A stretch of 64,000 nt of DNA from Gammaproteobacteria bacterium (GTDB lineage: Bacteria; Pseudomonadota; Gammaproteobacteria; Eutrophobiales; Eutrophobiaceae), in NCBI GenBank assembly GCA_965243205.1, contig CBDEUK010000002.1, positions 2,208,001-2,272,000 on the forward strand, given 5' to 3'. Positions 1-64,000 of this stretch are shown here, piece after piece. Below the pieces are notes generated by a model that saw only the letters and a list, made by a program, of their open reading frames with translations, was not told where the DNA came from and did no database searches. The position numbers and the translations under genes are program-made. How positions within the stretch are numbered: position 1 is the stretch's first letter; each line of letters begins with the position of its first letter.

Positions 1-686
1 GATAATGAATCGGTATCATTAAATTTATTGAATGTCTCACGATTGATAACAAGAGAGTGTCCTGGCGCCAGTTTTTTGATTTGATTAAAAGGTGTGGAAG
101 TTGGAGAGAAATAACAATATCGGAAGTACGCTGATATTTCAGTCCAATCAAGGCTTAATTTTTTATTGATAGCAACTAATAAGCTATCCAATTCTGATGC
201 GAATACTAGACCTTCTTGATCAAGATAGTAGTAAAGCGGTTTTTCACCCAATCGGTCTCGAGTTAAAATTAATTGATCATCTTGATGATCATAAAGCGCA
301 ATTGCAAACATACCATGAAATTGTTCAATCGCATTATCGATACCCCATTGTTCAAATGCAGCGAGTATTATCTCGGTATCAGAATGGCCTTTAAATTTAT
401 ACCCATATGATTCAAGAGATTGCATAATGGATTTGAAATTATAAATCTCTCCATTGAAAACGATCGTAAATCGTTGAGAACTAGAATGCATGGGTTGGTG
501 ACCATGTTCGGAGAGGTCTTGTATGGCTAGTCTGCGGTGGCCGAGGCAGAGTTGTCCGTTATTACTGCTCCATATGCCATCACTATCGGGTCCACGATGT
601 ACTAATTTTTTCAGCATCTCTGAAACAGATGATTTATTTTTTTCAGGCGTGTTATCCGGACGCCATAAGCCAGTTAATCCACACAT
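1..686 (-). CDS. asnB: Asparagine synthase (glutamine-hydrolysing)-type amidotransferase, EPS-associated; 3' end runs off the window
   Basis: Manual translation from ATG at 686 gives MCGLTG...HRGPD...LGHRRLAIQDLS...QPM...VFNGEIYNF...SDTE...GMFA...RDRLGEKPLYY, the class II glutamine amidotransferase signature. Not in the ORF track because it has no stop inside the window. Confidence 0.92.
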   Translation of the reverse strand, partial: MCGLTGLWRPDNTPEKNKSSVSEMLKKLVHRGPDSDGIWSSNNGQLCLGHRRLAIQDLSEHGHQPMHSSSQRFTIVFNGEIYNFKSIMQSLESYGYKFKGHSDTEIILAAFEQWGIDNAIEQFHGMFAIALYDHQDDQLILTRDRLGEKPLYYYLDQEGLVFASELDSLLVAINKKLSLDWTEISAYFRYCYFSPTSTPFNQIKKLAPGHSLVINRETFNKFNDTDSL

Positions 687-859
687 GGTATTTTTTACTT
701 CTCTTACATAGAATGGGAAGATGTTATTTTAGTATGTACTACATTATATGCAGTCATGCAAAATTGTGAACTCGAGATGTAGTCATTTGTAATTTCATCT
801 TAAATAAAAACCGAGTTTATACAAGTTAATTCAATTTGTTTTGCTAAGTAGGAAAAAAT

Positions 860-1969
860 ATGGCTAAGACCATTTTATACGTTGCTTCAGGCACACCTTG
901 GGCTGGGGCAGAAATGCAAGTGTATACATTAATGGATGCAAGCAAAGATAAGCTTACAGTGAAAGCGGTTTTATTTAATGATGAAACATTAGCTGATAAA
1001 TTACGTGAGTGCGGTATTGAAGTATTTATCATCGATGAATCGAAATACGGACTTTTCAAAATGATTAAAGAGTTTTGTAATATCTTGACGGAAGTTAAAG
1101 TAGATTTAATCCATACGCACGGATACAAAGAAAATATCATAGGTAGTATTGCAGGTTTATTGAAAGGTATTCCAAGTGTGCGCACAGCACATGGGGATGA
1201 TGAATTTAAAGTTTCATTATGGGATCTTAAAAGAAGTATCCCAGCCCATTTAAATTTATTTTCAGGCCGTTTTTTGCAGAAAAAAATTATCAGTGTTTCT
1301 ACCGAGCTTAGGGAAAAGCTCGCAAAAAAATATCCTAAAAGTAAGATCAATGTTATACCCAATGGTTTAAATATCGATAAGGTTTCAGCAAAGGCCGAAC
1401 AGCTAATAAAAATACCTGGAAATTCTGAAAGTTTTAAACTGGTGTTCTTTGGGCGTCTGGTTACGTTAAAGCGTGTGGATCTGATACTAGAAACATACGC
1501 TTTATTGTTTCAGGCACATGGTTTGGACTATGAACTGTATATAGTTGGCGATGGTGTCGAAGCAGATTCTTTAAAGAAGTTAGCAGAGAGTTTAAATATA
1601 TTATCAGGAACTCATTTTCTAGGTCATCGTTTAGATGTGCATCACCTGATGCAGCAGATGGATTGTTTAATAATGGCATCAGATCATGAAGGCTTGCCGA
1701 TGACTATCTTAGAAGCGGTTGCATCAAAATTACCCATTGTTAGTCATGCTGTAGGTGAGATACCGAATGTACTTGATAATGGAAATTGTGGATATTTAGT
1801 TTATGAACAGAAACCGGAAAAATTTAAACAGGCCATTGAGAATTGTCGGACGAGTTCAAATACTAAGCAGATGGTTGATGATGCTCTAAGTAGATTAAGG
1901 CAACATTATTCGCATGAGAAAAATTCTCAGGCTCATGTCGAGCTTTATCATGAGGTTTTAAAGGCTTAG
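860..1969 (+). CDS. Glycosyltransferase family 4 (GT-B)
   Basis: N-terminal GAE motif, DLIHTHG, VIPNG, GRL..K, and EGLPMTILEA (E-x7-E). Confidence 0.9.
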   Translation: MAKTILYVASGTPWAGAEMQVYTLMDASKDKLTVKAVLFNDETLADKLRECGIEVFIIDESKYGLFKMIKEFCNILTEVKVDLIHTHGYKENIIGSIAGLLKGIPSVRTAHGDDEFKVSLWDLKRSIPAHLNLFSGRFLQKKIISVSTELREKLAKKYPKSKINVIPNGLNIDKVSAKAEQLIKIPGNSESFKLVFFGRLVTLKRVDLILETYALLFQAHGLDYELYIVGDGVEADSLKKLAESLNILSGTHFLGHRLDVHHLMQQMDCLIMASDHEGLPMTILEAVASKLPIVSHAVGEIPNVLDNGNCGYLVYEQKPEKFKQAIENCRTSSNTKQMVDDALSRLRQHYSHEKNSQAHVELYHEVLKA

Positions 1970-1970
1970 T

Positions 1971-3107
1971 TTAATCAGACTTTAAAATGCTTAACATCTT
2001 ATCGAGGTGTTTTTGTTTGACTAAACTGTGGACAGGTAATGTTAGCAGACGGTTTGCAAAATCAAGCGCATTCGGTAAGTCATCATATTCACATAGATGA
2101 GGCTCAGTCCCTGGTATATTCGGTAAAGTGTTATTGTATAACTTAGAAGCACCCAAACCTGATTGGTTGAATAAATCAAAGTTATGATCTCGACTTGTCT
2201 GATCTTCAAATAGTATCGGAAATCGTAATAATCTTTTCGTACGTTCTAAATATTTATTCGGCAAGGATATTATTTCATCAGGTAAGTTTTCTAAATGCGT
2301 TTGTAAGAAAAGTTGAGCTGTTGGTTCTCTACTAATGTGTTTTGAAATGTTTAAACCTAAGAATTTAGCTTTTATCTGCTCAAATTCGGATATTGATTGC
2401 AAAGGTTTGTAATTAGTTTGGCCTAATTTAAGTCCTGGAACGTAATTTAATAAACCATATAGCGCAGGATTTATTAAAGCGTTATAGAGCAGGCTTTTAA
2501 TTACGAAAGATGCTGAACCACTATCAATGAATTTTCTGCCGTATGTTTCTAATAAAGAGTTTATTTTAGAATTTTCTAGCAAGGTCTGACTGATAAGAGT
2601 TAGGCCACCACCTAACATCGAGATAGGTTTGCCACGCCCAAAACTTATCGAGATACAGTCTCCTGATAATGATGTATTCCCATTATTAAATTCAGGCCAC
2701 CATTGAGCATTATCTTCAATTAATAAGATATTGTGTTTTGACGCTAATGCTTTGAGCTCAGCCAAACGTTCTTCAATGCCTAAAAAGTTGACGGCAACTA
2801 TTGCAATAGTTCTATCATTGATTACAGATTCGATATGCTCTAGTGAAAAAGCAGTATTACTTATTTCTAAATCACTTAGTCGACATTTAGTATTTGCAAA
2901 GGCACATGCAGATACAAGGTCTGGGCAAGCATATCCAGGGATAATCACTTCGGCTTGTTCGATGGATTTTAATTGTTTCGCAACTAGAATCGATAATGCT
3001 AAAGCTGCAGTACCGCTTTGACACCAAATTGGTGAATAGCCATCAAATTTTGGTAATGATTCCGTTTGAAAACCAAACTGAACCCTGTTTCCAGCTGGGG
3101 CTAACAT
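1971..3107 (-). CDS. DegT/DnrJ/EryC1/StrS-family PLP-dependent sugar aminotransferase-like protein
   Basis: SGTAAL, IEDNAQ, SFGRGK (PLP lysine position), C-terminal LLTLPVH. Confidence 0.8.
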   Translation of the reverse strand: MLAPAGNRVQFGFQTESLPKFDGYSPIWCQSGTAALALSILVAKQLKSIEQAEVIIPGYACPDLVSACAFANTKCRLSDLEISNTAFSLEHIESVINDRTIAIVAVNFLGIEERLAELKALASKHNILLIEDNAQWWPEFNNGNTSLSGDCISISFGRGKPISMLGGGLTLISQTLLENSKINSLLETYGRKFIDSGSASFVIKSLLYNALINPALYGLLNYVPGLKLGQTNYKPLQSISEFEQIKAKFLGLNISKHISREPTAQLFLQTHLENLPDEIISLPNKYLERTKRLLRFPILFEDQTSRDHNFDLFNQSGLGASKLYNNTLPNIPGTEPHLCEYDDLPNALDFANRLLTLPVHSLVKQKHLDKMLSILKSD

Positions 3108-4249
3108 TAACGTTTAGAAGGTTGCCAAACGGTCATACGTTTACCAGTTAAAAATAACCACATTGAGTGAGCAATTGCGATATTAACTTGTACAAAGAAA
3201 TACATGATTTTTATTAATGCGTTGTCACGTAACTTAGGAATAAAGTGAGCAAGTAATACCAAACCATAGAATAGTAACTGACAAATAAAAATCGCCTTAA
3301 AACCCCAGTGCTGGCATAGAGTCAAAATATTACTCACAAATACTAGGAACATAAATACAGGTACAAGCCAGCGCATGAGTTTGTGGCTGAAGATTTGTAA
3401 GGCGAAAAAACCATATTTAAACGGGTTAAGTACTTCGATATGTCTCGCTAAACCTGTCATACCTCTAAGCACAGTTCTTACCTTACGCTGATATTCTTTT
3501 TTAGGATCGGAAAGATCTTTATAGAAACCTAATACATCCGGAGCTGTTACTGCTTTGTAGGATTTTTTAGCAGCATTTATGGCGGTATTGAAATCGCTAG
3601 GAGATGCAATATCCCATTCTTCTGTCACTTCTTTTCGACAGGAAAAGAACGAACCTGATAATCCAACTAAGCCTGCTAACATCGATTCTTGTTGTCTCAG
3701 CCACATTTCATATTTCACATACAATCCTTCTCCAGCCACGTTCCCGTCTTGGGAGATAAATCTATCTTCACTCGAAATAGCACCAATGTTTGGGTCAGAA
3801 TAATAACTAACTAGAGTCTTGATTGATTCAGCGGGGATTTGAGTAGCGACATCGGAAAATACAATAATTTCACCCTTAGCCTCGTTAATAGCACAGAGCT
3901 GCGCATTTTCTTTGCCTAGTCGTTCGTTGGCTCTAACCAGATTTATATTTTTGTCTTCAAATTTACGGATGAAGTCATCTGTACCATCATCAGAGCAGTC
4001 TGAGGCAAATATGATCTCAAGTTTGTCTTCGGGATAATCAATGTCTAATGTGTTATTAATTTTTTCTTCGATTCGGGCGATTTCGTTATAGCAGGTAATA
4101 ATCAAGCTTACTGAAGGGTATTCATTGGTATTTGCTTCTATCTGAACGGCTTTTCCAAATAGGGTATTTAAAATAAATAACACAATTGGATAGATGAAAT
4201 AACTATAAGCCGTGCAAAATAACAGAAGGAAAAAAATGGCTATTAACAT
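3107..4249 (-). CDS. Glycosyltransferase family 2 with N- and C-terminal TM helices
   Basis: PSVSLIITCYNE, SDCSDDGT, IIVFSDV, RKVR motif. Confidence 0.88.
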   Translation of the reverse strand: MLIAIFFLLLFCTAYSYFIYPIVLFILNTLFGKAVQIEANTNEYPSVSLIITCYNEIARIEEKINNTLDIDYPEDKLEIIFASDCSDDGTDDFIRKFEDKNINLVRANERLGKENAQLCAINEAKGEIIVFSDVATQIPAESIKTLVSYYSDPNIGAISSEDRFISQDGNVAGEGLYVKYEMWLRQQESMLAGLVGLSGSFFSCRKEVTEEWDIASPSDFNTAINAAKKSYKAVTAPDVLGFYKDLSDPKKEYQRKVRTVLRGMTGLARHIEVLNPFKYGFFALQIFSHKLMRWLVPVFMFLVFVSNILTLCQHWGFKAIFICQLLFYGLVLLAHFIPKLRDNALIKIMYFFVQVNIAIAHSMWLFLTGKRMTVWQPSKR

Positions 4250-4854
4250 GAGTATTTAACGTTTTTATTTTTAGTTGAGGTAATGTTATGGCTAGATTTT
4301 ATTAAGCTGTTTTTCTGTATTGAAGTATACCATTCATTTCGCCAACTACTGTTTTCAGGGTTAAAAATATTCATGTCGTTTTATTCAGCTATCTGTCTTC
4401 TTTTTGATACATCTTGGAAATCATGAATCAACGCATTATTTGTCCAGAAAGTGAGCTAATAATTGATAGCATCGCTTATATTTCTATATTAGGAAATTTT
4501 CATAAATAATCTATATAAAACAAATAGATAAATAGTATTTTTTAAAGTAAAATATAAAAATATTCTAATGGCAGATAAAGAATGCTGTTTCGATCTGATT
4601 GATTCGGTCAATCACCTAGAATTCATTAGCCATAATCTACTGAAATTTGGATTATAGATTGTCGCACAGTAGTGACAGAAGCCATTATTATGCTCTCAGT
4701 TAAGCTGTGATCAATTTCTAAAAAAACAAATTTGATAAAATCATTTCACTCAATGATGATATATTTTAACTCATTGAAATATATGGGTTAAATATAGATT
4801 TTTTTGGCGAAATAGTCCTTTTGAATAAACTGATTTTAATCAATTTTTATAAAT

Positions 4855-4869
4855 TGGCACATCGCTTGT
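4855..4869 (+). promoter_or_regulatory. Putative sigma54 (-24/-12) promoter of the EPS export operon
   Basis: TGGCAC-ATCGC-TTGT, one mismatch to TGGCAC-N5-TTGC, about 130 bp upstream of the sugar transferase gene. PEP-CTERM/EPS loci are known to be sigma54-associated. Confidence 0.55.
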
Positions 4870-4996
4870 TAGTGTATGGCAGATACTCTTGGGGAGTTAT
4901 CAGAAAATTATTCGAAATTACGATTAATAATTGTTCTTTCACTTTGTTCCCTGAATTTATGAAATAAATTTTTTGACAATGAGGTTATCACTCTAA

Positions 4997-6388
4997 ATGT
5001 TTAGAATATTTGGCCATTATGTACCAAAGGAATTATTTTTACTTTGCTCGACTGAAGTATTAGTACTTTTAGTTTCAGTCTATATTGGTATTAGTAATGG
5101 GTTAAACACGGCTTCAGGTGCGATGGCTATTACTATATGGGGATATGCTTCTGTTTTTAGCCTTGTGATGTTAACCATGATGGTTTCTATGGGTATGTAC
5201 CATAGAGTTAGCCAAGGTGGTTTTGTATCAACTTTCGGACGTATCGTACTAAGTTTTATTCTTGGTTCTATTCTGCTTGCGATTTTACTGGTGGCTTTTA
5301 GCGACGACAGTGTCGATAGTAAAGTCTTTGGGCTTGCTTTGGCTTGTTCGTTTATCAGCATAGTAGTTTGCCGCTTTATTTGGCAGTTGCGTACCGATCG
5401 TGTGATTAAGCAAAGAACGATTGTTATAGGAATAGGTAATAAGGCAAAAGAAATCGATAAATTAACCCGTTTATCTCAAGCAGGTATACGTATAGTAGGT
5501 TTTATCGATGCAGAACGTGATGGCAACAACTTAATTGGTGAAGATAAATTAATCGAAGTTGAATCTGATTTTTCTAATCTTCACGAAATTGTTAAGCGTA
5601 ATAAAATCAAGGAAATTGTTATCGCTCTAGATGAACGTCGAAATAAAATCCCTGCAGATGAAATACTCGAATGTAAGATGCGTGGTGTAAGGGTGGTCGA
5701 TGTAAATTATTTCCTTGAAAGACAACTGGGTAAAATTTCTTTAGATACGCTACATCCAAGCGCATTAATTTATTCGCAAGGGTTTGTCCAAGGTAAGGCA
5801 AAAGCGACTGTCAAACGTCTATTCGACATCATCGTTGCTAGTAGTATGTTAGTGGTTACTTTGCCATTAATGCTTTTAACCGTTATTGCGATAAAAATTG
5901 AGTCCGGGTTTAAAGGTTCGATATTCTATTTCCAAGAACGTGTTGGTTTGAATAATGAAGCATTCAAGATTTATAAATTCCGTAGCATGACAGAAAATGC
6001 GGAATCTAATGGCAAAGCCGTTTGGGCCCAGAAAAATGATAATAGGGTTACTAAGGTTGGTAACTTTATTCGTAAAACTCGAATTGACGAATTACCTCAA
6101 CTTTATAATGTGCTTAAAGGTAATATGAGTTTTGTCGGTCCTAGACCAGAGCGCCCACAGTTCGTTGATGAGTTATCAGAGCAAATTCCTTTTTATGGAC
6201 TTAGGCACCATGCTAAACCTGGTATAACAGGCTGGGCGCAAATCTGTTATCCATATGGAGCAAGTGTTGAAGATTCTAAGGAAAAATTGCAGTACGATTT
6301 GTACTATCTAAAGCACAATACAGTATTTCTCGATTTGCTTATCATGATGCAGACTGCCGCAGTAATATTTTTGGCAAAAGGTCGATAA
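4997..6388 (+). CDS. PEP-CTERM/XrtA-system polyprenyl glycosylphosphotransferase (initiating sugar transferase, TIGR03013-like)
   Basis: MFRIFGHYV start typical of the family; KRLFDI, YKFRSM, RIDELPQL, MSFVGPRPERP, KPGITGWAQI, YDLYY. Confidence 0.92.
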   Translation: MFRIFGHYVPKELFLLCSTEVLVLLVSVYIGISNGLNTASGAMAITIWGYASVFSLVMLTMMVSMGMYHRVSQGGFVSTFGRIVLSFILGSILLAILLVAFSDDSVDSKVFGLALACSFISIVVCRFIWQLRTDRVIKQRTIVIGIGNKAKEIDKLTRLSQAGIRIVGFIDAERDGNNLIGEDKLIEVESDFSNLHEIVKRNKIKEIVIALDERRNKIPADEILECKMRGVRVVDVNYFLERQLGKISLDTLHPSALIYSQGFVQGKAKATVKRLFDIIVASSMLVVTLPLMLLTVIAIKIESGFKGSIFYFQERVGLNNEAFKIYKFRSMTENAESNGKAVWAQKNDNRVTKVGNFIRKTRIDELPQLYNVLKGNMSFVGPRPERPQFVDELSEQIPFYGLRHHAKPGITGWAQICYPYGASVEDSKEKLQYDLYYLKHNTVFLDLLIMMQTAAVIFLAKGR

Positions 6389-6597
6389 TCCTCGCTCAAT
6401 ACATGCCAATTCAATATTGAATATCGCTCAAAGGAAATGAAGCCAGTTATATAGGTTCTTAAAACCATTACTTAAGCTATTGATCGATTGAATATCAGTT
6501 TACTCAATATGGGATTTATATTAGAGTGAAATTTGAAAATACGTTTATAAAACAAATACATTTTTACATCTACTTTCCAAAAAATGGAGATTCAGCT

Positions 6598-7239
6598 ATG
6601 AAGAACAACTGTTCATTTGTCCAGTTTGTTAAATATATTTCATTGGTTATTCCTTTAGTATTCGTTTCTGGATGTAACTCTTTTGGTACGGTTGCGGATG
6701 CTGATGCCACAAGTTATGTTGATTCAAGCGCTACCGATGCGTATGAGTACAAAATTGGTCCTGGAGATGCCTTGGATATCTTTGTCTGGCGTAACCCTGA
6801 TGTTTCTACCACAGGGGTCCCTGTTCGTCCTGATGGCCGTATTTCTGCGCCTTTAGTTGATAGCTTAATGGCTAGTGGTAAGACTCCAAGTCAGTTAGCC
6901 GGGGACATCGAAACCATACTTGCTGAATATATCCGTGATCCTTTGGTTACTGTGACGGTGAAAACCATACGTGGCGGTGTTGACCAGTTAGTTCGTGTGA
7001 TTGGTGAAGTAACCAAACCAGGCGCAATTCCTTATAGCCGTAATATGACAGTTTTGGATGTAATGTTGTCAGTTGGTGGGCTAACCGAGTTTGCTGCGGG
7101 TAACAGCGCAAAATTAGTTCGTGCAGATGGTTCTGAGTTTACAGTAAAACTAGATGATCTTCTGAAAGCTGGTCGTGTTAGTGCTAATACACAAGTTCTA
7201 CCTGGTGATGTCCTAATTGTTCCTGAATCGTTCTTCTGA
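6598..7239 (+). CDS. Polysaccharide export lipoprotein (Wza/EpsE-like, XrtA system)
   Basis: GGAGA RBS before ATG 6598; lipobox VSGC; YKIGPGDALDIFVWRNP, VRPDGRIS, SLBB domain. Confidence 0.88.
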   Translation: MKNNCSFVQFVKYISLVIPLVFVSGCNSFGTVADADATSYVDSSATDAYEYKIGPGDALDIFVWRNPDVSTTGVPVRPDGRISAPLVDSLMASGKTPSQLAGDIETILAEYIRDPLVTVTVKTIRGGVDQLVRVIGEVTKPGAIPYSRNMTVLDVMLSVGGLTEFAAGNSAKLVRADGSEFTVKLDDLLKAGRVSANTQVLPGDVLIVPESFF

Positions 7240-7280
7240 TTAATTCTTTTTGTTAATTAGAATTAGATTACCTATTTATT

Positions 7281-8903
7281 ATGCGTGAAATATACGAGCA
7301 AATACTGTCTATTTTTTGGATAACGGTGCACCATCGCTGGGTAGTGTTAACAACAGCTGCCCTTGTTTGTTTTATTGGCTGGGCGGTCGTGTACATCCTG
7401 CCTGATAAATACGAAGTCAAAGCAACAATATATTTCGATGAAGAAACGGCTCTGAGCCCTGTTTTAAAGGGTGTAGGCACGGAAAAATCTTCTGGAGACG
7501 AGAGGGCATCGATAATTCGAAGAACCTTAAAAAACCGTGCCAGTTTATTGAAAATTGTTGATGCCAGTGGTGTCGATGTTTCTGGTTATTCGGACAAAGC
7601 TCTAGAGAAGTTTTTACGTAAGCTGGTAAAAACGATCAATATTGATAATAAAGGTTTAAGTGATGGTGATGGGGGTAAAAGTGGAAACTTCTACACGATT
7701 AGTTTTTCTCACCGAGAGCCGCAGTTTGCTTATTCGGTTGTTAATTCAACATTAGAATTATTTATCGAAAAATTCATAAAAACCGGTACGAAAGAAAACA
7801 TTAAAGTTGAAGGCTTTTTGGATGAGAATATAGCGGAATATAAAGCCAAATTAGAAGCAGCTGAAGAAAAACTAAAGCAATTCAAGCAAAAACATCCTAA
7901 CTTGACTCAAGCAAAAGGCGAGGATTTCTTTTCAAGATTAAATGAAATCCGAACTAATATTGATACTGCCAAGATGAATTTAATTGAAGAGCAAAATAGA
8001 AATTTTACTCTGCGTAGTCAATTGAATCGAATTATCTCAGATAGTCAAAATACTGCTGGTGCTGAAATAAAAGCTAAAGAGTTGAGCTTGATTGAAAAAA
8101 GAATTCAAGATGCTAATCAAAAATTAACGGAACTGAAGCTACAATTCACAGAAAAGCATCCGGATGTTTTAGCGACAGAAAGAATTCTAAAACAGCTATA
8201 TGAACAAAAAAAGCAAGAAGATCTAAACCCTTCTCCAGTTTCAACAACCAGAAAAAGTTCTTCTTTAGTTAGTTCTGAACTTTACCAAAAATTGCAACTG
8301 AGTGTCAGTGAGTCGAATTCTAAGGTTTCTGCTTTAAGAGCCAGAATTTCTGAGTATGAAGTTAAACTGGATTCAATGAACAAGCAGATTACTATCATGC
8401 CTGAAATAGAATCTGAATTAGTACGCTTAACCCGTGACTATACTAATACTAAAGGAACTTATGATGAGTTGGTTAAAAGACGCTCATCATCGCAAATTTC
8501 AAGACAAGCGGAACAATCTACTCAAGATCTACAGTATCAAGTTTTGGATCCACCATCGATCCCTAAACAACCTACTTTTCCTAACCGTCGTTTATTAAGT
8601 ATTGCTGTATTTTTTGCAAGTTTTGCGATTGGTATTTTAATAGCGTGGTTATTAGAGCAGTTTTATCCAAAAATTTATCGCGAACAACAAATAGAAGACG
8701 AATTGGAATTAGAGGTCTATGGGAATGTGCCTATTTATTGGTCTAGTTCCGAACTTGCGGCAAGACGAGTAGGCAGCATTTTCTATGGCTTAATAGTATG
8801 TGGATTAGTTACCTGTTTAGCTTTCGTGTTGGATTATTATGACTTTTCTTTTACTCCTTATGTACAAATGATAAAGGATATAGTGAGTCCGGAGACCCTA
8901 TGA
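7281..8903 (+). CDS. Polysaccharide chain-length determinant (Wzz/Wzc periplasmic part, XrtA system)
   Basis: N-terminal TM plus PDKYE..A, long coiled coils, TEKHPDV, LTRDY, DPP..P..P..PNR, C-terminal TMs. Confidence 0.87.
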   Translation: MREIYEQILSIFWITVHHRWVVLTTAALVCFIGWAVVYILPDKYEVKATIYFDEETALSPVLKGVGTEKSSGDERASIIRRTLKNRASLLKIVDASGVDVSGYSDKALEKFLRKLVKTINIDNKGLSDGDGGKSGNFYTISFSHREPQFAYSVVNSTLELFIEKFIKTGTKENIKVEGFLDENIAEYKAKLEAAEEKLKQFKQKHPNLTQAKGEDFFSRLNEIRTNIDTAKMNLIEEQNRNFTLRSQLNRIISDSQNTAGAEIKAKELSLIEKRIQDANQKLTELKLQFTEKHPDVLATERILKQLYEQKKQEDLNPSPVSTTRKSSSLVSSELYQKLQLSVSESNSKVSALRARISEYEVKLDSMNKQITIMPEIESELVRLTRDYTNTKGTYDELVKRRSSSQISRQAEQSTQDLQYQVLDPPSIPKQPTFPNRRLLSIAVFFASFAIGILIAWLLEQFYPKIYREQQIEDELELEVYGNVPIYWSSSELAARRVGSIFYGLIVCGLVTCLAFVLDYYDFSFTPYVQMIKDIVSPETL

Positions 8904-9772
8904 GTATTATAGAAAAAGCTTTAGACAAACTTGATGTGACTGGCAGTCATCGTATTGTCAAAGAAGAAGTGCAGATTGGAAAAATTGTAGAAGAAACTCA
9001 TAGTGGTAATACTCATGTGGGAGATATTACGAAAGATATTCCTGCAATAAAATCCCGCCGCATTGATCTAGATATTGGGTTGTTAGAGAAAGAAGGATAT
9101 TTAACTCCTAATACCAAGAACCGTATCATGTTTGAACAATATAGACGCATCAAATTACCAGTCCTGCGTACAGCTTTTGAAGGTAAAGACGGCAGAAAGA
9201 ATATTATTATGATTACCAGTTCTCTTGAGGGAGAGGGGAAATCTTTCACTGCAATGAATTTGGCCATGAGTGTTGCCTATGAATACAATCAAACAGTGCT
9301 TCTTATTGATGCCGATATCGTAAAGAAACAAACGAGCTCTGTACTAGGTTTAAAGGAAGAGTCCGGTCTTATTGATTATCTGACCGATAAATCACCTAAT
9401 TTAAGTGATTTGATACTAACGACAAATATCCCAAATCTAAATATTTTACCAGCAGGGGTGGATTCAGACAGAATTACTGAATTATTCAATAGTAAAAAAA
9501 TGAGCCATCTGGTGAATGAGTTATCAAACAGGTATGATGACAGGCTAATTATTCTGGATGCACCGCCATTATTACAAGAAACATCTTCAGATGCCCTAAA
9601 AAAATTGGTTCACCAGATAATATTCGTTATTGAAGCAGAAAAAACGCCGTTACACATCATTCAGACTGCAAAAGAAATAATTAAAGATAATGAAAATGTT
9701 GGAGTTGTATTAAATAAAAGCAATCAATATATCGATACTGCTAAGACATATGGTTACGGCTATGGCAATTAA
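8900..9772 (+). CDS. XrtA-associated tyrosine autokinase (CpsD/CapB)
   Basis: MSIIEKAL start, Walker A SSLEGEGKSF, LLIDAD, IILDAPP, C-terminal YGYGY cluster. Confidence 0.9.
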   Translation: MSIIEKALDKLDVTGSHRIVKEEVQIGKIVEETHSGNTHVGDITKDIPAIKSRRIDLDIGLLEKEGYLTPNTKNRIMFEQYRRIKLPVLRTAFEGKDGRKNIIMITSSLEGEGKSFTAMNLAMSVAYEYNQTVLLIDADIVKKQTSSVLGLKEESGLIDYLTDKSPNLSDLILTTNIPNLNILPAGVDSDRITELFNSKKMSHLVNELSNRYDDRLIILDAPPLLQETSSDALKKLVHQIIFVIEAEKTPLHIIQTAKEIIKDNENVGVVLNKSNQYIDTAKTYGYGYGN

Positions 9773-9792
9773 TAAGGAAACTATTAAAGAAA

Positions 9793-11238
9793 ATGCTGAT
9801 GCGTACAACACTAATTTACACTTGTTTAATATATTGCGCGATCTTTACACATAATATTTGGGCTACAGACTTTAAAGTCGAGCCGTATATTAATGTTCAA
9901 GAGATCTTTTCTGACAATATTAATCTTGATGATACCAATAAAGACAGCGATTTTGTAACTGTCTTGCAGCCAGGCTTATATGCGACTAGAGATGGCTCAC
10001 GTTTAAAGGCAAGATTTAATTATGCTCCTGAGTTTATTATTTATGCGGGAGACGCTCAAGACGATGATATTCATAATTTACGGGCCGATGCTATAGCTGA
10101 ATTATGGAAAGATCATTTCTTTCTAGATTTTTCCGCTAATAATGGACAGCAAAATATCAATTCAGGAAATTCATTAGGTGCAGATAACATATCAAATGCG
10201 AATAATCGTGAAGATATTTTTTCTTACCGCATAAATCCTTTTTGGAAACAAAAAATCTCTGACTACGCCAATCTCACGATAGGACATACTTACGATGAGA
10301 TTTTATCTGATATTGGCGATAGTAATTCGAACTTTAGTTATTTAAATATAAAAAATGGCAATCGATTTAAACGTCTCTTATTCGATTTCGAATTTAATAA
10401 TCGTTTTGTTGAAATAGAAGGGACGTCTGATGATATAAGATTTACTAATATTCAAAATAGATTTATTTACCCGGTTACAAGAAATTTTTCTGCTACTGCG
10501 ACGATTGGTTATGATGATGATGACATAGTGCAAGTCTCAGATAGTAGTGGAGTATTATGGTTAGCAGGTTTCATTTGGAAACCATCTAAGCGAACGAGTA
10601 TAGATTTTTCAGCTGGTGAGCGATATTTTGGTTCGGTATTTGATGTTGATGCTGAATACGCGTATAGCAAAACTCAAGTTCGATTTTCTTTTAATCGTTT
10701 CCAACAAACAGCACGTGACGCATTATTAAATACACCTTCAGAAATTTTATATGAAAGAGGTGCATCAGGATTAATCGATGAACAAGGTAACCTTATTGAT
10801 GATAGAACCTTTATAAGTCCTACTGCTCTTGATGCTTCAGTTATTAACCAATCAGGTGAAACTTTTGTTACCAATGAACTTCGTGTCATTGGTATTTACA
10901 CATTAAAAAGAGATATTTTTCAATTGGGTGTGTTTTATGATGATAATGAATCGCGTCAATCTACAAACCAAATAGAAACGTATGGAGCTGATGCTAGTTG
11001 GAATCACAGATTAACAAGAACACTTCAATCAAGATTAAACTTGGTATACCAGAATAGTAATTTAGAAACCGGAGTGCAGACCAATGATTACTTATTGGAT
11101 TTGGTCTTTATCAAAAATGTAACTAAAGATCTAAACTTAGCTTTTGGTTACAGCCATTCAATATTTGAATCTGATAGCACAGTTTTTCCAGAGTTTAGTG
11201 AAAACAGAGTATTTGTAGGGATTAATAAGGTATTTTAG
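9793..11238 (+). CDS. PEP-CTERM system-associated outer-membrane beta-barrel (TIGR03016-like)
   Basis: Signal peptide, FSDNINL...DFVT...PG, WKPSKRT, GERYFG, C-terminal ENRVFVGINKVF; operon position. Confidence 0.8.
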   Translation: MLMRTTLIYTCLIYCAIFTHNIWATDFKVEPYINVQEIFSDNINLDDTNKDSDFVTVLQPGLYATRDGSRLKARFNYAPEFIIYAGDAQDDDIHNLRADAIAELWKDHFFLDFSANNGQQNINSGNSLGADNISNANNREDIFSYRINPFWKQKISDYANLTIGHTYDEILSDIGDSNSNFSYLNIKNGNRFKRLLFDFEFNNRFVEIEGTSDDIRFTNIQNRFIYPVTRNFSATATIGYDDDDIVQVSDSSGVLWLAGFIWKPSKRTSIDFSAGERYFGSVFDVDAEYAYSKTQVRFSFNRFQQTARDALLNTPSEILYERGASGLIDEQGNLIDDRTFISPTALDASVINQSGETFVTNELRVIGIYTLKRDIFQLGVFYDDNESRQSTNQIETYGADASWNHRLTRTLQSRLNLVYQNSNLETGVQTNDYLLDLVFIKNVTKDLNLAFGYSHSIFESDSTVFPEFSENRVFVGINKVF

Positions 11239-11244
11239 AGAATC

Positions 11245-12288
11245 ATGTACGAAGAATTTTATAATCTAACAGCTAACCCATTTAAATTAAATACAGACCC
11301 CGAGTTTTTCTTTAATAGTAATACTCATAAAAGAGCTCTAGCTTATTTACGTTATGGTATTAAGCAAGAAGAAGGGTTTATTGTAATAACAGGTGATGTA
11401 GGTACTGGCAAATCGACCTTAGTAAGTCGGTTATTTCAGTCACTAGATACATCCAATATGGTTGTTGCGAAAATTGTAAATACTCAGTTAGGAGCTGAGG
11501 ACTTACTACAAATGGTATCTGCTGAATTCCAATTGGAATATAAAGATCTTACAAAAACTGAACTTTTAAAAAATCTTGAGTCCTTTTTTATAGAAACGTA
11601 TAAAAAAGGAATGCGTTTACTTTTAGTTATTGATGAGGCACAAAATTTAGCGCCTAAGGCGATTGAAGAATTACGCATGCTCTCCAATATCACCTACGAT
11701 GGTAATCAGTTACTACAAAGTTTTCTGCTTGGGCAAAAAGAATTTAGGGCCACAATGCGAATGCAAGGGTTTGAACAATTACGTCAACGTGTAACGGCTT
11801 CTTACCATTTACGCCCACTTGATCCAAACGAAATAAAAGACTATGTACTTCATCGATTAAAAGTAGTTGGTTGGGATAACAATCCTCAGTTTGATGATGA
11901 AGTATTTGATGAGATACATAAATTTACAAAAGGTATTCCACGCAAAACTAATTTACTTTGTGATCGAATCATGCTTTTTGCTGGGTTGGAGCAAATAGAG
12001 CACATAACGTATGAAATTTTACAATCTGTGTTATCTGACGTAGAAGATGAATTTTGGAATGCTGATACAAATGCAGTAGATTTTAATTTCAGTGACGATG
12101 GTCTAGCTTCATCATCGCCGGCAAGTTCCAATATGGTTTCAACTCATGTGGCGAGTTCTTCTAATATTACACTAGACGATATTTATAGAAGAATTAGTAT
12201 CCTTGATAATTCTATGGAATCCTTAAATGAGATCCTTAAAACTGAATTAAAAGGTATTCGTCGCGCACTTAATATTAAGAAAAAATAG
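11245..12288 (+). CDS. XrtA/PEP-CTERM-associated ExeA-like AAA ATPase (TIGR03015-like)
   Basis: MYEEFYNLTANPF, Walker A GDVGTGKST, Walker B LVIDEAQNL, QLRQRV, GIPRKTN. Confidence 0.88.
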   Translation: MYEEFYNLTANPFKLNTDPEFFFNSNTHKRALAYLRYGIKQEEGFIVITGDVGTGKSTLVSRLFQSLDTSNMVVAKIVNTQLGAEDLLQMVSAEFQLEYKDLTKTELLKNLESFFIETYKKGMRLLLVIDEAQNLAPKAIEELRMLSNITYDGNQLLQSFLLGQKEFRATMRMQGFEQLRQRVTASYHLRPLDPNEIKDYVLHRLKVVGWDNNPQFDDEVFDEIHKFTKGIPRKTNLLCDRIMLFAGLEQIEHITYEILQSVLSDVEDEFWNADTNAVDFNFSDDGLASSSPASSNMVSTHVASSSNITLDDIYRRISILDNSMESLNEILKTELKGIRRALNIKKK

Positions 12289-12300
12289 CTTTAACTATAT

Positions 12301-12316
12301 TGTGATAAAGTTCACA
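12301..12316. promoter_or_regulatory. CRP-type site
   Basis: Perfect TGTGA-N6-TCACA (TGTGATAAAGTTCACA), about 200 bp upstream of the 12518 ORF. Confidence 0.6.
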
Positions 12317-12517
12317 TAATTAATCCATATTTTTTATTTATTTGCATTGAAATCGTAATGCTTATGTAAAAAAGTGATCCACTTCAAGAATTTTCAAATC
12401 CAAAGTTAGTTTTCTTTTTACTTAAAGATAGATTATCCGCTAAATTTTATATAAGAAATTGAAATATTAATTTCTATATAAAAAACACTCGTATTATAAA
12501 TTCTAGGATATAAAAAA

Positions 12518-14587
12518 ATGAACTTAATTCATAATATTGTCTTATTTTCAGGATTTCTATTAGCTTTTAATGTCGTGAATGCCACGACAATTTATAAATG
12601 TAAGAGCCCTAATGGTTCGTTGAGCTATAGTCAATCTCCATGCTCAAATGGAGATACTTTGGTTAAAAGCAAGGATCTCTCTAAGCGATTAGGTAAGAAT
12701 GCTGAGAAGGCAAAAAAACGTTTGGAAAAGATATTAAAACGAAAGAATAATAAACTTAAAAAAAGACAAGAACGAAAAGAAAAGCGATTAGCTAAAAGAG
12801 CTGAAAGAAATAATAATGATGCTAGTCTTGGTTCAAACAATTCCAATAATTTATCAAATCAATTGGCTGATGCTAGTTCAGGTTCAAGTGGAGTAAACGC
12901 TAGTAACATCTCGATAGATAATAGTAATCAAGAAGAACCTTCAGAAGAAAATTTATCTGAACCAAAACGTTCCGATGTTTCTTTACCTCTTCAAGAGGTT
13001 ACGGAAGAAGCACCAGAAGTTCCTGTAACAACGGCTGATAACCAAGACACCGAGGCTCCAAGTTCTGGTGGAGGTAGTCCTAATGCAAGCTCAACTGAAA
13101 CGACTGTAAATGTTGGCGAATTATATGGTCCAATCGAATTTAAAATAATTAGTTGGCCACTAACCAAAGCTTATCCTGGATTGGAATACAATATCCGAAT
13201 GGGTGTTATAGGTGGGCAATATCCTTATCGTTATGAATTAGAGCAGTCACCTTCAGGTATGACAATTAATAATTATACTGGTGAGATAGCTTGGACACCG
13301 GATGCATCACTTGAAGATACTAGTGCTAATGTTAGTGTTATTGTTACAGATTCAACTGATGGGAAAATTAAACAAAATTTCAATATTAATGTCACTAAAG
13401 CCGGTTTCTATTTCGTTTCACCTAATGGAAATGATTCTTCAGGAAACGGAAGTATTGGTAAGCCATGGAAAACTATGGATACAGCCATTTCTCGTGCAGG
13501 AAGCGATGGTATTGTTTATTTGCGTGGTGGTTTATATAAAGGTGCTTTTACTCTAAAGAGCTCTGATTCGAATAAATGGATTGCATATCCAGGCGAAAAA
13601 CCTGTACTAGATTTGGATTTATCTACTTTAAGACCAGCTTCTGATTTTGGCTATATAGATGGGTTAGAAATAATAAATGCTCAAAGATGGGCTTTTTGTT
13701 TTACAGGTGAAGATAATTGGATTTTTAGAAGAAATCATATGCATCATTTATATGATGATTCAGATCGTGAAAACCCATCATTTATTTTCTTTTGGAACGA
13801 AGGTGGATCTCAAAATAGAGCTCACCAAAATATCGTAATACAAGATAATCTTTTTCATGATTTATATGATGAAGATCATCATCATGGTGGTTCAGTCATT
13901 ATGTATGATGTGTATCAATCACTTTATGAAGATAATGAAGCCTATAGTATTCATGGCGCAGGCGCTAAAGATAAAGATCATGGACAGTTCAATACATTTC
14001 GCGGTAATTATTTATATAATAATTCTACAGAAGCGTTTGCGATACAAAATCAAGGGTATAGCAATAATATAGAAATTTTATATAACGTATTTCATGGAAC
14101 AGTTATGTTTGGACAAGTAGAAGCTGAATTAAGTTATGTTCTATTTAGACATAATACGCTTAAAGGACAAATCATGCATAAGAATGCTAATCCTGTTGGC
14201 ACTGATAAAACTATTGTCATAATTGATAATATTATTTCTATGAAGAAAGCGGATGTATCATTAATTGAGGACCGAGCTGATGAGTATACTTATGAGGCAA
14301 TACCTTACTTATGTTGTGACGAAGCAGATGAAAAAGGTTTCACTAGTTCCGTTCTTTATAGGAATAGAAATTTAATTGATTTTGAGACAACATACATTGC
14401 TGGTTATGGTTATGGAAAAAATAGAACATTGGCAGAATGGCAAGCTTTGGGTTTCGATATAGACAGTATCTTTGCAGATCCACAGTTCAACGATGAAGGG
14501 TCTAGAGATTTCAGACCTAAATCATCTTCACCAGCATGTGGAAAAGCTCATGATGGCGGTGATATTGGAGCCTTACCTTGTCTTTAA
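12518..14587 (+). CDS. Secreted multidomain protein: DUF4124-like N-terminus, basic and acidic linkers, Ig/cadherin-like domain, right-handed beta-helix (polysaccharide lyase-like)
   Basis: Signal peptide; IYKCK..G..SYSQSPC; PSGMTIN..TGEIAWTP; YFVSPNGNDS.GNGSIGKPWKT...VYLRGGLY; repeated N-x-F/Y-H beta-helix turns; ADPQF...DFRP.SSSPA...DIGA C-terminus. Confidence 0.7.
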   Translation: MNLIHNIVLFSGFLLAFNVVNATTIYKCKSPNGSLSYSQSPCSNGDTLVKSKDLSKRLGKNAEKAKKRLEKILKRKNNKLKKRQERKEKRLAKRAERNNNDASLGSNNSNNLSNQLADASSGSSGVNASNISIDNSNQEEPSEENLSEPKRSDVSLPLQEVTEEAPEVPVTTADNQDTEAPSSGGGSPNASSTETTVNVGELYGPIEFKIISWPLTKAYPGLEYNIRMGVIGGQYPYRYELEQSPSGMTINNYTGEIAWTPDASLEDTSANVSVIVTDSTDGKIKQNFNINVTKAGFYFVSPNGNDSSGNGSIGKPWKTMDTAISRAGSDGIVYLRGGLYKGAFTLKSSDSNKWIAYPGEKPVLDLDLSTLRPASDFGYIDGLEIINAQRWAFCFTGEDNWIFRRNHMHHLYDDSDRENPSFIFFWNEGGSQNRAHQNIVIQDNLFHDLYDEDHHHGGSVIMYDVYQSLYEDNEAYSIHGAGAKDKDHGQFNTFRGNYLYNNSTEAFAIQNQGYSNNIEILYNVFHGTVMFGQVEAELSYVLFRHNTLKGQIMHKNANPVGTDKTIVIIDNIISMKKADVSLIEDRADEYTYEAIPYLCCDEADEKGFTSSVLYRNRNLIDFETTYIAGYGYGKNRTLAEWQALGFDIDSIFADPQFNDEGSRDFRPKSSSPACGKAHDGGDIGALPCL

Positions 14588-14630
14588 ACTAAAAAACATA
14601 GGAATATAAATGTACAAGGAAGTACATTAT

Positions 14631-15758
14631 TTATGAAATTAATCGCTTAATAGATTTAAGTACGCTTTCTATTTTAAATGTGAGTTTGGGTCTTTTTAAT
14701 TTTGCCCATACTAAATCTATTTCTGAATTAGCAAACGATTTTTTATATTCTTCACCACCAGCTAAGAAATCATAAGAGTCAATATTATTTTTCCAGTAAT
14801 ATTCAATTGCAAGCCAATGAGCAATAAAGCCAGGTTTAAATTTATTATCTTCTAAGTAATTAAAACCAGATTGAATATTATAGACCTTATTTTTATAGAC
14901 TAAATTATATAAATAACCGATTGTAAAATCGCCAGCGGTTATCTTCAGAATATCTACTTGATTGTTGCTTATTTCATTTTTAATAAGATCTATATTGAAG
15001 TTTACCCAATTATTATTAGCAAAAGCTCCCGGCAATCCTTTTTTTTGCCAATATTCAGTATGGAGTTCTTTCATCCTTTCAAAATAATCTATAGCTTCTT
15101 GCTGATTACTTGCAGATGAAATAGTGATTTCATCATATAGTTTTTCTATGTACTTAATCGAACGATTAATCTGAGAACGTTTATTACTACTTAGTAAAGA
15201 CTGTTTAAGTTCTTTTGATGAATTATATTTGCCTTGCTCTAATTGAGCTTGTCTCGAAACTCCTGTATCGACAATTTCAAACTCAAGTCCGATTTTATCC
15301 TGTATTAATTTAAATTTTTCAGATTCTACAGCATTAAAAACTATTTCATCCCATGACTTATTTAATTCTAGAAAATTAGTAAATAGTTTAGTGACAGGTA
15401 ATTCATAACCAGGTGCTATTAATATTTGATTATATTCAATCACCATATTTAAACGATTTGCACAAATCTCGTTTAAAAATACTTGCCTTGAAGTTACAAA
15501 TTTATGACGTTTTTCTTTGTGTAATATTAAAAAAACTGCGGCGACTATTTTTTCATTCTCATAAACGAGAAATAAATTGGTATTAACTTTATCATGTATT
15601 AATTTTAGCCACGGTCCAATCCAAATCCAACTTACAAACACATTATTATTTTCTGGATTAACTTGATCCCAATATGCTTTAGCATCTTCATAGCTTGGAT
15701 TTTCCACTAAAACGCCAACAAGATTCTCTTGTTCAATTCTTTTATGTTCAAAATTCAT
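14631..15758 (-). CDS. GNAT-family (CelD/BcsL-like) acyltransferase
   Basis: FVSWIWI..W, RSQINRS, YNIQSGF, KPGFIAH, YDFLAGGEEYKKS. Confidence 0.78.
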   Translation of the reverse strand: MNFEHKRIEQENLVGVLVENPSYEDAKAYWDQVNPENNNVFVSWIWIGPWLKLIHDKVNTNLFLVYENEKIVAAVFLILHKEKRHKFVTSRQVFLNEICANRLNMVIEYNQILIAPGYELPVTKLFTNFLELNKSWDEIVFNAVESEKFKLIQDKIGLEFEIVDTGVSRQAQLEQGKYNSSKELKQSLLSSNKRSQINRSIKYIEKLYDEITISSASNQQEAIDYFERMKELHTEYWQKKGLPGAFANNNWVNFNIDLIKNEISNNQVDILKITAGDFTIGYLYNLVYKNKVYNIQSGFNYLEDNKFKPGFIAHWLAIEYYWKNNIDSYDFLAGGEEYKKSFANSEIDLVWAKLKRPKLTFKIESVLKSIKRLIS

Positions 15759-15770
15759 ACGTAAATAATT

Positions 15771-17177
15771 TTAAGGGATGTTTTTTACTATAGAAGGGCC
15801 AATTGTATTGCTAATAATTAAAGGTAATTTTTTCCAGGTTGAAATTAGTAATTTATATTTTGCATTGTTTGGGTTTATTTCAGGCAATTCTTCTCCTTTT
15901 GGCAGCCAATAATTCCAATAGTTTTGAAAAGGTTCAGCTCCCCATTGTTTTTTGAAATTAAAAGTACCGCTATGTTTGCTTGAACGTCCGAAATCAAAAA
16001 ACTCATAATTATTTTCAATGGCAAAATTGAGTATGTTCCAATACATGAACATATTTATACCCGAACGGTTCGTCTTTTTTAAAGCAGAGGCCCAAGGTAT
16101 CTCTAACATCTCTTTATAACCTAATAATAGGGCGCATGCTACTGCTTCTTGATTAATGTAGACAACTACAATATGAGTTTTTTCATACCATGCATCCAGA
16201 ACTCGAAAAAAAAATTCTTTGCTGTAGACAGGAGTGCCTAAATCACGCATATTGGTTGAAAAGACTTTATAAAAATCATGAATTAATTCTTGTTTGCCTA
16301 TTTTTATTTGAGGCTGTTCGATTTTACTGCGTTGAATCTGAGCACGTAATTTAGTTCCTAATTCTTTAGAAAAAGTTTCAGTAGATTTAGGTAATCTACG
16401 TATCATTGAGACTTTCTCTTGTTTGGTAATCAAGTCAGTACGTTTTTTAAGTTCTCTAATTTCAATATGCTCAAGGTTTAAGGCTTGAGCTGTTTCTATT
16501 GCAGAATCAACTAAGCGAGTTTCGATTTCCTTATTATCTGCTATTGGACCTCCATAATTAAAATATGGCATAGAAACGACAAAATCGCCAAACAGCATAC
16601 TTTTAAGCCTGATTAAAGGTAAATAACCTTTCAATTGATTACTTTGATTGATAGCTACAATCGACATATCTTCATGCCTAAATAAAGAAGATATTAATCT
16701 CCGCCAGCATGAAAAATGATATGGCGTAGAATGAGAATGGTTTTCCACATAATCATCAATAACAGAGTCTTCTATCTTATCAGCAGGGATAATATTTATA
16801 GCTGTTAAAGTATCTAATAATGAAGTGTCTTCGGCAGCAGTGAATCTTGTAGGCAAAGGATTTTTTAATTCAAGATTTTCAAATAAGTTTTTTATTAAAT
16901 TTTCTTGATTCGATTTTTTTTCTTTTAGTGTATTTAGATTCTTTTTAATCGAAGATTGTTCATCGATTATATGTTTAAAGTCTTTTCCTTCTTTTTTTAG
17001 CTTGCCTATTTTTGATGATAATATTTTTTTGTTTTCATTTAGTTTTTTAATATCATCGATAATAGTTTGTAAGATATTTAATTCTAATTCTAATGATTGA
17101 GGTATTTCGTCAAACTCTTGCCATATGACGAGAAGATTGTTGCCTATGTTTTTGAGAAGTTTTTCATGAGCCTGCAT
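15771..17177 (-). CDS. FemAB-family XrtA/PEP-CTERM-associated protein (TIGR03019-like) with an extra N-terminal coiled-coil arm
   Basis: LFGDFVVSMPYFNYGGP, KLRAQI, NMRDLGTPVY, FDFGRS...GTFNFKKQWGA, NPNNAKY..I..WKKLP; extra ~110 aa at the N-terminus. Confidence 0.88.
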   Translation of the reverse strand: MQAHEKLLKNIGNNLLVIWQEFDEIPQSLELELNILQTIIDDIKKLNENKKILSSKIGKLKKEGKDFKHIIDEQSSIKKNLNTLKEKKSNQENLIKNLFENLELKNPLPTRFTAAEDTSLLDTLTAINIIPADKIEDSVIDDYVENHSHSTPYHFSCWRRLISSLFRHEDMSIVAINQSNQLKGYLPLIRLKSMLFGDFVVSMPYFNYGGPIADNKEIETRLVDSAIETAQALNLEHIEIRELKKRTDLITKQEKVSMIRRLPKSTETFSKELGTKLRAQIQRSKIEQPQIKIGKQELIHDFYKVFSTNMRDLGTPVYSKEFFFRVLDAWYEKTHIVVVYINQEAVACALLLGYKEMLEIPWASALKKTNRSGINMFMYWNILNFAIENNYEFFDFGRSSKHSGTFNFKKQWGAEPFQNYWNYWLPKGEELPEINPNNAKYKLLISTWKKLPLIISNTIGPSIVKNIP

Positions 17178-18067
17178 TATGCCACTAACTCATTTATATT
17201 AATTGTCGGCCCATTAAAATTACTCAAAGCATCACTCACATAGGTGAATTGAAAATCATTTGTTAAATTATCTAATCTATGCATGCATTTTTCTAAATTG
17301 TTATAGTGGCGAAACCTCGATAATAAACTGGCGCCTTCAACACGTGGTTGCTCAGGATCCACTTCCCAAGGATGGAGATAAAAGATAGCAGGATTATTTT
17401 TGCTGGCGTTCTTAAGTAAAGTACGTGATAACCAATAAGGAAATAACCGAAAATAACCACCACCAGCAGCAGGCAATTTAAAACCCATAAATTTTGCTGT
17501 GGTTAGAGGAAGCTCTTTTATAAGTTTGCCATTGGATGTTTTTATATAGTAAGGGGTTGTGGGGCTTGTCGGTATACCATATTTATCATGATGAATAGGG
17601 AATATACTGGAATCCCATTCATAGCCTGCATCAGCCAATATATCCAGAGCCCATAGTGATTTTGGAGTGATGGAATACGAAGCTGCCCGATATCCAGTAA
17701 CAGGTTTTTGGATAATATCTTCTAATAACTGCTTAGATTTGATGGCTTCTTCTTTAAAGACTTCTTGAGTTTGTTTATAAATTATCTGATGGCTGTAACC
17801 ATGAGAAGCAATTTCATGTCCTGAGTCAGCAATAAATTTGACTAAATTTGGGTAGCGTTCGGCTACCCATCCTAGAATAAAAAAAGTGGCGGTGAGATTT
17901 TTTTTCTCAAATAAATTGAGTAGAGTTTCAGTATTATTTTCAACTCGGGTTTCATAGTTTGGCCAATCACTAGGATCAATGGCATTTTCAAAGGCAGCAA
18001 CGTGAAAATAGTCTTCTACATCTACCGTCATTGCACATGGGTGGCTAAATTGCTGTGTCTTGTTCAC
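17177..18067 (-). CDS. XrtA-system polysaccharide deacetylase (TIGR03006/DUF3473-like)
   Basis: TVDVEDYFHV, ATFFILGWVAER, HEIASHGYSH, GYRA.SYSI, GGGYFRL, FYLHPWEVDP. Confidence 0.92.
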   Translation of the reverse strand: MNKTQQFSHPCAMTVDVEDYFHVAAFENAIDPSDWPNYETRVENNTETLLNLFEKKNLTATFFILGWVAERYPNLVKFIADSGHEIASHGYSHQIIYKQTQEVFKEEAIKSKQLLEDIIQKPVTGYRAASYSITPKSLWALDILADAGYEWDSSIFPIHHDKYGIPTSPTTPYYIKTSNGKLIKELPLTTAKFMGFKLPAAGGGYFRLFPYWLSRTLLKNASKNNPAIFYLHPWEVDPEQPRVEGASLLSRFRHYNNLEKCMHRLDNLTNDFQFTYVSDALSNFNGPTININELVA

Positions 18068-18149
18068 TGTATGAATTATTAGAAACTAGTTAGTGTGGGT
18101 TAGAGTTAAATAAAAATTGTAACATTTCTCATGTTGTTTGTGCCAAAGA

Positions 18150-18164
18150 GCAAGTTTGGTGCCA
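18150..18164 (-). promoter_or_regulatory. sigma54 promoter of the deacetylase-FemAB-GNAT operon
   Basis: Minus strand reads TGGCAC-CAAAC-TTGC, a perfect -24/-12 consensus about 85 bp upstream of the start codon. Confidence 0.75.
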
Positions 18165-18510
18165 AAGATACGATAAAACAATGTTCATGAAATTTTGAGT
18201 ACAAGTCTTGCATTGGCTAGGCAGAAATTAAGAATTTAATCTAAAATTACTTTATGAATAGTTAATATTAGCCCATTAAATTAGTGTAATAAGAAAAGAC
18301 TCCTACTATTTTGCTCAATATATGTCGTTTATTAAAGACATTTAAGCGTCAAGATAATTTAAGTGTAAATACATATATTTAACTGAAAAGTTAGATGAAA
18401 ATGAATCTTCTTTCAGTTATGTTGAATGTTTCGGCCTGTGGAAACTATGCAGCCTGATTCTTCCAGGATTTAAAGCCAAAGATAAAAATTAGAAAAACTT
18501 AGAAAGTTTA

Positions 18511-19992
18511 ATGACCAATCAAGATAACAAAGATAACACAATCGAAACCAGCGTAGATACATATACCAGTAAAGCGGTTTCAGGTTTCAAATGGATGGCT
18601 TCTACTACAATAGTCTGGCAGCTGGTAAGTTGGTTTTTTACCATTTTAACGGCTCGAATTTTAGACCCAACTGACTATGGTATTTTTGCACTTGCAGAAA
18701 CTCTATTGCCTTATTTACTAATGATATCGGTATTAAGTATACCTTCTTGGTACATTCAAGCTGAAAAGGTTGATAAAAATACTGAAAAGACGATTTTTAC
18801 CTTTATGTTTTTGACAGGGTCGCTGATTGCTGCTTTTGGATATTTTATAGCGCCTTTTTTGGGAGAGTTTTATGGGAATGATGAAATAGTTCTGCCTATA
18901 AAAATATTAAGCTTGATGTTTATTTTTAATGCTTTTCATAAGCTACCGATGGCGCAATTAGAAAGAGAGTTTAAATTTAAAGCGATATCTCTAATGAAGT
19001 TGTGGGTCGGTATCAGCAGAGTAATTTTAGTCTACATATTAGCAGTTTGTGATTTTGGCTATTGGGCATTAGTCATTGGTGTGTGCTATAACCAAATCGG
19101 ATTAACTATTTGGTTGATGTGTCTCAAGGGATTACCTCCCGGTTTTGGATGGGATAAAGATTTAATCAAAAGAGTTATAAATTTTGGAACTGCTGCAACA
19201 GGAGCCGAGGTACTACATGTTATATTTTCAACGGCTGACGATGTACTGATTGGTAAATTCTTAGGAACGGAAGCTTTAGGCTATTATTTTATGGCATTTT
19301 ACATAATGGATATGCCTCTTGCTAAATTTAATGAGTTAACTAGACCAATCTTGTTTTCTTATTTTAGTAAGATCCGAGGTTACGACGATGAACTTAAAAA
19401 TATATTTCTTAATGTTACAAAATCTGGTTTATGGTTAATCTTTCCTATTTTAGCTGGCATGGCATTAGTAGCAGATGAGTTAGTGCTAATTGTCTTTGGC
19501 GAAAAATGGATGCCAATGGTAATACCTTTAGTTTTTTTAAGTCTTGCAGGTTTATTTAGGGCTTATACAGATTATATACCGCCATTATTTCTTGCTCTTG
19601 GAAGACCTCAAATGGAATTAATAATTAACGTAATTACCGCGATTATATTACCGTTGTCTTTTCTTATTGGGGTAATAAATTATGGATTGCAAGGAGTACT
19701 TTGGGCTTGGATTCTCGTGTATCCATTTGTTTGTTTTATGAGAATGAGAGGATTGAGCCAGCTGACTATTATTACTGAACTAATGTATTTGAAAAATCTT
19801 AAAATTCCTTTTGTGACAACATCTGTAATGGCAATTGGTATTTTGTCTATGGAGCTGTTAATTCCAGATAATTTAGATATCATAGTTGTTCTTTCAATGA
19901 AAGTTGTAACGGGTATTTTGGTCTATATGGCGGCAACATATTTTCTATTTAAAGAAGAAATATTGAAGGCTATTAGGTTATTACGACAATAG
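18511..19992 (+). CDS. Wzx-type polysaccharide flippase (MOP superfamily)
   Basis: ARILDPTDYGIFA, IGKFLGTEALGYY, FGEKWMP; about 12-14 hydrophobic segments. Confidence 0.88.
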   Translation: MTNQDNKDNTIETSVDTYTSKAVSGFKWMASTTIVWQLVSWFFTILTARILDPTDYGIFALAETLLPYLLMISVLSIPSWYIQAEKVDKNTEKTIFTFMFLTGSLIAAFGYFIAPFLGEFYGNDEIVLPIKILSLMFIFNAFHKLPMAQLEREFKFKAISLMKLWVGISRVILVYILAVCDFGYWALVIGVCYNQIGLTIWLMCLKGLPPGFGWDKDLIKRVINFGTAATGAEVLHVIFSTADDVLIGKFLGTEALGYYFMAFYIMDMPLAKFNELTRPILFSYFSKIRGYDDELKNIFLNVTKSGLWLIFPILAGMALVADELVLIVFGEKWMPMVIPLVFLSLAGLFRAYTDYIPPLFLALGRPQMELIINVITAIILPLSFLIGVINYGLQGVLWAWILVYPFVCFMRMRGLSQLTIITELMYLKNLKIPFVTTSVMAIGILSMELLIPDNLDIIVVLSMKVVTGILVYMAATYFLFKEEILKAIRLLRQ

Positions 19993-20014
19993 TGTTGGGA
20001 AACAGGAAAGCTAA

Positions 20015-21430
20015 ATGAAGTATATTGCATTACTTGCAATCAATGTGTACTTTTTTTTAGTTTTTAATAGCGGAATATGTAAACTTTATGAATATTGGAT
20101 AGATGTTCAAGGTTCCATATTATATGGAGTCTTTATATTTATATTAGCCATTTATTTATATTGTGAACGTTTAGGGAAGGTTTCTTTTAGAGAAAATAAC
20201 CAGATAACAGTTCTTGTATCAATTCTATTAATTAGTTTTTTTTATGCTGTCTCAGTATATTGCGGAATTGAACTATTTCAGTTCTTAGCGTTTTGGATTG
20301 CATTAATATTATTACAATTTGCATTATTTAATTATAAAAGCGCAGTCTATATAAGTCCTGCAATATTATTTTTAATATTCTGTTTTCCTGTTTTTGAATA
20401 TTTAAATCCTCTTTTGATTAGACTCAGTAATGATGCTGTTTCATTGTTACTTTCTTTTACCAATCTCAGTGTTAATGTAGATGGAAATATTATCTATCTT
20501 CCTTATGGTAATTTGGAAATTACTGATGGTTGTTCTGGCGTTCGTTATTTGGTCACCTCATTAGCATTGGCTTTTTTTATGGTGTTAACATCAAAAATAA
20601 ATATAAAGAAAACAGCCTTGTTAATTATTTTGGCTATAGGTTTAGGATTACTATTTAATTGGATCAGGATATTTATTTTAGTCTTAATTGCTTATGACTC
20701 TAAGATGCAGTCGGAATTGGTTTATGATCACGAAACATTTGGATGGTTATTGTATTCTGTAGTTATTGTTATTTTAGCTTATATCTATATTAAGCTAGAT
20801 TCGCTAGAAAAAATTAAAATATCAAGCTTCAATTCAAACAAAAAAATATATTGGCTAAATTTTGTAGTTTTATCCTTAGTAATAAGTTTGGGTGTTAATG
20901 TTATAAATATAATCCCACAAAATTATAATAAACCCGAGATAAAAAATATTTCCAATTGGGCATTAGATTCGTCACCTAGTCATAATGAATCTAAAGATCG
21001 TTTTAAATTAAAATATATCTATAGTGACATTGCGACTTCAAATGTTATGAGTAGTAGCCATGTAAACTGGAGATCGAAAGAAGGTGAGGATTTGGTGCCA
21101 TATATATCAGATCTTGAGTCAGATCAAAAATGGCAAAAATACATGAGAAAAAATATTTTAATTAATTCATCTACAGTTCAATATATTTTACAAAAGAATA
21201 AAATAACTAATGAAGACAGAATCAAAATAATCTTTTTTGAGATAGATAATAAAATAATCAATTCTTACCAAAAAGCAAAATTATTACAAATACCTGCTTT
21301 CTTTAGACAAAATAATTATTTTGCATATCATCAGTTAATTATTAATTGTAAATATAATGGATGTGATAAAGAAGAAGGTAAAGTTCTCAATGCAGCTCAA
21401 AACCTGTTAAAAGAACTTACAGTGTATTAA
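20015..21430 (+). CDS. xrtA: Exosortase (EpsH/XrtA type) with C-terminal EpsI-like domain
   Basis: Multi-TM protein with the catalytic Cys/Arg/His triad in ITDGCSGVRYL, NWIRI and DHETFGW; C-terminal soluble domain with AKLLQIP. The subtype is inferred from neighbouring genes. Confidence 0.82.
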   Translation: MKYIALLAINVYFFLVFNSGICKLYEYWIDVQGSILYGVFIFILAIYLYCERLGKVSFRENNQITVLVSILLISFFYAVSVYCGIELFQFLAFWIALILLQFALFNYKSAVYISPAILFLIFCFPVFEYLNPLLIRLSNDAVSLLLSFTNLSVNVDGNIIYLPYGNLEITDGCSGVRYLVTSLALAFFMVLTSKINIKKTALLIILAIGLGLLFNWIRIFILVLIAYDSKMQSELVYDHETFGWLLYSVVIVILAYIYIKLDSLEKIKISSFNSNKKIYWLNFVVLSLVISLGVNVINIIPQNYNKPEIKNISNWALDSSPSHNESKDRFKLKYIYSDIATSNVMSSSHVNWRSKEGEDLVPYISDLESDQKWQKYMRKNILINSSTVQYILQKNKITNEDRIKIIFFEIDNKIINSYQKAKLLQIPAFFRQNNYFAYHQLIINCKYNGCDKEEGKVLNAAQNLLKELTVY

Positions 21431-22419
21431 TTCCAACACGATAAGCGCGCTAAAAAGTTTAGCTTTGTTGAACTAACATCTTCATGTACACCAACACGTT
21501 TAAGTTTATGTAGCACTTGGTTAGTATCGTTAATACCTGATTGAGTTGTTACCGCAGCGGAATAATTGTTTTGTACTAGCTCAGCGCTATAGTCGCTATA
21601 ATCGCCATTGGGATAGCAAAACAATGAAGCAGTATGAGAAGCTTTAGAGTTAATTTCTTTTTGACACCCCAGAACTTCATCTTCTATGAGTTCTTTTGAG
21701 ATGTTATCTTGCAAACGAATATGATGTTTTGTATGACCGCCAAAATCGATTAAACTTGAATCAAGCATATCTTGAATTTCTTGCCAGTTAAGCAGTTGTC
21801 GATTGCGTGAATCTAAATTTAATTCTGTTTCAACATTATCGAGCCAATCATTTAGTTCCGAGTCTAAGTAATGTTTTGCTTTGGCAATAACATCTGAAAT
21901 TTCAGATATATCAGAGTTTTTATTAATATCGAGTTTTTTTCTAAGATTCTCGAGATGCTCAGATTTTAGATTATGATCATCTAATTGAGTAGATATTGAC
22001 GCTAAACGATTAGGCCAAAATATTTTGTTAGTGCCCATCATACTGCTAACCAAAAATATGGTCGCTGATAACTGATGTTGTTTTAAAATAGGAAAAGCAT
22101 ATTGATAGTTATCTTGCCAGCCATCATCAAATGTGATCGCAAAATAATTACCAGGTGATAATGTATTATCATTTTTATGGTCAACCCAATCAGAGAGTTT
22201 AATGGGCTCCATGATTTCTTTTAACCATGTTAGATGGTTGCTAAATGTTTCTGGAGTGACATACATTCCAGGTTCTTCATTCAATTCTTTTGCTATTTCA
22301 GTAGGTAAAACGCGGTGATACATGAGTATCCAAAGCTTTGCTTCATTTGTTTTTTTTGTATGAGCCCCAAGTTTAGCCGCTATTGAATTGAAAATATTTT
22401 TTAAACTACGTTTTATCAT
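21427..22419 (-). CDS. Polysaccharide deacetylase (CE4/NodB)
   Basis: ILMYHRV, AITFDDGWQDN, ATIFL, GHTKHH, FCYPNG. Confidence 0.88.
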   Translation of the reverse strand: MIKRSLKNIFNSIAAKLGAHTKKTNEAKLWILMYHRVLPTEIAKELNEEPGMYVTPETFSNHLTWLKEIMEPIKLSDWVDHKNDNTLSPGNYFAITFDDGWQDNYQYAFPILKQHQLSATIFLVSSMMGTNKIFWPNRLASISTQLDDHNLKSEHLENLRKKLDINKNSDISEISDVIAKAKHYLDSELNDWLDNVETELNLDSRNRQLLNWQEIQDMLDSSLIDFGGHTKHHIRLQDNISKELIEDEVLGCQKEINSKASHTASLFCYPNGDYSDYSAELVQNNYSAAVTTQSGINDTNQVLHKLKRVGVHEDVSSTKLNFLARLSCWN

Positions 22420-22425
22420 TAAAAG

Positions 22426-23775
22426 TTACTCATTACCTTTAAGTTTTGTTACTTCTGCAGAAGCAATACCATTCGATAGTTTTATATCAATATCATCACC
22501 TGAATTTAGTTGTTTAATTGATTGGACTAAACGGCCATCTTTAAGTGTCACCACAGAGTAACCTCGGTTTAAAACAGATAATGGGTTCATTATATCAAGC
22601 GAGCGTTTCAAATGATTCACATGAGTTTGCATGGTTTTAAATCGTTCTTCGTATAGATTTATTAACTGTTGTGTATTTGATTTTAGTTTTTCTTTTTGTA
22701 ACTTCAATTGGTTAGCTGGGTTTTGTATTGATATGGCATTGTGCAATCGTTGTAAATCATTTTGTTGTTTACTTATATGAATCAATGTTCGATTTGATAA
22801 TTGATTTAGAGCCAATTTTAATCGATTTTTAAAACTTTGAATCTGATTGTCAGATGACATTAATTTGCTACTGAGATAATCCAATTTTAAAGAAAATTGA
22901 TTTAAAGTATCAGAAACGATTTTTTTTAATTGGTTCTCAAAGGTTTGTAATGATTGTTTTATATTCATTACATCAGGGCAGATAATTTCAGCCGCAGCTG
23001 AAGGAGTTGGTGCTCTGACATCGACGACAAAATCAGTAATCGTAAAATCGATTTCATGTCCAACACCGCTAACCGTTGGGATAGGGCAGTCAAAGATTTT
23101 ACGAACAAGCGTTTCATCATTAAATGCCCAAAGATCTTCTATCGAACCGCCACCACGAGCAAATAGTAAAACATCAACTTCGTTGCGTTGAATAACCGTG
23201 TCTAACATTTTAGTTATTTCTATTGCTGCGCCGTCACCTTGTACAGGTACAGGGTAAATGTTTACGTTTGCTATTGGGTAACGTCGTTTTATAACATGCA
23301 AAATATCTCGAATGGCAGCGCCAGTTGCAGAGGTAATAACACCAATTGAATTTGGGTAATCAGGCAAAGGTTTTTTTTCATCTTGTGAAAATAGACCTTC
23401 TTTGTTTAATTTCTGTTTCAGTTCTTCATAAGCTCTTTGTAATGCCCCAGCTCCAGCTGGTTCCATTTGTTCAACAATTAACTGAAATTCGCCTCGATCT
23501 TCGTACAAACTCACATTGACGAGTAATAAGACTTCATCACCATTTTGTGGATTGAATTTCAACATGCGGTTACGACCACGAAACATGGCGCAACGTACCT
23601 GAGAGTTAGCATCTTTGAGCGAGAAATACATATGTCCTGAGGCTGGTTGGGCAAAATTAGAAATTTCACCTTTTACCCACATTACAGGAAAACTGCCTTC
23701 TAGCACCGCTTTCACCTCGCGGTTTAAACGCGTAACGCTGTAAATATCAAACTGATTCGGGTCGTTATTGGCCAT
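22426..23775 (-). CDS. xseA: Exodeoxyribonuclease VII large subunit
   Basis: WVKGEISNF, SGHMYFSLKD, ARGGGSIEDLWAFN, GVGHEIDFT, RAPTPSAAAE. Confidence 0.97.
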   Translation of the reverse strand: MANNDPNQFDIYSVTRLNREVKAVLEGSFPVMWVKGEISNFAQPASGHMYFSLKDANSQVRCAMFRGRNRMLKFNPQNGDEVLLLVNVSLYEDRGEFQLIVEQMEPAGAGALQRAYEELKQKLNKEGLFSQDEKKPLPDYPNSIGVITSATGAAIRDILHVIKRRYPIANVNIYPVPVQGDGAAIEITKMLDTVIQRNEVDVLLFARGGGSIEDLWAFNDETLVRKIFDCPIPTVSGVGHEIDFTITDFVVDVRAPTPSAAAEIICPDVMNIKQSLQTFENQLKKIVSDTLNQFSLKLDYLSSKLMSSDNQIQSFKNRLKLALNQLSNRTLIHISKQQNDLQRLHNAISIQNPANQLKLQKEKLKSNTQQLINLYEERFKTMQTHVNHLKRSLDIMNPLSVLNRGYSVVTLKDGRLVQSIKQLNSGDDIDIKLSNGIASAEVTKLKGNE

Positions 23776-23831
23776 ATCCAGTATTTATCGGTTTAGTTGC
23801 CTGATTACCTTATATTTTCTGAGTTCTTTAG

Positions 23832-23860
23832 TTTACCCTAGGAGGCTCTATCACTATAAT
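23832..23860 (+). promoter_or_regulatory. Putative sigma70 promoter of guaBA
   Basis: TTTACC-N17-TATAAT followed by a GC-rich discriminator (ACCGCGC). Confidence 0.5.
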
Positions 23861-23888
23861 ACCGCGCACTTTCAAATCTGCGGAATGA

Positions 23889-25355
<1,467 letters not shown>

Positions 25356-25356
25356 T

Positions 25357-26931
25357 ATGAAGAATATTCATTCTGAAAAAGTCCTGATCCTGGACTTTGG
25401 TTCACAATACACACAATTAATTGCACGTCGCGTGCGTGAAGCGAATGTATTTAGTGAAATCGTACCGTTCGATATCGATGATGAATTTATAAAAAACTAT
25501 AACGCTAAAGCGGTTATCTTATCGGGTGGTCCAGAATCAGTGAATGAATCTGTTCATGTCAAAGCACCTGATATCGTTTTCCAACTTGGTATTCCAGTGC
25601 TTGGTATTTGTTATGGCATGCAAACTATGGCAGCGCAGTTAGGTGGTAAAGTTGAAACATCAACGCATCGAGAATTTGGTTATGCCCAAGTGCGTGCAAG
25701 AGGTCACTCTAATCTATTAAAAGATATTCAGGATGAAACCAACGATGAAGGCCATGGTTTATTAGATGTATGGATGAGTCACGGTGATCATGTAACGGAT
25801 TTACCACCTGAATTTAAAATTATTGCATCAACTGATAACGCGCCTATTGCAGGTATAGCAAACGAAGAAAAACAGTTTTACGGTTTACAGTTTCACCCAG
25901 AAGTTACTCATACCAAACAAGGTATGGAAATTTTGCAACGCTTTTTACATGAGATAGCTGGTTGTGGTCGTTTATGGACTACCGATAAAATTATTGAAGA
26001 CATTCTTAATTCAGTAAAACAACAAGTTGGTAATGATCAAGTTTTATTGGGTTTATCGGGTGGTGTGGATTCTTCAGTCGTTGCTGCTTTATTACATAAA
26101 GCCATCGGCGATCAATTAACCTGTGTGTTTGTTGATAATGGATTGTTAAGACTTAATGAAGGACAACAAGTCATGGATACCTTTGCAGAGCACATGGGAG
26201 TGAAAGTTGTACATGCTAAAGCTGAGGATCGTTTTCTCAATGCATTAAAAGGTGAGGATGACCCAGAACAAAAACGTAAGATCATTGGTAAAACCTTTAT
26301 TGATGTATTTGATGAGGAATCGCATAAATTAGAAGGTATCAATTGGTTAGCTCAAGGCACGATTTATCCTGATGTGATCGAATCGGCTGGTGCCAAAACT
26401 GGTAAAGCGCATGTGATCAAATCACATCATAATGTGGGTGGCTTACCAGAAGATATGAAAATGTCTTTAGTCGAACCATTACGTGAATTATTCAAAGATG
26501 AAGTTCGTAAGATCGGTTTAGAATTAGGTCTACCCGAACAAATGATCATGCGACATCCATTTCCTGGCCCAGGTTTAGGTGTACGTATCTTAGGTGAAGT
26601 CAAAAAAGAATATGCAGACTTATTACGTTTAGCGGATCATATTTTTATCGAAGAATTATACAAACACGATTTATATTATAAAACATCACAAGCCTTTACT
26701 GTTTTCCTTCCTGTTAAATCTGTTGGAGTTATGGGCGATGCTCGAAAATATGATTATGTGGTTTCATTAAGAGCCGTTGAAACGATTGATTTCATGACCG
26801 CACGTTGGGCTCATTTACCACATGACTTTTTAGAACATGTTTCTAATCGTATCATCAATGAAGTCGATGGTATTTCTCGAGTAACTTACGATATATCCAG
26901 CAAACCACCAGCTACAATTGAGTGGGAATAA
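25357..26931 (+). CDS. guaA: GMP synthase (glutamine-hydrolysing)
   Basis: [44 protein letters not shown]. Confidence 0.98.
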
Positions 26932-26948
26932 ATAATCAAGGAGTAGAT

Positions 26949-27341
26949 ATGGCTCCAATCATTGTTCCAAGCTACGCAGCGATATTTGCGTTACTATTTA
27001 TTTTTCTAAGCATTAGAACGATACGTTTAAGACGTGCAAATAAAATTCCTGTTGGTGATAATAATAAAGTCCTCCAGAAAGCTATCAGAGCTCACGCAAA
27101 TTTTTCTGAATACGTTCCATTCAGTTTATTGTTATTAATATTCGTTGAGATGATGAATTATTCTTGGTACTTAGTGCATCTATTATGTATTGCTTTATTG
27201 ATTGGTCGAATCTCTCATGCTTATGGGGTTAGCCAAGTCGAAGAAGATTATCGTTTCCGTATTTATGGAATGGCAATGACATTTACATCAATCGGTATTT
27301 CTAGTTTTCTTATCTTAATGAAAGCTATTGGCATCGTATAA
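26949..27341 (+). CDS. MAPEG family membrane protein
   Basis: AAGGAG RBS before ATG 26949; RAHANFSEYVP, GRISHAYG. Confidence 0.85.
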   Translation: MAPIIVPSYAAIFALLFIFLSIRTIRLRRANKIPVGDNNKVLQKAIRAHANFSEYVPFSLLLLIFVEMMNYSWYLVHLLCIALLIGRISHAYGVSQVEEDYRFRIYGMAMTFTSIGISSFLILMKAIGIV

Positions 27342-27343
27342 TT

Positions 27344-27805
27344 ATGAATGTTGATGAACAATGGATGCGGAGGGTTTTAGAGTTAGCAAAGCAAGCTGAG
27401 CTTGAAGGAGAAGTGCCTGTAGGTGCCGTTTTAGTAAAAGATAATCAAGTTGTTGCGGAAGCTTATAATCAACCCATTACATTATGCGATCCAACGGCAC
27501 ACGCGGAAATGCTTGCATTGCGTGAAGGTGCGAAAGCACTAAATAACTATCGACTATTAAACACAACTTTATATGTCACGCTTGAACCTTGTGCCATGTG
27601 CGCTATGGCTTTGATACATGCTCGAGTTGAACGAGTTGTGTTTGGTGCCAGTGATCCAAAAACTGGCGCAGCGGGCAGTGTGTACTCTATTTTAGGGACG
27701 GACGAGTTGAATCATAAAGTGGATGTGGAAAAAGGTATATTAGAAGCTGAGTGTTCAGCTTTATTAAGTGACTTTTTCAAACAAAAACGCCAAAGAGTTT
27801 CATAA
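27344..27805 (+). CDS. tadA: tRNA adenosine(34) deaminase
   Basis: GEVPVGAV, DPTAHAE, NYRL, TLEPCAMC, DPKTGA. Confidence 0.96.
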   Translation: MNVDEQWMRRVLELAKQAELEGEVPVGAVLVKDNQVVAEAYNQPITLCDPTAHAEMLALREGAKALNNYRLLNTTLYVTLEPCAMCAMALIHARVERVVFGASDPKTGAAGSVYSILGTDELNHKVDVEKGILEAECSALLSDFFKQKRQRVS

Positions 27806-27889
27806 CAAACAATTTTTATTGAGCATTTATAGTGCTCTTTTAAGTCTTTTCCGCTATCGTATATACCATTACAGTCTTTGGTATTTTTC

Positions 27890-30064
27890 ATGTTCAATAA
27901 AGCTCCAAGTCTCTTTTCATATACAACCTACTGGGCAGAGTGTTTCGGTATTGCGCCGTATTTACCAATGTCCAGGGCAGAGATGGATGAACTTGGTTGG
28001 GATAGTTGCGATATTATTTTAGTGACAGGCGATGCTTATATCGATCACCCAAGTTTTGGTATGGCTGTAATGGGTCGCTTGCTTGAATCGCAAGGGTTTC
28101 GCGTGGGAATTATTTCTCAACCGAATTGGCAAAATACTGAAGACTTCATGAAACTGGGTAAACCCAATTTATATTTTGGTGTTACCGCAGGCAATATGGA
28201 TTCACTCATCAACCGTTACACAGCGGATTTACGATTACGTAGTGATGATGCCTATACACCGAACGGTGAAGCAGGAAAGCGTCCAGATCGTTCAGTGATT
28301 GTTTATAGTCAACGCTGTAAAGAAGCTTATAAAGATGTACCTATAGTGATTGGTGGTATAGAAGCTAGTTTACGCCGTATTGCTCAATATGATTACTGGA
28401 GCGATAAAGTTAGAAAGTCTATCTTAATTGATTCAGGCGCGGATATTTTATTATTCGGAAATGCTGAAAGGGCAATCTTAGAAATAACTCATAAGGTTGC
28501 ACAAGGTATCAATATAAAAGAATTACAAAATATTCGTGGTACAGCAGTGTTGCGAGAATCGTTGCCTGAAGATTGGATTGAGATCGATTCTTCTCGCATA
28601 GATTGGCCAAGTACATGGCCAAAAGATATCGATGTAAAAAACAATCCTTATGATTACGATCATAACCCTCAAACAAATGAAGAGTGTGCTTCGAAAAATC
28701 AAGCTGCTCAAGAATCAGAAAGTAATCAAAAAGAAATTAAATTAATTCCTATGCCGTTGGCGAACAAGTTGCGATTAGATCCAGAGAAGACCTGTATACG
28801 TTTGCCATCATTTGAAAAGGTTAGAAATGATTCTGCATTGTATGCACATACATCTCGTGTTTTACATCTTGAATCAAACCCTCATAACGCCAAACCTTTA
28901 GTGCAACGTCATGGTACTCAAGATATATTAATTAATTTGCCTCCTATTCCGTTAAGTACAGAAGAAATGGATGCCGTATTCGATTTACCGTATCAACGCA
29001 GACCACATCCAAGTTACGGTGATGCAAAGATACCAGCTTATGACATGATCAAATTTTCTGTGAATATCATGCGCGGTTGCTTTGGTGGTTGTACTTTTTG
29101 TTCCATTACTGAACATGAGGGTCGCATTATCCAAAGCCGTTCCCAAGAATCCGTGTTACGTGAAATAGAAGAAATACGTGATAACGTACCAGGCTTTACT
29201 GGGACCATATCCGATCTGGGTGGGCCAACGGCAAATATGTATCACCTTAATTGTAAGGACGATAAAATCCAAGCGAATTGCAGAAGGCTATCCTGTGTCT
29301 ACCCAGGTATTTGTAAAAACTTAAAAACCGATCACAGTGAAACAACAAACCTTTATCGTAAAGCCAGGAAAATAAAAGGAATTAAACGTGTCATGGTGGC
29401 TTCAGGCTTAAGGTATGACTTGGCAGTGGAAGATCCAGAATATGTTAAAGAGTTAGTAACGCATCATGTTGGTGGTTATTTAAAGATCGCACCAGAACAT
29501 AGTGAGCAAGGCCCGTTAAGTAAAATGATGAAACCAGGTATGGGGTCTTACGATAAATTTAAAAAGATGTTTGAAAAATTTTCTAAGGAGGCAGGTAAAG
29601 AACAATATTTAATTCCTTACTTTATTGCAGCTCATCCAGGTTCTGAAAATGAAGACATGCTTAATCTTGCGCTGTGGTTAAAGAAATATAATTTCAAACT
29701 CGATCAAGTTCAGACTTTTTATCCTTCACCAATGGCATTAGCCACAGCTATGTACCATTCAGGCAAAGATCCATTGCATAAAGTGAAATATAAAAGTGAT
29801 AAAATTTTTGTACCCAAAGAATTAGAACAACGTCGATTGCAAAAAGCATTTTTACGCTATCATGATTCGAATAATTGGGATGTGCTACGTGCTGCTTTAA
29901 AAGATATGAATCGATCGGAGTTAATAGGTGATGGTGTGAATCAATTAATACCTTCTGAAAAGCAAGCTATGCAAATTGAAAAACAACAACAATTTAAAAA
30001 GCGCGTGACAGATTCTAAACGTACTATTAAAAAACAGCGTGCAAATAGAAAAAAACATCACTAG
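27890..30064 (+). CDS. ygiQ: YgiQ-family radical SAM protein
   Basis: [35 protein letters not shown] (CxxxCxxC), [10 protein letters not shown]. Confidence 0.93.
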
Positions 30065-30073
30065 TGAATAACG

Positions 30074-30568
30074 ATGAGTGACCAGCAACTTGAATTATTA
30101 GCAATACAATTAGGTGAAATAGCTTTATCACATGATTATTTAATTGCGACAGCAGAATCTTGTACTGGTGGTGGCGTTGCAGAAGCTATCACGCGTATTG
30201 CTGGAAGTTCACAATGGTTTGATAGAAGTTTTGTAACCTATTCGAATAATGCAAAAACTGAAATGTTAGATGTTCAACAACAAACTTTGGATGAGTATGG
30301 TGCTGTTAGCGAACAGACAGCACGAGAAATGGCATTAGGTGCATTAAAACACTCACATTCTGATATTGTTGTTTCTATTACAGGCATCGCAGGCCCAGGT
30401 GGTGGTTCGGAAGAAAAACCCGTTGGTACAGTATGTTTTGCATGGGGTGATCGAATTGCAGAAATTATAACTGCAACTGTACTTTTCAAAGGCGACAGAC
30501 AATCCATTCGTATGCAATCATGCATGATGGCGCTGCAAGGATTAATAGATCTCATACAAAAACACTAA
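30074..30568 (+). CDS. pncC: Nicotinamide-nucleotide amidohydrolase (CinA C-terminal family)
   Basis: ATAESCTGG, GSSQWF, VTYSN.AK, GAVSE, SITGIAGPGGG..EKPVGTV. Confidence 0.93.
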   Translation: MSDQQLELLAIQLGEIALSHDYLIATAESCTGGGVAEAITRIAGSSQWFDRSFVTYSNNAKTEMLDVQQQTLDEYGAVSEQTAREMALGALKHSHSDIVVSITGIAGPGGGSEEKPVGTVCFAWGDRIAEIITATVLFKGDRQSIRMQSCMMALQGLIDLIQKH

Positions 30569-30599
30569 TTCCTCATGAAATTATTCACTAAATCTACAT

Positions 30600-30621
30600 T
30601 AATGTGATCTAGATCATATTT
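30600..30621. promoter_or_regulatory. Near-consensus CRP site
   Basis: TAATGTGATCTAGATCATATTT, 20/22 identical to the E. coli consensus AAATGTGATCTAGATCACATTT; upstream of the VPLPA-CTERM gene. Confidence 0.7.
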
Positions 30622-30792
30622 TCTTCTTAATAATGTTTTTGCCTTAGTCACAGTTAAATAGAATAGCCAAATTTACTCTCTTTAATATTACTCAAGAGAT
30701 TTGGGTGTTAGAGAGTTTTTCTGATATTGGACTGGTTATTGCTTTTTATTTTCAGCCTTAAATTATAATAGATAGTTCCAGGGAGAGCTTTC

Positions 30793-31476
30793 ATGTCGTA
30801 TCTAAATCGTAATTTGCTATTCATTCTGTTTTTAATCATTTCTTATAACTCACACTCAGCGGTTACCACATACAGTTTTGAGGCTGATTATTTAGCTGCT
30901 CTGGGTTCTGCCACTACCATTACTGAAAATTTTGATGCTTTGACAGCAGAGCAGATTATCAATAATGGCGATACTATTAATGGTATTACATATGAGTATT
31001 CACCATTAGAAGCAGGTCCGATTTTAATGATAGATAACCTCACTGATACTACTTCAGGGTTGAACTATTTAAGTACGGATGATGGGTTAGGCTTCTTAGG
31101 AGGCGATTCTTTAACAATAACTTTTGACCAAACTTTATTTGCTATTGGCTTATACATCATTACAGATTCTTTTTTATTAGATGGTGATGTCACCTTAACG
31201 ACTAACAATAGTCAAGAAGCATCTAATAGTGAATTTTCTGATACCGATGTGTTTTTATTTGATGCTGAAGCTTTTTTCATTGGTTTGATTGAAGATGATT
31301 TGAGCCAAGGCTTTAACAGTATTACTCTCACCAGTCTTGATGAAGGTTTTTTATTTACAATTGATGATATTACTGCAGCGACTGTAACAGCTCCTGTTCC
31401 TTTACCTGCTGCATTCGGTTTGTTTTCATTAGGTTTATTTTCACTGGGTTTTTTGAGGCGCGATAGTCTTTCTTGA
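30793..31476 (+). CDS. VPLPA-CTERM (PEP-CTERM-like) sorting-domain protein, acidic
   Basis: Signal peptide; C-terminal VPLPAA, hydrophobic helix and RR. Confidence 0.88.
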   Translation: MSYLNRNLLFILFLIISYNSHSAVTTYSFEADYLAALGSATTITENFDALTAEQIINNGDTINGITYEYSPLEAGPILMIDNLTDTTSGLNYLSTDDGLGFLGGDSLTITFDQTLFAIGLYIITDSFLLDGDVTLTTNNSQEASNSEFSDTDVFLFDAEAFFIGLIEDDLSQGFNSITLTSLDEGFLFTIDDITAATVTAPVPLPAAFGLFSLGLFSLGFLRRDSLS

Positions 31477-31567
31477 TGAAAGTCTATTTTTACCAATAAA
31501 TTACAAAGGATAGTTTTATAAACAAAGTAACTATTAGGGTAATTAATGATTAATTTTTCATTAAAGA

Positions 31568-33442
31568 CTAATGTAATGTTTTAAATTCTTTGGTGTCTAT
31601 AGCGAACTTCTTGATTCTTGAAGCTACTGTGGTTGGTTTTATTCCTAAAATATCGGCTACACCTCCTTGTCCAAATACTTTGCCTTCACATTTCTGTAAG
31701 GCTTTTATTAAGTTTCGACGTTCATGGTCACGAAATTCAGATTCAGTTAATATATCACTTTTATTTAAAATACTTGCAATATCAGACTGATTCGAAGTTT
31801 TTACTTCAAGATTACTAAAAGTAACAGAATTTCCACGACATAATATAACTTGTCGTTCAATTATATTTTCAAGTTCCCGAATATTTCCTGGCCAATGGTA
31901 TTGTTTTAAACGTTCTAATTCATTTAATGAAATCTTCAAATCTTGTTTGTTATTTTTCTTACTTGCTCGATTTAAAAAATGTTGCACAAGTATTGGGATA
32001 TCTTCCGTTCTTGAACGTAATGGAACTGATTCAATAGGAAATACGTTTAGTCTGAAATATAAGTCCTCTCTGAATTTACCCTGTTGAACCAATTCTTTTA
32101 AGTTACGATTGGTTGCAGCAATAATGCGCACATCAACTTTACGAGTTTTGGAATCACCTATGCGTTCAAATTGTTGTTCTTGTAATACTCGTAATAATTT
32201 ACCTTGAAGGTTTAATGGAATTTCACCAACTTCATCTAGAAAAATTGTGCCACCATCAGCTAATTCAAATCGTCCGGGTCTATCAGAAGTTGCTCCAGTA
32301 AAGGCACCTTTGATGTGTCCAAAAAATTCACTTTCAAATAGATCTTCAGGTATAGCAGCGCAATTTACTCTTATTAACGAACGATCGGAACGTTGGCTGG
32401 TATCATGGATAGCACGAGCTATGAGTTCTTTACCTGTACCTGATTCTCCAGAAATTAAAACCGTTGCTTCTGTTTTTGAGACGAGATTTATTTGTTGAAT
32501 AATATTTTGTATAGCGGGGCTTTTACCTAAAATTTGTTGATGGTTATATTCGGCGCTTATTTCCTCCTGGAGATAGGCATTTTCCATTTCTAAACGATTT
32601 TTTAGTTGTTGTACTTCTGTTAATGCATTCAGTAATTTTTCTTTTACTTTACGTTTTTCAGTCACATCTCTAAAAACGATAACTGCACCGACAATAAAAC
32701 CATTATCTCTAATAGGTGTGCTAGTGTATTCAACATGAATGGGCTTTCGTGATTTACTCCAAAAAATGTCATCTTCGACCGTGTGTACAGTACCGTCACG
32801 AAATGCTGCAAAGATAGGACATTGTTCTACATTAAAATGTGTTCCATCTTCATGACTATGATGGATGATACTGTGCATGTTTCTACCTTCGAGTTCTTCA
32901 GCTTTATAACCTAAGATCCTTTCGGCTTGTGGGTTGATAAAAGTTGTTAAACCATTAGCATCAACACCATATATCCCTTCGCCAACAGCATCTAAAATTA
33001 ATTCGTTTTGTCTCTCGAATTCTTGGAACACTTTATTCACGCGACTCCAATGTCCAATGCCAGATTTATAATGTTTTTCCGCATCTGAATAACTGCGATA
33101 CCTATCCAAATCTTCACAGGCTTGTAAGCTCATGAATAATAATTTATCTCCATTATCATCCATTGAACGACAACAGACTTCTAAACGAATGTCATTGTTT
33201 CGGCTTTTCATCATTAAATGATCACTCCATGCAAACCCTTTTGAAATAACTTGTTCGGAAAATACAAGTAACGATGGAAAAGAAGGAGAAAATAATTCAC
33301 TTACTTTTAAAGCTAATAATTCATTACGATGCATACCGATTAATCGACAGGCTTCTTGATTACAAGAAATGATTTCATTATCAGATGAATTGATGATGAG
33401 TTGAGCTGTAGCAGATTGATCAAAGTAATGTTCTAAAATCAT
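31568..33442 (-). CDS. sigma54-dependent transcriptional activator (2x PAS, AAA+, HTH)
   Basis: GESGTGKE, ESEFFGHIKGAFTGA, FLDEVGE, WPGNIREL; PAS domain EGIYGVD..G..TFINP.AE..LG. Divergent from the cyanate operon. Start may instead be 33472. Confidence 0.9.
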   Translation of the reverse strand: MILEHYFDQSATAQLIINSSDNEIISCNQEACRLIGMHRNELLALKVSELFSPSFPSLLVFSEQVISKGFAWSDHLMMKSRNNDIRLEVCCRSMDDNGDKLLFMSLQACEDLDRYRSYSDAEKHYKSGIGHWSRVNKVFQEFERQNELILDAVGEGIYGVDANGLTTFINPQAERILGYKAEELEGRNMHSIIHHSHEDGTHFNVEQCPIFAAFRDGTVHTVEDDIFWSKSRKPIHVEYTSTPIRDNGFIVGAVIVFRDVTEKRKVKEKLLNALTEVQQLKNRLEMENAYLQEEISAEYNHQQILGKSPAIQNIIQQINLVSKTEATVLISGESGTGKELIARAIHDTSQRSDRSLIRVNCAAIPEDLFESEFFGHIKGAFTGATSDRPGRFELADGGTIFLDEVGEIPLNLQGKLLRVLQEQQFERIGDSKTRKVDVRIIAATNRNLKELVQQGKFREDLYFRLNVFPIESVPLRSRTEDIPILVQHFLNRASKKNNKQDLKISLNELERLKQYHWPGNIRELENIIERQVILCRGNSVTFSNLEVKTSNQSDIASILNKSDILTESEFRDHERRNLIKALQKCEGKVFGQGGVADILGIKPTTVASRIKKFAIDTKEFKTLH

Positions 33443-33499
33443 TTTAAAAAATTCATTAATGAATACACACATTACTATTACAAGTTCGATACCAATTAC

Positions 33500-33552
33500 T
33501 ACGAAGCTTCGTAATATCTAAAACGATAGTTCGTTAATTACGAAATATCATA
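33500..33552. promoter_or_regulatory. Three ACGA-N4-TCGT-type inverted repeats (candidate enhancer/UAS)
   Basis: TACGAAGCTTCGTA (33500-33513, perfect palindrome), AACGATAGTTCGTT (33522-33535), TACGAAATATCATA (33539-33552). Confidence 0.6.
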
Positions 33553-33620
33553 ACTATTTAACTATTTAAGTTTTTTATAAATAACTTTCAATAACAATAA
33601 CTTATTTGGTTTTTTTTGTT

Positions 33621-33635
33621 TGGCATCATGATTGC
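33621..33635 (+). promoter_or_regulatory. sigma54 promoter of the cyanate operon
   Basis: TGGCAT-CATGA-TTGC (GG-N10-GC), with an IHF-like TAACAA-N4-TTA just upstream. Confidence 0.75.
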
Positions 33636-33772
33636 GATATTAGTTTTGAAATTAATTAATGCAGATTAAATAAAGAAAAAAAACTGCACCATTATTGAAG
33701 TAATACACATATGAAACTGGATCTACGCACTTTATTAGAGCGAACCTCGGTTCAGTTTTTGGAGGTAAAAAA

Positions 33773-35242
33773 ATGGCTATAAAAAGTTTAGGCGATCCAT
33801 ATGATTCAAATACAAGTCTGACACATAGTAAATCGTGTAACTGTGAAACCTGCAGAACTGAGTTAACACACGGTCATGAAATGACGGATAAAGAACGAAC
33901 CTTACTACTCGAAAAACAAGCTGAGCACATGGTTGTAGAACACTCAGAAGAAATAGTAGCAACCGAATCAAAAGAATTGGAAACAAATGAAGACTACATG
34001 GATCGAGTTGTTGAAAATGCGATTGTGCGAGGTGTTTTTAATCAGAACGATACCAGTCGTCGTCAGTTTATGAAGTTAATCGGTGGCGGTACTTTTGCCG
34101 CTGCATTGGCCAGCATTTTACCAATGGAGAAAATAAAAGCTGCTGTTAAAGATGGTATAGGGCCTCTTGAAAAAACGAAATTGAGTGTAGGTTTTGTTCC
34201 TATTACTTGCGCGACCCCAATTATCATGGCGCATCCAATGGGGTTCTATGCAAAGTATGGGCTTGACGTCGATGTGATTAAAACGGCTGGTTGGGCAGTT
34301 GCTCGTGATAAATCTTTAAACGGTGAATACGATGCGTCACATATGTTAACACCAATGCCATTAGCGATGACTATGGGCGCTGGTTCAACCGCTGAACCCT
34401 ATATTATGCCTGCAGTAGAAAACATTAATGGTCAAGCGATTGTGCTTCATAACAAACATATAGACAAACGTGATCCTAAAGATTGGAAAGGTTTTAAATT
34501 TGGTGTGCCGTTTGATTATTCAATGCATAACTTTTTGTTGCGTTATTATGTTGCTGAACATGGAATTGACCCAGATAAAGATATTCAAATACGCGTAGTA
34601 CCACCACCAGAAATGGTTGCGAACTTACGTGCAGGTAACTTAGATGGTTATCTATCTCCCGATCCATTTAATCAACGTGCAGTGTATGAAAAAGTCGGTT
34701 TCTTACATACATTAACGAAAGATATTTGGGAAGGCCATCCATGTTGTGCATTTGCTTGTAGTCAGAAATTCGCAACTGAAATGCCAAATACTTATGCAGC
34801 GTTGTTTAAATCAATAGTTGATGCGACTCATTTTTCAGCTAAGTCAGAAAATCGCGAAGAAATTTCTAAAGCAATAGCGCCAAAGAATTATTTAAACCAA
34901 CCTGAAGTTGTCATTAAACAAGTTCTTACAGGCCGTTATGTTGATGGTCTTGAGAAGAAAGTTTATGACGTACCAGATCGTATCGACTTCGATCCATTTC
35001 CATGGCATTCAATGGCTGTATGGATATTAACTCAAATGAAACGTTGGGGTTATATCGAAGGAGATGTGGATTACAAAGGTATTGCCGAACAAGTTTATGT
35101 TGCAACTGAAACAGGCAAGGTAATGGAAGAGCTAGGCTATACACCACCTGATAAAACGTATGAAAACTATACCATCATGGGTAAAGAGTTTGATTACAAC
35201 AAACCAGAAGAATACATATCAAGTTTTGCAATTAAAAGGTAG
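33773..35242 (+). CDS. NrtA/CmpA/CynA-family ABC substrate-binding protein (probably cyanate)
   Basis: GFVPITCATP, ENINGQAI, YSMHNFLLRY, PPPEMVANL, PDPFNQRA, HPCC; Tat motif SRRQFMK; in an operon with cynS. Confidence 0.88.
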   Translation: MAIKSLGDPYDSNTSLTHSKSCNCETCRTELTHGHEMTDKERTLLLEKQAEHMVVEHSEEIVATESKELETNEDYMDRVVENAIVRGVFNQNDTSRRQFMKLIGGGTFAAALASILPMEKIKAAVKDGIGPLEKTKLSVGFVPITCATPIIMAHPMGFYAKYGLDVDVIKTAGWAVARDKSLNGEYDASHMLTPMPLAMTMGAGSTAEPYIMPAVENINGQAIVLHNKHIDKRDPKDWKGFKFGVPFDYSMHNFLLRYYVAEHGIDPDKDIQIRVVPPPEMVANLRAGNLDGYLSPDPFNQRAVYEKVGFLHTLTKDIWEGHPCCAFACSQKFATEMPNTYAALFKSIVDATHFSAKSENREEISKAIAPKNYLNQPEVVIKQVLTGRYVDGLEKKVYDVPDRIDFDPFPWHSMAVWILTQMKRWGYIEGDVDYKGIAEQVYVATETGKVMEELGYTPPDKTYENYTIMGKEFDYNKPEEYISSFAIKR

Positions 35243-35247
35243 TTAAC

Positions 35248-36078
35248 ATGATGGCTTCATTGAATGTTAGAGCAGCGATTGTTTCCCTAGTGATTCTATT
35301 TGGATCGCTAGGGATATGGGAAATGTTAAATCGTCCGCCTGAAGCAAGTGAGGCTCTGTCCGAGTATGAATTACTGATGGGAGGGGCAGATCAAGAAGCG
35401 AGAGTGCCGCCACCTTCAAAAGTTATTCAGCATGCATATAACGAATTAAGTAATCCTTTTTACGATGCTGGTCCTAATGACAAAGGAATAGGTATTCAAT
35501 TAGCCTATTCTCTCTATCGCGTGTTAACAGGTTATTTTGCTGCAGCATTAGTTGCGATCCCACTTGGCTTTTTAATTGGTATGTCACCCTTGATGTACCG
35601 AGCTTTAAACCCTTTTATACAGGTGTTACGTCCCATATCGCCGCTGGCATGGATGCCTTTGGCGTTATTTATCATTAAAGATTCTGAACAGTCTGCTATC
35701 TTCGTAATTTTTATTTGTTCTATATGGCCAATGTTACTTAATACTGCTTTTGGAGTAGCAAATGTTCGTAAGGATTGGATCAAGGTTGCTATGACACATG
35801 AGTTAAGCCAAATACAAACGGCATTCAAAGTTATTCTTCCTGCAGCTGCACCAACTATCTTAACAGGTATGAGAATCTCTATTGGTATCGCATGGTTAGT
35901 GATTGTTGCAGCCGAAATGTTAGTTGGTGGTACTGGTATTGGTTATTACGTTTGGAATGAATGGAATAACTTGGACCTGAACAGCGTTATCTTTTCGATA
36001 TTAATGATCGGAATCGTTGGGATGATGCTTGATTTAATGCTTGGCTCAGTAGCAAAGCTAGTTCAGTTTGAGGAGTAG
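35248..36078 (+). CDS. Nitrate/cyanate ABC transporter permease (NrtB/CynB)
   Basis: PFYDAGPNDKGIG, LRPISPLAW, AWLVIVAAEML, GIGYYVWNEWN. Confidence 0.9.
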   Translation: MMASLNVRAAIVSLVILFGSLGIWEMLNRPPEASEALSEYELLMGGADQEARVPPPSKVIQHAYNELSNPFYDAGPNDKGIGIQLAYSLYRVLTGYFAAALVAIPLGFLIGMSPLMYRALNPFIQVLRPISPLAWMPLALFIIKDSEQSAIFVIFICSIWPMLLNTAFGVANVRKDWIKVAMTHELSQIQTAFKVILPAAAPTILTGMRISIGIAWLVIVAAEMLVGGTGIGYYVWNEWNNLDLNSVIFSILMIGIVGMMLDLMLGSVAKLVQFEE

Positions 36079-36085
36079 TAAATAA

Positions 36086-37000
36086 ATGAGTAAAGATTTT
36101 GTGAGTGTTGAAAATCTTTCCAAGGTTTTTAATAAAAATAAAGATAATGAATTAACCGTTTTTAAAGACGTTAATATCACATTAGATAAAGGTGAGTTCG
36201 TTTGCATTATAGGACACTCAGGTTGTGGTAAATCAACAATATTGAATGTATTAGCTGGGCTTGATTCTGCAACAGATGGTGCTGTGATTATGGATGATAA
36301 AGAAGTATCTGGGCCTAGTTTAGATAGAGGCGTTGTATTTCAAAACTACAGCTTATTACCATGGCTAAGTGCGATTCAAAATGTGAATTTTGGTGTCAAG
36401 GCAAGGTGGCCTGAATGGAGTTCAGATAAAGTTTCCGAGCACAGTAAAACATATTTAGAAATGGTCGGCCTTGGACATTCAATTCATAAAAAACCATCAC
36501 AACTTTCTGGTGGTATGAGGCAAAGAGTTAGTATCGCAAGAGCCTTTGCTACCAACCCTAAATTATTATTATTAGATGAACCTTTCGGTGCGTTAGATGC
36601 ATTGACTCGTGGTGTAATTCAAGATGAGTTAATCAAGATATGGAGTGAAACACAACAGACAGTATTTATGATCACGCATGATGTCGATGAAGCAATCTTA
36701 CTATCCGATAGAATTTTATTAATGACTAACGGGCCAGAAGCAATGATTGCGGAATCAGTTGAGATCAATTTAGCAAGACCTCGTGATCGTGCCACGATTT
36801 TTGATAGCCCTGATTATTATGCTATTCGAAATCATTTAATGCATTTTTTAATTAATGGTTCCAAAGAAAAAATTATTATTGATGATGATATACCTTATGA
36901 ACCTAAGGTTATTGATCCAACAGTGATGTCAGATTCAACGGAATCTACTATTTCCAAAAACCAAATTAATACTCTTCAATTTGAGCGCGCAGCGCTTTAA
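36086..37000 (+). CDS. Nitrate/cyanate ABC transporter ATP-binding protein (NrtD/CynD)
   Basis: GHSGCGKST, LSGGMRQRV, LLLDEPFGALDALTR. Confidence 0.9.
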   Translation: MSKDFVSVENLSKVFNKNKDNELTVFKDVNITLDKGEFVCIIGHSGCGKSTILNVLAGLDSATDGAVIMDDKEVSGPSLDRGVVFQNYSLLPWLSAIQNVNFGVKARWPEWSSDKVSEHSKTYLEMVGLGHSIHKKPSQLSGGMRQRVSIARAFATNPKLLLLDEPFGALDALTRGVIQDELIKIWSETQQTVFMITHDVDEAILLSDRILLMTNGPEAMIAESVEINLARPRDRATIFDSPDYYAIRNHLMHFLINGSKEKIIIDDDIPYEPKVIDPTVMSDSTESTISKNQINTLQFERAAL

Positions 37001-37019
37001 ACAAACACAGGAGAACATT

Positions 37020-37460
37020 GTGAATAAAATAGAAATGACAGAAAAATTAATAGAAGCCAAAATCTCTAAGGGCGTTAGTTGGGATGAAGTAGGAGAAGCA
37101 TTAGGCATGTCTCCAGTTTGGGTAGCATCAGCTTGTTTAGGAATGAATAGCGCTCCACCTGAAAAAGCTAAAGCAATCGCAGATTATTTTGGTTTTGGTC
37201 CTGATGTTGTAACAGCTTTAGAAATGTTTCCAATTAAAGAGTGGGATAAAGCTGTCCCAACCGATCCATTAATCTATCGTTTATATGAAGTTGTTGGTGT
37301 ATACGGCGAAACATTAAAAGAAGTCATTCAAGAAAAATTTGGTGATGGCATTATGAGTGCGATCGATTTTTCAATGGAGGTCGATAAAATAGAAGATCCT
37401 AAAGGTGATCGAGTGTTATTAACATTGAATGGTAAATTCTTACCTTACAAATCTTGGTAA
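37020..37460 (+). CDS. cynS: Cyanate hydratase (cyanase)
   Basis: AGGAGA RBS then GTG at 37020; PTDPLIYRLYE, EKFGDGIMSAIDF, GDRV...NGKFLPY. Confidence 0.96.
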   Translation: MNKIEMTEKLIEAKISKGVSWDEVGEALGMSPVWVASACLGMNSAPPEKAKAIADYFGFGPDVVTALEMFPIKEWDKAVPTDPLIYRLYEVVGVYGETLKEVIQEKFGDGIMSAIDFSMEVDKIEDPKGDRVLLTLNGKFLPYKSW

Positions 37461-37505
37461 AGGTGTTTGGTTCTTTTCTGTTAACAATAAAATGAGGTTT
37501 ATTAA

Positions 37506-37976
37506 ATGTCTGAAAGTCGGCCACCTTTGCCACCGTTTGATTATGAAAGTGCCGTTATAAAAGTCCGTAAAGCTGAAGATGCATGGAATAATAAAAATCC
37601 TGAAGCGATATCAATGGCATATAGTCCGGATTCGGTTTGGCGTAATCGTTCTGAATTTTTACAAGGTCGCGCTGAAATCATCATGTTTCTGCAACGCAAA
37701 TGGATTCGTGAATTAAATTACAGATTAATAAAAGAAATATGGGCTTATCATGAAAATCGTATTGCCGTCCGTTTTGCTTATGAATGGCATGATGATTCTG
37801 GAAATTGGTATCGATCTTATGGAAATGAAAATTGGGAATTTGATGAATATGGTCTAATGAAAAAACGTTATGCAAGTATTAATGATCTGAGTATTAAAGA
37901 ATCAGAACGAAAATATTTTTGGCCTGAAGGCCCGAGACCGGAAGATCATCCTAGTTTAACTGAATTAGGTTTATAA
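37506..37976 (+). CDS. DUF1348 / NTF2-fold protein
   Basis: [52 protein letters not shown]. Confidence 0.88.
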
Positions 37977-37982
37977 ATAATG

Positions 37983-39212
37983 TTATCCAAAAAACCAATA
38001 AGTTACTAAAATGGCAGTAAAGATACCTGCTATGTCTGCAGCCAAACCACAACCGATTGCATGACGTATATTTTTAATTCCTACCGCTCCAAAATATACA
38101 GCCAGTACATAAAAAGTGGTTTCAGTACTGCCTTGAACGATGGAAGATAAACGGCCTGCAAAAGAATCAGCGCCGTAAGTGTTCATGGTATCTACCATCA
38201 TGGCTCTAGCGCCGCTGCCACTGAACGGTTTCATTAAAGCGGTTGGCATAGCATCTATGAAACGTTCATCAATATTGACTGTTGTTACGAGAGAACGTAA
38301 GCCTCCTAATAATAAATCTAAAGCGCCACTGGCTCTGAACACTCCAATCGCCACAAGCATCGCAACTAGGTATGGAATGATTTTTATCGCGGTTTCAAAA
38401 CCTTCTTTCGCGCCTTCAATAAATGCTTCATAAGCATTTACTTTATTTATAACAGCACCACTGATAAACAGTATGACTAATGAAAATAAAATCACATTAC
38501 TGATTAAAGATGATTGCAGAAGCATTTCTTCTTTGGGCAAATTTGCAAAATAGCTTAATAATAAAAATACCAATAAACTGAAACCGCCGAGATAACTTAA
38601 AATGATTTTATCGAGCACATTGATTTTTTGTATCAAGGCCACAGTTAAAAAACCAATTAACGTTGAAGCGTAGGTTGCAATTAAAATCGGTATAAATACA
38701 TCAGTAGGGTTTACTGCTCCTAACTGTGCACGATATGTAAATATTGTGACTGGGAATAAAGTAACAGCTGAAGTATTTATCACTAAAAATAAAATCTGTG
38801 CATTACTGGCAGTATCTTTAACTGGATTCAAACGTTGTAACTCTTGCATGGCTTTTATGCCCAAAGGCGTCGCCGCATTATCTAAACCTAATGCATTTGC
38901 TGACATGTTCATGACGATTGCACCCAATGCAGGATGATCTTTGGGTACTTCAGGCATTAAACGTGAGAATAAAGGTGTTAAACCTTTAGTTAATAAATCG
39001 ATAAAACCACTACGTTCACCAATTCGCATGATGCCAAGCCATAAAGCAAGAATGCCAGTTAAGCCAAGGGAAATTTCAAAAGCGGTTTTGGATAGACTAA
39101 ACATTGCAGTCATTAATTGACTGAATATTTGTGTATCACTTAAAACAATTAATTTAAATAAAGCGATAACAAATGCTGAAATAAAAAAGAAAACCCAGAT
39201 TAGGTTAAGCAT
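37983..39212 (-). CDS. Fused SpmA/SpmB (nucleoside-recognition gate) membrane protein
   Basis: ANALGLDNAATPLG.KAM, FIEGAKEG, KPFSGSGA, GSTETTFYV. Confidence 0.88.
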   Translation of the reverse strand: MLNLIWVFFFISAFVIALFKLIVLSDTQIFSQLMTAMFSLSKTAFEISLGLTGILALWLGIMRIGERSGFIDLLTKGLTPLFSRLMPEVPKDHPALGAIVMNMSANALGLDNAATPLGIKAMQELQRLNPVKDTASNAQILFLVINTSAVTLFPVTIFTYRAQLGAVNPTDVFIPILIATYASTLIGFLTVALIQKINVLDKIILSYLGGFSLLVFLLLSYFANLPKEEMLLQSSLISNVILFSLVILFISGAVINKVNAYEAFIEGAKEGFETAIKIIPYLVAMLVAIGVFRASGALDLLLGGLRSLVTTVNIDERFIDAMPTALMKPFSGSGARAMMVDTMNTYGADSFAGRLSSIVQGSTETTFYVLAVYFGAVGIKNIRHAIGCGLAADIAGIFTAILVTYWFFG

Positions 39213-39271
39213 GAAATTATTTTTCTATAAATGATTGCAGTAATGACATCACTACTGCAATCATAGTTAAT

Positions 39272-39646
39272 TTATTTTTTATCCAAACTCCAAATGCCAG
39301 CGCCTTTAGTTGCAATAAATAAAAAGCAAAAACAAAATAGCGCCGCAAGTTCACCATGATTCACAATTGGAAAAAATGTTTTTGAACCATGGGCCATCCA
39401 ATATGCAACAGCCATTGTGCCACTACAGATAAAAGCAGCATAACGAGTTAATAGACCAATCATTATTAAAGTCCCACCAATTATTTCAATAGTGCCTGCA
39501 GCCATTAACAATGGATTCAAAGGCCCGTGTGCAAATTCCATTGGATAGTTAAAGAATTTAACGGTGCCATGCCAGATAAATAAGAAGCCACTGATAATAC
39601 GTAACAAGGCATAAGCTTGTTCTTGGTAATTAGATAGAAAATTCAT
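39272..39646 (-). CDS. DoxX family membrane protein
   Basis: GGAGG RBS; LLRIISGFLFIWHG, E..GG.LI..GL.TR.AA, NHGELA, GAGIWSLD. Confidence 0.88.
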   Translation of the reverse strand: MNFLSNYQEQAYALLRIISGFLFIWHGTVKFFNYPMEFAHGPLNPLLMAAGTIEIIGGTLIMIGLLTRYAAFICSGTMAVAYWMAHGSKTFFPIVNHGELAALFCFCFLFIATKGAGIWSLDKK

Positions 39647-39675
39647 AATCATTTCCTCCCTAGGAAAGTGTGTGA

Positions 39676-40554
39676 TTAGTTCTCGAACGCCCAACTCGCG
39701 AATGGTTCGATTTCATCCTGGTTCATTATAATTAGTGGATATTTATTTGGATTCATTGAATGATCGTTAGAGGTATCTACATCCATACGTTGTAATAGAT
39801 ACACGATCATCGCCCTACGAATAGTGACAGAAATAACACCATCAACTGCACCGTAATCATATAATAATATGGCCTGTTTTTTTTTCGCCAAATTAGGATG
39901 CGGTTGTAAATGTATAGTTATATGTTCTACCCAATCATCATCATAACTCGCATCAGATTCAGCAGCTTGATTTAATTGTTTAGCTGAAACAAAACGCGAT
40001 AATACAAAATCTCGAAAATCAAAGGTCTCTTCATTGTATGCTCTAACATGCCAACGGAATCCTGTATTCACCAAGGAGTGAGGCTCAATAATCCGCTCAG
40101 CATCGCTATCGCGTTCAGAAAGAGAATGGTACTGAACGTTAAGTTTATTCCGAGATTTAATGGATCGAGTTATTTCAGCAAGTACAGCCTTATCAGGATA
40201 ACGCGCTGGTAAAGGCAGGCTTTCAGAACGAATATCGAAGATAGCTTCATTACCATACGGCCCTTCGGACAAGGTCAGATTCGATTCCAATAAGGGTAAA
40301 ACCACAGCAGGGGAGAAATCAGCAAATACCTCCTTGAATTGTTTGCTGGGGATAAATCCAAACACCGCGTGCTTATATATCAGATTCTCAGGCGCAATAT
40401 CGTTATACAGCTTGAGATCTTTAGTCGCTGCGGCATCAGAGATACCAAAGGCTTTGGCCACATCACTGCGGCTGACCACACCAGCAAAATACGCCATTAA
40501 TTCGATGTATTGCAGTCGTTGTCGGGTTGCCCATTTGATATCGCTTAGTAGCAT
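39676..40554 (-). CDS. WYL-domain transcriptional regulator, BrxR/CapW-like (wHTH-WYL-WCX)
   Basis: RLQYIE...F.G.VSRSD...FGIS...AT.D...Y...AP.N..Y wHTH; WYL domain with Y.SLS, R.IEPHSL..TGFRWHVRAY, FRDFVLSRF; WCX with HP.L...YDYG. Confidence 0.88.
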   Translation of the reverse strand: MLLSDIKWATRQRLQYIELMAYFAGVVSRSDVAKAFGISDAAATKDLKLYNDIAPENLIYKHAVFGFIPSKQFKEVFADFSPAVVLPLLESNLTLSEGPYGNEAIFDIRSESLPLPARYPDKAVLAEITRSIKSRNKLNVQYHSLSERDSDAERIIEPHSLVNTGFRWHVRAYNEETFDFRDFVLSRFVSAKQLNQAAESDASYDDDWVEHITIHLQPHPNLAKKKQAILLYDYGAVDGVISVTIRRAMIVYLLQRMDVDTSNDHSMNPNKYPLIIMNQDEIEPFASWAFEN

Positions 40555-40656
40555 TTCGTCGATTTTTGGAAAATGAATGGATTCAATTATATCGAATACT
40601 CTTATTCTCGAATAATAAATATTACCTAATAAAAAATATTAAGGTGATAAAAAATA

Positions 40657-40685
40657 TTGACATATAAAAAAGTATGGCCTAAAGT
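40657..40685 (+). promoter_or_regulatory. sigma70 promoter of recA
   Basis: TTGACA-N17-TAAAGT, about 70 bp upstream of the recA ATG. Confidence 0.7.
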
Positions 40686-40756
40686 TCAATCATCAGCGGA
40701 TTTCATAGACATGCTGATATGGATATCAAACTCAAAACGTAACGGGGAGAACTCAA

Positions 40757-41821
40757 ATGGCAAAAGATACAAACACTAATGACGACAAACAAAAAGCATT
40801 AAGCATGGCGCTAAGCCAAATTGAAAAACAATTCGGTAAAGGCTCGGTCATGAAAATGGGTGAGCAGCCTGCTGCAAAAATCCCGACAGTAAGTACTGGC
40901 TCACTTGGTTTAGACATCGCCTTAGGCGCAGGTGGTTTACCGTATGGACGTATTGTCGAAATCTACGGACCTGAATCATCAGGTAAAACGACCTTAACGT
41001 TAACTGCTATTGCTGAAGCACAAAAACAAGGTAAAACCTGTGCCTTTATCGATGCTGAGCACGCATTGGATCCAGTCTATGCAGAAAAGCTTGGGGTGAA
41101 TATTGAAGAGTTATTGGTTTCTCAACCGGATACTGGTGAACAAGCCTTAGAAATTTGTGACATGTTAGTTCGTAGTGGCGCAGTTGAATTAGTGGTGATT
41201 GATTCTGTAGCCGCCTTGGTACCAAAGGCCGAGATTGAAGGTGAGATGGGTGATTCGCATATGGGCTTGGCTGCGCGTTTAATGTCGCAAGCTTTACGTA
41301 AGCTAACTGGTAATATCAAACGTGCGAATTGTTGTGTGATTTTCATTAACCAAATTCGTATGAAGATTGGTGTGATGTTCGGTAGCCCTGAAACCACAAC
41401 CGGTGGTAATGCTTTGAAGTTCTACTCATCGGTTCGTTTGGATATCCGTCGTATCGGAGCGATTAAGAAGGGCGATGAAGTGGTCGGTAACGAAACGCGG
41501 GTAAAAGTCGTGAAAAATAAAGTTGCGCCTCCATTCAAACAAGCTGAATTCGACATTTTATATGGTGAAGGCATTTCACGTTTGGGAGAGATTATCGATT
41601 TGGGTGTTAAGCATGACATTATCGATAAATCGGGTGCTTGGTACAGTTATGGTGATGATCGCATTGGCCAAGGTAAGGAAAACGTACGTAATTTCTTAAA
41701 AGAGAATAGTGCCATGGCCGAAGAGATAGAAGCACGTATTAAAGAAATTGTTTTACCAAACTTGGATGAGCTAACGATTGAAGATAATGATCAGGAAGAT
41801 CCAGAATTGTTAGAAGCATAA
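40757..41821 (+). CDS. recA: Recombinase RecA
   Basis: [36 protein letters not shown]. Confidence 0.99.
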
Positions 41822-41839
41822 TATTAAAGGATAACAATC

Positions 41840-42286
41840 ATGGAACGGCATGTTGTTTTACAAAAGGCTTGTGATTATTTAGCTCGGCGCGAGCATAGTC
41901 GTAAGGAATTAGAACGGAAGTTGGCGCAAGGATGTGCTGATTCCGATCTAATCGATGAATTACTCAGTAAATTAGCCGAAGAAGGTCTGCAAAGCGATGA
42001 GCGTTTTACTGAAAGTTTTGTACATCATCGCTATCAAAAAGGTCACGGCCCACAAAAAATCCGTAATGAATTAAGCCAAAAAGGTGTAAAAAGTTGGCTT
42101 GTTGATGAATATCTTTCCAATCCTAAACTCGATTGGTATTCCCTTTGCTCAGAAATCAGACAAAAAAAATTTGGAATAGATCGCCCTAAAGACATAAAAG
42201 ATAAGGCAAAACAGTCTCGTTTTTTGTATTCTCGCGGTTTCGATTCTGAAATGATTATGTATGCATTGGAGATGTCTGAAGAGTGA
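41840..42286 (+). CDS. recX: Regulatory protein RecX
   Basis: [35 protein letters not shown]; follows recA. Confidence 0.95.
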
Positions 42287-44889
42287 AAACCACAAACGAA
42301 ATACGCGAACTGTTTTTACAGTATTTTAAGAAGCAACAGCACCAGATAGTTGCCAGCAGTTCATTAGTTCCTGCGAATGATCCAACGCTCTTATTTACCA
42401 ATGCAGGTATGGTTCAATTCAAAGAAGTGTTCCTGGGGCAAGATGATCGAGGTTACTCTCGTGCCACCAGTTCCCAACGTTGTGTACGTGCGGGTGGTAA
42501 ACACAATGATTTGGAAAACGTTGGTTATACCGCTCGTCACCATACCTTTTTTGAAATGCTTGGCAATTTTAGTTTTGGTGATTATTTCAAAAAAGAAGCC
42601 ATTCAATTCGCTTGGGAGTTTTTAACCAAAGAGCTAGGTTTACCTGAAGAAAAGCTCTGGGTCACTGTCTACACTGATGATGAAGAAGCCGAGAAAATTT
42701 GGCTCAATGATATTGGTGTTTCTAAAGATCTCATGAGTCGTTGCGGTGAAAAAGATAATTTTTGGTCGATGGGAGATACAGGACCATGCGGACCATGTAG
42801 TGAAATTTTTTACGATCATGGACCCGAAATTCCTGGTGGTCCTCCTGGTAGTCCCGATGAAGATGCCGATAGATATATCGAAATTTGGAATTTAGTTTTT
42901 ACTCAATTTGATCGTGCTAAAGATGGAACCTTAAATCCGTTACCAAAACCATCTGTTGATACAGGTATGGGTCTAGAGCGTATCGCTGCCGTGATGCAAG
43001 GCGTTCACAATAATTATGATATCGATTTATTTAAGAACCTGATAAAAGCAATTCATGATTTAGCAGGCGGACGAGATTTAGAAACGATGTCGACACGCGT
43101 AGTCGCTGATCATATTCGTTCTTGTGCATTCTTGATTTCAGATGGCGTGATTCCATCAAACGAAGGACGAGGTTACGTGTTAAGACGAATCATCCGCCGC
43201 GCGATTCGTCATGGTAATAAGCTTGGCTTTAATGAACCGTTCTTTCATAAATTAGTTGCCGCTTTAGTAGTTGAGATGGGCGATGCTTATCCTGAGTTGA
43301 AAGATAATCAAGCTCAAATTGAAAAGGTTTTAAAACAAGAAGAAGAGCGTTTTGCAGAAACACTCGGACAAGGATTGAAATTGTTCAAAGATGTGATTGC
43401 CAAGATGGATGGCAAAGAAGTCCCAGGGGATGAGGTATTTAAACTTTATGATACTTATGGATTCCCTGTGGATTTAACGGCAGATATTGCACGTGAGCAA
43501 GGACTCACTATAGATATGAAAGGCTATGAGTCATCTATGGCAAATCAAAAAGCCAAAGCCCGAGCAGCCAGTAAATTTGAAATGGATGCGAGTCTATTTC
43601 CTCAAATAGACAAAGAGACTGAGTTCTTAGGTTATGTTTCGTTGCAAGAGAAAACCAAAATAGCGGATATATTTCAAGAAGGACGTTCAGTCAACGAGAT
43701 AAAAGCCGGTGAGTCAGGTGGTATAGTTTTGGATTCGACCCCCTTCTATGCTGAGTCGGGGGGGCAAGTGGGTGACCAAGGACTTATATTTGGTGGTGAT
43801 GCTGAATTTAAAGTTGAAGATACACTTAAACAGGGTAAGGCTCATATTCATATCGGTAAATTAGATAAGGGCGTTCTCAAAGTTGGTGAACAAGTTACGG
43901 CAGTTGTGAATGAGAACCGTCGCAGTGACATTGTTCGAAACCATTCTGCTACCCACTTATTACACGCAGCTTTAAGGACAATACTCGGTTCTCATGTTCA
44001 GCAAAAAGGTTCTCTGGTAGCACCAGAACGTTTGCGTTTTGATTTCTCGCATCCTGAGCCGATTCAAACTGAAAAATTACGTGAAATTGAGCGATTGGTT
44101 AATTCAGTCATTTTACGTAATGAAGAAGCTGAGATTCAGGTGATGGGATTAGACGACGCAAAGAAATCTGGAGCTATGTCTTTATTCGGTGAGAAATATG
44201 AATCAGAAGTACGAGTTTTGAATATTGGCGCCAGTTTTTCCATCGAACTTTGTGGTGGTACCCATGTAACTCATTCTGGTGATATCGGCTTATTTAAGAT
44301 CGTAACTGAAACTGGTATTGCTTCTGGCGTCAGAAGAATCGAAGCCGTTACAGGTCGTGGTGCAATGAATTGGGTTGAACAAAGTGAAACTCAAATATCT
44401 GAAATAAGTGAATTACTCAAAAGTGATCAGGACAATCTAGTTCAAAAACTGAAACAACAATTAGAAAAAAATAAACTACTGGAAAAAGAACTCGATCAAC
44501 TGAAATCCAAATTAGCCAGCAATGCTGGTAATGATATGGTGTCCGAAGCGGTTGAGATTGACGGAATCAAAGTTTTAGCCAAGCATTTAGAAAACGTTGA
44601 TCCAAAAACATTACGCGATACCGTTGATCAACTTAAAAATAAACTAGGTTCAGCGGCACTGGTATTAGCAACGGTTAAAGATAATAAAGTGAGTTTGGTC
44701 GCGGGCGTAACGAAAGACCAAACAGATAAGGTAAAAGCGGGTGAATTAGTGAATTTTGTTGCCCAACAGGTCGGTGGTAAAGGTGGTGGTAGACCTGATA
44801 TGGCTCAAGCTGGTGGTAATAATCCTGCTGAATTGGATAATGCTTTAACGGGTGTCAGCGATTGGGTTAAAGAACAACTATCGAAATAA
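42283..44889 (+). CDS. alaS: Alanine--tRNA ligase
   Basis: [53 protein letters not shown]; GTG start. Confidence 0.99.
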
Positions 44890-45038
44890 TCATATATTAT
44901 TATTTATCTATATGAATATTGCATAAAGCAATAATAAATAAGCAAAAAATAAGCATTTCATTGGATTTTAGAGGATTTTACATTCCACTTTTTGGAAAAT
45001 TCAGCTAAAATCCCGCCTTTTATCTGCCCCTGGAGTAA

Positions 45039-46265
45039 ATGGCTCTTTTAGTACAAAAATTTGGTGGGACATCTGTAGGAACCAGCGAACGCATTTTGGC
45101 GATCACTGAACAGATTATTTCTAACCGAAATAAGGGTCATGATTTAGTAGTGGTTGTATCTGCCATGAGTGGAGAAACCAACCGTTTAGTTGATTTGGCT
45201 AGTTCCGTCAGCGAATCCCCTAATGAACGTGAAATGGATGTCCTGCTTTCAACCGGAGAACAGGTTACTATTGCTTTACTTAGTATGGCATTGCAGGCTC
45301 GTAATTGCCCTGCAATATCTTATACTGGTAGTCAGGTACAGATAAAAACAGATAATACTCATACTAAGGCACGAATTCTTGAAATCGATGCTGAAAATGT
45401 TAAAAGTGATTTAGCTAAAGGAAAAGTTGTCGTGATCGCTGGTTTTCAAGGAATTGATGAAAACGGTGATATTACTACCTTGGGACGTGGTGGTTCGGAT
45501 ACCACTGCTGTAGCAATGGCTGCTGCATTAGATGCAGATGAATGTCAGATATTTACTGACGTTGATGGCGTATATACAGCTGACCCAAGAATTGTTCAGG
45601 ATGCGTCAAAAATGGAACGCATCACCTATGAAGAAATGCTCGAAATGGCGAGCTTAGGATCAAAAGTTTTACAGATTCGATCAGTTGAATTTGCCAGAAA
45701 ATATAATGTCCCATTAAGGGTATTATCATCATTTACCCAAGGTACTGGTACACTGATTGGAGATGAGGAAAATAATGTGGAAGCAGCACTTATTTCAGGT
45801 ATTGCGCACAACCGAGACGAAGCAAAAGTAACGGTTGTTGGAGTACCAGATCAACCTGGAATTGCACACGCGATTTTAGGTCCAATTGCAGATATCAATG
45901 TCGAAGTGGACATGATAGTGCAAAATGTCGGTGTCGATAATACGACTGATTTTACCTTCACCGTACATAGAAATGATTACGACAAGTCTTTGCGAAAGCT
46001 AGAAGAAGTAGCAAATGAACTTGGAGCATCAGCAGTAAAAGGAGATGACAGAATAGTGAAAATATCGGTTGTAGGAGTCGGTATGCGTTCACACGCTGGC
46101 ATCGCGAGCAAGATGTTCAAGGCCCTAGCAGATGAAGGTATTAATATCATGATGATATCAACATCAGAAATTAAGGTTTCTGTCGTTGTTGAAGAGAAGT
46201 ATTTGGAGTTGGGTGTAAGAACTTTACATTCGGCCTTCGGCCTAGAAGGAGAAGCTGCAGCTTAA
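45039..46265 (+). CDS. lysC: Aspartate kinase
   Basis: VQKFGGTSVG, TLGRGGSDTTAVA, DVDGVYTADP, two ACT domains. Confidence 0.96.
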   Translation: MALLVQKFGGTSVGTSERILAITEQIISNRNKGHDLVVVVSAMSGETNRLVDLASSVSESPNEREMDVLLSTGEQVTIALLSMALQARNCPAISYTGSQVQIKTDNTHTKARILEIDAENVKSDLAKGKVVVIAGFQGIDENGDITTLGRGGSDTTAVAMAAALDADECQIFTDVDGVYTADPRIVQDASKMERITYEEMLEMASLGSKVLQIRSVEFARKYNVPLRVLSSFTQGTGTLIGDEENNVEAALISGIAHNRDEAKVTVVGVPDQPGIAHAILGPIADINVEVDMIVQNVGVDNTTDFTFTVHRNDYDKSLRKLEEVANELGASAVKGDDRIVKISVVGVGMRSHAGIASKMFKALADEGINIMMISTSEIKVSVVVEEKYLELGVRTLHSAFGLEGEAAA

Positions 46266-46349
46266 GTATTAGTTGTTAGCTGGAAAGATCTGCGGAAGTA
46301 AATTAAGGAAGATATTTATAAAAAATGAGCGATAGTAGGAGATGTAAAA

Positions 46350-46553
46350 ATGTTAATTTTAACTAGAAGAGTTGGCGAATCGTTGATGATTGGCGATGAT
46401 GTCAATGTTACCGTTCTAGGTATACGTGGTAACCAAGTCAGAATTGGTGTTAATGCACCAAAAGAAGTTTCTGTACACCGCGAAGAAATTTACGAGCGTA
46501 TACAACAAGAAAAGAGCGGCAATGCACCATCGTCTCAAGACGAACAAGAGTAA
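46350..46553 (+). CDS. csrA: Carbon storage regulator CsrA/RsmA
   Basis: [18 protein letters not shown]...QVRIG..AP...VHREEIY. Confidence 0.99.
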
Positions 46554-46714
46554 TTAATATCAAGATATTTTTTTAAAAAAAGGATTTTTCTTGTTTAAAC
46601 AAAGCAAAATTTATTGCATTGCATGTGCACGTTAGTAAGGTTGCTATTTAAGCATGCAATATCATAAGTGTAGTTATCTATACCCTTAAATTTTTATTAT
46701 TGTCCTACTTTTTC

Positions 46715-46742
46715 TAGACTTTCAATGATCTAAAGATAAAAT
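46715..46742 (+). promoter_or_regulatory. Putative sigma70 promoter of the tRNA operon
   Basis: TAGACT-N16-TAAAAT ending about 10 bp before the tRNA-Ser 5' copy at 46752. Confidence 0.45.
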
Positions 46743-46751
46743 AAAACAAAC

Positions 46752-46875
46752 GGAGAGGTGGCCGACAATTTTGTCAGGAACAAAATTGGACATTTGAGCA
46801 AAGCGAAAATGGTACGAAGTACCGAAGCTCAGGATGAGCTGAGTCAACGGCTGAAGGTAATCGACGAAGTCGATT
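46752..46875 (+). pseudogene. tRNA-Ser 5'-third duplicate, interrupted in the D-loop by an ~82-nt hairpin-rich insert and ending in a GAA-triloop hairpin
   Basis: GGAGAGGTGGCCGA (46752-46765) and CGGCTGAAGG (46848-46857) are identical to the start of the tRNA at 46921. It is followed by AATCGAC-GAA-GTCGATT; no anticodon arm, T arm or 3' acceptor strand. Confidence 0.8.
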
Positions 46876-46920
46876 TTAAGAGTAAGCTAAACAATATAAT
46901 ATTTTAATAATATATATAAC

Positions 46921-47012
46921 GGAGAGGTGGCCGAGCGGCTGAAGGCGCTCCCCTGCTAAGGGAGTATACGGTTTATCCCGTATCGAGGGTTCGAATCCCT
47001 CTCTCTCCGCCA
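46921..47012 (+). tRNA. tRNA-Ser(GCT)
   Basis: GGAGAG acceptor stem, CTCCC-CTGCTAA-GGGAG anticodon arm, long variable arm, GGTTCGAATCC, encoded CCA. Confidence 0.97.
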
Positions 47013-47058
47013 TTTGACTATCTCGATCAAATCTATATTATTCGCCGTTCTTAATTAC

Positions 47059-47152
47059 GCGCCCGTAGCTCAGTGGACGACGTGCAGGAGCACAAGTGTC
47101 GCGAGAGGCAGGACGCCGATAGCGACGAGAGTACCGCAACACGAAGTGTTGC
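47059..47152 (+). pseudogene. tRNA-Arg 5'-third duplicate, interrupted in the D-loop by an ~50-nt hairpin insert and ending in a GAA-triloop hairpin
   Basis: GCGCCCGTAGCTCAG-TGGA (47059-47077) and AGAGTACC (47128-47135) match the tRNA at 47198; followed by GCAACAC-GAA-GTGTTGC. Confidence 0.8.
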
Positions 47153-47197
47153 TTAGATAGAACTTAAGTAAGTAACAATTTATACTTTTCATATAAC

Positions 47198-47274
47198 GCG
47201 CCCGTAGCTCAGCTGGATAGAGTACCTGGCTACGAACTAGGGGGTCGGAGGTTCGAATCCTTCCGGGCGCGCCA
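47198..47274 (+). tRNA. tRNA-Arg(ACG)
   Basis: GCGCCCG/CGGGCGC acceptor stem, CCTGG-CTACGAA-CTAGG anticodon arm, GGTTCGAATCC, CCA. Confidence 0.97.
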
Positions 47275-47283
47275 TTTAAAATA

Positions 47284-47305
47284 GCCACCTATCAGGTGGT
47301 TTTTT
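47284..47305 (+). terminator. Rho-independent terminator of the tRNA operon
   Basis: GCCACCT-ATC-AGGTGGT followed by a T-run. Confidence 0.8.
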
Positions 47306-47482
47306 ATTTCATCAATAGTAAATCGTAATTCAAATACTCCATTTAATAATCATTGATATGCAAGAACTGCTTTGTATTTTTCTTGCAGTTACATAGATGC
47401 TCATCCACTTTAGTAATACCAATAGATAAATCGCAAACATTATCAAATCAATCCTCTTATTATGAAACTCCGAGGTAAATAG

Positions 47483-48364
47483 ATGAAAAAGAGCACAGGT
47501 CAAAATTATCGTAAGCGGCTAAGCAAAGTTGTTGATTATATTTATCAACATTTGGATGAAGATTTAGGTGTAAACACATTGGCTGAGATTGCGATGATGT
47601 CGCCATATCATTTTCATCGAATTTATCGTGAGATGGCACAAGAAACGGTGAATGCTACTGTCAGAAGATTACGTCTTGAGAGAGCAGCTTCGGATTTAAT
47701 CCGCACCAATTTGCCGTTATTAACTATTGCTAAGAGTGTTTCTTATGGAAGTTTAGAAGCGTTTAGTCGTGCATTCACTAATCAGTATGGAGAATCACCA
47801 AGTCAATATCGCGCAGATCGAAATGTTTCAACAATGAAACAGGAGATATCTATGCCAGTTATGTTAGATCCACAAGAGGAGTATTACGATATGTATGATG
47901 TAGAAATGTTAGATTTTGAAGGTGTTTATTTAGCAGGATATGAACATCAAGGAGACTATATGGAGATTGGTAACGTGTTTGAAAAAATATTTTTATATGC
48001 AAGTAGTCATGGGCTTATGAGTGAGAAAACTCGATCATTCGGTATCTATTATGATGATCCAAAATCTGTTGATGAAAAAGATTTGCGTTCAATGGCGTGT
48101 ATTAGTGTTGAACAGAGCTTGGAAAGTAAAGATGAAGATGCCCCGAACGATATCACGGTTCCTGCGAGTAAATGTGCGAGTGTTTTGTTTAAAGGTTCCT
48201 ATGCAGAGTTAGAGAAGCCATACGATTGGTTCTTTGGTCATTGGTTACCTCAAAGCGGCTATGAAGCTGCAGACTTCCCACCTTTTGAAGAATATTTGAA
48301 TGATCCTAAAACGACTCCGCCGAGTGAGTTATTAACCAGGATTTATTGTTTATTGGCTGAATAA
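47483..48364 (+). CDS. AraC-family regulator with GyrI-like effector domain
   Basis: SPYHFHRIY, RRLRLERAA, EAFSRAF...P..YR; C-terminal GIYYDDP, WLPQSG, FEEYLNDP. Confidence 0.9.
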   Translation: MKKSTGQNYRKRLSKVVDYIYQHLDEDLGVNTLAEIAMMSPYHFHRIYREMAQETVNATVRRLRLERAASDLIRTNLPLLTIAKSVSYGSLEAFSRAFTNQYGESPSQYRADRNVSTMKQEISMPVMLDPQEEYYDMYDVEMLDFEGVYLAGYEHQGDYMEIGNVFEKIFLYASSHGLMSEKTRSFGIYYDDPKSVDEKDLRSMACISVEQSLESKDEDAPNDITVPASKCASVLFKGSYAELEKPYDWFFGHWLPQSGYEAADFPPFEEYLNDPKTTPPSELLTRIYCLLAE

Positions 48365-48576
48365 TCTATGCAATTTATTCGTATAGAAAAATACCATGAA
48401 CTCTAGCAGTTACGGGTTGGTAACTTAAATATTAAAGTGTTTTATTGTTGATCGAGATATTGAGGGTTTAAGTTCTTTTAAGCCTGCTAATTGCCAATTT
48501 GGTCACAAAAAAATCTAGATTAACTATCTAAACTCCTTGTCATAACAGTGTGTTATTAATTTACAAGAGAGTATCT

Positions 48577-49236
48577 ATGATAAAACAAACGATTAATAAA
48601 ACAGTTTTAGTGATTTCAATTGCAGCGTTAGCAGGTTGTACTACGCTCAATCCTAATACAGGTGAGAAAGAAGCAAACCGTACTGGTACTGGTGCTTTGG
48701 TTGGTGCAGCAACAGGTGCGGTTGCAGGTATTTTAATTGGTGACAGTAAAAAAGCTGCAATCATAGGCGCGGGTGTTGGTGCGCTAGGTGGCGCTGCGGT
48801 TGGTGCTTACATGGATAAGCAAGAAAAGGAATTGCGTGAAAGCCTTGCTAATACCAATGTTGAAGTTGAACGACAAGGTGACAATATTAAATTAAATATG
48901 CCGTCATCAATTACATTTGATGTTAATAAGTCAGACATTAAGCCTGCGTTTTATCCAGTCTTAGATGAGATTAGCCAAACCTTATCACAATATGAATCGA
49001 CGGTTGTTCATATTGCTGGTCATACCGATAGCACTGGTGCTGATGAATATAATCAGCAACTTTCTATGAACCGTGCAAATAGTGTGAGTAGTTATTGGGT
49101 GCCGCGTGGAGTCATTCAAGAAAGAATGGTGATAACAGGTTATGGAGAAACATTACCTATTGCTGATAATGCAACGAGTGAAGGACGACAAGCGAATCGA
49201 AGAGTGGAAATTACATTACAGCCTTTAACTCAATAA
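48577..49236 (+). CDS. OmpA-family lipoprotein with glycine zipper (YiaD-like)
   Basis: Lipobox LAGC, Gly/Ala-rich zipper, YMDKQE, GHTDSTG..YNQ.LS..RA, NRRVEI. Confidence 0.9.
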   Translation: MIKQTINKTVLVISIAALAGCTTLNPNTGEKEANRTGTGALVGAATGAVAGILIGDSKKAAIIGAGVGALGGAAVGAYMDKQEKELRESLANTNVEVERQGDNIKLNMPSSITFDVNKSDIKPAFYPVLDEISQTLSQYESTVVHIAGHTDSTGADEYNQQLSMNRANSVSSYWVPRGVIQERMVITGYGETLPIADNATSEGRQANRRVEITLQPLTQ

Positions 49237-49253
49237 GAAGCAATATATACGCA

Positions 49254-49285
49254 AATAAAAAACCCGCTTTTGCGGGTTTTTTATT
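49254..49285. terminator. Bidirectional rho-independent terminator
   Basis: AATAAAAAACCCGC-TTTT-GCGGGTTTTTTATT between convergent genes. Confidence 0.88.
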
Positions 49286-49338
49286 AAGATGTATTTGAGT
49301 AGATTACCAGAAAGATAAAAGTTTTAAATTTACAGTGT

Positions 49339-50460
49339 TTATTCTTTAAACAATAAAGCTCTTTCTTCAGTATGAGGATGAGTTGAAAAATACGTAGACC
49401 AGTTACTAAAGGATTTTTCTTCTGGTTCTTTTTCATCGTTTATAGCAATGTCTTCTTTAACTTCAATAGTGGTTATATCTTCAATTTCAAGTTCATCACA
49501 ATCTTCTTCGCATTCTTCTTCAGGTGGTGTCCATTGTTCAAGTTTACGTAATATATCTGGAAAACTATTGAGCGGTATATCGTATTTCTTCATATAGGCA
49601 TGTGCGAAACTGTCTGCCTCACGTTCGAAATCTCTGGAATAACCCAGTTCCATAAACAACGCAGGGAAACCCAGTATATCTGCAGGTATTTGTGTTGCAT
49701 CGCCTGAAATCATGAGTATTGCGAATGAAACAAAGCTGCTTTGTACGATTCGTCTTAATGTATGTCTATAGTGAATGTGTCCAATTTCATGTGCGAGCAC
49801 GGCCGATATTTGATCGTCGTTATCAGCGAGTTGTATAAATTCATCTGTTGCGATAATTAAGCAAGGAGGTAAGGCAAAGGCGTTTGGTCCAAAGGAATCA
49901 ACAGCCGAATAAAATTTTAATTCGCAATTACTAGTTTGCATTTCAGAATTAATAACAATAGTTTCAAATAATTTACTAACTTGTTTTTGTTTTTCTTGGG
50001 ACAGAGTTGTTTCTTCAAAACTTGTGTAATCGATAAAAGAAAGAATTTGTTTCCCAAGCGACTCGGTCATGGATTCTGGTAGTTGGTAAGCAATATATTT
50101 AGAGGTTTTAGGTAAACCATCGGTTAAAAACCACCAGCTAAAAATACCTAGAAGGACAACGGCAGATAACCCAATCAATAAATTACTTTCAATGGTATGC
50201 AAAGTAAATTTTGATGAGTGTTGTTTAAATAATGAGTCGACTTCATCATTATCATTGGTTTCAAACATACAATCATCATCGAAGCGCAAACGCCTAGGTG
50301 TGTTGCCTAGGCGTGAAGACACTTCAATGCTGTTGAGGCTGTATTGTTTACTGGTAGATGGCGTAGAGATTTTTACATAACCACTATCATCATAAGATAA
50401 TGTGGCTTCTTCACTACCTGAACGCTGGCCATCAAACCATAGTCCTTTTATTTGGTTCAT
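49339..50460 (-). CDS. M48-family metallopeptidase
   Basis: PNAFALP, VLAHEIGH, YSRDFEREAD, STHP...R; typical partner of DUF898. Confidence 0.88.
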   Translation of the reverse strand: MNQIKGLWFDGQRSGSEEATLSYDDSGYVKISTPSTSKQYSLNSIEVSSRLGNTPRRLRFDDDCMFETNDNDEVDSLFKQHSSKFTLHTIESNLLIGLSAVVLLGIFSWWFLTDGLPKTSKYIAYQLPESMTESLGKQILSFIDYTSFEETTLSQEKQKQVSKLFETIVINSEMQTSNCELKFYSAVDSFGPNAFALPPCLIIATDEFIQLADNDDQISAVLAHEIGHIHYRHTLRRIVQSSFVSFAILMISGDATQIPADILGFPALFMELGYSRDFEREADSFAHAYMKKYDIPLNSFPDILRKLEQWTPPEEECEEDCDELEIEDITTIEVKEDIAINDEKEPEEKSFSNWSTYFSTHPHTEERALLFKE

Positions 50461-51512
50461 AAACCAAGATCGAGATCTAATACATCAGCCATTTCTTGAC
50501 CAAACGCATTATCGTCCGATGATTGTTGTTGAACAAAACTATCAAGATCACCGTCAGCCAGAAAATGTGTGTGCTTTGTATAATATTTTGCCATGCGGAT
50601 AGTAACCCAAGGTATGGCTAAGCCAAATGTACATGCAATCGCAAGAAGGTTTGTAATCCATAAAAAGATAAGCGAACGCGCTGACACATTTGATTCTAAA
50701 GAATGTGATTCAATTAGAGTTGAGCTATAGATTAAATTTCGAGTTTTTGCTGTCGCATAAAGAAAAACAATCCCAAACAATGGGTATATAAGAAACGCTG
50801 CAGCAACTGACATCATGGCGTACATATTTTCATCTTCTATTTCTGATGGTATAGGTATGAATTCCGTTCCTATGTAAATAATTCCTATCAAGACAACAAT
50901 TCCTAGCAGTAATAAGCCTATAGTTTTTAAGAAAATCATATAGAAAGAAGAAGGTTTGGCATCCATTACAAATTGTCCATTGCCGTAATAGCTCGAATCA
51001 ACTAGAAACTTTGATTGTCTATAACGGATATATGGCATGATCAAGCCTGCTGTAGGTAATATGAGGATTGGCCAAAGCAGAAATTCTTTTACTGCATCGC
51101 CGATACTTCCTGCGAAATTAAATCGTATATTTCTATAACGCGAGTTTCTATATCGGTATCTTAAAGATGCCACTAATAAGAATGGTAAAACAATAAAGAA
51201 ACCAATAATAAAAACGAACTGTAAATAGGGCCAAAATTCAGAGACTGCAACATACGCAACTAAAATACTAACCGCAATAATTCTGCCTTTTAAGATGTCG
51301 ATTGGATTTGCAGTATATTCAAAGCTAGCATCTTCTAACTTTGTATGGCTGTAAATGTATTGTGTGTTTCTAACTTTTGCCCAAGCTGAATAAATACCTA
51401 GTGTGACTATCGTTAACAGTAAGTTAATGATCCAGATCCCAAAGTACTCACCAGTTTTCCCGGTAAACGTAAATGGAAGTAGTTTTTTTTGAGTATGATC
51501 TGGTAATGTCAT
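50457..51512 (-). CDS. YjgN/DUF898 inner-membrane protein
   Basis: FTG..GEYFGIWI.NLLL.IVTLGIYSAWAKVR, YRNIRF.F.G, TFGLAIPW. Confidence 0.9.
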   Translation of the reverse strand: MTLPDHTQKKLLPFTFTGKTGEYFGIWIINLLLTIVTLGIYSAWAKVRNTQYIYSHTKLEDASFEYTANPIDILKGRIIAVSILVAYVAVSEFWPYLQFVFIIGFFIVLPFLLVASLRYRYRNSRYRNIRFNFAGSIGDAVKEFLLWPILILPTAGLIMPYIRYRQSKFLVDSSYYGNGQFVMDAKPSSFYMIFLKTIGLLLLGIVVLIGIIYIGTEFIPIPSEIEDENMYAMMSVAAAFLIYPLFGIVFLYATAKTRNLIYSSTLIESHSLESNVSARSLIFLWITNLLAIACTFGLAIPWVTIRMAKYYTKHTHFLADGDLDSFVQQQSSDDNAFGQEMADVLDLDLGL

Positions 51513-51636
51513 AGGAACCTCCTTATTTTTTTATTTATAAACCTTAATGTATTTGAAACTAATTAATCGAAATTAGTAGTATTAATACTTATAAAGTAGA
51601 TAGTTGAATTAATTAATGAGTTATAACTTTCAAGCA

Positions 51637-51666
51637 AAATAAAACCCGCATTAGCGGGCTTTATTT
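51637..51666 (-). terminator. Rho-independent terminator after the yegP-like gene
   Basis: AAATAAAACCCGC-ATTA-GCGGGCTTTATTT. Confidence 0.75.
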
Positions 51667-51687
51667 AGAGTATGAATAGTATGTAGT

Positions 51688-52017
51688 TTATACCTCTACC
51701 ACATCAGCATCAGCAGCATCTTTCATAACACATTTAACGCCATTATCACGGCTGCTTTCTGAAGCGTAAGATTGGCTAGTACCAATTACTTCCCCATTAC
51801 CCGCTTTCAAGTTAAACATAAACTTGCCTGCGTTGGTTTCTTTCTTTTCGAATTTAGATTCATCTTGTGAATTTTTTTTCACTGACTCAATGCCATTTTT
51901 ACAGCTGGCTTTCGCTTTATAGCCTTCACTAGCAAGGATGTTCTCACCATTACCCGCTTTTAAACGAAAACGAAATTCTCCGCCTTTATCAGTGTAAATC
52001 TCAAATTTTGCAGCCAT
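51688..52017 (-). CDS. YegP/DUF1508 family protein (two repeats)
   Basis: F.F.LKAGNGE.I..S..Y......NG..SV repeated twice. Confidence 0.9.
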   Translation of the reverse strand: MAAKFEIYTDKGGEFRFRLKAGNGENILASEGYKAKASCKNGIESVKKNSQDESKFEKKETNAGKFMFNLKAGNGEVIGTSQSYASESSRDNGVKCVMKDAADADVVEV

Positions 52018-52231
52018 GATCTTCTCCAGGAATGAGTTCTTTTATTAGAACTATGAGTAAATCATATTATTTATTCACCAACAACTATTTGTTTACTATT
52101 CCTTAATAAAAATCTAAAGAAATAATATTTAAAATCAATAATATAGAAGAAGTTTAGAAAGACTTCATGGAATAATCTCTAAATATTTTATATAGTATTA
52201 AGTTACAAAAATAATCTTAAATTCTTATACC

Positions 52232-52465
52232 ATGAGATGCTATTACTGTAATAAGTTAGTTTGTGGTAAAGAAGGGATTACTCTACCGAAATTAGGTCCA
52301 GCACATACAGTTTGTTTTGAGGCAAACCAGTCAATCAGTCGCGTGTTTAAAAATTTAGTATTAACAGAATTAAGCGATAACGAACTGTCAGAATTAAAAG
52401 AGCTTGTTGTGGCTGAAGAAAATCATCGTAATAGAGATACCAGCGATGATATAGAGTTGTTCTAA
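52232..52465 (+). CDS. Small zinc-finger-like hypothetical protein (DUF2175-like)
   Basis: CxxC...GPAHxxC, acidic helical C-terminal half ending in DIELF. Confidence 0.6.
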   Translation: MRCYYCNKLVCGKEGITLPKLGPAHTVCFEANQSISRVFKNLVLTELSDNELSELKELVVAEENHRNRDTSDDIELF

Positions 52466-52498
52466 ATAATCATTTAAAAATACTCAGGAGTCTGCTCA

Positions 52499-52864
52499 AT
52501 GCCATTAGTAAACATTTCAATATTAAAAGGAAAATCACCTGAATATATTAAAGCCGTAACTGATGGGGTTAATTCCGCTGTGATTGAAACAATGGGCTTT
52601 CCTGATGATGATCGCTATCAGATTGTGCATGAAGTAGAGCCGCATTGTTTGCAGCTACAAGAAAGGGAAGGTGATCGAGTGATGATGTTTTTAATTATGC
52701 GTGCTGGTCGTTCTAATAAATCCAAACAAGCCTTTTATAAAAAGTGTGTTGAAAATTTAGCGAAGGATCCAGGCATTGATCCCGCGAATGTATTAATCAG
52801 TATTGTTGAAAACCACGATATAGATTGGTCATTCCGTGACGGCATCGCTCAATTTGTCGTTTAA
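52499..52864 (+). CDS. Tautomerase family protein
   Basis: Catalytic Pro2 (MPLVNI), P.DDRYQ, GRS...K, DWSF..G.AQ. Confidence 0.88.
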   Translation: MPLVNISILKGKSPEYIKAVTDGVNSAVIETMGFPDDDRYQIVHEVEPHCLQLQEREGDRVMMFLIMRAGRSNKSKQAFYKKCVENLAKDPGIDPANVLISIVENHDIDWSFRDGIAQFVV

Positions 52865-52894
52865 AAATTTATCGTAAAATATCTTTTCTATCGA

Positions 52895-54928
52895 TTAGAA
52901 AAGATATTTAACTTGAAAACGTAACATTCTTGGCTCAATTGGATGGAAGTGTCTATCTTCAATACCTGCTGCAGGCTCTCCGTTTAAACGAGAAGCATAA
53001 AAGTATTCGATATCACTATCATTGCTGTCGAATATATTTAATACATCTAATCCAAACTGCCAATTATCCGGTTTGTAATCAACACCAAGATTTACCACGG
53101 TAAGTGGATCGGATTCTACTTGACCAAAACTATCCAATGGCCGTTCACCAAAGTGTCTTACGCGCACGGTAGTACTCCAATCAGTGTACGGAGACCAAGT
53201 GAAACCAGTACTTAGCACGAATGGTAAGGAACCTTGAATTTCATTACCTTCACCCACAGCATCTTCAGAAAATTCTGACTCAGTCCAAGCGAGTTCAAAA
53301 TCCACACTGAAATCTTTACCTAACCAATAATACGCAGCTAATTCAAGACCATAACGTTCTGAGGAGCGACTGGCTTCGGTATTACCCGCATCACCGACAA
53401 ATAATAATTCAGAATCCAATTGTAAGTACCATAATGCAAGAGAGATATTGAAATGATTCGGATCGAAATAACGGATACCGATTTCTGTTCCTTCCCCACG
53501 AACTAATAAATCAACAGGATCGGTTGGATTACCTGAGCTTGGATCAACTGAGATCGTAGAACCACGTGCGTCGTTAGAATGAAATGATTGGCCCGCGTTG
53601 AAGTAAGTTTCCCAATCTTCGTCAATGGTGTAGCGCAAGCCAGCATTGAAACTGACTAAACTATCATCTGCATCACCACTATTCGCAGCCAAGTTACTAT
53701 CGACTTCTGCAGAGAGATAATCGTAACGCACACCTATTGTTGAAGCTAACTTCTGGGTTAGAGCAATTTCAGTTTCCCAAAACAAGCCAACCGAATATTC
53801 ATCAACACTATCTTGTCTAACAGTACTTAAGCGTTGGCGATTTCGTGTGCGATTTAAAGCAACTTCGTCAATTTCATCATAACGAAATTGAACACCGTAA
53901 TAATGTTGAACAGGTAAGTTTAATAGTGAATGATTCATGTAATGACTGACATCACCACCGTAGATCATACGATCATCTACTTGCTCGAATTGGTCACCAT
54001 TCACAGGGTCGTCTAAGAAATAGGTAAAGTTTGAAAATAGATCTAATTGAGAGTGAATGGCATAAGCATTAACTGTCCAGCCTGAATATTGCCAACTACC
54101 AGATACACTGTAACGTTCAGAATCACCACCAACGGTAGTATCAAGTGAACCTAATTCTGAGATTAATCCGCTATCAACCGCACGTTGAGGAATTTGATCT
54201 GCAGAATTCCATTCATTGTTGTACGCCATAAAGGTTAAAGAAAGTTTGCCTTTGGACAGAGATTTATTCCACCGCGCTAAACCATTAAATTTTTTCACGC
54301 CTTCTTCGATATCATCCCAAGGACCATCATAGAAATGCGACTCTATGCCAAGTAACAATTCACTATCTTCTAATTCAAAACTCTTTCCCGCCACATTACG
54401 AAAAAAATTATATTCACCAATTTCTGATGATATAAATGCATTATCTAGCCTGTTCATTAAAAAGAAATCAGCAGCACCGGCTGTTGAGAAGTCTCCATTC
54501 TCACTGTGGTAAGGTCCTTTTTGATAATCAATGCGATCTATGAATTCGGGAATAATAAAATTAAGGTCGGTATAGCCTTGACCATGACCATGTGTACGCA
54601 TATTAATCGGCATCCCATCAATGGTGGTTCTAAAATCAGTTCCATGATCTAAATTAAACCCACGTAAAAAATACTGATTGGCTTTGCCAGAACCACTGTG
54701 TTGGGTCACTACCATGCCAGGAATAAACTCTAATATTTCGCCAGAACGTAACAAGGGCCGATTTTCAATTTCATTACGACCAATGATGCCCTCTGACGCT
54801 GTAACCGCTTCTCCAATTAAATTAGTTTCATGACCCACAATCACAACTTCATCCAACTCCGCTGAGTGAGCGTGTACATTACTTGATATGCAAGTTGTAG
54901 TGACCAATAACATGGCTTTTTTAATCAT
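52895..54928 (-). CDS. TonB-dependent receptor, putative Ni/Co/Zn-type
   Basis: TonB box DEVVIVG; QHSGSGKANQYFLRGFNLDHGTDF, HGHGQGY, FHSNDAR; C-terminal HFHP.EPR...YLF. Confidence 0.88.
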   Translation of the reverse strand: MIKKAMLLVTTTCISSNVHAHSAELDEVVIVGHETNLIGEAVTASEGIIGRNEIENRPLLRSGEILEFIPGMVVTQHSGSGKANQYFLRGFNLDHGTDFRTTIDGMPINMRTHGHGQGYTDLNFIIPEFIDRIDYQKGPYHSENGDFSTAGAADFFLMNRLDNAFISSEIGEYNFFRNVAGKSFELEDSELLLGIESHFYDGPWDDIEEGVKKFNGLARWNKSLSKGKLSLTFMAYNNEWNSADQIPQRAVDSGLISELGSLDTTVGGDSERYSVSGSWQYSGWTVNAYAIHSQLDLFSNFTYFLDDPVNGDQFEQVDDRMIYGGDVSHYMNHSLLNLPVQHYYGVQFRYDEIDEVALNRTRNRQRLSTVRQDSVDEYSVGLFWETEIALTQKLASTIGVRYDYLSAEVDSNLAANSGDADDSLVSFNAGLRYTIDEDWETYFNAGQSFHSNDARGSTISVDPSSGNPTDPVDLLVRGEGTEIGIRYFDPNHFNISLALWYLQLDSELLFVGDAGNTEASRSSERYGLELAAYYWLGKDFSVDFELAWTESEFSEDAVGEGNEIQGSLPFVLSTGFTWSPYTDWSTTVRVRHFGERPLDSFGQVESDPLTVVNLGVDYKPDNWQFGLDVLNIFDSNDSDIEYFYASRLNGEPAAGIEDRHFHPIEPRMLRFQVKYLF

Positions 54929-54965
54929 TTATATACACCTTTAAAAATTTTGATTCTCGTAATTT

Positions 54966-54985
54966 GACATGTGTTTACATATGTT
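54966..54985. promoter_or_regulatory. Two adjacent BlaI/CopY-like operator boxes
   Basis: GACA-TG-TGTT and TACA-TA-TGTT resemble TACA-N2-TGTA, between the TBDR and blaI-like genes. Confidence 0.45.
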
Positions 54986-54997
54986 AGGGTTTACCAT

Positions 54998-55026
54998 ATG
55001 CAAATAATAATTGTTTTCATTTGCAT
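54998..55026. promoter_or_regulatory. Fur-like box with 8-bp inverted arms
   Basis: ATGCAAAT-AATAATTGTTTTC-ATTTGCAT; core resembles AATGAnAATnATTnTCATT. Confidence 0.6.
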
Positions 55027-55107
55027 TTGGGGTATATTAAACGAGAAAAAAAAACCGACAATACATCGGTTTTATTGGGTTTTATTCATAGCCATAAACG
55101 GTAATTC

Positions 55108-55497
55108 ATGTCGTATAAACAACTACAACTTGGTGAAAGAGAAATCTCAGTATTAGAGATTTTATGGCGTGATGGTATGCACAGCGCTAAGTCGGTGCGT
55201 GAGAAACTTGCAGAAAATACTGACCTTGCCTTAAGTACCGTACAATCTACTCTGGAGCGTCTTTATAAAAAAGGGATTCTGATTCGTGAGAAAAAAAGTC
55301 ACGCGTATGTATACGAATGTAATATCAGTCGACGTGAGTTGTTAGGAGATTTATTAGACGATGTTATAGGGCAACTTAATAATGGACACCACGAGCCTGT
55401 GCTTTCCAGTTTTATCGATTATGCTGAACGTCTTGATGAAAATTCATTAAACGATTTAGAGCGGTTAATTCAAAAGCGTATAGAGGAACGAAAATAG
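55108..55497 (+). CDS. BlaI/MecI/CopY family repressor
   Basis: LGERE..VL..LW, STVQSTLERL..KG...R.K...AYVY. Confidence 0.92.
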   Translation: MSYKQLQLGEREISVLEILWRDGMHSAKSVREKLAENTDLALSTVQSTLERLYKKGILIREKKSHAYVYECNISRRELLGDLLDDVIGQLNNGHHEPVLSSFIDYAERLDENSLNDLERLIQKRIEERK

Positions 55498-55499
55498 TC

Positions 55500-56444
55500 A
55501 TGGGAGTTTATACACATCTCGCTATTTATTGCGTTAGCTTTATGCTTTTGTTTGTAATCCTATCTATGGTCGCCTTATCTTTAAATCATAGTGTTATCCG
55601 ATCGATAGAAGACATTGTGCCTGAACAACGTGTAAAAATATTAGGCGTTTTTGCGTTTTCACCATTGTTAATTAGCTCCATGACTTCCAGCTTTTTGTTT
55701 TCACCTATTGGCAATCAACTGATCGATACACATTGTCATCTGGATGAATGTGGGCGACACATACCATTCACATCAACTGAAACCTGGTTATTTTCTATAG
55801 CGCCTATTTCCATACTACTTGGTTTAATGGTGATGTTTTTGATGATTAAATTACTGCGTCAACATTGGCAACAATCCCGTTTATGGCGAAAATTTTCCAG
55901 TAACAATGGTGGATATTATTTAATTGATCATGAATCACCAGTTGCTTTTACATTAGGATTGTTCAAACCTGATATTTATATTTCCAAAGGCTTAGTTGAC
56001 AACTTACAACAAGAAGATATTAATGTTGTTATTCAACATGAAACAGCACATATAAAAAGACATGATAATTTCTTTCGTTTAGTCGTTTCGATGAGTACCG
56101 TTCTCTTTTTTAAAAATGCTCGTGCTCATTTAATAGAACAATTTAACCTCGCACAAGAAATGGCATGCGATAATTACGCTGCAAAAAAAGTTAAAGACAA
56201 GCTCACAGTTGCTCAAACACTATTAAAAGTGAACCGTTGCGTGGTGGCCGATGACAATATTGCATTGTGCGGCATTAAAGGCGACGGTACTAAGATTGAA
56301 CAACGTATAAGGGCCTTATTAGATTCGGATAACTTCATGGTTCCTGCTTTTCTATTACCATTACTATTGACTGCAGTATTTTTAATTCCATCTCTTTTAA
56401 CCGATCCTGTTCATCATATTATTGAACACCTACTTCGCATCTAA
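55500..56444 (+). CDS. M56 (BlaR1-type) membrane metallopeptidase without penicillin-binding domain
   Basis: PVAFTLGLFKP.IYIS, HETAH (HExxH) ..RHDN, EMACD, RIRALL; HCHxxxCxxH loop. Confidence 0.88.
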   Translation: MGVYTHLAIYCVSFMLLFVILSMVALSLNHSVIRSIEDIVPEQRVKILGVFAFSPLLISSMTSSFLFSPIGNQLIDTHCHLDECGRHIPFTSTETWLFSIAPISILLGLMVMFLMIKLLRQHWQQSRLWRKFSSNNGGYYLIDHESPVAFTLGLFKPDIYISKGLVDNLQQEDINVVIQHETAHIKRHDNFFRLVVSMSTVLFFKNARAHLIEQFNLAQEMACDNYAAKKVKDKLTVAQTLLKVNRCVVADDNIALCGIKGDGTKIEQRIRALLDSDNFMVPAFLLPLLLTAVFLIPSLLTDPVHHIIEHLLRI

Positions 56445-56458
56445 TCTGCCTAATAGCT

Positions 56459-59400
56459 TTAGGCAGAAGCACCTGTCGTTCTTGATTGTCTGAACATTCC
56501 AAGTAATACAAAGAACAGCATTACTAAACCAGCAATAATAAGAATCCAATCATAAGGAGTTTCTGTTTCTTCCATTTCGTTTTGTTCTACTTTTTCCAAC
56601 TGTTGTCCTTCTACTTGTTGAGCACCTGAGCTTGGCGCTTCTGCACTAGCAGCTTGTGGGGCAGGGATGTTTAAATTCAATCCAAACCCAGTCGCTGATT
56701 GATTAATAAACTCGCGCAGTTTTTCATTATCAACATAATGATCAAACTCTTTCACGATTTCATCATAACGCTCAATCATTTTTTTAATGGTCGTTTCGTC
56801 AGCTTGCCAATATTCCTTACGTACAGCTTCAAGCATACGTTCTAACATTCTCGCTTGCGCATTTGGATTCACTTCTTCAAAGAATTTATCGATATCTAAT
56901 TCTAATGAATCTTCTATGTATACTTCGAAGAAGCTTTGCCATTGATCATCACGCACGATATTTGGATCCATGACTTGCCAACCCCAAAAATTATCAATGC
57001 GGGCGCTCATCTCTACTGCGCCACTATAACCTTCTTCCATCATCTCTGTTATCCAACGAGGATGAAAATTTCGAGTGCGTAATTCTTTTGCTAAGAATAT
57101 ATCAGCGGTTTCAGTTTTGACTTTATTTGGGTTACGTAAATTACTGATGACCATTTCAGGACTTTTGCCATCGATGCTTCTAACAGCTAATGATAAAGAA
57201 CCAAAATATTCAAAAGGGTCGTCAGTGCTTAACATGCCATAAAGATTAGATGAGCGTGAGTGCATAGCGATGTCAGTACCAGAAAGTTGTTTGGCAAATA
57301 GATTGACGTTTTCAACTTTTTTACCATAGCGTTCGTTATCAGAACCATAATAGCTGCCCATATTATTCATAAATAAATCGGCAATAACTTTATCGTCTTC
57401 CCATGTGTCACTAGCAAATGTAGCATCATCAGCGCCAGAACCATGTTTGCCAGGAGCATTAGAGAAGACGCGCACAGATGATAAGTATTCTGCTTCTTCT
57501 GCTTCAATACCTTCGGCTTTGAGTTCTTCAGCAATACGTTGACTATTACGCCAAACAGGGTTGCCTTCTTCTTTTAGTTTGGCAATCTTTTCAATTCCTT
57601 TTGCAAGGTATTGCATAATGTTAGGAAAGGCATCGCGGTATAAACCAGTAGCAGATAACACTACATCAACACGAGGACGTTTGAGTTCTGATGCAGGAAT
57701 GATTTCGGAATCTACGACTCGACCATCTGGCGACCAAATCGGTCGTAAACCTAAAGCTCTTAATGCTTGCGCTTCAGTAACACCATACTGGCGCATAGTT
57801 TCAATCGACCATAATGTAAAAGCTAATTTATCTGGGTATTCGCCATGTTTGGCGTAGTAATTTGCAATCGCTTCTTCAACTAATTCTTCACCTTGCTCAT
57901 AAGCGGCTTTCGTTGGAACTCGAGCTGGATCAAAACCGTATAAGTTATAGCCGGTTGGTATAGCATCCGCATTGCGTAGTGGATCACCACCATTGGTTAC
58001 TGGGATATATTTTCCATTTAGAAAAGCAATAGTATTATCCAATTCTTTCATCGCTAGAAGATTACGATAGTTCTGTCGGCCTTCTTCAATAAATGTTTTT
58101 AATTCATCTGATAATTTTTCAAATGCGACAGGAGGTTCATGTTGATGATTATGATCAGATTCATGTTCGTGATCATGAGAATGTTCATCTTCATGTTTAT
58201 GATCTCCATGATCATGGTCATGAGTTTTGTTCTCTTCTTTATCGATAGCAGCAACCACATAATCTCTTACAGTTTTAAATCCAGCGAGTTGAGATAAATC
58301 TGTTTGCTCTTCATGAAAGCCATGATCTGTATCTTTGCCATGCTCATGTTCATCATGAGAGTGATCCTGTTTACCATGATCATGGTCGTGTTCATCATGG
58401 TCACCATGACTATGAGAGCCGCCATGGGCGTTACCCTTATAGTATTTTTTCTCAAACTTAGCAGCTTCGCCAATAAAGTCAGAGCCTAACATTTGTACTA
58501 TTGTTGAAATGACTAATTCTTTACGTGGTAATTCACCGAATGAATGCAAACCGAGTGGTTGACTCATACCTGATAACTCACCCATATAATCATGTAATTG
58601 TTTTAAGAAAGCAGGAAAATCAGCATTGATTTGTTCTTTATTTAAATCTAAGTCATCACAAATATTATTTTCATAGCAGACCTTAACAATTTGTTCACCC
58701 GTTTTTGCTTTCACACCACCTTCAGCTAATGCATTGTATTCATGCATTAGGTTATGAATGTCAGCCAAGTCGCCTTGTAAACCTGAAGCAGCAAATGGAG
58801 GCGTCATGTGTGAGATAACAGTGGCACGACCGCGACGTTTGGTTTGCATAGCTTCACCAACATCATCAACAATAAAAGGATAAAGAATCGGTGTATCCCA
58901 TACCGCTAAGTTAGGATGATCATACATACCCGGCACGCGTTCTTTACCATATAAATATTCTTGCGAACCATGCGTTCCATAATGAATGATTGCATCACTG
59001 TTCCAATGTTCACGGGCATAGTAATAACCCGCTAAATAAAAATGGTTAATTGGAATTTCTTCATCATGGTAAATACGTTCAGCTTCTTCTTTGTTATCTG
59101 CTCTTGGAGGTTGGCGCATCACTAACATATTGCCGTTATGAATACGTGGGATCAGTAAATAGTGTTCGCCATCGCGCTCAACGGTCATAAAGCTGTCTTT
59201 TGGATGTCCCCAGTAATCCATGATTTTTTTCGTTATAGGTTCTGGTAAGTCATTAAACCATTTCATGTACTCATCTATAGGTAATAGCTCAGCGAGATCA
59301 TCTTTAAGTAACACATCAATATTTTCACCTAATCGATCATCACGATAAAATGGTTCTAAAATCGCTTTAGCGCGGTCGCTATAAAAATCGTATTCATAAG

Positions 59401-60670
59401 GTTCGATGTTATAGCCTTCGTTATTTAAACGATGGGCTAAGGTATGTAAACTATCAGGCACATTTAAAAACGAAGCTCCTATATCTTCTCCACCCCAAAC
59501 CATGACAGTGATTTTTTTGTCTGCATTCGCTTTGTATTTTAAACTCGCCATTCGCATAGCTTTGGTTATCATATGATCAAGTTGATAATCGATACTTTGC
59601 CAGTTTGCTTCATTACTATTGCCCGATATCTGCTGCACTTCTTCTTCAGACATCGTCGCAATCGTCAAAGGATCAATCACGCCAGCTGATTCAGGAAGTA
59701 CTAACATGAAAGAAGTCATCATTGGCGAAATGCCTTGTATATCATCTTCCCAAGCTTTTTGATCGCCATCAAAATAGGTTAGCGCTTGTAAAACAGGCAC
59801 ACCAAATTTTTCAAACTCAGCTTTACGTTTATTGGCCCAATGCAGTAAACGAAAATTGATGATGACATCGACAAGTGTTTTGTCATCTTTTTGTATTAAC
59901 AAACTATAGTCACTGGCAAATGGACTTAATTCGAAATAGAAAGGCCAAGCAATTGCACCTTGCTCTTCAATACGTTTAATGGTTGCATCTATTACCGATG
60001 TTTGTATGGTTTCAATGGATGCACGTTGGATCATTACTCCAATCACAGGTGTTTTACCATCGATTGTTTTACCTTGTTTTTCTAGCCAAGTGATATAGCT
60101 TTCTTTACTAGGAAAGATCAGGTTTTCATTCTTTGGATGATAGAGACCAATTTTTGGAAAAACGACTGGAGGTAATATCGCTTGCTGAGTATTGTTATCG
60201 AATACACGATAACGTAAAAAATTTAAAAGCCTAGCGAAGTTCTTTTTACCGCCATTTTCATAGTAGGCAATAATTTCATTTGCATAATTTTCTGACAAGC
60301 CATTCAGATAACCTTCTTCCGTTTTCATTGCCATAGTTTGAGTTGCTACTTTAGAAATATAAGGTAAGAACTTTGCAAAACTTTGTTTATTATCATGACG
60401 TGAAACACCATCAAAAATAACGAGACGATGTTTATTAAATTCTTCTAGAGCAGCTAGCTCATCAGTAAAGTCTGCTGCAGCTTTTTGTTGAACTTTAATT
60501 CCGTAATCTAATGAATCTTGTTTTAAGAGTTGTACTTTAGCAGTATTGCTGTGAGAACCACTGACAAATAATATTGAATCTTCTGCTAATAGATTTGAAG
60601 TTAATACTGTGAATAGTAAAACAGATTTAACAATAATACGGATCATTGAAGAACGTAACATCTGAAACAA
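56459..60670 (-). CDS. CobN/Mg-chelatase-family protein, exported type (HmuS/BtuS/PA1923-like), with His-rich inserts
   Basis: HYGTHGSQEYLYGKE, YPFIVDDVGEAMQTKRRG, LHSFG, PTGYNLYGFDP, RPRVDVV..ATGLYRD, FWGWQV; N-terminal signal peptide and C-terminal TM. Start may be a few codons downstream. Confidence 0.88.
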   Translation of the reverse strand: MFQMLRSSMIRIIVKSVLLFTVLTSNLLAEDSILFVSGSHSNTAKVQLLKQDSLDYGIKVQQKAAADFTDELAALEEFNKHRLVIFDGVSRHDNKQSFAKFLPYISKVATQTMAMKTEEGYLNGLSENYANEIIAYYENGGKKNFARLLNFLRYRVFDNNTQQAILPPVVFPKIGLYHPKNENLIFPSKESYITWLEKQGKTIDGKTPVIGVMIQRASIETIQTSVIDATIKRIEEQGAIAWPFYFELSPFASDYSLLIQKDDKTLVDVIINFRLLHWANKRKAEFEKFGVPVLQALTYFDGDQKAWEDDIQGISPMMTSFMLVLPESAGVIDPLTIATMSEEEVQQISGNSNEANWQSIDYQLDHMITKAMRMASLKYKANADKKITVMVWGGEDIGASFLNVPDSLHTLAHRLNNEGYNIEPYEYDFYSDRAKAILEPFYRDDRLGENIDVLLKDDLAELLPIDEYMKWFNDLPEPITKKIMDYWGHPKDSFMTVERDGEHYLLIPRIHNGNMLVMRQPPRADNKEEAERIYHDEEIPINHFYLAGYYYAREHWNSDAIIHYGTHGSQEYLYGKERVPGMYDHPNLAVWDTPILYPFIVDDVGEAMQTKRRGRATVISHMTPPFAASGLQGDLADIHNLMHEYNALAEGGVKAKTGEQIVKVCYENNICDDLDLNKEQINADFPAFLKQLHDYMGELSGMSQPLGLHSFGELPRKELVISTIVQMLGSDFIGEAAKFEKKYYKGNAHGGSHSHGDHDEHDHDHGKQDHSHDEHEHGKDTDHGFHEEQTDLSQLAGFKTVRDYVVAAIDKEENKTHDHDHGDHKHEDEHSHDHEHESDHNHQHEPPVAFEKLSDELKTFIEEGRQNYRNLLAMKELDNTIAFLNGKYIPVTNGGDPLRNADAIPTGYNLYGFDPARVPTKAAYEQGEELVEEAIANYYAKHGEYPDKLAFTLWSIETMRQYGVTEAQALRALGLRPIWSPDGRVVDSEIIPASELKRPRVDVVLSATGLYRDAFPNIMQYLAKGIEKIAKLKEEGNPVWRNSQRIAEELKAEGIEAEEAEYLSSVRVFSNAPGKHGSGADDATFASDTWEDDKVIADLFMNNMGSYYGSDNERYGKKVENVNLFAKQLSGTDIAMHSRSSNLYGMLSTDDPFEYFGSLSLAVRSIDGKSPEMVISNLRNPNKVKTETADIFLAKELRTRNFHPRWITEMMEEGYSGAVEMSARIDNFWGWQVMDPNIVRDDQWQSFFEVYIEDSLELDIDKFFEEVNPNAQARMLERMLEAVRKEYWQADETTIKKMIERYDEIVKEFDHYVDNEKLREFINQSATGFGLNLNIPAPQAASAEAPSSGAQQVEGQQLEKVEQNEMEETETPYDWILIIAGLVMLFFVLLGMFRQSRTTGASA

Positions 60671-60737
60671 ACTCCTAGTAAAATAAATATCGCTGTGTTC
60701 AACAACGTATAATTAACAATATAAATATTTAAATTCT

Positions 60738-61055
60738 TTATTTTGATTCTGATTCGGGCACGTAAACGATAGAACCATCAGGCATTTTGTAAGCAACCCC
60801 TGCACGCACACCTTCACCAGTTCCAATCTCACCACTGCTTTTGTAGGTTTCTATTTTTTCACCCTCTTTAATAGTGAGTTCCATATTAGGTTGTCCCGCA
60901 TTTTTTATAACGGTGACGGTTTCATCTGTGAAAGGATTTAAAGGGTTCTGGGCGATAGAGATAAGTAGTGCCGCAATTAATACAAGAAATACATCCACTA
61001 AATTAATGACGGATAAAATAGGATTACTGGATTCGTCTTCATCGAGCAAACGCAT
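60738..61055 (-). CDS. DUF2149 protein (ExbD-like partner, HmuV-like)
   Basis: NPILSVINLVDVFLV, VIKNAG.PNME...K.G.KIE.YK, G.G.RAG.AY...DG.IVYVPE. Confidence 0.88.
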   Translation of the reverse strand: MRLLDEDESSNPILSVINLVDVFLVLIAALLISIAQNPLNPFTDETVTVIKNAGQPNMELTIKEGEKIETYKSSGEIGTGEGVRAGVAYKMPDGSIVYVPESESK

Positions 61056-61057
61056 TT

Positions 61058-61618
61058 CTATACTCCTTGCTCTTTGCTTTTGTTTTCTGCTTTATCTAAA
61101 GTCTTAGTGACATCGACTAATTCAGACGCAAGCCATTTCTTTTTTATACTGGCAATCCAAAACGTTACTGAAGCGATAACGAGACCGAATATCACAGCAG
61201 AAAATGCAATGATGAGATTTTCACTGATGCCTTGAATATTACCGTTAGCTAGGCTTTTTAATGCAGGCCCCATTGGAATCATAGTGGCAATTAAACCTAA
61301 CATTGGTGCCAGTCGACTCACTGCGCGAACTCCTTCAAGTTCTTTCATCGCTGCGACATCTAATTCATCTTTATTAATAATTGATTGGCTCTTTGCTAAC
61401 GTTAAGATTGGGTAACCTTTTGGAATAGAATGATCAGAATCATCTAAATTAGAAAGCATAGATTTGTATTGAGTACTACCCGACTTACGTTGCCAAAATT
61501 GCATTATGAAACAGCCGGTCTGATAGCATGTATAGGCGAATAAAATCACCAAAAGTAAAAGCACAGGCATCATGAAATAACCCGAAACCTGATACATTAA
61601 GTGTTCTAAGTAATTCAT
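61058..61618 (-). CDS. MotA/TolQ/ExbB proton-channel family protein
   Basis: RLAPMLGLIATMIPMGPAL, L.IAFSAVIFGL. Confidence 0.88.
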   Translation of the reverse strand: MNYLEHLMYQVSGYFMMPVLLLLVILFAYTCYQTGCFIMQFWQRKSGSTQYKSMLSNLDDSDHSIPKGYPILTLAKSQSIINKDELDVAAMKELEGVRAVSRLAPMLGLIATMIPMGPALKSLANGNIQGISENLIIAFSAVIFGLVIASVTFWIASIKKKWLASELVDVTKTLDKAENKSKEQGV

Positions 61619-61638
61619 AATGTAGGGTTGGTTATTGT

Positions 61639-61902
61639 TTAGTGAATTGAATGGTTTTTACTATTTTTGCAATAGGAAAAATTTTCGTGGGCATTTTTTA
61701 CTTTAGTTAGCCAGAACATCTTGCTTTGCTCTATTGCTACTTTTACTCCATTGTTTTTCTCATAGCTCGGGTGCTGCTGAATAAGATCAAATAGATGCAG
61801 CAAAGTCATGATCTGAGTTTCATGTGGCGATTGTATGTAATTTGTCGTCAATCGAAGTATTGAGGACATCAAGTCCGTTATTTCTACTGGGTTTTCTTGC
61901 AT
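61639..61902 (-). CDS. Hypothetical small helical protein, first gene of the exbB-DUF2149-cobN-like operon
   Basis: 87-aa ORF co-oriented with the ExbB-like gene and 20 bp from it, directly below the Fur-like boxes. Confidence 0.55.
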   Translation of the reverse strand: MQENPVEITDLMSSILRLTTNYIQSPHETQIMTLLHLFDLIQQHPSYEKNNGVKVAIEQSKMFWLTKVKNAHENFSYCKNSKNHSIH

Positions 61903-61945
61903 AAGGAATTATCAAAATTTGAGTTGTTTTATGTAATAGATTATA

Positions 61946-61990
61946 AATAGAAATAATTCTTATTTGCAAATAATAATGATTTTTATTAAT
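61946..61990. promoter_or_regulatory. Tandem Fur-like boxes in a divergent promoter
   Basis: AATAGAAATAATTCTTATTTGCAAATAATAATGATTTTTATTAAT; AATAATGATTTTTATTAAT matches 13/19 of GATAATGATAATCATTATC; central palindrome TTATTTGCAAATAA. Confidence 0.6.
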
Positions 61991-62171
61991 ATCTTTATTG
62001 TCATTTGATTGACAACACATGCTTTAGTCGGATGGAGAGGGCATCTTTTAAAAGCATGAAGTTCATTTATATAGAATGGCCAATATGTACGGAAAGACGT
62101 ATTTCGTCTTCAGGCGCTCCTAAATTACGGTCAGTTCGTAAATTTAATACGTAATTTTTGAGGATAAGAAT

Positions 62172-62867
62172 ATGTATAAGTCATTGATTTTACAGTCAGC
62201 TGTACTCACAGCTGCATTTGCCTTTAGTGCTTCAAGCTACGCAGCAACTGCATTCGAAGACCCATCAACAGCATCTTGGGGTGGTTGGACACGTGGTGAT
62301 ATAGGCACTGTCTATGCTCGTTGGGATGTGTTTGAGGGTGGTGGTTCATTTTCTAGCGACCATACACCAGATGTCGGTAATTTAGGTGCTGCTGTTTCAG
62401 GGTTAGTTGCAAATAATAGTGGCGCATTAGTTACTGGTACGAATAATATTTATTCGTTTTCTGATACTCCAGATTTCACATCGTATGTTCAACCAACCGT
62501 TCCATTATCAGGCCCAGTGACAGCTGCATTACAGATTTCTGTTACTGGTGTTGATGTTGATCAGTCGTCTGTAACAGCCATGGTTGGTGGTAGCCCAACT
62601 GCATATGATAGTGTAACCACTTTATTTTCTGGACAAGTAGATTCGAGTTTTGGAACTGTAGATGCTTGGGAATATTTATTTGTTTGGACTTTACCTAATC
62701 CAGAATCATTTTATCAGTTTGATTGGAATGCATTAGCTGTTCATTCATCTTTAACTGAAGTGTCCATTGATATAGGCCCTGCAGCTACAGCGGTTCCTAT
62801 TCCAGGAGCTGCTTTGCTATTTGGTTCAGCTTTGATGGGTATGGTCGGTGTCCGTAGAAGAAATTAA
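62172..62867 (+). CDS. VPLPA/PEP-CTERM-like sorting-domain surface protein
   Basis: Signal peptide ending in SSYA; C-terminal VPIPGAALLFGSALMGMVGVRRRN. Confidence 0.88.
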   Translation: MYKSLILQSAVLTAAFAFSASSYAATAFEDPSTASWGGWTRGDIGTVYARWDVFEGGGSFSSDHTPDVGNLGAAVSGLVANNSGALVTGTNNIYSFSDTPDFTSYVQPTVPLSGPVTAALQISVTGVDVDQSSVTAMVGGSPTAYDSVTTLFSGQVDSSFGTVDAWEYLFVWTLPNPESFYQFDWNALAVHSSLTEVSIDIGPAATAVPIPGAALLFGSALMGMVGVRRRN

Positions 62868-62889
62868 TTGAATAGATTATTCTGTTAAT

Positions 62890-62923
62890 ATAAAAAACCC
62901 GTATTTAGTTACGGGTTTTTTAT
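62890..62923. terminator. Bidirectional rho-independent terminator
   Basis: ATAAAAAACCCGTA-TTTAGT-TACGGGTTTTTTAT between convergent genes. Confidence 0.85.
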
Positions 62924-64000
62924 TAGAAGTTATATTCCAAAGACAGTCTTAGTCCTCGGCCTGCTGCAGGCACTCCAGTCACTCCACCAAAACCCATTGT
63001 TGAATATTGTTTATTTGTAATATTGTCGAAGGTTAACCCTAAGAATAAATTATCATTAGGATACCAATTAAAAAATAAACCATGTGTCGTGTAACCTCCT
63101 TCCCGAACTTTGGTGATACAACTGGGTATTGAAAAAAATCCAGCTCCTGCACAACCTGGAATCGATGTATTATTTTCACCTGCCGCAATTCGAGTTCCAT
63201 TGATGCGTAGACGATAACCAAATTCCATAAAGTGAAGAGGAATTTTTTTCCCCAAGCTTAAACTTAGGCTATCACCAGGAACGTTAAATAATTCTGATTC
63301 ACCCTGGTCTTCAACTCCTATAGCTTGCACACTTGGATTAGAATTATTTTCGAAATAGTTGAAAGAAACATGACCGTCAAGCAATGAAATAGCTAATGCA
63401 CTAAACCAAGTATCACTGTCATAATTTAATTCGTATTCCCAGCCATATCTTTCTTCTATTCCTGGTTGGCTTATTTCACCAGTTACACTGTTTTGATAGA
63501 TCGATTCGATTAAGTTTTCAGTATTAATAAAAAAGAAAGTCATCTTGGTACGTAGCGAATCAGATTTTGAAAACAGATTTTGTTTTTCGAAAGATAAACC
63601 AATTTCATGAGTATAGGTTTTTTCTGGTTCATAAAAATCACCACAAGATGCACGAGTATCTCTAAAAGGATTTGCTTCCCATGCAATAAGATCTAAAGGA
63701 GTTGCTGGAGGAATTACGGGTCTAGGTACAAAGGTGGAAAAAGTTCGGCAGCGGCTGGTTGCGCCTAGCGTGTAATATTCATCAATCAATGGCGCTCTAA
63801 ATGAGGTGCCAAAATTATAAAATAATAGTAACGGCCCGCCGTTTGGTTTAAAGCTTAAGCCCGTACCAAAATTAAACATGTCGAAACCGTTTTTCTTAGA
63901 ACGGTTTTGTAATTCCAATGCTTCTTCAGTAGCACCACCAGCTGAAACGGAATAATCATCATAACGTACCCCACCATTCCAACTCCAATTATTCCAACTC
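62923..64000 (-). CDS. TonB-dependent receptor, C-terminal part (heme/hemoglobin-receptor-like); 5' end outside the window
   Basis: Frame is open to the window edge (..WSWNGGVRYDDY..); SFRAP, EPEK..T.EIG, DNITNKQY, GRG.RLSLEYNF with terminal Phe. Confidence 0.85.
   Translation of the reverse strand, partial: SWNNWSWNGGVRYDDYSVSAGGATEEALELQNRSKKNGFDMFNFGTGLSFKPNGGPLLLFYNFGTSFRAPLIDEYYTLGATSRCRTFSTFVPRPVIPPATPLDLIAWEANPFRDTRASCGDFYEPEKTYTHEIGLSFEKQNLFSKSDSLRTKMTFFFINTENLIESIYQNSVTGEISQPGIEERYGWEYELNYDSDTWFSALAISLLDGHVSFNYFENNSNPSVQAIGVEDQGESELFNVPGDSLSLSLGKKIPLHFMEFGYRLRINGTRIAAGENNTSIPGCAGAGFFSIPSCITKVREGGYTTHGLFFNWYPNDNLFLGLTFDNITNKQYSTMGFGGVTGVPAAGRGLRLSLEYNF

What the first reader, a model, noticed from the sequence alone, without database searches (positions are those of the whole stretch)
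16850..17070. FemAB-like protein fused to a seryl-tRNA-synthetase-like tRNA-binding arm
Seen: the N-terminal extension DIKKLNENKKILSSKIGKLKKEGKDFKHIIDEQSSIKKNLNTLKEKK...LIKNLFENLELKNPLP. By eye it follows the SerRS N-terminal antiparallel coiled coil (pattern L.AERN.LSKEIG..KK.G.D...L..E...LKE.I...E....LL.IPN.P). Known: that arm reads the long variable arm of tRNA-Ser, and Fem ligases use aminoacyl-tRNA as donor. Inference: a Ser-tRNA-dependent transferase that serylates an exopolysaccharide or its lipid-linked unit, i.e. a non-ribosomal use of aa-tRNA in Gram-negative EPS synthesis.
Basis: partly seen in the sequence, partly recalled or inferred. Interest (0 to 1): 0.7.

Follow-up and report, generated by a model that had tools for sequence, protein, structure and literature searches.

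The report
Fem transferase carrying a SerRS arm
An enzyme in a slime-sugar (exopolysaccharide) gene cluster belongs to the Fem family, which takes amino acids from charged tRNA, and it carries at its front end a true relative of the tRNA-gripping arm of seryl-tRNA synthetase, so it probably decorates the sugar with serine taken from tRNA.

Summary
ORF 15771..17177 (-), 468 aa, has a TIGR03019 XrtA/PEP-CTERM FemAB core at aa 136-468 and a 135-aa N-terminal extension.

The extension is a genuine homologue of the SerRS N-terminal arm, not a generic coiled coil.
- An HMM built from 112 homologues' extensions hits only two of 8174 ORFs in the own genome: the protein itself and the real SerRS (E 3.3e-10, positions 28-101 against 28-101, no gaps).
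- An arm-only profile finds SerRS as the nine best PDB sequences (E 1e-12 to 8e-5).
- hhalign against 28 SerRS arms gives 98.3% probability. Reversed and shuffled controls give 4% or less.
- Pfam Seryl_tRNA_N hits 51 of 66 diverse arm-bearing members.

The core matches only aa-tRNA-dependent transferases in PDB and keeps the FemX Lys305 equivalent (K409).

The arm occurs in about half of the family near this protein (65 of 150 cluster representatives, 41 of 80 species genomes). Nearly all carriers are Gammaproteobacteria, on one side of the core tree.

The donor (Ser-tRNASer) and the acceptor (a de-N-acetylated EPS sugar) remain inferences. I found no paper describing this architecture. I rate it a new variant of a known kind: staphylococcal FemA/FmhB carry a coiled coil at a different position.

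The parts
15771..17177 (-). Whole gene: 468-aa protein with a SerRS-type arm followed by a FemAB-family (TIGR03019) core; the stop codon is at 15771-15773
   Evidence: ORF list. TIGR03019 matches aa 140-468 with E 9.5e-104, 347 bits, cut-off 260.35. The AF2 model has mean pLDDT 94.4 and pTM 0.88. It is the only TIGR03019 match in the genome.
17115..17177 (-). aa 1-21: two short N-terminal helices (H2-11, H13-21) that precede the hairpin, as in the SerRS N-terminal domain
   Evidence: AF2 secondary structure. PDB SerRS chains align from profile positions 5-11 to chain residues 9-15 in several cases.
16989..17099 (-). aa 27-63: first long helix of the antiparallel hairpin; it ends in the conserved LS(S/R)xIGxxKK motif
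   Evidence: AF2 helix H27-63 with pLDDT 97-98. Conserved motif in the A1 and A3 consensus. Aligned without gaps to SerRS.
16977..16988 (-). aa 64-67 (EGKD): tip of the hairpin, equivalent to the G-E-D turn of SerRS arms
   Evidence: AF2 turn at 64-67. Alignment to the own SerRS and to PDB SerRS.
16869..16976 (-). aa 68-103: second long helix of the hairpin
   Evidence: AF2 helix H68-103. The stretch aa 40-95 across the tip is 56 residues in 107 of 107 homologues that span it, and in 26 of 28 SerRS.
16773..16868 (-). aa 104-135: linker between arm and core, with the conserved LPxRF element; lower confidence
   Evidence: pLDDT 76-77 in blocks 101-130. Consensus LPxRF.
15774..16772 (-). aa 136-468: tandem-GNAT Fem core
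   Evidence: The best Foldseek matches are W. viridescens FemX (E 8.6e-15, TMt 0.70), S. aureus FemX, Sbb17/Sba18, FemA and MprF/aaPGS. Core profile A4 against PDB gives 8 hits at E <= 0.01, all aa-tRNA-dependent transferases.
15951..15953 (-). Codon of Lys409 in the invariant FKKQWG motif; it aligns with Lys305 of W. viridescens FemX
   Evidence: F408, K409, Q411, W412 and G413 are invariant in 120 of 120 sequences. The HMM alignment places the family FK on FemX residues 304-305. Lys305 is described as the catalytic residue in PMC12945691 (passages).
17177..18067 (-). Upstream gene: XrtA-system polysaccharide deacetylase (TIGR03006), whose stop overlaps the start of the Fem gene; it is the proposed maker of the free sugar amine
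   Evidence: TIGR03006 E 2.4e-119, 397.5 bits, cut-off 276.2. TAATG overlap. A deacetylase lies directly upstream on the same strand in 32 of 80 related loci. Deacetylase-Fem fusions exist in relatives P0243, P0223 and P0185.
14631..15758 (-). Downstream gene 12 bases away: 375-aa Acetyltransf_6 protein, possibly a distant Fem-like paralogue that acts next (second residue or N-acetylation)
   Evidence: Pfam PF13480 E 1.3e-19. No NCBIfam family. No PDB sequence hit. A weak but collinear hhalign match to the Fem core (276 columns, E 0.0033, probability 9.6%) pairs YKKSF with FKKQWG.
20015..21430 (+). Exosortase XrtA of the same locus (context)
   Evidence: TIGR03109 E 8.6e-40, below its cut-off. 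TIGR02602 exosortase 109 bits, above its cut-off of 105.55. Pfam Exosortase_EpsH E 1.9e-40.

Best explanation
The gene encodes an aminoacyl-tRNA-dependent transferase of the Fem family that works inside an XrtA/PEP-CTERM exopolysaccharide pathway. In one gammaproteobacterial branch of the family it has acquired, at its N terminus, a copy of the helical-hairpin arm of seryl-tRNA synthetase.

Proposed mechanism:
1. The arm grips the long variable arm and elbow of tRNASer, as it does in SerRS. This selects Ser-tRNASer as donor and holds it while the 3' end enters the Fem active site.
2. Lys409, the equivalent of FemX Lys305, supports transfer of the seryl group.
3. The acceptor is most probably the free amine of a hexosamine in the lipid-linked repeat unit or the polymer, exposed by the translationally coupled deacetylase. 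The product would be an N-seryl amino sugar.
4. The 375-aa GNAT-like neighbour may extend or cap that group.

Shown here:
- homology of the arm to SerRS
- Fem membership of the core and conservation of the catalytic Lys
- the arm's hairpin fold and its fixed length
- its family-wide conservation and clade restriction
- the locus context

Inferred:
- tRNA binding by the arm (my estimate about 0.8)
- an aa-tRNA donor (about 0.8)
- serine as the amino acid (about 0.55-0.6)
- a sugar amine as acceptor (about 0.5)
For: Arm is homologous to the SerRS arm:
- The extension HMM hits only itself and the genuine SerRS among 8174 ORFs of the own genome. The SerRS match has E 3.3e-10, HMM positions 28-101 against SerRS residues 28-101, with no gaps.
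- The whole-family profile A1 puts SerRS in the 6 best PDB positions, ahead of FemX. Among the 13 best there are 8 SerRS and 5 FemX.
- The arm-only profile A3 puts SerRS in the 9 best positions, E 1.1e-12 to 7.6e-5.
- hhalign gives 98.3% against 4.0% or less in 21 controls.
- PF02403 hits 51 of 66 arm-bearing members at E <= 0.01, best 2e-10. Every other coiled-coil family hits only 1 member.
- BLASTP to the own SerRS gives 12 of 38 identical residues, E 4e-4, in register.

Fold:
- AF2 predicts helices H27-63 and H68-103 with pLDDT 97-98.
- In the arm-only Foldseek search, ranks 1-11 and 13 are SerRS chains, with rmsd 0.7-2.7 A over 70-77 columns for seven of them.
- The hairpin length across the tip is invariant: 107 of 107 homologues, the same 56 residues as in 26 of 28 SerRS.

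Core is a Fem enzyme:
- TIGR03019 scores 347 bits.
- Foldseek gives FemX at 8.6e-15, followed by other aa-tRNA enzymes.
- All 8 PDB sequence hits are aa-tRNA-dependent.
- K409 is invariant and aligns with FemX Lys305.

Precedents for a coiled coil serving tRNA recognition in Fem enzymes:
- The FemA coiled coil at residues 246-307 is described as 'found in SerRS' (PMC5370406, figure 10 legend).
- The FmhB coiled coil is proposed to contact the T and D loops (PMC7826273, Discussion passage).

Sugar acceptor:
- The start codon overlaps the stop of the TIGR03006 deacetylase gene.
- A deacetylase lies directly upstream in 32 of 80 loci.
- Relatives carry the Fem core fused to deacetylase or GT4 glycosyltransferase domains.
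- Sbb17/Sba18 (solved with streptothrisamine bound) and Orf11 (Gly-tRNAGly-dependent conversion of streptothrisamine to glycylthricin, PMC12945691) show Fem-like enzymes acting on streptothrisamine.
- N-aminoacyl amino sugars occur in bacterial glycans, including N-acetyl-L-seryl-Qui3N and L-alanyl-GlcN (PMC10609480, table passages).
Against: - No experiment exists on any TIGR03019 member that I could find.
- The query alone is below Pfam's threshold for PF02403 (17.5 against 28.2 bits).
- Shape alone does not discriminate. In the Foldseek-independent search, SerRS (Z 11.0) is tied with many unrelated helical hairpins at Z 10-11. All Foldseek E-values for the arm are 0.12 or worse.
- In SerRS the arm acts within a dimer and together with the catalytic domain. 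Whether an isolated arm still selects tRNASer is unknown.
- About half of the family lacks the arm (75 of 150 representatives, 39 of 80 genomes). The arm is therefore not needed for the chemistry, and the donor of the arm-less forms is unknown.
- Only 11 of the 41 arm-bearing loci have the deacetylase directly upstream, and 24 of 41 show none within the DNA held.
- The genome has only the three ordinary tRNASer genes and no dedicated isoacceptor.
- Acetyl-CoA enzymes (VipF) also appear among the structural matches of the core, at E about 1e-10.
Confidence: 0.5

Rival explanations
1. The arm is a tRNA-binding module, but it does not impose serine. It grips the tRNA elbow or another long-variable-arm tRNA (Leu, Tyr) in a general way, as proposed for the staphylococcal Fem coiled coil, and the enzyme transfers another amino acid such as Ala or Gly.
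For: - Staphylococcal FmhB/FemA use a coiled coil with Gly-tRNAGly (PMC7826273 passage).
- Known glycans carry alanyl, glycyl, threonyl and aspartyl groups as well as seryl groups on amino sugars (PMC10609480 table).
- The arms are highly diverged, with 23% mean column identity.
- The genome also has five tRNALeu and one tRNATyr with long variable arms.
Against: - The arm is homologous to SerRS specifically. It is unrelated in sequence to the FemA/FmhB insert: no Fem chain appears among the 45 PDB hits of the arm profile at E <= 1.
- Its length across the tip is fixed at the SerRS value. That fits retention of the original ligand geometry.
Confidence: 0.25
2. The donor is Ser-tRNA (or another aa-tRNA), but the acceptor is not the polysaccharide. 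It is a PEP-CTERM protein, a lipid head group, or a small molecule.
For: - MprF/aaPGS-type lipid aminoacylases are among the structural relatives of the core.
- The genome encodes PEP-CTERM proteins, with 3 matches over the cut-off.
- 24 of 41 arm-bearing loci show no deacetylase in the DNA held.
Against: - The start codon is coupled to the deacetylase gene here.
- A deacetylase lies directly upstream in 32 of 80 loci.
- Relatives are fused to deacetylase or GT4 domains.
- The protein has no membrane domain like that of MprF (AF2 secondary structure).
Confidence: 0.15
3. The extension is just a structural coiled coil (oligomerisation or a spacer) with chance resemblance to SerRS, and the enzyme is an acyl-CoA-dependent GNAT acetyltransferase.
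For: - The best Pfam hit is Acetyltransf_6, and the single-sequence PF02403 hit is below threshold, equalled by NPV_P10.
- Fold comparison cannot separate SerRS from other hairpins.
Against: - Specific SerRS hits in four independent profile tests with controls.
- All PDB sequence relatives of the core use aa-tRNA.
- The FemX catalytic Lys is invariant.
Confidence: 0.07

Closest known systems
Staphylococcus aureus FemA and FmhB (FemX), PDB 1LRZ and 6SNR
   Same: - Tandem-GNAT Fem fold with aa-tRNA as donor.
- Carries an antiparallel two-helix coiled coil that has been likened to SerRS and proposed to contact the tRNA T and D loops (PMC5370406 figure legend; PMC7826273).
- Best PDB sequence hit of the core profile: 6SNR, E 5.7e-17.
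   Different: - There the coiled coil is an insertion in domain 2, at FemA residues 246-307. Here that insertion is absent: the core profile skips roughly FmhB 220-304.
- Here the arm is an N-terminal domain collinear with the SerRS N terminus and detectably homologous to it in sequence.
- The arm profile hits no Fem chain in PDB.
- Different acceptor (lipid II peptide against, presumably, an EPS sugar), different donor (Gly), and a different host type (Gram-positive).
Seryl-tRNA synthetase N-terminal domain (Pfam PF02403)
   Same: - Homologous sequence: E 1e-12 against PDB SerRS, 98.3% by hhalign.
- Same position at the N terminus and same hairpin length.
- Same S-K/R-x-I-G-x-x-K...G-x-D tip motif.
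   Different: - No class II catalytic domain follows. It is replaced by a Fem core.
- The query alone scores below the Pfam cut-off.
- Binding to tRNASer is not shown.
Weissella viridescens FemX and arm-less TIGR03019 proteins
   Same: Same core without any coiled coil and the same catalytic Lys. Arm-less TIGR03019 members sit in the same XrtA loci, next to the same deacetylase.
   Different: - They lack the arm. FemX Wv recognises only the acceptor arm of tRNAAla (PMC7826273 passage).
- The arm-bearing proteins lie on one side of a single branch of the core tree.
Sbb17/Sba18/Orf11 aminoacyl-tRNA-dependent peptide synthases of streptothricin-type pathways (PDB 9WQW-9WQY)
   Same: Fem-like enzymes that act on streptothrisamine. 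Orf11 is described as Gly-tRNAGly-dependent (PMC12945691 passage). Sbb17/Sba18 are core sequence hits at E 7e-9 and Foldseek hits at E 4e-12.
   Different: They act on a small-molecule antibiotic intermediate in Streptomyces. Chain lengths are 285-288 residues in Foldseek and 311-312 in the sequence search, too short to hold an added SerRS arm.

Membership tests
FemABX aminoacyl-tRNA transferases / TIGR03019 pepcterm_femAB | Score above the curated cut-off of the family model | tested here: met
   TIGR03019 scores 347 bits against a cut-off of 260.35, over aa 140-468. The Pfam FemAB and FemAB_like models alone are below their cut-offs (16.4 and 21.1 bits).
FemABX aminoacyl-tRNA transferases / TIGR03019 pepcterm_femAB | Tandem GNAT fold superposable on solved Fem enzymes | tested here: met
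   The AF2 model has pLDDT 94.4. Foldseek gives FemX Wv at E 8.6e-15 and TMt 0.70, followed by FemX Sa, Sbb17 and FemA.
FemABX aminoacyl-tRNA transferases / TIGR03019 pepcterm_femAB | Conserved active-site Lys (FemX Wv Lys305) in the F-K motif | tested here: met
   K409 is invariant in 120 of 120 sequences and aligns with FemX residues 304-305. The role of Lys305 comes from PMC12945691.
FemABX aminoacyl-tRNA transferases / TIGR03019 pepcterm_femAB | Uses aminoacyl-tRNA as acyl donor | not testable with these tools
   Needs an enzyme assay. It is supported only by homology: all 8 PDB sequence hits are aa-tRNA enzymes.
FemABX aminoacyl-tRNA transferases / TIGR03019 pepcterm_femAB | Location in an XrtA/PEP-CTERM exopolysaccharide locus | tested here: met
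   The neighbouring genes match TIGR03013, 03027, 03007, 03018 (230.2 bits, just under its 230.65 cut-off), 03016, 03015 and 03006, plus an exosortase.
Seryl_tRNA_N (PF02403) tRNA-binding arm | Sequence match to the family | tested here: met
   - Query alone: 17.5 bits, below the cut-off of 28.2.
- Family level: 51 of 66 members hit at E <= 0.01, best 2e-10.
- The profile finds SerRS at E 1.1e-12.
- hhalign gives 98.3% with controls at 4% or less.
- SerRS is the only other hit in the own genome.
Seryl_tRNA_N (PF02403) tRNA-binding arm | Long antiparallel two-helix hairpin at the N terminus, with the length seen in SerRS | tested here: met
   Helices H27-63 and H68-103. The stretch across the tip is 56 residues in 107 of 107 homologues and in 26 of 28 SerRS. 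Fold searches are consistent but not discriminating.
Seryl_tRNA_N (PF02403) tRNA-binding arm | Binds the long variable arm and elbow of tRNASer | not testable with these tools
   No protein-RNA modelling or assay was available. The role of the arm in SerRS is recalled textbook knowledge.
Seryl-tRNA synthetase (the enzyme) | Class II catalytic core following the arm | tested here: not met
   No class II synthetase domain appears in the Pfam or NCBIfam scans of the protein. The genuine SerRS lies elsewhere in the genome, in L001, at 425 aa.

The most novel reading that the evidence does not exclude
The Fem-SerRS-arm enzyme may build the missing acceptor of the exosortase system. In Gram-positive bacteria, FemXAB build the glycine bridge whose free amino group receives sortase substrates. 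By analogy, here the deacetylase would expose a sugar amine and the Fem enzyme would add serine from Ser-tRNASer. The new alpha-amino group on the exopolysaccharide or its lipid-linked unit would then be the nucleophile to which XrtA transfers PEP-CTERM proteins. This would make tRNA-dependent aminoacylation the step that couples protein sorting to EPS in Gram-negative bacteria.
Probability: 0.1. Interest if true: 0.85.

Novelty: new variant of a known kind. Interest (0 to 1): 0.62.

Why it matters
The FemAB-like gene is a standard member of XrtA/PEP-CTERM loci, but in the literature I could search it appears only as an annotation. Its donor, acceptor and purpose are open.

A SerRS-derived arm on the enzyme is a built-in hint about the donor. 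It turns 'FemAB-related protein' into a concrete and cheap prediction: RNase-sensitive transfer of serine from tRNASer to a deacetylated sugar.

If the prediction is right, three things follow:
- It would be a tRNA-dependent modification of an exopolysaccharide, for which I found no description in the papers searched.
- It would supply an enzymology for the N-aminoacyl amino sugars catalogued in surface glycans.
- It would be a clear case of an aminoacyl-tRNA synthetase recognition module being re-used by a non-ribosomal aa-tRNA consumer. It would also be a second, independent way for Fem enzymes to have acquired a coiled-coil tRNA handle.

Tried and rejected
- Word-based homologue search restricted to aa 1-140 found only the protein itself: 1 hit among 862 candidates. 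The arm is too diverged for 5-residue words. This gave no information and was superseded by profile methods.
- The single-sequence Pfam hit is sub-threshold and equalled by NPV_P10, so it cannot be used alone.
- Foldseek on the arm-only model: SerRS ranks first, but all E-values are 0.12 or worse.
- VIA-align against 48,161 chains: SerRS 6x94_A has Z 11.0 (95 residues aligned, rmsd 3.3) but is tied with unrelated hairpins at Z 10-11. Fold cannot prove the relationship, so I rest the case on sequence profiles.
- Dedicated tRNA: none found. The genome has 42 tRNAs, three of them tRNASer, and no tRNASec. The tRNASer(gct) in the window is about 30 kb away, and I treat that as coincidence.
- A split arm in arm-less loci: none found. 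Only L055 shows an arm ORF, separated from the core ORF by an in-frame stop.
- The 375-aa neighbour against PDB sequences: no hit at E <= 1. hhalign to the Fem core is weak, at probability 9.6%.
- Literature: the first FemA search matched 'female' and was useless. Searches found no paper linking PEP-CTERM FemAB proteins to tRNA or SerRS. In Haft 2006 (PMC1569441), a term search for Fem, tRNA and TIGR03019 found no mention in the text.
- The Benson 2002 FemA paper itself was not read. Only its reference entry and a later figure legend quoting it were seen.
- Supplements were not consulted.
- I did not run complex prediction, because the report does not claim a protein-protein contact.
Full report
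**What is there.** The finding lies in ORF 15771..17177 on the minus strand, 468 aa. The quoted residues are aa 42-110, and the stated coordinates cover aa 36-109. The ATG shares its A with the TAA stop of the upstream gene (TAATG), so the long N terminus belongs to the reading frame that begins at the coupled start. NCBIfam assigns aa 140-468 to TIGR03019, the FemAB-family XrtA/PEP-CTERM-associated protein (E 9.5e-104, 347 bits, cut-off 260). The upstream gene is the XrtA-system polysaccharide deacetylase TIGR03006 (397.5 bits). The surrounding 20 kb is a canonical XrtA/PEP-CTERM exopolysaccharide cluster: priming glycosyltransferase, export protein, chain-length determinant, tyrosine kinase, outer-membrane protein, ATPase, flippase and exosortase. 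The genome (2.79 Mb, two contigs) has one TIGR03019 gene and three PEP-CTERM domain matches over the cut-off.

**Is the resemblance to SerRS more than chance?** On the single sequence the answer is unclear. Pfam Seryl_tRNA_N matches aa 39-101 in the right register (model positions 41-103 of 108). The score is only 17.5 bits against a cut-off of 28.2, and the unrelated coiled-coil family NPV_P10 scores 17.7. A word-based search with aa 1-140 found only the protein itself. The whole-protein search changed the picture. There are 3077 relatives at E <= 1e-10. Of the 120 best, 113 carry an N-terminal extension of 84 residues or more, and many carry a precomputed PF02403 label. That list is biased towards arm-bearers, because the query includes the arm.

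I then ran four tests that use the family rather than the single sequence.
1. An HMM of the extension from 112 homologues, with the query left out, was searched against all 8174 stop-to-stop ORFs of at least 60 aa in the own low-GC genome. At E <= 10 it returned two hits. One is the protein itself (1.8e-23). The other is the genuine SerRS (3.3e-10, 39 bits), with HMM positions 28-101 against SerRS residues 28-101 and no gap. No other coiled coil of the genome appears.
2. Against the 177,635 distinct PDB sequences, the whole-family profile ranks SerRS first to sixth, ahead of FemX. An arm-only profile built from the window plus 40 species genomes ranks SerRS first to ninth (E 1.1e-12 to 7.6e-5). 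The first unrelated protein is at 0.0022.
3. Pfam run separately on 66 arm-bearing proteins (the query plus 65 representatives of 50%-identity clusters) hits PF02403 in 51 at E <= 0.01, best 2e-10. Each other coiled-coil family hits one member.
4. hhalign of the arm alignment against an alignment of 28 SerRS N termini from the same class gives probability 98.3%, E 1.5e-14, over 76 gap-free columns. The reversed SerRS alignment gives 2.3%, and the best of 20 column shuffles gives 4.0%.

The shared core is the end of helix 1, the tip and helix 2. The family consensus there reads LSRqIGeaKk.G.D...L...M...S and lies on the SerRS S-K-x-I-G-x-x-K...G-E-D segment. I conclude that the extension is a homologue of the SerRS N-terminal domain.

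**Structure.** AlphaFold2 with the 120-sequence alignment gives mean pLDDT 94.4 and pTM 0.88.
- Two short helices (aa 2-21) are followed by a hairpin of two long helices (aa 27-63 and 68-103, pLDDT 97-98).
- A less confident linker runs to about aa 135, followed by a tandem-GNAT core.
- An arm-only model reproduces the hairpin.
- In Foldseek, ranks 1-11 and 13 for the arm are SerRS chains, but E-values are 0.12-0.70.
- In the Foldseek-independent VIA search, SerRS (Z 11.0, 95 residues aligned) is tied with many unrelated hairpins at Z 10-11.

Shape is therefore consistent with SerRS but proves nothing. One structural feature is informative. The 56 residues across the tip (aa 40-95) have exactly that length in 107 of 107 homologues that span them, despite 23% mean identity among arms. 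The same length holds in 26 of 28 SerRS. A fixed reach is what one expects if the arm still measures the same ligand.

**The core.** Foldseek places the core next to W. viridescens FemX (E 8.6e-15, TMt 0.70). Next come S. aureus FemX and FemA, the Sbb17/Sba18 aa-tRNA-dependent peptide synthases and the MprF/aaPGS lipid aminoacylases. Acetyl-CoA enzymes such as VipF come later, at about 1e-10. A profile of the query core plus 60 arm-less relatives hits eight PDB sequences at E <= 0.01, and all eight are aa-tRNA-dependent transferases. The invariant FKKQWG motif (F408 and K409 invariant in 120 of 120) aligns with FemX Wv residues 304-305. Lys305 is described as the catalytic residue of that enzyme (PMC12945691, passages). 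The same alignment shows that the family lacks the coiled-coil insertion of staphylococcal FmhB in domain 2.

**Distribution.** A search with the core only, which is unbiased for the arm, against 1.84 billion cluster representatives gave 5787 relatives at E <= 0.001. Of the 150 best:
- 65 have the arm by my HMM;
- 75 have no room for it;
- 10 have other N-terminal material.

Among 80 species genomes, 41 have the arm. In one of them, L055, an in-frame stop separates the arm from the core. By record title, 37 of the 41 are Gammaproteobacteria, 3 are unclassified Pseudomonadota, and 1 is labelled Verrucomicrobiota. The 39 arm-less loci include 19 Gammaproteobacteria, plus Nitrospirota, Bacteroidota, Thermodesulfobacteriota and others. 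A FastTree tree was built from core columns only (146 rows; five fragments dropped: P0164, P0181, P0191, P0204, P0245). On it, arm presence needs 7 changes, against 45-53 in the five printed of 200 shuffles. All 65 arm-bearers lie on one side of a single branch of 80 tips, printed support 90. This fits one acquisition and a few losses or mis-called starts, although the root is not known.

**Context and acceptor.**
- A TIGR03006-type deacetylase lies directly upstream on the same strand in 32 of 80 loci (11 arm-bearing, 21 arm-less). It lies elsewhere in the locus in 11, and is not seen in the DNA held in 37.
- Some relatives have the Fem core fused to polysaccharide deacetylase domains (P0243, P0223, P0185) or to GT4 glycosyltransferases (P0224, P0238, P0240, P0263).
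- In Rubrivivax the FemAB-related gene also follows the deacetylase gene (PMC3684757, table passage).
- Orf11 is described as Gly-tRNAGly-dependent on streptothrisamine (PMC12945691), and Sbb17/Sba18 are solved with streptothrisamine bound.
- N-aminoacyl amino sugars are known components of bacterial surface glycans. They include L-alanyl-GlcN, N-acetyl-L-seryl-Qui3N, N-acetyl-L-threonyl-FucN and N-acetyl-glycyl-Qui4N (PMC10609480, table passages; PMC2905691).

Together these make a de-N-acetylated sugar the most likely acceptor, but this is inference. The 375-aa Acetyltransf_6 protein 12 bases downstream aligns weakly but collinearly with the Fem core, including a YKKSF counterpart of FKKQWG. 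It could add a second residue or cap the amine.

**Donor.** The genome has three ordinary tRNASer genes, no tRNASec and no spare isoacceptor. The case for serine rests on the origin of the arm. In SerRS this domain is the element that recognises the long variable arm of tRNASer (recalled textbook knowledge). Staphylococcal Fem enzymes are thought to use their non-homologous coiled coil on the tRNA elbow, while FemX Wv, which lacks a coiled coil, reads only the acceptor arm (PMC7826273; PMC5370406, figure legend). An arm that keeps SerRS sequence features and SerRS length in front of an aa-tRNA transferase is most simply a tRNASer handle. My estimates are about 0.8 for tRNA binding and 0.55-0.6 for serine.

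**Comparison and novelty.** It works like FemA/FmhB, a Fem core plus a coiled-coil tRNA handle. The handle is a different piece, in a different place, with a traceable origin in SerRS, and the pathway is Gram-negative EPS synthesis. My library searches found no paper on this architecture or on the function of any TIGR03019 protein. The library lacks most subscription journals. The PF02403 label is already visible in precomputed domain tables, so the architecture is discoverable in databases. I rate it a new variant of a known kind, interest 0.62.

**Verdict.** The donor and acceptor remain to be shown at the bench.

Noticed in passing
window 14631-15758 (-): A 375-aa Acetyltransf_6 protein lies 12 bases downstream of the Fem gene. 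It has no NCBIfam family and no PDB sequence hit. It aligns weakly but collinearly with the Fem core, pairing YKKSF with FKKQWG. Homologues lie within the DNA held in 9 of 41 arm-bearing and 2 of 39 arm-less loci.
   Followed up: partly
L055 5932-6468 and 6472-7263 (+): In this Pseudomonadota MAG the arm ORF and the Fem-core ORF are in the same frame but separated by a single stop codon. This could be a pseudogene, a sequencing error or read-through; I did not resolve which.
   Followed up: no
relatives P0224, P0238, P0240, P0263, P0243, P0223, P0185, P0254: Some TIGR03019-like cores are fused to other domains: GT4 glycosyltransferases, polysaccharide deacetylase/DUF3473 domains and, in one case, an AMP-binding C-terminal domain. 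These fusions tie the family to sugar chemistry.
   Followed up: partly
window 12518-14587 (+): A 689-aa protein inside the EPS cluster has no NCBIfam family. It has only DUF4124 at its N terminus and one He_PIG Ig-like domain.
   Followed up: no
window 20015-21430 (+): The exosortase is 471 aa, but the exosortase models cover only about aa 6-260. The roughly 210-aa C-terminal part has no Pfam hit at E <= 0.001. The XrtA-specific model scores below its cut-off (136.8 against 208 bits).
   Followed up: no
window 21427-22419 (-): There is a second polysaccharide deacetylase, resembling the PgaB N-terminal domain, at the edge of the cluster. The locus therefore has two candidate enzymes for exposing sugar amines.
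   Followed up: no
window 46921-47012 (+): tRNA-Ser(gct), one of only three tRNASer genes in the genome, lies about 30 kb from the Fem gene, next to tRNA-Arg(acg). This is probably coincidence.
   Followed up: partly
L008 5329-7392 (+): The only arm-bearing locus outside Pseudomonadota is labelled an uncultured Verrucomicrobiaceae MAG. It has a 688-aa open frame overlapping the deacetylase frame. Possible explanations are binning error, horizontal transfer or a longer fusion.
   Followed up: no

Follow-up and report, generated by a model that had tools for sequence, protein, structure and literature searches.

Two neighbouring tRNA genes, encoding tRNA-Ser (GCU) and tRNA-Arg (ACG), are each preceded by a partial copy of their own 5' end, and in both copies the D-loop holds an insert with GGA-loop hairpins. 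These partial copies, called shadows in the following, lie in a window of 64,000 nt of gammaproteobacterial DNA and are the upstream, 5'-end mirror form of the classical tRNA-linked repeats (TLRs). Most likely, with a probability of roughly 0.55, the shadows would be tRNA-leader RNAs that carry CsrA-type binding hairpins within the frame of a partial tRNA-gene duplication. The region is organised as follows.

42283-44889: alaS, further upstream than csrA
45039-46265: aspartokinase gene, further upstream than csrA
46350-46553, plus strand: csrA, 67 aa, immediately ahead of the tRNA cluster (Pfam PF02599 CsrA, 95.4 bits)
46715-46742, plus strand: promoter-like site ahead of the Ser shadow (TAGACT-16-TAAAAT, 9/12, consensus match only)
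46749-46765, plus strand: start of the Ser shadow, equal to tRNA-Ser positions -3 to +14 (exact repeat)
46764-46847, plus strand: S core, RrB-like, in the shadow D-loop, four hairpins, two with GGA loops (model R1, 67.1 bits, E 1.2e-14)
46848-46857, plus strand: remainder of the Ser shadow D-loop and D-stem, equal to tRNA-Ser 46936-46945 (read from the sequence)
46859-46875, plus strand: Ser 7-bp hairpin with GAA triloop (sequence and fold)
46876-46917, plus strand: T-run and AT-rich spacer behind the Ser triloop hairpin
46921-47012, plus strand: tRNA-Ser (GCU), intact (ARAGORN; Rfam tRNA 55.6 bits)
47014-47041, plus strand: promoter-like site ahead of the Arg shadow (TTGACT-16-TATTAT, 10/12)
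47057-47073, plus strand: start of the Arg shadow, equal to tRNA-Arg positions -2 to +15 (exact repeat)
47075-47129, plus strand: R core, two GGA-loop hairpins, in the shadow D-loop (model R2, 69 bits)
47128-47135, plus strand: remainder of the Arg shadow D-arm, equal to tRNA-Arg 47219-47226 (read from the sequence)
47136-47152, plus strand: Arg 7-bp hairpin with GAA triloop (sequence and fold)
47153-47195, plus strand: AT-rich spacer behind the Arg triloop hairpin
47198-47274, plus strand: tRNA-Arg (ACG), intact (ARAGORN; Rfam tRNA 62.2 bits)
47283-47301, plus strand: terminator-like hairpin with T-run at the end of the cluster

When the region was compared by blast with its own genome, exact 17-nt repeats were found for the Ser copy (46749-46765 and 46918-46934) and for the Arg copy (47057-47073 and 47196-47212), both beginning 2-3 nt ahead of the mature tRNA 5' end. 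Each shadow covers roughly positions -3 to +28 of the directly downstream tRNA gene. The order is the same in both: the copy of the tRNA 5' end is followed by the D-loop insert, the rest of the D-arm, the GAA-triloop hairpin, the AT-rich spacer and the intact tRNA. This plan had been proposed in an earlier, sequence-only reading of the same DNA with inserts of about 82 nt (Ser) and 50 nt (Arg); the exact repeats, D-arm pieces, GAA hairpins and spacers bear it out, and the lengths agree. That reading had ascribed a shadow to each tRNA, which is too general, as an upstream 5' copy is present at 2 of the 42 tRNAs of the genome. A downstream 3' copy, the classical TLR case, occurs at one of the 42 (Thr-CGU, outside the window). 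In the predicted fold of the S core (z = -3.6) two loops expose GGA, and the shadow D-stem remainder closes the core as a stem; likewise, the R core is closed by the D-stem in the consensus fold of the Arg shadows.

A covariance model of the Ser insert (R1) was built without the E. coli rrn sequences. With this model the rrnB T1-T2 spacer of E. coli K-12 scored 73.3 bits over its full length. Apart from one weak match, the model picked out in K-12 exactly the rrnD, rrnA and rrnB ends, where rrF, rrA and rrB lie. Judged by these scores, the core of the Ser insert (84 nt) and E. coli RrA, RrB and RrF are members of one RNA family. The sequence-only reading had held that it would be refuted by a match to an already described repeat family inserting genome-wide without tRNA preference; this applies in part, since the Ser insert matches RrA/RrB/RrF within the TLRs. 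In the alignment of the S core (A1, 86 sequences) the last hairpin loop has its GGA conserved to at least 90%, though the search pattern did not require it, and the hairpin with this GGA loop is present in 108 of 124 S-core copies. Among 61 genomes of the host's family the S core is a multi-copy GGA-loop hairpin repeat with 0-45 copies per genome. It also occurs in tRNA 3' fragments across the Gammaproteobacteria and within long ERIC repeats; a single ERIC of E. coli gave scores of 72.3 and 71.5 bits, and further copies occur in Citrobacter, Klebsiella, Serratia and Pectobacterium.

The Arg insert is not matched by R1, and the R core was therefore treated as a separate family (model R2). This 55-nt core is likewise a multi-copy repeat, with 0-58 copies per genome in the same 61 genomes. 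It was found in Arg-ACG, Arg-CCG, Arg-UCG, Leu-CAA and Leu-CAG loci with a spacing of 51-73 nt between core and tRNA; R copies away from tRNAs are without the shadow-type triloop hairpin. In E. coli genomes, blast found nothing that matches the Arg shadow. The R core is a second family on the same principle as the S core. Within their own genome both inserts appear unique by blast apart from the 17-nt repeats, which at first spoke against a repeat family; that view was overturned by the searches of relatives.

Neither shadow corresponds to a described Rfam family. At gathering score only tRNA and SRP matches were obtained for the window and seven element-bearing loci, and at E values up to 10 the shadows remained without any match in 46560-47330. 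The RsmY and RsmZ models (RF00195, RF00166) reached at best 25.8 and 20.7 bits, below cut-off, elsewhere in the genome and had no match on the shadows. A genome-wide count of GGA-loop hairpin clusters was useless for finding other CsrA sponges, with a background of 1.7 per kb per strand and top clusters in coding sequence.

The upstream-shadow plan recurs in other genera, at Ser-GGA, Ser-UGA, Ser-GCU, Arg-CCG, Arg-UCG and Leu tRNAs, and is not due to chance. In the Ser shadows of other genera the insert and the triloop hairpins are homologous, while the flanks match the local tRNA. The covariation test that the sequence-only reading had suggested was carried out for both elements, and compensatory changes were found in 14 of 19 pairs of the S core (A1) and in 8 of 26 pairs of the Arg shadows (7 sequences), the latter including four of the seven pairs of the triloop hairpin. 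The same-genus genome G001 has no shadows at the same locus; this absence, together with copy numbers ranging from 0 to 45 (S) or 58 (R) in close relatives, shows that the arrangement is dispensable.

The tRNA cluster lies 200 nt downstream of csrA. At csrA-linked tRNA-Ser loci of the host's bacterial family the S core is present in 7 of 11 cases and the R core in 3 of 11. Both the csrA neighbourhood and the CsrA-type nature of the GGA loops had been overlooked in the sequence-only reading.

If the shadows are leader RNAs, each would have a promoter of its own and form the leader of the tRNA precursor. The candidate promoter at 46715-46742, which had been proposed to place the Ser copy at the very start of the transcript, is present on the plus strand, but promoter-like sites are not significantly enriched (4 in the region versus 2.5 +/- 1.5 in shuffles). 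In two candidate RNA runs under the same species label, no reads fell on the stretch. RNase P cleavage at the tRNA 5' end, together with an RNase E-type cut in the AU-rich spacer, could release the leader. The freed leader would be a short-lived RNA whose two GGA loops bind one CsrA dimer; motif and homology point to CsrA binding by the shadows. CsrA availability would then track stable-RNA transcription. The shadow D-stem would serve as the closing helix of the element with the triloop hairpin capping its 3' side, and the tRNA fragment would be a scar, left when the end of the tRNA gene was partially duplicated in tandem during the insertion.

An alternative that we regard as possible, though clearly less probable, is that the cores are purely selfish MITE- or REP-like repeats and the shadows neutral, decaying scars without cell function. 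An insertion into a tRNA loop would survive only where the essential gene had been partly or wholly tandem-duplicated, and the broken copy would decay. The widely varying copy numbers, with near-identical copies in some genomes, fit such repeats, as do presence and absence at orthologous places (E. coli ERIC arms; G001 compared with G000) and the drift of some shadows from their own tRNA (two changes each in G042 and G053). The S core also shows no orientation bias towards flanking open reading frames (13 same-sense and 12 antisense, in tandem contexts and with crude ORF calls), so that a selfish DNA repeat fits as well as an RNA function. On the other hand, the features of a MITE were not found: the S core is without terminal inverted repeats, target-site duplication is absent at the tRNA-loop and ERIC-arm copies, no linked transposase was detected, and none of eight truncated copies examined had a gene between the element ends as expected of an autonomous version. 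A scan of viral contigs with the S pattern gave 9 matches in about 2.9 million and no sign of a phage vehicle. The selfish reading also has to account for the conservation of the loop GGA across orders and for the triloop hairpin, which is specific to shadows and retains its pairing by double changes in four of seven pairs. Furthermore, the E. coli member is described as a processed, protein-binding RNA (PMC8144298).

Of the hypotheses offered in the sequence-only reading, a tRNA-targeting non-autonomous hairpin element comes nearest, and to this extent that interpretation is partly supported: repeat families of very variable copy number exist, many copies of which adjoin tRNAs, but the proposed HUH/RAYT partner does not co-occur with them.

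The same reading had suggested a folding switch, in which the shadow 5' acceptor strand competes with the real one for the tRNA 3' strand and so tunes maturation. Such a switch would delay RNase P processing, perhaps under the control of a protein at the GGA loops. Minimum-energy folds of both precursors do pair the tRNA 3' end with the shadow strand instead of the real one, the shadows in the window retain 14-17 nt of tRNA identity, and a complementary competition would be available in the downstream mirror form. The ensemble frequency of these folds is about 0.001, however, and tRNA tertiary structure and co-transcriptional folding are left out of account in them. Six acceptor-strand changes were found in shadows of relatives; pairing with the 3' strand of the tRNA is preserved by three, each of them C to T, and lost with the other three. 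Moreover, the repeat begins 2-3 nt upstream of the mature tRNA end, and in G016 it includes about 30 nt upstream, which indicates DNA duplication rather than RNA mimicry. We consider such a switch improbable.

Still less probable is mobility as single-stranded DNA by an HUH transposase (IS200/IS605 or RAYT), with the GNA triloops as DNA hairpins and tRNA genes as targets because their sense strand would fold on the lagging-strand template. C-GNA-G triloops are frequent in the core, the element always has one orientation, behind a short fixed purine-A target and without target duplication, and the genome has one Y1_Tnp gene. This sole Y1 gene lies about 2 Mb away. Across the 61 genomes Y1 transposase genes (PF01797) are not associated with the S core: 24 genomes have both, 22 the core without Y1, 7 Y1 without the core and 8 neither. 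Y1 genes are thus present in 24 of the 46 element-bearing genomes and in 7 of the 15 others. The complete genomes G076 and G047, with 24 and 9 copies, have no Y1 gene.

Integrative elements as the source of the shadows (attachment-site remnants or decoys), or an artefact of assembly, can practically be set aside: the repeats do have, at 17-19 nt, the length of those at island borders, but integrases use the 3' part of tRNAs whereas the 5' part is duplicated here, the 'island' would be just 120-150 nt, none of the five PF00589 matches of the genome lies in the window (in line with the earlier remark that no integrase is nearby), the same plan is found in independent genomes of other genera, and the Ser shadow region (46560-46957) showed no differences in short-read contigs from two runs of one sample, possibly the source sample (the Arg copy at 47028-47183 lies outside this coverage). 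The related proposal of decoys for tRNA-targeting nucleases or integrases found no support either, the anticodon loop being gone and no nuclease or integrase linked.

As to how the repeats arise, the insertion points are precise. Both cores follow a conserved A and lie in exposed loops of stable-RNA gene fragments: the cores were found after A14, A20/21, A36 and A58 of tRNAs and in a junction loop of 5S rRNA, with a matching place in the ERIC hairpin. In every case a terminal gene fragment of about 27 nt frames them, the inner end of which is often capped by its own inverted copy. Loop positions and terminal-fragment frame together would fit an insertion at the level of RNA or folded single strands, followed by copying back into DNA. 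If this is true, it would explain, after 45 years, the origin of TLRs in their 3' and 5' forms. Such an origin, together with a wider scheme in which GGA-hairpin cores are elements that hit exposed loops of the most abundant stable RNAs and the resulting leaders and trailers form a dispersed CsrA-titrating system coupled to growth rate, here beside csrA, is speculative and in our view improbable.

The locus and its comparisons contribute four points: the CsrA-binding RrB core is a widespread gammaproteobacterial module that extends beyond the ends of enterobacterial rrn operons, a mirrored version of it exists on the 5' side of tRNA genes, a second, unrelated core is built to the same plan, and insertion takes place at precise points in RNA loops. 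Two questions become testable by this, namely how the repeats arise and whether leaders and trailers of stable RNAs feed the Csr network. The finding is also of practical interest, as the rrnB T1-T2 terminator of many cloning plasmids contains the S core.

Among known systems, long ERIC forms with internal insertions of about 70 bp were reportedly described by Sharp and Leach in 1996 and by Wilson and Sharp in 2006. The insertion is the same S core, whereas the host sequence is a MITE and not a tRNA fragment. With CsrB, CsrC, RsmX, RsmY and RsmZ the shadows share hairpin-loop GGA motifs of the CANGGAYG type, and by analogy titration of CsrA/RsmA would be expected; they differ in having only two sites per RNA and, presumably, a tRNA promoter instead of GacA-type control. 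The 3'ETS-leuZ of the glyW-cysT-leuZ precursor is similarly a regulatory RNA freed from the spacer of a tRNA precursor, but as presented in PMC8144298 it pairs with the sRNAs RyhB and RybB and lacks both a tRNA-end repeat and GGA hairpins.

TLRs have been on record since 1978 (Egan and Landy 1978; Rudd 1999, as cited in PMC8144298), and according to PMC8144298 a function is known for the three rrn copies only. Our literature search for a 5' form or a wider distribution returned none, TLRs being mentioned only in PMC8144298 and an editorial. Like the classical TLRs of E. coli K-12, as described in PMC8144298, the window copies are repeats beside a tRNA or rRNA gene with an exact short copy of the gene end. 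The classical form repeats 18-19 bp of the 3' end of the upstream gene, which in this genome applies to the Thr-CGU copy only. The window copies instead carry at their own 5' end 17 bp of the 5' end of the next downstream gene, and in addition a second piece from the D-arm.

The closest relatives are RrA, RrB and RrF, which lie between the dual terminators of rrnA, rrnB and rrnD (Stenum et al. 2021, PMC8144298). The rrB sequence and the Ser insert are matched over the full length by one covariance model (73 and 67 bits), both contain GGA-loop hairpins and GNA triloops, and both are set in a short terminal fragment of the adjoining stable-RNA gene, inside a stable-RNA transcription unit that for the Ser copy is putative. 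RrB follows 5S rRNA and closes with 18 nt of the 5S 3' end, whereas the Ser copy precedes a tRNA and starts with 17 nt of the tRNA 5' end. RrB homologues are reported in PMC8144298 solely downstream of 5S in Enterobacterales, in contrast to the Ser core in a distant low-GC gammaproteobacterium, and CsrA and Hfq binding was assayed for RrB only. According to the same source, the remaining 19 E. coli TLRs score below 0.01 as CsrA binders, and the phenotypes reported for E. coli are weak and paradoxical. RrB itself is described there as a tRNA-linked repeat sRNA of the rrnB T1-T2 spacer that binds CsrA and Hfq in vitro; for RrB-short and CsrA the KD is near 100 nM, and binding was lost when three GGA were changed (PMC8144298). 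It is co-transcribed with rRNA, processed, and has a half-life of 2-3 min, and it has been proposed to tie CsrA availability to stable-RNA transcription (PMC8144298).

The intact genes for tRNA-Ser-GCU and tRNA-Arg-ACG are each preceded by a shadow, a truncated 5' copy of the gene with an insert in its D-loop. The window contains the following features, and in addition a gene for an AraC/GyrI-type regulator.

42283-44889: alaS
45039-46265: aspartokinase gene
46350-46553: csrA, 200 nt upstream of the tRNA/shadow cluster
46749-46765: Ser repeat, exact over 17 nt with 46918-46934
46848-46857: D-arm remainder, Ser shadow
46859-46875: 7-bp hairpin with GAA loop, Ser shadow
46921-47012: tRNA-Ser-GCU, intact
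47057-47073: Arg repeat, exact over 17 nt with 47196-47212
47128-47135: D-arm remainder, Arg shadow
47136-47152: 7-bp hairpin with GAA loop, Arg shadow
47198-47274: tRNA-Arg-ACG, intact
47283-47301: terminator-like hairpin

The repeats begin 3 nt (Ser) and 2 nt (Arg) ahead of the mature 5' end. The inserts, about 82 nt (Ser) and 50 nt (Arg) long, are placed after 14-19 tRNA positions and are followed by a D-arm remainder identical to the real tRNA, the GAA-loop hairpin, an AT-rich spacer and the intact gene. As all these parts were found, the sequence-only reading described the shadows correctly in detail, but its title, which spoke of each tRNA, was too wide: only these two of the 42 tRNA genes in the 2.79-Mb genome have an upstream copy of their own 5' end. 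The Thr-CGU gene, which lies outside the window, is the single case with its 3' end repeated downstream. Promoter-like sites lie ahead of both shadows (46715-46742, Ser; 47014-47041, Arg), their number not being above chance. Read runs X15 and X18 include a more deeply covered contig, from another organism, in which 39 other letters replace the 174-nt stretch with the Arg shadow between the tRNA-Ser end and the tRNA-Arg start (window 47020-47195); the sample also contains a relative without this shadow.

Forty-one related genomes were searched at the DNA level, with tRNA calling as the next step, and the plan recurred in further genera of the family. A 5' copy with a homologous insert lies upstream of Ser-GGA (G015, G018), Ser-UGA (G014) and Ser-GCU (G015, G012, G016), and one with an Arg-type insert lies upstream of Arg-CCG (G013) and Arg-UCG (G014). 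The tRNA-like flanks match the local isoacceptor at its specific positions, while the insert is shared. In G001, a genome of the same genus, neither tRNA at this locus has a shadow; the arrangement is thus not fixed. Among the 11 csrA-linked tRNA-Ser loci of the family, which come from kin genomes and are not independent, seven contain the Ser insert (S core) and three the Arg insert (R core).

Stenum et al. (2021, PMC8144298) describe 22 tRNA-linked repeats (TLRs) in E. coli K-12. Three of them, rrA, rrB and rrF, lie between the dual terminators of rrnA, rrnB and rrnD and give sRNAs of short lifetime, for which in vitro binding to Hfq and CsrA via GGA motifs is reported (PMC8144298). The covariance model R1, built from 86 aligned S cores with none from E. 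coli rrn operons, matched the K-12 rrnB T1-T2 spacer over its full length with 73.3 bits (window Ser copy, 67.1 bits), and on the K-12 chromosome it found exactly the rrnD, rrnA and rrnB ends plus one weak match. These matches make the Ser insert a member of the RrA/B/F core family. The weak match (27.7 bits; 3708464-3708533, minus strand; L185:1501-1570) is possibly a decayed TLR.

With a degenerate pattern for the first hairpin, at least 120 S-core loci were found in a collection with one genome per species. Those listed belong to Citrobacter, Klebsiella, Serratia, Pectobacterium, Brenneria, Xenorhabdus, Rheinheimera, Arsukibacterium, Alishewanella, Rhodanobacter, Dyella, Dokdonella and many uncultured Gammaproteobacteria. 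Among the matches listed, 108 of 124 copies have a distal hairpin with GGA in the loop, which the pattern did not demand; a tRNA gene lies within -600 to +700 nt of 42 (40 on the same strand), and TTC, the T-loop context, stands directly ahead of the core in 41. Eleven of the 86 aligned copies come from the window's family; the other 75, taken from the pattern set, were picked because they have the distal hairpin and are 66-98 nt long. The alignment has 19 consensus pairs, 14 of them with compensatory double changes. For the 75 rows obtained with the pattern, first-loop conservation is a circular result; the last loop, CA-GGA-G, is free of this circularity and is at least 90% conserved. The S core is present in 46 of 61 family genomes with 0-45 copies each. 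Of the two copies in the window's genome, the one outside the window follows tRNA-Thr-CGU as a classical downstream TLR (contig C2, 664048-664125, minus strand; L166:1501-1578; 74.7 bits), in the order palindromic hairpin, short hairpin, S core, 17 nt repeating the tRNA 3' end, terminator. In the complete genome G076, 11 places (L198-L208) carry composite repeats, each about 250 nt long and belonging to one of two families, in which the S core is combined with further GGA-loop hairpins; one family has inverted ends, the other inverted S copies nearby, and the near identity of the copies indicates recent spread.

Contexts of non-redundant, near-full S-core copies (tRNA within 300 nt; end repeat of at least 12 nt)
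Pattern-derived loci, among the matches listed (132 copies): no tRNA, 84; tRNA upstream, 32 (3'-end repeat, 20); tRNA downstream, 14 (5'-end repeat, 7); only antisense tRNA, 2
Family loci (42 copies): no tRNA, 11; tRNA upstream, 12 (3'-end repeat, 8); tRNA downstream, 14 (5'-end repeat, 6); only antisense tRNA, 5

The S core is always inserted 3' of a purine-A within a loop, namely at D-loop 14, D-loop 20-22, anticodon-loop 36 (one case) or T-loop 58, and no target duplication was seen at these points. A T-loop with TTCA in place of TTCG is matched by TTCA in its copy, with the core directly next to it, so the purine-A is part of the target. Whether the form is upstream or downstream, the core is framed by a terminal tRNA fragment of some 27 nt, whose inner end is often capped by its own inverted copy. 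Among 53 T-loop-type copies, 26 have such an inverted copy (at least 5 of the 7 preceding nt, no more than 40 nt upstream); 200 shuffles gave 2.8 on average and never more than 9.

The R core, 55 nt with two GGA-loop hairpins, forms a second family. An exact pattern detected it in 4 genomes of a class-wide sample of 401, outside the family in non-tRNA contexts; the model R2, built from 6 sequences, detected it in 47 of 61 family genomes with 0-58 copies, at times in tandem arrays. Head-to-tail arrays with a 51-nt period were seen in G008 (C70:34-192, C5:2215-2373, C68:20101-20259). In the best 30 loci a tRNA lies within 250 nt of 16 of 33 R cores, mostly placed in 5' shadows of Arg-ACG/CCG/UCG and Leu-CAA/CAG, 51-73 nt from the tRNA, and the triloop hairpin is absent from the non-tRNA copies. 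In seven Arg shadows the R core is closed by the D-stem of the shadow, and the triloop hairpin keeps its pairing through double changes at four of seven pairs. In L231 (G015:C34) the R core of an Arg-ACG shadow is split by a further insert within its first hairpin; nesting of elements therefore occurs.

No mobility partner for the S core was found among truncated copies, Y1 genes and tyrosine recombinases. Eight truncated copies have no gene between the element ends. The suggested co-occurrence with a HUH/RAYT transposase was not borne out: Y1 HUH genes are not commoner with the S core (24 of 46 genomes) than without it (7 of 15), and they are absent from complete genomes with 24 or 9 copies. 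As had been noted, no integrase is nearby, all five tyrosine recombinase genes of the genome lying outside the window. Compared with crudely called flanking ORFs, the S core has no preferred orientation in tandem contexts (13 to 12); it lies between convergent genes more often (13) than between divergent ones (4). Elsewhere in the genome, a tyrosine recombinase match (C1:27712-28254) is situated some 1 kb from a second csrA-like stretch (C1:26542-26696), whose DNA is 72% identical to the csrA of the window; the two may belong to a mobile element with a csrA paralogue. A tight group of five tRNA calls (Phe, Lys, Leu-CAG, Met, Ile-TAT; C2:1023781-1024724), with sequences unlike the housekeeping copies, is possibly phage- or island-borne.

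Whatever is said on the function of this locus we infer. The GGA loops are conserved, of the CANGGAYG type, and we give a probability of roughly 0.55 to the shadows being tRNA-leader RNAs that bind CsrA and couple growth-rate-controlled transcription to the Csr network. Judged from its homology with RrB, a shadow would be the leader of its tRNA precursor, would be freed by RNase P and a cleavage in the AU-rich spacer, would bind one CsrA dimer through two loops and, through its link to a stable-RNA promoter, would signal growth-rate-controlled transcription to the Csr network. RsmY and RsmZ gave no match above cut-off in this genome, which leaves room for a CsrA-titrating role and proves nothing.

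We consider it less likely that the repeat is purely selfish and the shadows neutral scars. The idea of a folding switch, in which the shadow 5' strand would pair with the tRNA 3' end in the precursor, agrees with the energy folding of both precursors, but those folds have ensemble frequencies near 0.001 and are of a kind unreliable for tRNAs, the repeats take in nucleotides 5' of the mature tRNA, some 30 of them in G016, the shadows of G042, G053 and G074 differ from their tRNA, and of six acceptor-strand changes in relatives' shadows three keep and three break the pairing. The upstream nucleotides, the differences and the mixed changes fit a duplication of DNA that later drifted better than they fit selected mimicry.

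The TLR repeat class and the RrB core are already known. The literature searched gave us no description of the second core family, of the 5'-end form upstream of the gene, of the exact points of insertion within loops, or of the RrB core far outside Enterobacterales and inside ERIC. ERIC 'long forms' with internal insertions of about 70 bp were reportedly described by Sharp and co-workers. One ERIC of an E. coli isolate (NZ_CP033635.1), located upstream of gyrA and flanked on its other side by a racemase-family gene, contains an S core in both arms (L241:428-501 and 540-619; 72.3 and 71.5 bits), and ERIC copies of other enterobacteria contain it as well. At least 80% of a Citrobacter ERIC-plus-core query is present in 611 of 5426 complete E. 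coli genomes; since the K-12 core is limited to the three rrn ends, ERIC-borne cores are polymorphic in this species. At rrnB itself the core is flanked by about 8 nt on the left and 18 nt on the right, repeating the 5S rRNA end.

Follow-up and report, generated by a model that had tools for sequence, protein, structure and literature searches.

The DNA analysed here, called the window throughout, is a stretch of 64,000 nucleotides from a Gammaproteobacteria bacterium (GCA_965243205.1 CBDEUK010000002.1:2208001-2272000) whose genome has a G+C content of 36.7%. In the region of interest, lysC and alaS lie upstream of csrA, and csrA is followed on the same strand by genes for tRNA-Ser(GCU) and tRNA-Arg(ACG) (Table 1). 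Both tRNA genes have a structured element 45-50 nt upstream on the same strand, unit A in front of tRNA-Ser and unit B in front of tRNA-Arg. We show here that each unit reproduces, in truncated form, the beginning of the tRNA gene downstream of it, comprising the leader, the 5' acceptor strand and the D arm. Within the copy the D loop holds a run of hairpins, and the anticodon arm is replaced by a stable triloop hairpin (C-GAA-G). The hairpin run is referred to as the cassette, and units built on the 5' part of a tRNA as 5'-type units.

Table 1. Genes, units and structural elements downstream of csrA, with positions counted from the first nucleotide of the window.
Feature	Position	Strand	Basis and remarks
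csrA (67 aa)	46350..46553	+	open reading frame; Pfam CsrA PF02599, 95.4 bits, E 1.9e-27
Promoter-like site just before unit A	46715..46742	+	TAGACT-16-TAAAAT, 9/12 matches
Direct repeat, leader and tRNA-Ser bases 1-15	46740-46765 = 46909-46934
Unit A, 5'-type, tRNA-Ser-like	46752..46875	+	direct repeats D2 and D6; fold; R1 90.5 bits
Unit A, copy of tRNA-Ser bases 1-15	46752-46766
Unit A, D-stem-like helix	46760-46764/46848-52		closes four hairpins; fifth hairpin after
Unit A, cassette	46764-46847
Unit A, hairpin 1	46767..46787	+	stem AATTTTGT/ACAAAATT, loop CAGGA
Unit A, hairpin 2 (variable)	46792-46810	+	fold
Unit A, hairpin 3	46811-46823	+	GGTAC-GAA-GTACC; fold
Unit A, hairpin 4	46826..46840	+	AGCTC-AGGAT-GAGCT; contains CAGGATG
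Unit A, copy of 3' part of D arm	46848-46857		CGGCTGAAGG
Direct repeat, 3' part of D loop and stem	46848-46857 = 46936-46945
Unit A, terminal hairpin	46859-46875		AATCGAC-GAA-GTCGATT
tRNA-Ser(GCU)	46921..47012	+	ARAGORN; Rfam tRNA 55.6 bits
Promoter-like site before unit B	47014..47041	+	TTGACT-16-TATTAT, 10/12 matches
Direct repeat, leader and tRNA-Arg 5' end	47054-47073 = 47193-47212
Unit B, 5'-type, tRNA-Arg-like	47059..47152	+	direct repeat D4; fold; R2 99.6 bits
Unit B, copy of tRNA-Arg bases 1-19	47059-47077
Unit B, insert	47078-47127		50 nt
Unit B, first hairpin	47082..47093	+	GTGC-AGGA-GCAC
Unit B, outer stem	47098..47126	+	GTCGC/GCGAC; encloses GGC-AGGAC-GCC (47107-47117)
Unit B, 3' part of D arm	47128-47135		AGAGTACC
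Unit B, terminal hairpin	47136-47152		GCAACAC-GAA-GTGTTGC
tRNA-Arg(ACG)	47198..47274	+	ARAGORN; Rfam tRNA 62.2 bits
Terminator-like hairpin with T run	47283..47301	+	the sole one on this strand from csrA to the end of the tRNA cluster

A preliminary description of this DNA had drawn attention to four hairpins with GGA in their loops, two per unit, and these are present where it placed them, on the tRNA strand. GGA outnumbers TCC by 4:0 in unit A and by 3:0 in unit B, and a hairpin scan of the minus strand found no GGA-loop hairpin within either unit. The same description took the surroundings of the hairpins for plain tRNA spacers; the direct repeats place them instead inside truncated 5' tRNA copies. 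Under lenient rules a genome-wide scan found 158 segments of 150 nt with at least three GGA-loop hairpins, thus the number of hairpins alone is not beyond chance. The predicted fold of unit A has a z value of -3.12 (1 of 200 shuffles was equally good), that of unit B a value of -1.50 (17 of 200). For hairpin 4, counted as the second hairpin by the preliminary description, the minimum-energy fold favours the register GCUCAG/CUGAGU, whereas the homologues favour the register originally proposed, AGCTC/GAGCT. Judged from the alignments, it is conservation, that is covarying stems around kept GGA loops in other genera, that raises the hairpins above chance.

Searching the organism's genome with units A and B by blastn-short gave no further copy, and no copy of a tRNA 3' end is found in 46554-47197. 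A covariance model of the Ser-type cassette (R1) recovers one more cassette, behind tRNA-Thr(CGU) (G000:C2:664051-664125), in an element of the 3' type described below. The Rfam scan of 46200-47500 (E <= 10) returned the two tRNAs alone, with no Csr/Rsm and no RtT match. As for expression, promoter-like sites in the region number 5 compared to 3.7 +/- 2.1 in shuffles, a difference that is not significant. The units share the strand of the tRNAs and are bracketed by promoter-like sites and a single terminator, which suggests that they are probably made with or alongside the tRNA transcripts. The marine metatranscriptome contigs that match the region cover only tRNA bodies and a piece of csrA and come from other organisms, and three further runs, presumably of RNA, yielded no contig here.

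Within the bacterial family, related 5'-type units stand in front of the same kinds of tRNA gene. Ser-type units in other genera precede tRNA-Ser genes with the anticodons GCU, UGA and GGA, and Arg-type units precede tRNA-Arg genes with ACG, UCG and CCG. The tRNA-like parts of these relatives track the variants of the adjacent tRNA: GGCAGA together with TGGTTGAATGC is found before tRNA-Ser(UGA), and GCGTCCGTAGCTCAA before tRNA-Arg(UCG). In the 5'-type units inspected, cassette and tRNA read in the same direction. Units of a 3' type are present in the family as well; they stand behind tRNA genes and are composed of GGTTCGA, the cassette, AATCC with the tRNA 3' end, and CCA. An alignment of 12 Ser-type cassettes from eight genomes of eight genera shows changes on both sides of 9 of the 15 predicted pairs, and GGA is present in the loop of hairpin 1 in 11 of the 12 cassettes and in that of hairpin 4 in 10. 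The stem of hairpin 4 appears as AGCTC/GAGCT, GGCAC/GTGCC or AGCAC/GTGCT, and hairpin 3 reads GGTAC-GAA/GCA-GTACC or GGCCC-GAA-GGGG. For the Arg-type units a second model, R2, gave eight strong homologues from eight genomes, spread over all three anticodons. Both GGA loops are kept in all eight, the inner stem covaries (GGC/GCC, GAC/GTC, GTC/GAC, GCGC/GCGC), and the terminal triloop hairpin is conserved in structure and variable in sequence. The preliminary description had made its proposal depend on conservation of the GGA loops, and in Ser-type and Arg-type relatives alike the loops are indeed kept while the stems covary.

The cassette is spread far beyond this family. A pattern scan with a degenerate hairpin-1 pattern, using one genome per species, found at least 120 loci. 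The 120 matches listed come from Gammaproteobacteria or unclassified proteobacteria, one of them labelled 'delta proteobacterium'; they include Citrobacter, Klebsiella, Serratia, Pectobacterium, Yersinia and Salmonella diarizonae as well as Rheinheimera, Arsukibacterium, Rhodanobacter, Dyella, Methylococcales, Thioalkalivibrio and Marinobacter. From 100 loci among these matches R1 aligned 119 cassettes, and in this alignment, which is fitted to the model, 95.4% of the cells are paired compared to 75.3% in shuffles. Cells with a double change number 358 compared to 98; none of 500 shuffles attains the values observed for pairing and double changes, and sliding the partners by one to three columns lowers pairing to 15-46%. 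The scan pattern left the loop of hairpin 4 unconstrained, and among the 102 pattern-picked cassettes in the matches listed this loop carries GGA in 70 of 101 hairpins. The 17 cassettes from the same matches that were not picked by the pattern have GGA in hairpin 1 in 14 cases and in hairpin 4 in 12 of 16.

Among the same 119 cassettes a crude sorting by context assigned 24 to ERIC-type surroundings, 18 to 3'-type tRNA units, 7 to a T-arm flank only, 4 to 5'-type units, 2 to a place beside a copy of the 5S 3' end and 64 to other contexts, some of the latter being the opposite half of ERIC. ERIC (IRU) insertions are reportedly the subject of work by Cromie, Collins & Leach 1997 and Sharp 1997, and the insertions treated there may be the same cassette. 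In Enterobacterales the cassette occurs inside ERIC-like repeats and, unlike the window units, has no link to a tRNA; these hosts are read as ERIC because their flanks agree with the ERIC2 primer sequence given in PMC3696847. The literature on rttR and CsrA, on tRNA-linked or T-loop repeats and on ERIC insertions, as far as its text is accessible, contains no account of 5'-type units and none of the cassette outside Enterobacterales; the supplements to PMC8144298 may list homologues that bear on its spread.

The closest characterized relatives are found in the ribosomal RNA operons of E. coli. Cassettes from Citrobacter and Pseudescherichia have flanks that correspond to the T1-T2 region of E. 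coli rrnB. At least 80% of a 191-nt query is present in 3939 of 5426 E. coli genomes, and in one E. coli record the matching segment is flanked by the 5S gene and mobB; there the cassette is followed by the 5S 3'-end repeat and a second terminator. The model R1, which was built without E. coli sequences, recognizes exactly three places in one E. coli chromosome, each with 50.7 bits and an E value of 1.4e-8, and these are rrA, rrB and rrF; one of the matches is situated in the T1-T2 interval that follows rrf. When the cassette of unit A is aligned with the E. coli core, 49 of 88 aligned columns are identical, and the alignment score exceeds those of all 500 shuffles. Model match and alignment both indicate that the unit A cassette is homologous to the core of rrA, rrB and rrF. 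Unit B is a shorter cassette of the same style; since R1 does not detect it, its link to RrB is one of resemblance. BoxC was considered as an identity for the element and set aside, being 56 bp long and present in 32 copies in E. coli (PMC2267715) compared to three R1 matches in the one chromosome examined.

RrA, RrB and RrF, located between T1 and T2 of rrnA, rrnB and rrnD, have the hairpin cassette in common with unit A; it starts with GACAA, carries an NGGA loop in hairpin 1, continues with a GGCCC-GNRA-GGG hairpin and ends with a hairpin with an AGGA loop. They resemble the window units also in being partial copies of an adjacent stable-RNA gene, on the operon strand, with two loop GGAs. 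The architecture differs, however. The E. coli repeats copy the 3' terminus of the 5S gene that precedes them and lie between two terminators, whereas the window units lie upstream of their own gene and copy the 5' end of the downstream tRNA with the cassette in the D loop. Elements of this kind, the tRNA-linked repeats (TLRs), have been known since 1978, with 22 of them in E. coli K-12, and their hallmark is that 18-19 bp from the 3' end of the gene before them are repeated (PMC8144298). The window units share with TLRs the location within a tRNA operon, here with one terminator after the cluster, and unit A shares the core of rrA, rrB and rrF, yet what is copied is a 5' end, 15 and 19 nt long, with the 3' parts of the D arm, and not a 3' end.

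What is known about RrB makes this homology relevant for the Csr system. The products of rrA, rrB and rrF are short-lived sRNAs that arise from read-through of T1 in rrn operons (Stenum et al. 2021, PMC8144298). According to the same study, CsrA was the top protein in a pull-down with RrB, the complex has a KD of about 100 nM in EMSA, and binding was lost when three GGAs, both loop GGAs included, were changed to UUU (PMC8144298). CsrB out-competes RrB for CsrA, and deletion as well as over-expression of the rrn TLRs gave modest CsrA phenotypes, both in the same direction (PMC8144298). The study reports conservation of RrB within Enterobacterales only, and lists the 19 TLRs of E. coli tRNA operons as CsrA non-binders predicted by InvenireSRNA (PMC8144298). 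CsrA binding, transcription and processing have been demonstrated for RrB only.

A second group of relatives are the RtT RNAs (RF00391) and TLRs of E. coli tRNA operons, which are likewise partial tRNA copies with inserted small hairpins. The family model RF00391 matches 15 places in E. coli, namely in the tyrT repeats, lysT-valT, a tRNA-Ser(GGA) locus, serV-argVYZQ and one rrn-distal cassette (E 0.048), and it matches, weakly, a 3'-type unit of Dyella (31.2 bits). The window units stay below its gathering threshold of 45 bits, and in the whole genome from which the window derives it gave no match at E <= 1 among 27 candidates scored. We compared the E. coli clusters at tyrT, lysT-valT, a serW-like locus and serV-argVYZQ. 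Their units have the order GGTTCGA, insert, AATCC plus tRNA 3' end and derive from the upstream tRNA, an architecture that the 3'-type unit behind tRNA-Thr in the organism's own genome shares. The E. coli units inspected have GCA or GAA loops, in contrast to the GGA loops of the window units. Such units are present in E. coli at the orthologous locus downstream of csrA.

The known CsrA-titrating RNAs CsrB, CsrC, RsmY and RsmZ likewise present GGA in hairpin loops, and titration of CsrA is what is proposed here too. Two of the four loops in the window contain CAGGA[U/C]G, which matches the CsrB repeat. The GacA/UvrY box (TGTAAG-N6-CTTACA), searched with up to three mismatches, occurs 22 times in the window compared to 36.8 expected, and none lies upstream of unit A. 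Unlike the CsrB-type sRNAs, the window units have no terminator of their own, derive from a tRNA operon and have no Csr/Rsm match in Rfam, and they carry two loop sites each compared to about 18 in CsrB (PMC8144298). Units A and B are therefore not members of the CsrB/Rsm family. The organism's genome does have a more typical candidate for a Csr/Rsm-type sRNA at G000:C2:~42170-42326, where TwoAYGGAY scores sub-threshold (35-39 bits against a cut-off of 43). Another by-product that invites comparison is 3'ETS-leuZ, a transcribed spacer of the ordinary sort that pairs with sRNAs; it neither copies part of a tRNA nor carries a cassette for protein binding. It has been proposed as a decoy derived from a tRNA operon in E. 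coli (PMC8144298).

Taken together, these comparisons make a decoy function of the units plausible. RrB is co-transcribed with its operon and binds CsrA, so that a stable-RNA by-product with GGA loops as a CsrA binder has a precedent; the CsrA of E. coli and that of this organism have almost the same RNA-binding part. The units would probably be transcribed together with the tRNAs, whether within their transcripts or next to them, and subsequently be cut out, which would release RNAs of about 90-125 nt. With two loop GGA sites each such RNA would have room for one CsrA dimer, and it would act as a low-capacity decoy whose level follows transcription of the tRNA operon, as has been proposed for RrA, RrB and RrF in rRNA operons. 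At the same time the cassette is a repeat of variable copy number, which across the Gammaproteobacteria has settled in the loops of incomplete copies of stable-RNA genes as well as in further small repeats. The reading of the units as two 5'-type TLR relatives that are cut from tRNA transcripts and act as low-capacity CsrA decoys is the one we prefer, with a confidence that is a little better than even. The sponge proposed in the preliminary description thereby gains a homologue, RrB, that does bind CsrA, and it loses in weight through the modest effects in E. coli and the mere two sites per unit. What would be released are truncated copies of tRNAs that carry a cassette insert, not the excised spacers it envisaged. 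That the units lie just downstream of csrA is true; this nearness is no evidence of a functional link, and the synteny is common to E. coli. Among the matches listed, at least 12 genomes of the family, from 11 genera, have an R1 cassette no more than 1 kb downstream of csrA. This adjacency probably reflects an old order of csrA, tRNA-Ser and tRNA-Arg that is also found in E. coli. The principle of a CsrA decoy is already known; new are the 5'-type build of the units, their position within tRNA operons and the broad distribution.

The cassette might, however, owe its presence to its own propagation. It could be a structured repeat, selfish, mobile or spread by gene conversion, that has no host function, survives where it does no harm and binds CsrA only incidentally. 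The GGA loops would then serve the spread itself, for example if a recombinase or transposase recognized the hairpins in single-stranded form. The distribution in the family fits such an element. With R1 the Ser-type cassette is detected in 43 of 61 genomes and 26 of 34 genera, with 0-42 copies per genome (two in the genome of the window, four in the sister species) and with many equal-scoring copies in some of them. In one genome (G072) two further families of dispersed repeats, away from any tRNA, contain the cassette too, and its insertion in ERIC-like elements points the same way; copies are thus found at a great distance from tRNA genes and from csrA. A GA of a D or T loop always precedes the cassette, and many of their loops are C-GAA-G or C-GCA-G, which form very stable mini-hairpins in DNA. 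Both units are absent from the csrA-tRNA locus of a relative of the same genus. The gene csrA is found in 55 of the 61 genomes, 38 of them with and 17 without an R1 cassette; five genomes have the cassette but no csrA, being drafts of 81-98% completeness, and one has neither. The absence in the same genus and the 17 csrA-bearing genomes that lack the cassette show that the units are dispensable and turn over fast, like a selfish repeat.

Several observations are harder to reconcile with spread alone. Neither a transposase or integrase nor a target duplication could be identified. Stems change across very wide distances, yet the GGAs in the loops persist, as if read by a trans-acting factor that all Gammaproteobacteria possess. 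In every tRNA-linked case inspected the cassette lies on the tRNA strand, as expected for a role at the RNA level, and the E. coli relative RrB binds CsrA (PMC8144298). We therefore regard a purely selfish repeat as possible but doubtful. It is also compatible with the decoy reading, as a mobile cassette can bind CsrA as well. A reading that would join the two is that of an ancient, self-spreading CsrA-binding module, lodged in loops of truncated tRNA and 5S copies, in 5'-type and 3'-type units alike, and in ERIC-like repeats, by which by-products of rRNA and tRNA operons and repeat-bearing messages would affect the availability of CsrA in many lineages. This we consider rather unlikely. A cassette site downstream of csrA would, if such a module existed, add a local feedback on csrA.

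Further down in probability, the units might assist the expression of the tRNA operon with no involvement of CsrA, as entry sites for RNase E or RNase P, by protecting the leader or by timing maturation of the genuine tRNA through competition with its acceptor stem. The exact retention of the leader and of the 5' end of the following tRNA would suit such a role, as would the terminal triloop hairpin with its constant structure and varied sequence, and the authors of the TLR study have suggested that the repeated 3' end in E. coli is a recognition element for RNase E (PMC8144298). On the other hand, this leaves the retention of GGA in two loops unexplained, the same tRNAs occur with no units in the sister species and in many genomes of the family, and the cassette is found away from tRNAs too, so that we hold a mere aid to processing or transcription to be improbable. 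That the units are decaying tRNA pseudogenes with chance hairpins can hardly be credited, for all that leniently defined hairpins with GGA loops abound in the AT-rich genome and the fold of unit B is unexceptional, since covariation and loop conservation across genera and orders contradict it, as do the specific matches to R1 and R2.

If the units turned out not to bind CsrA, the result would be a tidy description of a repeat family and of little regulatory interest. In either case the TLRs, known since 1978 and without a function, gain a comparative frame made up of 5'-type units, ERIC insertions and bursts of copy number, and the rrnB T1-T2 terminator fragment, which is in frequent use, harbours one representative of a widely distributed family of elements. 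If the units do bind CsrA, the coupling of stable-RNA synthesis to the Csr system, so far proposed only for three rRNA operons of E. coli and with weak phenotypes, would be a widespread gammaproteobacterial theme and not an enteric peculiarity, brought about by a modular cassette that fits into both the 5' and the 3' half of a tRNA-like scaffold.

Between tRNA-Ser and tRNA-Arg, the same-genus relative G001 carries a different element, which has a GCACA-TGGA-TGTGC hairpin and T-arm-like flanks (L008, G001:C32:74277-74510), and the content of the csrA-tRNA-Ser-tRNA-Arg locus therefore turns over within the genus. The orthologous locus of E. coli (L167, NZ_CP047658.1:1140124-1140922) consists of tRNA-Ser(GCU) and, after it, four tRNA-Arg(ACG), with 3'-type units resembling the RtT repeats between the Arg tRNAs, and the loops of these units are GCAAG/GAA, without GGA.

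The hairpin cassette is also found in other settings. A 3'-type unit of the window's own genome has CAGGA and AGGA as cassette loops and lies behind tRNA-Thr(CGU); the tRNA is followed by a terminator hairpin, GGTTCGA, the cassette and AATCCTCTCTCCGGCACCA, in that order. In G072, another genome of the family, the cassette lies within two families of dispersed repeats, each about 200-300 nt long (L220-L225, L227 and L228-L230), and in one of these families an additional GATACAAGGATGTATC hairpin stands just upstream of the cassette. In a further genome, G018, the heptamer GTGACAA is repeated in tandem about seven times (L007, G018:C9:~540-620), directly adjoining a 5' tRNA-Ser unit with a double cassette.

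The flanks derived from tRNA have often become palindromes, both in 5' Ser units (L024, L025, L040, L089) and in 3' units (L002, L027, L075). In one example, GGCGC-GGA-GGGAGCGCC, the palindrome derives from the anticodon-stem segment; in another, 3'-type units are preceded by the tRNA 3' end in inverted copy. Such flanks hint that fold-back or template-switch events were involved in the origin of these units.

Features in the window and elsewhere in its genome (G000)
Feature	Position	Strand	Remark
ORF, 293 aa	window 47483-48364	+	after tRNA cluster
3'-type unit behind tRNA-Thr(CGU)	G000:C2:664051-664125	-	
Candidate sRNA stretch, intergenic	G000:C2:~42140-42340 (L231:440-640)	+	outside window
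Second csrA-like gene	G000:C1:26538-26693	-	Pfam CsrA, 89.2 bits

The second csrA-like gene is located on the 460-kb second contig. The intergenic stretch contains the CsrA-type hairpins TTCACATGGATGTGAA, GAAACAGGAGGTTTC and TTTCAGGATGAGGAAA and has a terminator-like end. The Rfam model TwoAYGGAY (clan CL00106) scores 35.1 bits on its plus strand and 39.1 bits on the minus strand just upstream, both below the cut-off of 43 bits. This stretch is a candidate for a canonical Csr/Rsm sRNA of the organism.
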